From an uncultured Chthonomonadaceae bacterium (GTDB lineage: Bacteria; Armatimonadota; Chthonomonadetes; Chthonomonadales; Chthonomonadaceae): a stretch of DNA of 14,978 nucleotides. Numbering within the stretch: position 1 is the first letter of the stretch; each line of letters starts with the position of its first letter. The translations under genes and the position numbers were made by a program. Below, piece by piece: positions 1-14,978 of this stretch. Under the pieces are notes generated by a model that was not told where the DNA came from, made no database searches, and worked only from the letters and a program-made list of their open reading frames with translations. The stretch is from contig CAWIEK010000017.1 in NCBI GenBank assembly GCA_963835065.1, positions 1 through 14,978 of the forward strand, read 5' to 3'.

Positions 1-1203
1 TGCTGATGTATTTCCTGCCACTTCGTTACGCGCTCGGCCAGCCCCAATCCGGCCAGGTAATCGTCCTCAATGGGTATCGCCACGCCGATCACATCACCGG
101 GATGGGCGGCGTTTTCCAGGCAGTTCGCCACATACACCGCTGTCAGCGGACTAAATTCCCCTGTCCGGCAATCCGCGGGGCGATGATGAAAGGCCAGCGC
201 TTCGACAATCGCGGGCGGCAGTCCCCACAATCCCATCAGGTAAGCGCCGACCTGCGCGTGGGTGGCGTTGAGAGTCACCATTTCGGCCTCGATCAACGGC
301 AGGTTTTCCCGTTGCGCCAATTCCAGCGTAGTGGCGTATAGGGAGGGCAGATTGGTCGCCAGCGCCAGCCTGCCACAGTCATGCAGTAGGCCGGCGGTAT
401 AGGCGTCTTCGCATAAACGCCGGTCACTATTTTCGGATTGGGCGATTCGTTTCGCCAGTTCCCCCACGCGCAGACTATGCTTCCAGAGCGATTCCGCCGA
501 CAGCATGGGCAGCAGCGCCACATCAAACTGCGCGAAGGCGTGACACGAGAGAACCAGCGCGCGCGCCGTTTCCAGGCCGAGCAGCGTGACGGCTTCAATA
601 GCGCTGGTCACGCTGCGTGGCAGGCCGAAAAAGGCCGAATTGACTAATTGCAGCATTTTGGCGGTCATGCCCATATCTCTGGCAATCACGCTGCCGATAG
701 ATTGAACCGTCGCGTCCGGCATTTGCGCGGCCTCCATCATCTCGGCGTAAAGCGCCGGCAGGCAGGGCAGCATCTCCATTTCCGTCACCATGCGCTGCAA
801 GGTCGGACTGGTCAGCAACTCGTGCAGGGCGCAGGCTTTGGCGACCGTCGCTTTCAGATGATGGATGTCACAGGGTTTGGCAAGAAAATGGTGCGTCGGG
901 CCAACCGCCTGCAAAATGGCCTCCTGATCGGAGTGGCCGGACAGCATGATCCGTATCATGAGCGGATACCGTTTCAGCGCCTGGGTCAGCAGTTGAGCGC
1001 CGCTCATACAGGGCATTCGCATATCCGTCACGATCACGTCGAAAGGCGCGCTTTCCAGGGCTTGCAGGGCTTCCGCGCCGCTGTTCACGAACTGCATCTG
1101 CCATTCGTGACGCATGGAGCGCAGGGTACGCTCCAACCCCGCCGTCACCTGCGGTTCATCATCCACAAACAGGATCTCGCTGTTTCAAGCCGCTTTCCGG
1201 CAT
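1..1203 (-). CDS. Response regulator, REC + HDOD domain (3' end runs off the window; 1-bp frameshift near 1176)
   Basis: Not in the ORF track because it has no stop in the window. Manual translation gives ILFVDDEPQVTAGLERTLRSM, VIVTDMRMP (phosphoacceptor Asp) and FLAKPCD, then HDOD motifs LPCLPALY, IARDMGMTAKMLQLVNSAFFG, AGLLHDCGRLAL, HAQVGAYLMGLWGLP. ATG at 1203 has an AAGGAG RBS and reads MPESGLKQR; removing one base near 1176 joins it to ILFVDDE. Confidence 0.9.
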
Positions 1204-2546
1204 ACGGTCTCCTTGCTTTGCAGTGGCAGGCGCAGGAGAAATGTCGTGCCTTTGCCCACCTGGGTATCGAATGAAATCTGCCCGCCGTGTTTTTCCACAA
1301 TGATCGAGTGCGCCAGGGAAAGCCCCTGCCCGGTTCCCCTGCCCACTTCTTTGGTCGTATAGAACGGATCGAAGATGCGTGAGCGGGCGGCTTCCGGGAT
1401 ACCGGTTCCCGTGTCCGTGATACGAATTTCCGCCCAATCGCCTATCCGGCAGGTGCTGAGGGTAATCAGACCCTTTTCGCCGCTGTCTTTCACCACATCG
1501 GCAATCGCGTGGGCGGCATTGATCACCAGGTTGAGGATCACCTGACTCAAATCTCCGGGCAGGCAGGGAACCGGGGGTAAATCGGCGTCGAATTCGGTGA
1601 CAACATCGGCGGTATACTTCCACTCGTTGCGGGCGACGGTGAGCGTACTGTCAATCGCGCGATTAATGTCCAGGGGCGTTTTCTCAATTGTTCCCGGATG
1701 CGAAAACTGCTTCATCGCCTGCACGATATGGGACACGCGGGACACGCCATCCAGCGACTGCGCAAGGGCTTTGGGCATTTCTTCGAGCAGATAATCCAGA
1801 TCGGCTTCCTCCACGGCGGCTTCCACTTTCGCCGCCACTTCGCTAGGCGTCGCGCCCAAACCATTTCCAAGAAGCATCTGCCGCAAAGCCGCCTGCAGGT
1901 CGCGCAATGCGGCAAACCCCTCTTCCAGAAAGCGCACGTTGTCGCCGATGTACTGAATGGGCGTATTGATTTCGTGGGCGATTCCTGCCGCAAGCTGCCC
2001 GATGCTTTCCATCTTCTGCGCGTGAACCAGTTGCCTTTCCAGCAGTTTGCGCTCCGTAACATCCGCTCCCAACAGCAAAAAGCCCAGAAACTCTTCCTCT
2101 GCTCCTGTGAGCGGCGTCAGCGTCAGGCCGAGAAATCCTTCCGAACCATCCGGGCGCGTGAACGGCACATCGTCGAGCCGAACCGGCAGCAGGCTGGACC
2201 GGCACTCCTGTAAACCCGCCACGATGCGTTCCCAACGCCAGGAAGTTGGCAACTGTTCCAATCGCTGCCCGACAACCTGTGCAGTGGACAGGCCGGAAAT
2301 GGTTTCGGCAGCCGGGTTCCACTGCGTAATGATGTGCGTGTCGCTGACGCAAATGAGAATGGAAGGCAGGGCGGCCAGCAGCGCGCTTTTGGCCTGGCTT
2401 TCCAATTTCGCCGCCGCCATCAGTTCATTGGCGCGTTCAATCGCTTCCTGAAGGTCACGGTGATAAGCGTTCGGAATCCCGGCGGCAGCCGATTCCGAAG
2501 CGGCCTCAGCCCAGGACCCGGCTTCTTGTGTAACTACGTTTTCCAC
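1185..2546 (-). CDS. Cytoplasmic PAS-domain sensor histidine kinase (NtrB-like, HisKA + HATPase_c)
   Basis: PAS-like segment (ILICVSDTHIITQWNPAAETISG...DVTERK), H-box LAAGIAHEINTPIQYI, N-box QVILNLVINAAHAI, G1 DTGTGIP, F-box IFDPFYTTK, G2 GTGQGLS. Likely start is GTG at 2546 after GGAGG; the ORF-track extension to 2663 translates a tandem repeat. Confidence 0.93.
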   Translation of the reverse strand: MENVVTQEAGSWAEAASESAAAGIPNAYHRDLQEAIERANELMAAAKLESQAKSALLAALPSILICVSDTHIITQWNPAAETISGLSTAQVVGQRLEQLPTSWRWERIVAGLQECRSSLLPVRLDDVPFTRPDGSEGFLGLTLTPLTGAEEEFLGFLLLGADVTERKLLERQLVHAQKMESIGQLAAGIAHEINTPIQYIGDNVRFLEEGFAALRDLQAALRQMLLGNGLGATPSEVAAKVEAAVEEADLDYLLEEMPKALAQSLDGVSRVSHIVQAMKQFSHPGTIEKTPLDINRAIDSTLTVARNEWKYTADVVTEFDADLPPVPCLPGDLSQVILNLVINAAHAIADVVKDSGEKGLITLSTCRIGDWAEIRITDTGTGIPEAARSRIFDPFYTTKEVGRGTGQGLSLAHSIIVEKHGGQISFDTQVGKGTTFLLRLPLQSKETVCRKAA

Positions 2547-2614
2547 GAATCGCCTCCATTGGCAGAAAAGAACAATAACAGCATTTACCGCGCCGTAAGA
2601 AAACACCCAACCAC

Positions 2615-2651
2615 CCGAACACCGAACACCGAATACCGAATACCGAACACC
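2615..2651. repeat. Heptamer tandem repeat (CCGAAYA)x5
   Basis: CCGAACA CCGAACA CCGAATA CCGAATA CCGAACA CC, directly after the TAG of the RedB-like gene. Confidence 0.95.
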
Positions 2652-3222
2652 TATAACGCGCATCCAAAAACCGGCGCATGGGACAGCGGGGCGCGTTCCG
2701 AGGTGAGCAGGGACAGGCAGGCGGCGCGTCCGGCATTGTCGCCCTCATGGCCGCGCCGGCCCGTAATGCCGCCCTGAAACAGCAGTTTTCCCGACGCATT
2801 ATAAAGCAGCGTTTCGCCGGACGTATGCGCGTGGAAACGCTGCGCTTCGTGTCCGTCCACATCTGGAGCGGCGTAACGCCCGGTATACAAGCGGCGCGAT
2901 CCCACAGATCGGTTCGCGTCCATTCCTGCCCCTCAGATTGCGGCGCAACAAACAGGACAAACGCGCGTACCCGAACTGGACACTGCGCCATCAGCCGCGC
3001 CAGTTCCGCAAGGCTGGCGCGGGTACACGGGCAGCGCGGATGCGCCAGCATCACCAGCGTGGCAAAGTGTTCTGTGCGCGGTATTCGGCTATCCACAGGC
3101 CAATTGGCGGCAGGCGCGGCAGCCACGCCCGGCGTATTTTCATAGCGTTCCAGGCAGGACATTCCCAACACCAGCGCAAGCAGCCAGAGGATCAATAGGA
3201 TCGGAAAATAAATACGGAACAT
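2651..3222 (-). CDS. redB: RedB-like thioredoxin-fold protein with N-terminal membrane anchor (frameshift near 2865)
   Basis: ORF 2506..3222 gives a hydrophobic N-terminus and LVMLAHPRCPCTRASLAEL. ORF 2651..2923 gives DGHEAQRFHAHTSGETLLYNASGKLLFQGGITGRRGHEGDNAG...APVFGCAL*. Adding one base near 2865 gives one ~190-aa protein. The motifs match my recollection of the Myxococcus RedB family. Confidence 0.75.
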
Positions 3223-3364
3223 AACAGCGTGTACCTGAATCGGCGAGCGGCAACAGACGACGACAGAGCGTATCTTCCTGACACCTGTTTAGAAATTTAA
3301 TGTTTGTTTTATTATGGATGAAGAAGTGGGTTTCATTAGCAGGCAGGGAAAATAGTAAACGCAA

Positions 3365-3399
3365 TCAGGCCGGAGTACGCGGAATGTACTCCGGCCTGA
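3365..3399 (-). terminator. Probable intrinsic terminator of the TPR-like gene
   Basis: Perfect 14-bp inverted repeat TCAGGCCGGAGTAC-N7-GTACTCCGGCCTGA, about 55 nt after the stop at 3455, followed on the minus strand by TTGCGTTTACTATTTT. Confidence 0.75.
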
Positions 3400-3454
3400 C
3401 CAGGAACACGCCAAACAACATGCAGAGACTTTCTTCCATGCGGCAACAGGATGT

Positions 3455-4405
3455 TTACTGCTTCGGCGGCGTTTGCGAGTTGGCGGCTTGCGCTTTCTGT
3501 CGCCGCTCCCAGGCGCGTTGGTTGTCGCGCTCCGTTTTCTCCCGCAGGTCCATGCGGGCAACGGTGGCATTGATTTCCGCCTGCGCCTCACGCGGAGAAG
3601 TCTGCGCCAGGCGGCTGAAGACAGCGCGGGCTTCCGTATAGCGTTTCATTTCCATCAGCAGCCGGCCCTGAATAAACTGCGCTTCCTGCGAACGCGGATT
3701 GATCTTGAGCGCCTGCTGCACGTGATCAAGCTGATACGGCAGCAGGGTGTCTTCCAGTTTTTCCAGCGTGAGGAAGCTCGTGGAGCGCGTTCCCAAAATC
3801 AGGTGCGCCTGTGCGCGCAAGCCGGGCAAATCCTCGGCTTCGGGGCTGAAGTGCGCAATGGCAAGCGTATGTTCCTGATCGCCCGCGCCGATGCCGTAAC
3901 CTTTCATGTGCCACTTCAGCAAGCCTTCATTCTGCGTATGCAGGCTGACGCTTTGCTCATACAGCGCGGCGGCTTCCGGCCATTGCTTCGTGTCCAAAAG
4001 CGCCAGCACGTACTTCATGCGCGTGGTAATATCCTGACCAGAACTGTAGCCCCTGTCCGGCGGCGGACAGACCATAGGCCGGAGTGTTTCCAGCACGTCT
4101 TTAGGACGGTTCCATCGAATGTAGATGTCGGCCAGGTATATTCTCGCGCCGGAGTCGTCGTCTGCTTGCAGTGCCTGCAGCAGCAGGGGAACCGCTGCCG
4201 TAAGATTGTCTTTGGAGAGCATCGCTTCCGCTTGTCTTCGGAACGCATCTGCCTGCTGCATGCGCACTTTAGCAGCGGCAACGCGCGCGGCATGTTCGGG
4301 CGTCTCCTTGATTGGCGGACCATAGCCCTGAATGTTCTGTGCATGTGCCATGCTTGCCGCAGCAATACAAACTACGGCTGTAGACATCCTAAAAAGACGT
4401 TTCAT
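3455..4405 (-). CDS. Exported tetratricopeptide-repeat-like protein, 316 aa
   Basis: AGGAGA RBS; Sec signal MKRLFRMSTAVVCIAAASMAHA|Q; TPR-like helices (AAVPLLLQALQADDDSGARIYLADIY; QQALKINPRSQEAQFIQGRLLMEMKRYTEARAVF). Confidence 0.8.
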   Translation of the reverse strand: MKRLFRMSTAVVCIAAASMAHAQNIQGYGPPIKETPEHAARVAAAKVRMQQADAFRRQAEAMLSKDNLTAAVPLLLQALQADDDSGARIYLADIYIRWNRPKDVLETLRPMVCPPPDRGYSSGQDITTRMKYVLALLDTKQWPEAAALYEQSVSLHTQNEGLLKWHMKGYGIGAGDQEHTLAIAHFSPEAEDLPGLRAQAHLILGTRSTSFLTLEKLEDTLLPYQLDHVQQALKINPRSQEAQFIQGRLLMEMKRYTEARAVFSRLAQTSPREAQAEINATVARMDLREKTERDNQRAWERRQKAQAANSQTPPKQ

Positions 4406-4523
4406 GTCTTTCTCCTGTTAGCTAACTTCGGACAAGTCATTTAAACACCATGCTGTTGTGCATGACCAAATTTTTCCTAATCCGGTTACGCAGGGCTACA
4501 TCCGATTGTCCTGCGGACGCAAG

Positions 4524-4551
4524 ATTGTGCCGTGTTTAAGTGTTTTGTCAA
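4524..4551 (-). promoter_or_regulatory. Possible sigma70-type promoter for the TPR-like gene
   Basis: Minus strand reads TTGACA-N16-CACAAT about 120 nt upstream of the ATG at 4405. Confidence 0.4.
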
Positions 4552-4560
4552 TCAGTCTGC

Positions 4561-6189
4561 TTAAAAGGTAATTACCTGTGTCCAGGTGGGAAGTTCCGAT
4601 GTTTTGCTGTCGGAGGTTACGTTGACCTTTCCGCTGGCTATCCACGTTTGGTTGAAGGCGAAGAACTTGGCTAAACCGTTAAGGTTCCATGCTGTCTTCC
4701 GTAACGGAACCCAGGTGGTCCCGGAAGCTCCATCTGCATCGGGGGGCCGATATATAGTATATGTTTCATATTTGTGGGTCATGCCGACTTCAGTCATGTT
4801 CTGTGTGACCGGATAGTGTAGGCTATCACTAATCTGATTTATTGTGCCATCTGCGGGAAACATGTCGCCACCATACGTAAAGTTGCGGTCTAAGCCTGTC
4901 TGGCCGTTGTTCGGAACAAAGGTTTTGACACCGTTTATGAAGTAGTATCCACCAACGGTGATAACCTGAGCCATTCGCCCACTGTCCACTGCCCTCCTCG
5001 CCTACGAACTGGATTGGGGTAACGACGGTTCCTTTCCATGTAATTCCATTGTCGTAACGGTCCCCATCGGCAATGAGGAGAGAGTTGTTGATAATGAGTT
5101 CTATGATACCAGACGTAACAATAATTCGAGTGTCTGGTTCATAGACCTGGATAACCTTCAAGGGGTTGACTTGATGCTGTCCGCCCTGCGGATCGGTGAC
5201 TGTGGCGGAACAGAAAATGACAGAATCTGTTGAGCCTTCCGCGCCGCTGAGTGAGCGATAGTACCAGGAGAGAGTGGATTGCTGTTTCATGGCAGCCGTG
5301 AGTTCGAGGGCTTGACCTGTTGTGGCCGTCACCTGGAACCCGGCAAACGGGTCTGCGCCGGCAATGCTCCACTGCCAGCTTAATTGTGGATACCGTCCCG
5401 TATCCAGACTGGCATTAAGATGCTGACCAATCAGAACACCGGGATCGGAGCCGACCGGGGTTGTGCCGCTTATTGCAATTACGACAGGCGTGGCGTCGGC
5501 GCGATAATAAACCGTAGCGCCGCCGGTTCCTCCTGTAGCCGGCGTATAGGAACCTGATCCAGAACCGGAATAGCCGCCACTGTTTCCTCCTGAGGAGGAG
5601 CCAGATGAGCCACTGGACCCCGTCCAGGAAACATCGGCTGAAGGGCTGCACGTCACATCGAACGTATCACCGGGATGGTCTTTGACCCAGTAGTGGAAGC
5701 CATAACAGGAGCCATTCTGATAAATGGTGCGGCCATCCGGGGAAGCGCTGCTGCTGTTTGTGGCGGCGGAGCCGAGGCCATTGTCGCAGTCACCGCTGAT
5801 TGTTACGCCGGCATCTGCCGAGCAGTTGTAACCGGCGCCCGATTCTTCCGCGATGATGGCCTGCGGGGGCGCCGGTTCACCCGCATAGTCCGGCATCCAT
5901 GTGAAAGTGGCGGTAATCGGGCCGCTGCAGCTAATGTCTCCCCACTGCTGCCAGGGCAGATAATTGTAGCCTCCGTAGTACCCGGCATAATTGGTGAAGT
6001 AGGGACCGGAGGAGTTCTGCCCATTCGAGGACAGTGTGAGAATGTTGCCGCCGGAATACGTCACAGCATAGTGCCCGGCGCGAGCGGATTGGACGGCAAG
6101 AAGCGTCAGGACGCCACACAGCAGGGCGCAAACACGCGACAAGCGCGGGGGGGCGAAACAGATGAGAATCGAGAACGCAGCCTTTTCAT
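4561..6189 (-). CDS. Large exported hypothetical protein (~540 aa), beta-rich with a Gly/Ser linker; frameshift near 4975 and probably at the G7 tract 6147-6153
   Basis: ORF 4829..6220 has a signal peptide (VCALLCGVLTLLAVQSARA|GHY), a Tyr/Cys-rich N-domain, a GSSGSSGSSSGGNSGG linker and an Ig/PKD-like stretch. At GSGQWA it continues in the frame of ORF 4561..4989 (MAQVITVGG...WVPLRKTAW...LPTWTQVITF*). Best start is ATG at 6189 (MKRLRSRF), which needs one more G in the G7 run; the alternative is the ORF-track start at 6220. Confidence 0.7.
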
Positions 6190-6369
6190 TCGGGAATAAC
6201 CTACTTTGCTCACAATACAAACCGATTCAACAGCAAACAAGTGGTTTGTCGGCAGTTTGGGCGGCAAGGCCGAAACAGGAAGGAACAGGGTTATTACACG
6301 AACAAGGCTCATCAGGAAGCATTGCTGTATTTATGATAGACAAATTTCGTTTCTTTGTCAATTGGTAGA

Positions 6370-6386
6370 AGCATTTATTTTGCCAT
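6370..6386 (-). promoter_or_regulatory. Possible sigma54 (-24/-12) promoter for the exported-protein gene
   Basis: Minus strand ATGGCAAAATAAATGCT has correct GG-N10-GC spacing, in an AT-rich intergenic gap, oriented toward the gene starting at 6189/6220. Confidence 0.4.
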
Positions 6387-6471
6387 GAATCGCAATTAAT
6401 TTAGCACTGAATTTTGGACGGAGAATGACACGGTCACGAAAGCCGAAAGCAACTTGCTTCAAAGGCGTTGT

Positions 6472-8506
6472 TCATTGAGCAGGCGGCAGGGTCAGGCGGA
6501 AAAGAACGAGGTCGGAGGCGGAAGCGAGCGGCTGTCCATACATGCGGGCGAGGCGCTGCGGGAAGATGTTAGCGTTGTCGGCGGGCAGGTAGGGCGGGCC
6601 ATATTCGGCAAGGGGCGCGGCGGTTGGGCTGGCGATGATGTAGCCGCTGTGGTCGCGCTGCGCGTCGGCCAGAAAATGCTCCCATGTATCCAGTCGAAAC
6701 CGGGTTTGATAAAACGCCTTGACGGTGTAACAGTAGGGATTGCAGTAGTACGTGTCGCCGAATCCGGCAACCAGGATACGGTCTTCGGGGCGCAGATGCG
6801 CATTGGCGTAGTTCCAAAGCGGCATGGGCGGCAGTTGATGGAGCAGGTACTGTTCGCGGGTTTCCCGTCCAAGCGCGACTCGCGCGGCTTCTCCCAACAC
6901 GCGGCACAGACGAACGGACGTACCACAGGCCGTTCAAAACCGTCCACGCGCCGAACGCGGCTTGCAGCCATGCGCGGCGGCTCCACAACGATTGGGTCAG
7001 GCCGAAAAACAGCAGGGCGTGAAGGCACAAAACAGGAACCAGAAAGCGCAGGTATAGTCCCGTCGTGGCAAAGGATACCAGCGTTGGACATGCGGCCATC
7101 AGCAGCAAGCGCCGCGCGTTTTCCGTCGCTACGCGCTTCCACAGCCATAGCCCCGCACACGCATAACTCGCAATCACGCCCGCCAGCAAACCAAACCGGA
7201 ACGCGGAACCCCAATGCGTATGCCCGCTGCCCCAGTTGTACAGGCGCATGTAGGTGTCAAAGGCGTGTCCGTGCGCAGCGCTCCAATCGCGGGTCGGGAA
7301 CAAACCGGGAAGCAGGGGATAAACCGGATTGCCCGTCAATTTCCAGGAACGGAGCAGCCAGGGCAGGGCGGGCATGATGCCGACGCAGAGGAACCTCATT
7401 CCAGGCGTCCATTTAGGAACACCCTCCCTGAACGCTCGTTCCTCGCCAGGAGACGGGCTATTCATTTCCCCACTATTGAGCACTCCTGCTTCACTTAGAG
7501 AGAGGCTTTTTTGTTGGTTGCCCGCTTTGACCGCTCTTCTTAAATGTTCTTCGCGCCATGTCAGGAGGGCGAAGGTCAGGACGAATAATGCGCCCGTCAG
7601 TTTGAATGCAAAGCCGAAACCGGCGCATAAAGCCGAAATTATCAGCCACCCGCTGCGACCGGAACGCTGCCAGGCAAACCACGCAATCGCCGCGCATATC
7701 ACTTCCAGGGCGATGCCTAAATCAATATAGGCATACGTGAACAGCGCCAGAACCGGCGCTTTGGGCAGGCCGAGCGCGAAAAAAGCCGCAGCCGCCAGCC
7801 CGACGCGACTGCTGTACAAGCGCCTGCCGAGCGCGTAAATGGCAAGCAGGGCCAGCAGCCCCAACGCGAAGTGAATCAATTTTGCGGCAGTGTCGCTCCA
7901 GGCGGCAAGGCCGAGCGCGTAAAGCATTTCCACGCCCATCGGGGAATTGGTATGCGTGAGCGTCGGCAGAAACTCCAGGCTGCCGGATTGCAGCCACAGT
8001 TTGGGCGCGCGCAAATGGTATGCCAGGCCATCGGCATCCGTGCAGGGGCACAGGGATTGGAAGAAAGTAAGGAGGAGGAGGAAGATATAAGATATAAGAT
8101 ATAAGATATAAGCAGGGGAGAGAGAGGAGAACGGAGAACCGGCGCGTTGCTTGAAGCCATGCCATTGGCTGCTTACCGACTTGCTGAGGGAACGGAGGAC
8201 GCGCACTATGTCCCGGCTGAATAGCAGGGTCAGGAGGGCCAGAGCGATTTCAACATTGGTGGGCGTGAGGAGGGAAAGCAGGCCGAGCAGCAGCGCGACA
8301 TTGGAAAGCAGGCCCAGGCCGACACCCGCGCATAGACTGCCCCGTTCAAGTCGCGTTAAGTCTTCTTCGGGCAGACGCAGGACGCGCAGCAGGCGCGAAC
8401 CCATTGCCGTCGCCAGCAGGCACAGCCACAGCACAAACGGCGTATCGTACTCCAGTGGAAACGCAGAAGTAGGCACGACAAACATAGCTAGGAAGGCATT
8501 AGGCAT
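6472..8506 (-). CDS. GT-C fold polytopic membrane glycosyltransferase (ArnT/PMT, family 39-like); frameshift near 6900
   Basis: Many TM segments; first-loop motif DADGLAYHLRAPKLW; YAYIDLG, GFAFKLTG, TGNPVYP, RFLVP. The C-terminal soluble domain (LGEAARVALGRETREQYL...YANAHLRPEDRILV) is in ORF 6472..6900, joined by removing one base. The true start may be ATG at 8485. Confidence 0.82.
8082..8112. repeat. Heptamer tandem repeat (AAGATAT)x4 inside the GT-C coding region
   Basis: Four exact AAGATAT units plus AAG; translates as YILYLISYIF. Confidence 0.95.
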
Positions 8507-8516
8507 TAGGCATTAG
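8494..8516. repeat. Heptamer tandem repeat (AGGCATT)x3
   Basis: Three exact units overlapping the ORF-track start of the GT-C gene. Confidence 0.9.
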
Positions 8517-8543
8517 AGACAAGAGTTAAGATACAAGCGCATG

Positions 8544-8588
8544 ACCTGAACACCCGAACACCGAACACCTGAACACCGAATACCGAAC
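8544..8588. repeat. Mixed 7/8-mer tandem repeat, same family as 2615-2651
   Basis: ACCTGAAC ACCCGAAC ACCGAAC ACCTGAAC ACCGAAT ACCGAAC, 2 nt after the TAA at 8591. Confidence 0.92.
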
Positions 8589-8590
8589 TG

Positions 8591-9763
8591 TTACCCCCGC
8601 ACCGGCGTTTTGTCCATCAGGGCGCTCATGGGCACAATGGCGACGGTGCTTTCTTCGCGGGGAATGAAGAAGGTTTTGGCGTGTTTGTCGCAGGACGCGC
8701 AGATCGCGTTGGGCGCGCGCTTTTCCAGGGACAGGCGGCGGTTTTCCTGATACTGCGCGTTGTTCCAGATTTCGGTGAACGGCTGTTCCAGCAGGTTGCC
8801 GTAAGAGAAGGATTCCTTGAAGGGAGTGCAGCAGCCGAGCGTGATTTCGCCCTCGAACGACACGCGGAACTCTTCGCCCCAGAAGAACTGGCAGCCGAAG
8901 GAACCGTTTGGGTCGGACCAGGACACGTCTTCCGAAGGGAACGATTTGGAGCGAACGCCGAGTTCAGCCATGCGCTTGCGGGCCGCGCTCAGTTCGCGCT
9001 CGTAATTGGCGTGGGTGCGCCGGTTCTGAAAACCCCAATCATAAGTGGCATAGGTGACGCAGTTGAGGAAGTCTACACCGAAGTCCGCCGCCTGCTCCAC
9101 GAATTGTACCAGTTCGCCTTCATTTTCATTGAGCAGGACGAAGTTCATGCCGATCATGGGCAACTGTGCCCCGGTTTCGCGCTTGGCCTTCATCAGCAGG
9201 CGAATGTTTTCGTGCAGGATGTCCAGCTTGCCGCCCCTGCGAACCCGGCGGTACGTGTCGGGCAGAGCGGCGTCAATGCTGATGTTGAGTTCCGTCAGCC
9301 CGCAGTTCATCAGCTTGTACGCTTTTTCCTCGTCAATCAGCATCCCGTTGGTGTAAATGCCGATTTTGCAATGGGGATGCTTTTTGCGCGTGTAATCCAC
9401 GATTTCAAAGAATTGCGGGTGCATGAACGGTTCGCCGAAGCCGTTCAGCGACAGATTCATGACATACGGAAACTGCGCCAGCACTTTTTTGTAGTTGTCG
9501 AACGTGATGTCGCCCAATTTGTACGGCTTCAGTCCAAGCGAACGCAGGCATTGAATACAGGCCAGATTGCAGCGGTTCGTCAATTCGATTTCGATGAACG
9601 GCGGCAGGCTGTTCATCACCAGCGGGCGCTCGGCCTGTTCCTTTTGCCAGAGCCGATAATTGGCAAGCGTACGCGGACGCAGCGCGAGGCCAAAAGCATC
9701 GTTCTCTTTCAATTTCCGGTAGGTTTTCACAGCCCTTTGCAATGGGTTTGACATTGTATTCAA
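8591..9763 (-). CDS. Radical SAM protein with C-terminal SPASM/twitch domain
   Basis: IELTNRCNLACIQC (CxxxCxxC), LNGFGEPFMHP, YTNGML, ISIDAA; C-terminal CQFFW...GCC...YGNLLEQPFTEIWNN...CASC. Start is TTG at 9763 or ATG at 9754. Confidence 0.93.
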   Translation of the reverse strand: MNTMSNPLQRAVKTYRKLKENDAFGLALRPRTLANYRLWQKEQAERPLVMNSLPPFIEIELTNRCNLACIQCLRSLGLKPYKLGDITFDNYKKVLAQFPYVMNLSLNGFGEPFMHPQFFEIVDYTRKKHPHCKIGIYTNGMLIDEEKAYKLMNCGLTELNISIDAALPDTYRRVRRGGKLDILHENIRLLMKAKRETGAQLPMIGMNFVLLNENEGELVQFVEQAADFGVDFLNCVTYATYDWGFQNRRTHANYERELSAARKRMAELGVRSKSFPSEDVSWSDPNGSFGCQFFWGEEFRVSFEGEITLGCCTPFKESFSYGNLLEQPFTEIWNNAQYQENRRLSLEKRAPNAICASCDKHAKTFFIPREESTVAIVPMSALMDKTPVRG

Positions 9764-9780
9764 CCTTATCCTTAAAGGGA

Positions 9781-9897
9781 TCAGGATTCAGGATTCAGGG
9801 GTCAGGAAATTTCCTGCTCACTAATCTTTCTGCCAATATCAGCGTCAGAACCGAGTGAGATACACTCCCTACCTGACCCCTGAATCCTGAACCCTGA
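9781..9897. repeat. 26-bp inverted repeat built of heptamers, enclosing a 65-nt spacer
   Basis: 9781-9806 TCAGGATTCAGGATTCAGGGGTCAGG versus 9872-9897 CCTGACCCCTGAATCCTGAACCCTGA: 25 of 26 complementary. The right heptamer tract continues to about 9908. Confidence 0.92.
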
Positions 9898-9910
9898 CCT
9901 CTGACCCCTC

Positions 9911-11632
9911 TCACTTCGCCCGCAGCGTAAGCGGTATCTTCTCAATCGCGCGGTTGGCGATGGCTTCGGGAACCTGCACTTCGGGAGTTCCGCGCTTGCG
10001 ACGCCAGGCTACAGCGGCGCGAACCGCCACGAGAGCCAGTCGGCGCGGCAGCAGATGCAGATGCGTTTTCAGCACCGCTTTTGCGCCGTATTTACGCGCC
10101 CGGTACATGCGGTACGGGATAATCAGTTCCAATCGCGCCCACAGCCGCGCTAAAGACAGGTCGCTTGCGCTCAGGAAGCGGGAGCGAACCGTCGCCTCGT
10201 AGCTGTTCCACTGCTCGTACTTCATGCCCCGTTCCAGCAGCCCCTCGGCCAGGGCGCGGTAGTACAGGGGCGTACCGGGAAACGGCGTCATTACCGTAAA
10301 GCCGGACTCGCACGGAACTTCTTTGGAATACGCGATGGTGCGGGCAACCGTGTCCCAGGACTCTTCGGGAGCGCCGATGACGAACGTGCCGTAGACATGG
10401 AGGCCCAGGCTGTCGGCAAACGCGATTTTGCGGGCGAGAATGTCGTTGATTTTGATTTTTTGCCCGATGCTTTTCAGGCACTCTTCATCCGCGGTTTCAA
10501 TACCGGTTGTAATGGTCTTTACGCCCGCTTTCACCATGAGTTCAATCAGCGGGTCGTCCATGCACTCCAGGCTGCCTTCAACCGTCGCTTCCATTTTCAC
10601 GCCGCGCGCAATGCACTCATTCAAAATGGCGCGCGACTGCTTGCGGTCGAAGCCGAAGTTGGGATCGCGGAACCGCCAGCGCGTGATGCCCCACGTCTTG
10701 TTGAGCCATTCCATCTCGTCTACGGGGCGCATAATGGAACTGTTGCGTATAGGTCGGCCTTCGTGCAGCATATACGGGCACATGGTACAGCCAATGGGAC
10801 AGCCCCGGCTTGTGGTCACGTACACGTTTAAATCTTCGGTTTTGCCCGTCGGGCTGTAGCGTTCCAGGGGAAGCAGATGGTATGCGGGGAACGGCAAATC
10901 TTCCAAACTCTCGACCTGCACCCACTGCGCGAACTTGCCCTGCTGCGAGCCGTCGTACAGTTCTTCCCCCTTGACCGGGATGTAGGAATTGGGAACGATC
11001 ACGCCGGGCTGCCGCTTCCATGCGCTGCCTTCCGCCCGCAGCATCGGCCCGATAACCGCTTCCGGCTCGCCGTATAGAAGGGCGTCGGCATTGGTTTCCC
11101 CGATCCAGTGATCCAGCGTGGTCATAATCACGGAGCCGAACAGGAAAACGCGAGTGTCGGGGAGGGCGGTCTTGATTTGGTTGGCGAACTGCAAATCCTG
11201 CGACAGGGAGGGCATGGACAGCCGTATGCCGATCCATGTTTGCTCACCCTTTTCCGCCTGCTCGCCAATGCGTTTTACCGTATGCGTAACCGCCGCATCC
11301 CCGGCAAGTCCTTCCAGCATCAGGTCGAGGATAGCGACATTCGCGCCACACTCCTCCGCCACGCCCGCCGCCAGCAGAATGTCGGGCGCGGGCAAGGGAA
11401 GCGTCACTTTTTCCAGCGGTTTGAGCTTGCGCGACACGCCCAGCCCGCCCGAAAGCGTCCGGTCATTGGTATAGCCGCGCCGCTCCGGTGGGTTGATCAG
11501 AAACAAACGGCGCGAAGATTTTGGATTTTGGATTTTGGATTTTAGATTATCCATTCCCGCCTGTGGGTTGCCGATTGTTGATTTTTGGTTTTCGCTTGTG
11601 GATGGAAGCACGATTGTCCTCTTATCCCTCAC
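9911..11632 (-). CDS. Cobalamin (B12)-binding radical SAM protein (class B methyltransferase/HpnJ-like architecture)
   Basis: N-terminal B12-binding-type region (LFLINPP...PDILLAAGV...ILD...YGEPE), LEDLPFPAYHLLP, TTSRGCPIGCTMC, FRDPNF, GIETAD, FVIGAPEES, TPFPGTPLY. Alternative start is ATG at 11554. Confidence 0.9.
   Translation of the reverse strand: MRDKRTIVLPSTSENQKSTIGNPQAGMDNLKSKIQNPKSSRRLFLINPPERRGYTNDRTLSGGLGVSRKLKPLEKVTLPLPAPDILLAAGVAEECGANVAILDLMLEGLAGDAAVTHTVKRIGEQAEKGEQTWIGIRLSMPSLSQDLQFANQIKTALPDTRVFLFGSVIMTTLDHWIGETNADALLYGEPEAVIGPMLRAEGSAWKRQPGVIVPNSYIPVKGEELYDGSQQGKFAQWVQVESLEDLPFPAYHLLPLERYSPTGKTEDLNVYVTTSRGCPIGCTMCPYMLHEGRPIRNSSIMRPVDEMEWLNKTWGITRWRFRDPNFGFDRKQSRAILNECIARGVKMEATVEGSLECMDDPLIELMVKAGVKTITTGIETADEECLKSIGQKIKINDILARKIAFADSLGLHVYGTFVIGAPEESWDTVARTIAYSKEVPCESGFTVMTPFPGTPLYYRALAEGLLERGMKYEQWNSYEATVRSRFLSASDLSLARLWARLELIIPYRMYRARKYGAKAVLKTHLHLLPRRLALVAVRAAVAWRRKRGTPEVQVPEAIANRAIEKIPLTLRAK
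11517..11593. repeat. Heptamer repeats (GATTTTG)x3-4 plus a degenerate second tract, in frame in the B12 radical SAM N-terminus
   Basis: GATTTTG x3, GATTTTA at 11517-11544 encodes LKSKIQNPKS; GGTTGCC GATTGTT GATTTTT GGTTTTC at 11566-11593 encodes ENQKSTIGN. Confidence 0.88.
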
Positions 11633-11644
11633 TGCTAAATCTTG

Positions 11645-11672
11645 TGCCTACTGCCTACTGCCTATTGCCTAC
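11645..11672. repeat. Heptamer tandem repeat (TGCCTAY)x4 overlapping the GT4 stop codon
   Basis: TGCCTAC TGCCTAC TGCCTAT TGCCTAC; the TAG at 11662-11664 lies within the repeat. Confidence 0.93.
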
Positions 11673-12894
11673 CCAACGCCTGTCGGTAAATATCGGCCAT
11701 GCGCTGCGCCTGCTGTTGGGGCGTAAATTGGGCTAAAACGCGCTCCCGTCCACGCCTACCTATTTCTTCGCGCCGACTGCTATCTTGCAGTAAGGCAATC
11801 AGGGCGTCAGCCAGCGCGTCGGTGTTGCGGGCTGGGGTGAGCAGACCCTCTGTGCCGTTTTCGATGATTTCGGGCAATGCGCCGGAAGCAAAGCCGACAA
11901 CGGGCGTTTGCATGGCAAGCGCTTCCGTGACGACGAGGCCGAACGGCTCTTCCCAACTCGGTACGGCAAGGATGTCCAGATCGGCCATGATGCCCGGCAT
12001 ATCGTCATGCCAGCCCGACCAGTGAACACAATCTTCTAAATTTAATTCCGAAATTCGCTGCCTTAAACCGCGCTCGAATTCCTGACCGCCATACGGAGGC
12101 ATGTCTACGGTTCTGCCGATGATCGCAAGGTGGGCGTTGGGCACGGCGGTTTTCACGAGCCGCATAGCCTCAATGAGTTCCTGATGGCCTTTCCACAGCA
12201 TGATGCGGGCAACAATGCCAATCAAAGGCGTGTCGGGTTTCAGGTTCAGGCGGCTGCGCAGTTCGCCCCGCATAACGCGCAGGGGATCAAAGCGCGTTGT
12301 ATCTGTCGCATTATGGCAAACCGCGACTTTGGCATCGGGCAGGCCGCCGTCCAGCATGGAACAGCGCGTGAACTGCGAAATGGCGATGATACGGGTACAA
12401 TGCTTGACGGCAAGCATGGCCGCGCGGCCAATTCCATCATTCCACTTGTTATGCACGTGGACGATGCTTTTGCAGACGCCCATGCGGACGAGCGAGGTGG
12501 CAAACAGGGCGTCGCGGGGCCGGTCGGTGACATGCACAAAATCAATGCGATGCTTCCGTATATATACTGCAAGCCGCGCAAGCGAGACAGCCGCCCCTAC
12601 ATTGCGCAGCGCGTTTGTGGATTTGGCCGCGAGGTTTCCGCCCGAACCGGCAGTTTCGCGCCCTAAATCCAGCGCGAGTGGCTTCAAGCCGGCAACCGAC
12701 TTCAAAATTTCAAGCGTTTGCGCGAAGTCTATGGCATTGCGGTTGGTGGCGACATGAACATCAATGCCCTGTGCGCCCAAGTGCTGTATCAACGAGAGGT
12801 GTACGGCGACATCTGCGCCCGCCACGCTGCGGGTATTCACAAATAAAACGCGCGGCTGTGAGTTCGACTGCGCTGCCTGCGGCGGACGGGGCAC
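11662..12894 (-). CDS. GT-B fold glycosyltransferase, family 4
   Basis: IIAISQFT, IGIVARIMLWKGHQELIEA, and the EX7E signature PSWEEPFGLVVTEALAMQTPVV, GALPEII; GGAGG RBS before GTG. Confidence 0.95.
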   Translation of the reverse strand: MPRPPQAAQSNSQPRVLFVNTRSVAGADVAVHLSLIQHLGAQGIDVHVATNRNAIDFAQTLEILKSVAGLKPLALDLGRETAGSGGNLAAKSTNALRNVGAAVSLARLAVYIRKHRIDFVHVTDRPRDALFATSLVRMGVCKSIVHVHNKWNDGIGRAAMLAVKHCTRIIAISQFTRCSMLDGGLPDAKVAVCHNATDTTRFDPLRVMRGELRSRLNLKPDTPLIGIVARIMLWKGHQELIEAMRLVKTAVPNAHLAIIGRTVDMPPYGGQEFERGLRQRISELNLEDCVHWSGWHDDMPGIMADLDILAVPSWEEPFGLVVTEALAMQTPVVGFASGALPEIIENGTEGLLTPARNTDALADALIALLQDSSRREEIGRRGRERVLAQFTPQQQAQRMADIYRQALGRQ

Positions 12895-12996
12895 GAATCA
12901 TCCTCCCGGAAGGGATAAATACATATTAACATAAATCCACGCTTTGAGCAAGGGGATTTTCCACAGTTTTGCCGAGACAATCCCTATTGTCTATAT

Positions 12997-13013
12997 TGCA
13001 AAATTCATGCCAG
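12997..13013 (-). promoter_or_regulatory. Sigma54 (RpoN) -24/-12 promoter for the GT4/radical SAM operon
   Basis: Minus strand CTGGCATGAATTTTGCA versus consensus YTGGCACGNNNNTTGCW, exact GG-N10-GC spacing, about 100 nt upstream of the GT4 start. Confidence 0.7.
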
Positions 13014-13094
13014 TATAGAGCAAAAGGCCTAGAACAGCATAAAATTATAAAAATATTTTGAAAGTTTTGCCATTTCATTCTCAAAGGAACAACT

Positions 13095-14592
13095 ATGGCG
13101 CAGGAAACGCCACAAATAGACGCTCCAATCTCGCATGAGCGGGTCGCAAAGAATACGCTGATTTATATTGTGGGGCAGTTGGTGAGCTGGGCCATGACGC
13201 TGCTTTCCGTGTCCATCATTCCGCGCCGGCTTGGGGAAACGGGCATGGGGCAACTGGCGATTGCCGGCACGACAGTCGGAGCGGTCGCCAACATGATGAT
13301 GCTCGGCCTTGGACGGGTTCATCAGCGCGGAAATCGGGCGCAACCGGCCTGCCAGTGAGCGCATCGTGCAGGCGTTTATGGGATTGCGCCTGTGCCTGCT
13401 GCCCCTGCTCGCCCTCGTATCGCTGTCGGCGTTGGCGATTGCGCATGTATCGCCCACGATCTGGCAAATCGGCCTGATTACATTGGCGTCCGTAAGCGTA
13501 GCGTTTGTGTTCGCGCCGCTCCGGGCCGTGCTGATGGGGTGGGAAGAAGCGCGTCCGATTTCGATTTACACGTTCATCATGGGGTTGGCTCCCCTGCTTG
13601 CGATCCCGTTTCTGGCGGGCGGGCCGGTCACGTTCTCGATTATTACGTTTTTTGGCGGGCTGCCGGCAACCCTTGCGGTGGTGCTGGCGATCCGGGGTCG
13701 GGTGAAACTGCGCCCGCGCCTGGATACGGCAACGTGGCGCTTTCTGATCTGGGGCAGTTCCACGTTTCTGGTGACGGAGTTCGTAGCGCAGTTTTACGAT
13801 TTAGGCTCCGTTTTCATTCTGCGCCATTTCACGGACGAAGCGGCAGTGGGCGTGTACTCGCAGGCCACCAAGCTGCTCGGCACGTTTTTGTTTCTGCCAA
13901 CTGCGGTAGGCTACGCCCTGCTCCCCTCCCTGACCCGACTGGCGGACGCAAACCCGGCGACGTTTGCCCGCTTGCAGCAGCGCGTGTTCGGATTAATGGC
14001 GGTGCTGGCGATGCCGATAGCCGTTCTCGCCCTGATGCTGGCGCATCCGTTTTGCCACCTGCTGTACGGGGGCGAAAAGTTCCGCTCGCTGCCGGTCACG
14101 GTGCAGTTTTGTTCGCTGAACTTGATCCCGCTGTACATCACGATGCTGCTGTACCGGTTTTTGATCGCGCAGAAACGCAACGCCATCTGGAGCGGGTTCA
14201 TGCTGGGAACCGTGCTGCTCAACGCGGGGTTGTGCTGGCTGCTGATCCCCCGGACGCTGCACAGCGCGTGGCCGCATACGGGCACGGTGGGCGCGATTGT
14301 GGCGGCGGCGATTGCGGAAACGGTGACGGCGATCTGCGCCCTGATCCTGCTGAAAGTGAACCCGCTGACGCGCGAAAACGGGCTGCGGATCGTGGGCGGG
14401 CTGGTGGCAAGCGGGGGCATGGCGGGCGCAATGTGGCTGACGCGGGACTGGTTTTTCGTGCTGCGGGGCGCGGTGGGCATGGCCGCGTTCGGCATCGTGG
14501 CGTGGAAATTGCAGGCATTGGGCGATGAGGAACAGCAGCAGCTTGCCTCCCTCCTCCGCAGCAAACTCCCCGCCCGCTTCCGCAAAGCATAG
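13095..14592 (+). CDS. Wzx/MOP-family oligosaccharide flippase (~498 aa; frameshift near 13309)
   Basis: ORF 13095..13358 gives VAKNTLIYIVGQLV...IIPRRLGETGMGQL...MLGL; ORF 13309..14592 gives DGFISAEIGR...AVGVYSQATKL...LLPSLTRL...NAGLCWLLIP...GAIVA. Highly hydrophobic; removing one base joins them. AAGGA RBS. Confidence 0.9.
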
Positions 14593-14623
14593 CGCTTAAA
14601 AGAAGCTCTGACGTTACGCTTTT

Positions 14624-14800
14624 TCAGCCTTCATCACAGGTAAGGGTATGGAGAGAAAAAGGATATGTAGAGTCATCGTCGAAATCTTGGCAATACAGCG
14701 CTTCCAGCCCGATGTCTCGTTGTGTCAAGTTGTAGGAGAGAGGCGTCGTGACCTCATGGGCGTCAAGGCGAACGGGAGGGGTGAAACATAGGACTTGCAC
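14624..14800 (-). CDS. Putative small acidic protein, 58 aa
   Basis: Open frame from GTG at 14800 to TGA at 14624: MQVLCFTPPVRLDAHEVTTPLSYNLTQRDIGLEALYCQDFDDDSTYPFSLHTLTCDEG. A strong AAGGGAGGT RBS lies at its 5' end but is better spaced to an ATG at 14789 that is one base out of frame. Confidence 0.4.
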   Translation of the reverse strand: MQVLCFTPPVRLDAHEVTTPLSYNLTQRDIGLEALYCQDFDDDSTYPFSLHTLTCDEG

Positions 14801-14812
14801 CTCCCTTCTGAG

Positions 14813-14840
14813 TTAGGGTTTTAGGGTTTTAGGTTGTTAG
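14813..14840. repeat. Octamer tandem repeat TTAGGGTT x2 plus degenerate copies
   Basis: TTAGGGTT TTAGGGTT TTAGGTTG TTAG. Confidence 0.8.
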
Positions 14841-14978
14841 TTGAGAGGAACTCGAACTTTCAGCCTTCGTCTCTGCACAGTAGACGTTTGTGCTATTTTT
14901 TAGACGGCTGTATGGGGCAAAGGGTTCACTTTTTCGCGTTATTTTGCTCTTTTTCCTGTGTATTTTATATCTTTGCAG

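Follow-up and report, generated by a model that had tools for sequence, protein, structure and literature searches.

A GT4 glycosyltransferase linked to AprD4-like and BtrN-like radical SAM enzymes: a possible tailoring module of an exosortase-associated exopolysaccharide

Genes of the window and the linked three-gene cassette

The window, the whole stretch of 14,978 bp analyzed here, is an entire contig of the genome designated G000. At 6472..14592, as marked in the first-pass annotation, four genes lie on the minus strand and one, divergent from them, on the plus strand, and all five are real. The minus strand carries a retaining glycosyltransferase of family GT4 with GT-B fold (11662..12894; PF00534, E 4e-35, and PF13439), an AprD4-like radical SAM enzyme, rSAM-1 (9911..11554; PF04055 with the motif CxxxCxxC), a twitch-type radical SAM enzyme, rSAM-2 (8591..9763; PF04055 and PF13186), and a PMT_2/ArnT-like membrane glycosyltransferase, GT-C (6472..8506; PF13231 PMT_2, 33 bits, cut-off 26). 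The plus-strand gene encodes a Wzx flippase (13095..14592; PF13440/PF01943), which matched NCBIfam Wzx_EPS at 32.5 bits versus a cut-off of 800.

Two reading frames are broken, GT-C by a single-base frameshift near 6896 and Wzx by a +1 frameshift near 13310. Contigs of related strains in two of four runs do not have the additional base at 6896, and at the Wzx break the covering pieces in three runs were one base shorter, with one gap. Four of the 26 housekeeping genes tested in the same assembly, including those for ProRS and DnaK, were also frame-split. Since related contigs are free of the extra base and housekeeping genes are split as well, both frameshifts are probably assembly errors, and pseudogene status of GT-C and Wzx is unlikely; the orthologues of both in relatives are intact. 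In run X4, one contig, from a close relative that is approximately 90% identical, covers 8261-14593, indicating that the arrangement of the window is kept in near kin.

As judged from gene neighborhoods, the conserved unit is a cassette of three genes in the order GT4 > rSAM-1 > twitch rSAM-2, found in genomes labelled Armatimonadota, Acidobacteriota, Myxococcota, and Chloroflexota. Among a total of 53 rSAM-1 loci, some of which are not independent, a GT4 orthologue was identified in 32, rSAM-2 in 31, and a GMC oxidoreductase or aldo-keto reductase (AKR) in nine; at least one partner was present in 45, and seven of the remaining eight loci are contigs shorter than 3.7 kb. All of the 15 relatives with rSAM-1, among 60 surveyed, also carry GT4 and rSAM-2 (orthologues of which were detected in 22 and 23 relatives, respectively). 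The association proposed earlier between GT4 and the two radical SAM genes was thus confirmed, and it extends to gene fusions: rSAM-2–rSAM-1 in three proteins (P0076, P0088, P0102), the reverse order in one (P0089), and GT4–rSAM-1 in another (P0123). A 2714-aa frame that ends in GT4 at locus L051 is either a candidate fusion or a shadow frame. Nothing relevant to the combination of a GT4 with two radical SAM enzymes was found in the open-access literature.

Conservation of the neighborhood, which the first-pass annotation had proposed to check for all five genes, holds for these three genes across loci; GT-C and Wzx are not fixed members. An operon with all five genes as constant members was rejected, as a blastp screen of 56 loci (E<=1e-3) returned nothing for GT-C outside its own locus and, for Wzx, only one distant flippase (24%). 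On the single chromosome of G013, the cassette, the best GT-C, and Wzx are located at 2.78, 3.45, and 3.71 Mb, respectively. Orthologues of GT-C sit elsewhere, unlinked to the cassette and often beside polyprenyl-phosphate-sugar synthases, and the gene, a neighbor in the window, is probably not core to the cassette. The 10 closest orthologues of GT-C are all in cassette-bearing genomes, by a threshold chosen after seeing the data, and a loose link to the cassette is possible. The suggested five-gene unit ending in transfer by GT-C is not supported, and the end product is likely to be a Wzy-polymerized exopolysaccharide.

Relatives of the radical SAM enzymes and their optional partners

The rSAM-1 protein is 547 aa long from the ATG at 11554 (the open frame starts with a GTG at 11632) and is composed of a Rossmann-like N-terminal domain, the radical SAM domain, and a strongly basic C-terminal helix pair. 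It belongs to a compact, uncharacterized clade that is mislabelled BchE or B12-binding in databases, with five full-length representatives at 683-874 bits and the next match at 378. The best PDB match by profile was 6FD2 (AprD4; E 1.9e-38), and AprD4 was also best in a fold search with the rSAM-1 model (Foldseek E 6e-26), with 442 residues aligned over chain 5-457, the N-terminal domain included, at a VIA Z of 30.7 and an rmsd of 3.2. The identity is 22-26%, and none of the family scores comes near its curated cut-off. The R-T-x-x-G-G-x-G loop near the N terminus of AprD4 is shared and invariant or nearly so, as are the columns of AprD4 Y216, E220, R225, FRDP, and E280; D251 aligns to an invariant column, and R282 is replaced by an invariant Ser. 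The cluster motif is CX3CX2C in 30 of 30 rows, as against CX3CX3C in AprD4 (PMC13707489).

The first-pass annotation had called rSAM-1 a B12 radical SAM enzyme that might, for example, C-methylate a sugar. Its membership in the radical SAM family stands, but neither its assignment to the class B methylases nor C-methylation is supported, because both sequence and fold place it nearest to AprD4, which one review (PMC12931638) counts among the enzymes not binding cobalamin. Pfam gave no hit of the B12-binding domain PF02310 in rSAM-1; the model does contain a Rossmann-like domain, the best match of which is the cobalamin-free AprD4. These comparisons altogether suggest that rSAM-1 is probably not a B12 methylase and stands closest to the sugar dehydratase AprD4.

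A cobalamin-dependent C- (or P-) methyltransferase, the product of which is a methylated and oxidized sugar that is flipped and passed on by GT-C, is a decidedly unlikely alternative. The Rossmann-like domain would suit such an enzyme, PF02310 occurs in six of the 120 rSAM-1 homologues listed, and Fom3 and MoeK5, both methylases, co-cluster with HpnJ according to a review (PMC9204698). By NCBIfam profiles, the lead of AprD4 (NF033070; 117.4 bits, cut-off 500) over the Sden_1168 methyltransferase model (116 bits, cut-off 575) is only 1 bit, and the next matches in the fold ranking are methylases, MgmA (Z 23.7) and TsrM (23.4). A PEP mutase adjoins one locus (L079), and the distribution of close GT-C orthologues points the same way. 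However, the fold match to AprD4 leads that to any methylase by 7 Z units and, in Foldseek E-value, by roughly 10 orders of magnitude, rSAM-1 scored below the cut-off for all the methylase families (HpnR, PhpK, Sden_1168, KedN5, TsrM, and others), the N-terminal loop is common to the non-methylases AprD4 and HpnJ, and GT-C adjoins the cassette in none of the other loci screened.

Identity with HpnJ, which the earlier annotation had named as a finding that would go against its reading, was rejected, since rSAM-1 reached only 101.9 bits against the HpnJ model (TIGR03471; cut-off 577.6) and the true HpnJ of this genome (748 bits) lies separately at G000:C41:104015-105391. The two proteins resemble each other at the C terminus. 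The last 45 aa of rSAM-1 carry a net charge of +7 to +14 in 30 of 30 rows, the +13 of the protein studied here being reached by 10 of the 1845 long ORFs of the genome, and the tail of HpnJ, which acts on a lipid, carries +11 in the same comparison.

This likeness brings in another alternative, that the cassette works alongside HpnI/K/J and decorates a membrane lipid, for example a glycolipid or the side chain of a hopanoid. HpnJ falls in the same subgroup as rSAM-1, the basic helices suit a lipid substrate, squalene-hopene cyclase (shc) was above the cut-off in 56 of the 61 genomes of the order, and in one genus (G042, G049) its gene lies 5-7 kb from cassette genes. We consider a lipid target very unlikely: of 10 additional carriers, five, one of them a single-contig genome, gave no shc match and a sixth gave one only below the cut-off; four of those five carry the exopolysaccharide (EPS) marker described below; and, besides the separate true HpnJ, the other neighbors of the cassette are polysaccharide genes.

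The second enzyme, rSAM-2, had been annotated as a SPASM/twitch radical SAM protein, in agreement with its domains (PF04055 and PF13186), the RS-motif cysteines C65/C69/C72, and one C-terminal auxiliary cluster motif formed by C291, C311/C312, C355, and C358. All five of these auxiliary-region cysteines are invariant in 19 of 19 rows. The C311/C312 pair offers a spare cysteine, and C235, another, is present in 18 of 19. In the twitch epimerase NeoN, the non-ligating Cys249 returns the H atom (PMC10991966). The best PDB match by sequence was BtrN (E 1.9e-18), at 18-22% identity in fold alignments, and the NCBIfam model N_Twi_rSAM gave 65 bits versus a cut-off of 170. By sequence rSAM-2 is BtrN-like, and it would fit either a dehydrogenase or an epimerase. 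Its fold does not single out a sugar enzyme, the top match DesII (Z 23.6) ranking level with two peptide maturases, SkfB and SuiB (22.8).

A GMC oxidoreductase, an AKR, and a KanJ-like dioxygenase are optional partners of the cassette. The GMC orthologue was found in 10 of 60 relatives, all of them cassette carriers. In G000, neither the partner AKR nor the GMC has an orthologue, which counts against the model given below, as it does not account for the reductant of a keto product. In three genomes (G415, G416, G417) where GMC or AKR adjoins rSAM-1, rSAM-2 was not found; a strict substitution of GMC plus AKR for rSAM-2 is not supported, as they co-occur with rSAM-2 at L037, L078, L171, and L180, and neither is one for rSAM-1 (GMC against rSAM-1, p 0.23). 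Four PhyH genes near cassettes (L049, L061, L255, and the second in L169) lack orthology to the KanJ-like gene and may be there by chance.

The closest solved relative of the PhyH partner is KanJ, and those of rSAM-1 and rSAM-2 are AprD4 and BtrN; the pseudo-disaccharide synthases of aminoglycoside pathways are also GT4s. A soluble aminoglycoside-like pseudo-disaccharide or other small glycoside as the product is nevertheless highly improbable: the PDB is biased towards antibiotic enzymes, no gene for an aminocyclitol synthase, deacetylase, resistance, or export recurs in the neighborhoods scanned, and both the membrane-type helices and the EPS link argue against it.

The exopolysaccharide locus and its flippase

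An EPS locus of G000 is located on another contig, C24, and includes genes for an exosortase, GT4s, a GT2, acyltransferases, Wzy, GH44, WecG/EpsA-like, EpsU-like, and PCP proteins. No wzx gene is present in this locus, and tblastn identified no other strong match to these flippases in G000. The gene set of a Wzx/Wzy pathway was found in the genome, with Wzx in the window and, on C24, genes for WecG, GT2, and GT4 as well as Wzy-like and PCP-like genes; the matches of the Wzx, Wzy, PCP, and EpsU types are below the NCBIfam cut-offs and that of WecG is above. The Wzx orthologue was identified in 20 of 60 relatives, and in two of them, G008 and G029, it lies inside the EPS locus. On this genomic evidence, the Wzx of the window is likely to serve the exosortase-associated EPS locus on C24 as its flippase, and the envelope-glycan setting proposed at first pass, to which Wzx is tied, gained support from this and from co-location of the cassette with EPS genes.

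Cassette genes are found among EPS-gene orthologues at eight loci (L044, L050, L054, L065, L071, L085, L264, L266), as is often the case outside Armatimonadota; in most Chthonomonadales the cassette lies amid housekeeping genes, outside the EPS locus. The EPS marker, a GT4 of the C24 locus, was detected in 35 of 60 relatives, namely in 24 of the 26 cassette carriers versus 11 of the 34 others. Among 10 more carriers, which had been reached through loci, nine have it as well; two genomes with cassette genes, G048 and G410, lack the marker. With kinship controlled, the co-distribution is not significant, only 4-6 independent pairs being available, of which those in the same direction (b) numbered 2-5 on average and those in the opposite direction 0-0.5. 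This control was made with a quick squalene-hopene cyclase tree of 57 of the 61 genomes, leaving out G002, G040, G047, and G048. The best NCBIfam match of the cassette GT4 itself is EPS_EpsE (128 bits, cut-off 400), and its residues 76-116 form a conserved basic amphipathic segment with a charge between +3 and +7 in every one of the 31 aligned rows. The target of the cassette is likely to be an exosortase-associated Wzx/Wzy polysaccharide resembling the EPS of Myxococcus.

Proposed pathway and comparison with known systems

The linkage, the fusions, the co-distribution with the EPS locus, the closest relatives, and the basic helices form the observed basis of the following model, to which we give an about even chance: the cassette is a satellite tailoring module of the exosortase-associated Wzx/Wzy EPS, in which GT4 adds a sugar to the undecaprenyl-PP repeat and the radical SAM enzymes remodel it without methylation. 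The donor of GT4 would be an NDP-sugar, the hexose or hexosamine of which is passed to the lipid-linked repeat at the inner membrane face. Predicted to lack cobalamin as AprD4 does, rSAM-1 would dock at the membrane through its basic C-terminal helices, abstract H from a carbinol of the ring, and eliminate the neighboring hydroxyl, giving a deoxy-keto sugar, and rSAM-2 would oxidize or epimerize a ring carbon, as do BtrN, NeoN, and HygY. In other genomes, GMC oxidoreductase and AKR, or the KanJ-like dioxygenase, may supplement or replace a redox step. The modified repeat would then be flipped by Wzx and polymerized by Wzy of the EPS locus.

The same polysaccharide could be made with the radical SAM enzymes acting at an earlier stage, on the free nucleotide-sugar donor as DesII acts on a TDP-sugar, followed by transfer by GT4. 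The unusual sugars of bacterial surface polysaccharides and Wzx/Wzy glycans are normally made as NDP-sugars by polar chemistry, DesII is the top fold match of rSAM-2, and a dedicated GT4 accompanies every cassette variant. This order of events is unlikely, given that the rSAM-1 tail is conserved, strongly basic, and of membrane type, that the substrates of AprD4 and HpnJ are glycosides rather than NDP-sugars, and that neither a nucleotidyltransferase nor an NDP-sugar dehydratase is a recurrent neighbor of the cassette in the neighborhoods scanned.

A bolder form of the model with action on the lipid-linked repeat is put forward only tentatively, as somewhat doubtful. Paired or fused radical SAM enzymes might rewrite the sugar in place on the undecaprenyl-PP repeat, either by deoxygenation and epimerization or by an HpnJ-like ring contraction to a carbocycle, with the O2-dependent KanJ-like dioxygenase and GMC/AKR as swappable parts. 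The radical chemistry would then operate on an intermediate of the Wzx/Wzy pathway that is bound to lipid, not on a nucleotide sugar, and the AprD4/BtrN/KanJ toolkit of aminoglycoside pathways might have its origin in surface glycans.

If the model of a tailored lipid-linked repeat is true, AprD4-like and BtrN-like radical enzymes acting on an EPS repeat would represent a new route to glycan diversity. It would also give a function to the uncharacterized rSAM-1 clade and provide new catalysts of sugar deoxygenation. The pathway is testable, its three enzymes being soluble or peripheral and its host polymer named.

Among known systems, the AprD4/AprD3 module for C3'-deoxygenation of paromamine (apramycin/tobramycin) resembles the cassette in the full-length best match of rSAM-1 by sequence and fold, the N-terminal GGxG loop, several invariant residues, its position after a glycosyltransferase step, and the reductase partner of some cassette loci. 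It differs in that this reductase is an AKR, frequently missing, and that the cassette is linked to a twitch radical SAM enzyme and an EPS locus, not to an aminoglycoside cluster; neither an AprD3-type SDR partner nor aminoglycoside genes recur in the cassette loci scanned. HpnJ, for which ring contraction of BHT-glucosamine is proposed, shares with rSAM-1 the B12-like subgroup, a similar N-terminal loop, a basic tail, and non-methylating chemistry on a lipid-borne sugar, but the cassette is present in genomes where shc was not found. With its RS domain and one four-Cys auxiliary motif, rSAM-2 resembles the sugar-acting twitch or SPASM enzymes BtrN, NeoN, HygY, BlsE, and DesII, and DesII and BlsE are among its fold matches, but the identity is about 20% and rSAM-2 has an N-terminal helical extension.

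For the C24 locus, the closest known systems are the exosortase/PEP-CTERM EPS loci and the Wzx/Wzy pathway for EPS of Myxococcus xanthus (EpsA, EpsE, EpsU, EpsV, Wzx, Wzy; PMC7484181), in the text of which the word 'radical' is absent. The likeness lies in the best NCBIfam matches, EpsE and Wzx_EPS in the window and EpsA, EpsU, and Wzy_EPS on C24, all of these below cut-off, and the difference is that the C24 locus also has an exosortase and GH44.

Arrangement of the gene group in the source genome

The window makes up the entire contig C17, and the nearest named relatives bear the label Chthonomonadaceae. Four genes were found on the minus strand of the window, GT4 (12894-11662), rSAM-1 (AprD4-like radical SAM protein, 11554-9911), rSAM-2 (radical SAM protein whose tail is of the SPASM/twitch type, 9763-8591) and a GT-C of the PMT_2 type (8506-6472), together with the divergent Wzx gene on the plus strand (13095-14592), as the first-pass annotation had described. 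Against intact orthologues, GT-C and Wzx each contain one frame change. The extra base at 6896 in GT-C was absent from related-strain contigs in two of four runs, and at the Wzx break such contigs were one base shorter (three runs). Since four of 26 housekeeping genes tested in this assembly (8.0 Mb, 71 contigs) were also frame-split, including those for DnaK and ProRS (contigs C69 and C49), pseudogene calls in it are unreliable; the breaks in GT-C and Wzx are probably assembly errors.

Short G/T-rich intergenic repeats lie at 8507-8590, 9764-9910, 11520-11560 and 14650-14870. Coverage by related-strain contigs exceeds the background many-fold there, which suggests that repeat families are dispersed in this lineage. 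Overlapping minus-strand ORFs of 463 and 142 aa (4561-6220) may be a single secreted protein broken by another frameshift; the 463-aa ORF begins like a signal peptide, contains a Ser/Gly linker and gave no Pfam match. A PAS-histidine kinase and a TPR protein (1185-2663 and 3455-4405, minus strand) are followed nearer the contig start by further two-component ORFs.

Relatives of the two radical SAM proteins

The proposal of a B12-dependent methylase was not supported for rSAM-1, for which AprD4 leads by both sequence and fold; no match to the Pfam B12-binding domain was found. In the PDB, AprD4 (6FD2) was the best match by sequence (E 7e-24 vs 3e-7 for the next) and by profile (1.9e-38 vs 3e-9), and an AlphaFold2 model (pLDDT 86) was closest to AprD4 by Foldseek (6e-26 vs 1e-16 for TsrM) and by VIA fold comparison (Z 30.7, rmsd 3.2, 442 residues; MgmA, Z 23.7). 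The NCBIfam ranking was AprD4 (117 bits, cut-off 500), Sden_1168 (116/575) and HpnJ (102/578), and since all three cut-offs are missed, rSAM-1 stands outside these families; its own family is a compact clade (five full-length representatives at 50% identity, 683-874 bits; next, 378). The N-terminal loop R-T-x-x-G-G-x-G is common to AprD4 and rSAM-1, and Y216, E220, R225, FRDP and E280 of AprD4 fall on invariant or near-invariant rSAM-1 columns, whereas CX3CX3C is replaced by CX3CX2C and R282 by Ser. AprD4 is non-cobalamin-binding despite its Rossmann-like domain, according to passages of a review (PMC12931638), and dehydrates paromamine at C3' to a product then reduced by AprD3, according to an excerpt of PMC13707489. 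The chemistry of rSAM-1 is presumably non-methylating. Among 148 representative proteins (P0121-P0268), about half carry an AprD4/HpnJ-type GGxG loop as judged by eye with a loose pattern, constituting a large uncharacterised subgroup that includes multi-domain proteins of 1800-2600 aa.

HpnJ, for which ring contraction of hopanoid glucosamine is proposed (excerpts of PMC13459092 and PMC9204698), was ruled out as the identity of rSAM-1: the genuine HpnJ of this genome, with a similar N-terminal loop, is on contig C41 (104015-105391) and scores 748 bits, vs 102/578 for rSAM-1. Squalene-hopene cyclase (contig C5, 41425-43347; over the cut-off in 56 of 61 genomes) and HpnJ (50 of 61) are near-universal in the order, and BHT cyclitol ether lipids are therefore predicted. 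A lipid or hopanoid is nevertheless a very unlikely substrate for the cassette (GT4, rSAM-1 and rSAM-2); the cyclase was not found in five of ten further cassette carriers. In one genus, squalene-hopene cyclase and a radical SAM gene are found 5-7 kb downstream of the cassette and in the same orientation (L046:18739-20748, L179:5159-7165). In all 30 sequences aligned, the C-terminal 45 residues of rSAM-1 are charged +7 to +14; the +13 of the window protein is reached by 10 of 1845 long ORFs of the source genome (HpnJ tail, +11), and rSAM-1 may bind the membrane peripherally.

The best solved relative of rSAM-2 by sequence was BtrN (E 1.9e-18), and the fold search was not decisive (DesII, Z 23.6; SkfB and SuiB, 22.8; BlsE, 21.2; BtrN, 19.3). 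Five cysteines are invariant (C291, C311, C312, C355 and C358), predicted from the alignment to be a four-Cys auxiliary cluster plus one spare, and C235 is present in 18 of 19 rows. In NeoN, the hydrogen donor for epimerisation is Cys249 (PMC10991966, in part).

Linkage of the cassette genes

A set of 53 rSAM-1 loci, in which several near-duplicates remain, was obtained after removal of two duplicated stretches, an unrelated archaeal match and one outgroup of 28% identity. GT4 orthologues are present in 32, rSAM-2 in 31, both in 19, and GMC oxidoreductase or aldo-keto reductase (AKR) in nine; seven of the eight partnerless loci are contigs shorter than 3.7 kb. Record titles include Armatimonadota, Acidobacteriota, Polyangiaceae/Myxococcales and Chloroflexota. 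Among 60 relatives, rSAM-1 was found in 15, rSAM-2 in 23 and GT4 in 22, and all 15 rSAM-1 carriers have both others; the three were not found in either of the two same-genus genomes. Across 401 genomes of the phylum, all 17 with rSAM-1 are among the 25 with rSAM-2. Fusions join rSAM-1 and rSAM-2 in either order, or GT4 with rSAM-1. The predicted co-occurrence of both radical SAM proteins with GT4 is thus borne out by loci, genomes and fusions.

Variant cassettes are GT4>rSAM-2 (G024) and GT4>PhyH>rSAM-2 (G023); the sole PDB matches of this PhyH are KanJ (E 2e-9), and its orthologues adjoin GT4 in L036 and L266. Where the radical SAM pair has no adjacent GT4, the GT4 orthologue lies elsewhere beside GMC, AKR or both (G410, G411, G412, G414). 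Of the 60 relatives, 10 have the GMC orthologue, every one of them a cassette carrier; it was not found in the source genome. A tandem duplicate of rSAM-2 immediately follows GMC and AKR in G055 (L180:63-2373), PEP mutase adjoins rSAM-1 on one short contig (L079:2764-3591), and PKS/NRPS-like genes adjoin cassette genes in L036, L265 and L267; L036 is titled Alphaproteobacteria but shares 68% identity with the window protein, so it may carry a wrong label or reflect a transfer.

GT-C dropped out of the conserved unit: no match was detected in the other cassette loci screened, and its orthologues are often found next to polyprenyl-sugar synthases of AglJ/ArnC-like or UbiA-like type. B12 methylation followed by GT-C transfer is quite unlikely.

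Exosortase-associated polysaccharide as the likely target

Most Chthonomonadales cassettes are placed among housekeeping genes. In genomes from outside Armatimonadota, the cassette genes are surrounded by GT4, GT2, Wzy, Wzx, WecG, acyltransferase, GH44 and exosortase genes, and orthologues of many of these cluster on contig C24 of the source genome (83500-103500; L274, L275) in an EPS locus with exosortase, GT4s, acyltransferase 3, MBOAT, Wzy, GH44, WecG/EpsA-like, EpsU-like and PCP genes. Wzx was not found there; the window Wzx is the only strong match in this genome to EPS-locus flippases, and in G008 and G029 its orthologue lies within the corresponding EPS locus. Wzx is likely the flippase of the EPS locus and not a fixed neighbour of the cassette, its sole match in other cassette loci being one distant flippase.

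A marker GT4 of the EPS locus is present in 35 of the 60 Chthonomonadales-type relatives. It was found in 24 of the 26 cassette carriers (the exceptions being G039, 64% complete, and G048), in all 20 Wzx carriers, in all 10 close GT-C carriers and in nine of ten further cassette carriers. The raw Fisher p for cassette and marker is small (3e-6), but related genomes are not independent samples; a tree of 57 genomes gave only 4-6 independent pairs, which lean the same way and are too few to reach significance. When only genomes with the marker are compared, Wzx shows no further association with the cassette (p 0.14) and GT-C shows a weak one (p 0.015, at a threshold set post hoc).

The host polymer of the cassette product is likely the exosortase-associated Wzx/Wzy EPS. 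GT4 would add a sugar to the Und-PP-linked repeat, on which rSAM-1 would either eliminate a hydroxyl group from the ring in a radical dehydration or contract the ring, and rSAM-2 would oxidise or epimerise, with GMC/AKR or PhyH as optional redox partners, before export and polymerisation by Wzx and Wzy. Action of the radical enzymes on an NDP-sugar is unlikely, and a soluble glycoside is highly improbable. Among the closest known systems is the Wzx/Wzy-dependent EPS pathway of Myxococcus xanthus (PMC7484181, in part), which supplies the best NCBIfam labels of the C24 genes and of the window GT4 and Wzx, all below cut-off; the word 'radical' is absent from that paper. A description of the module was not found in the open-access literature searched, and the proteins might already be clustered in curated network resources. 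The parts of the cassette are of known kinds, and their combination and probable target appear to be undescribed.
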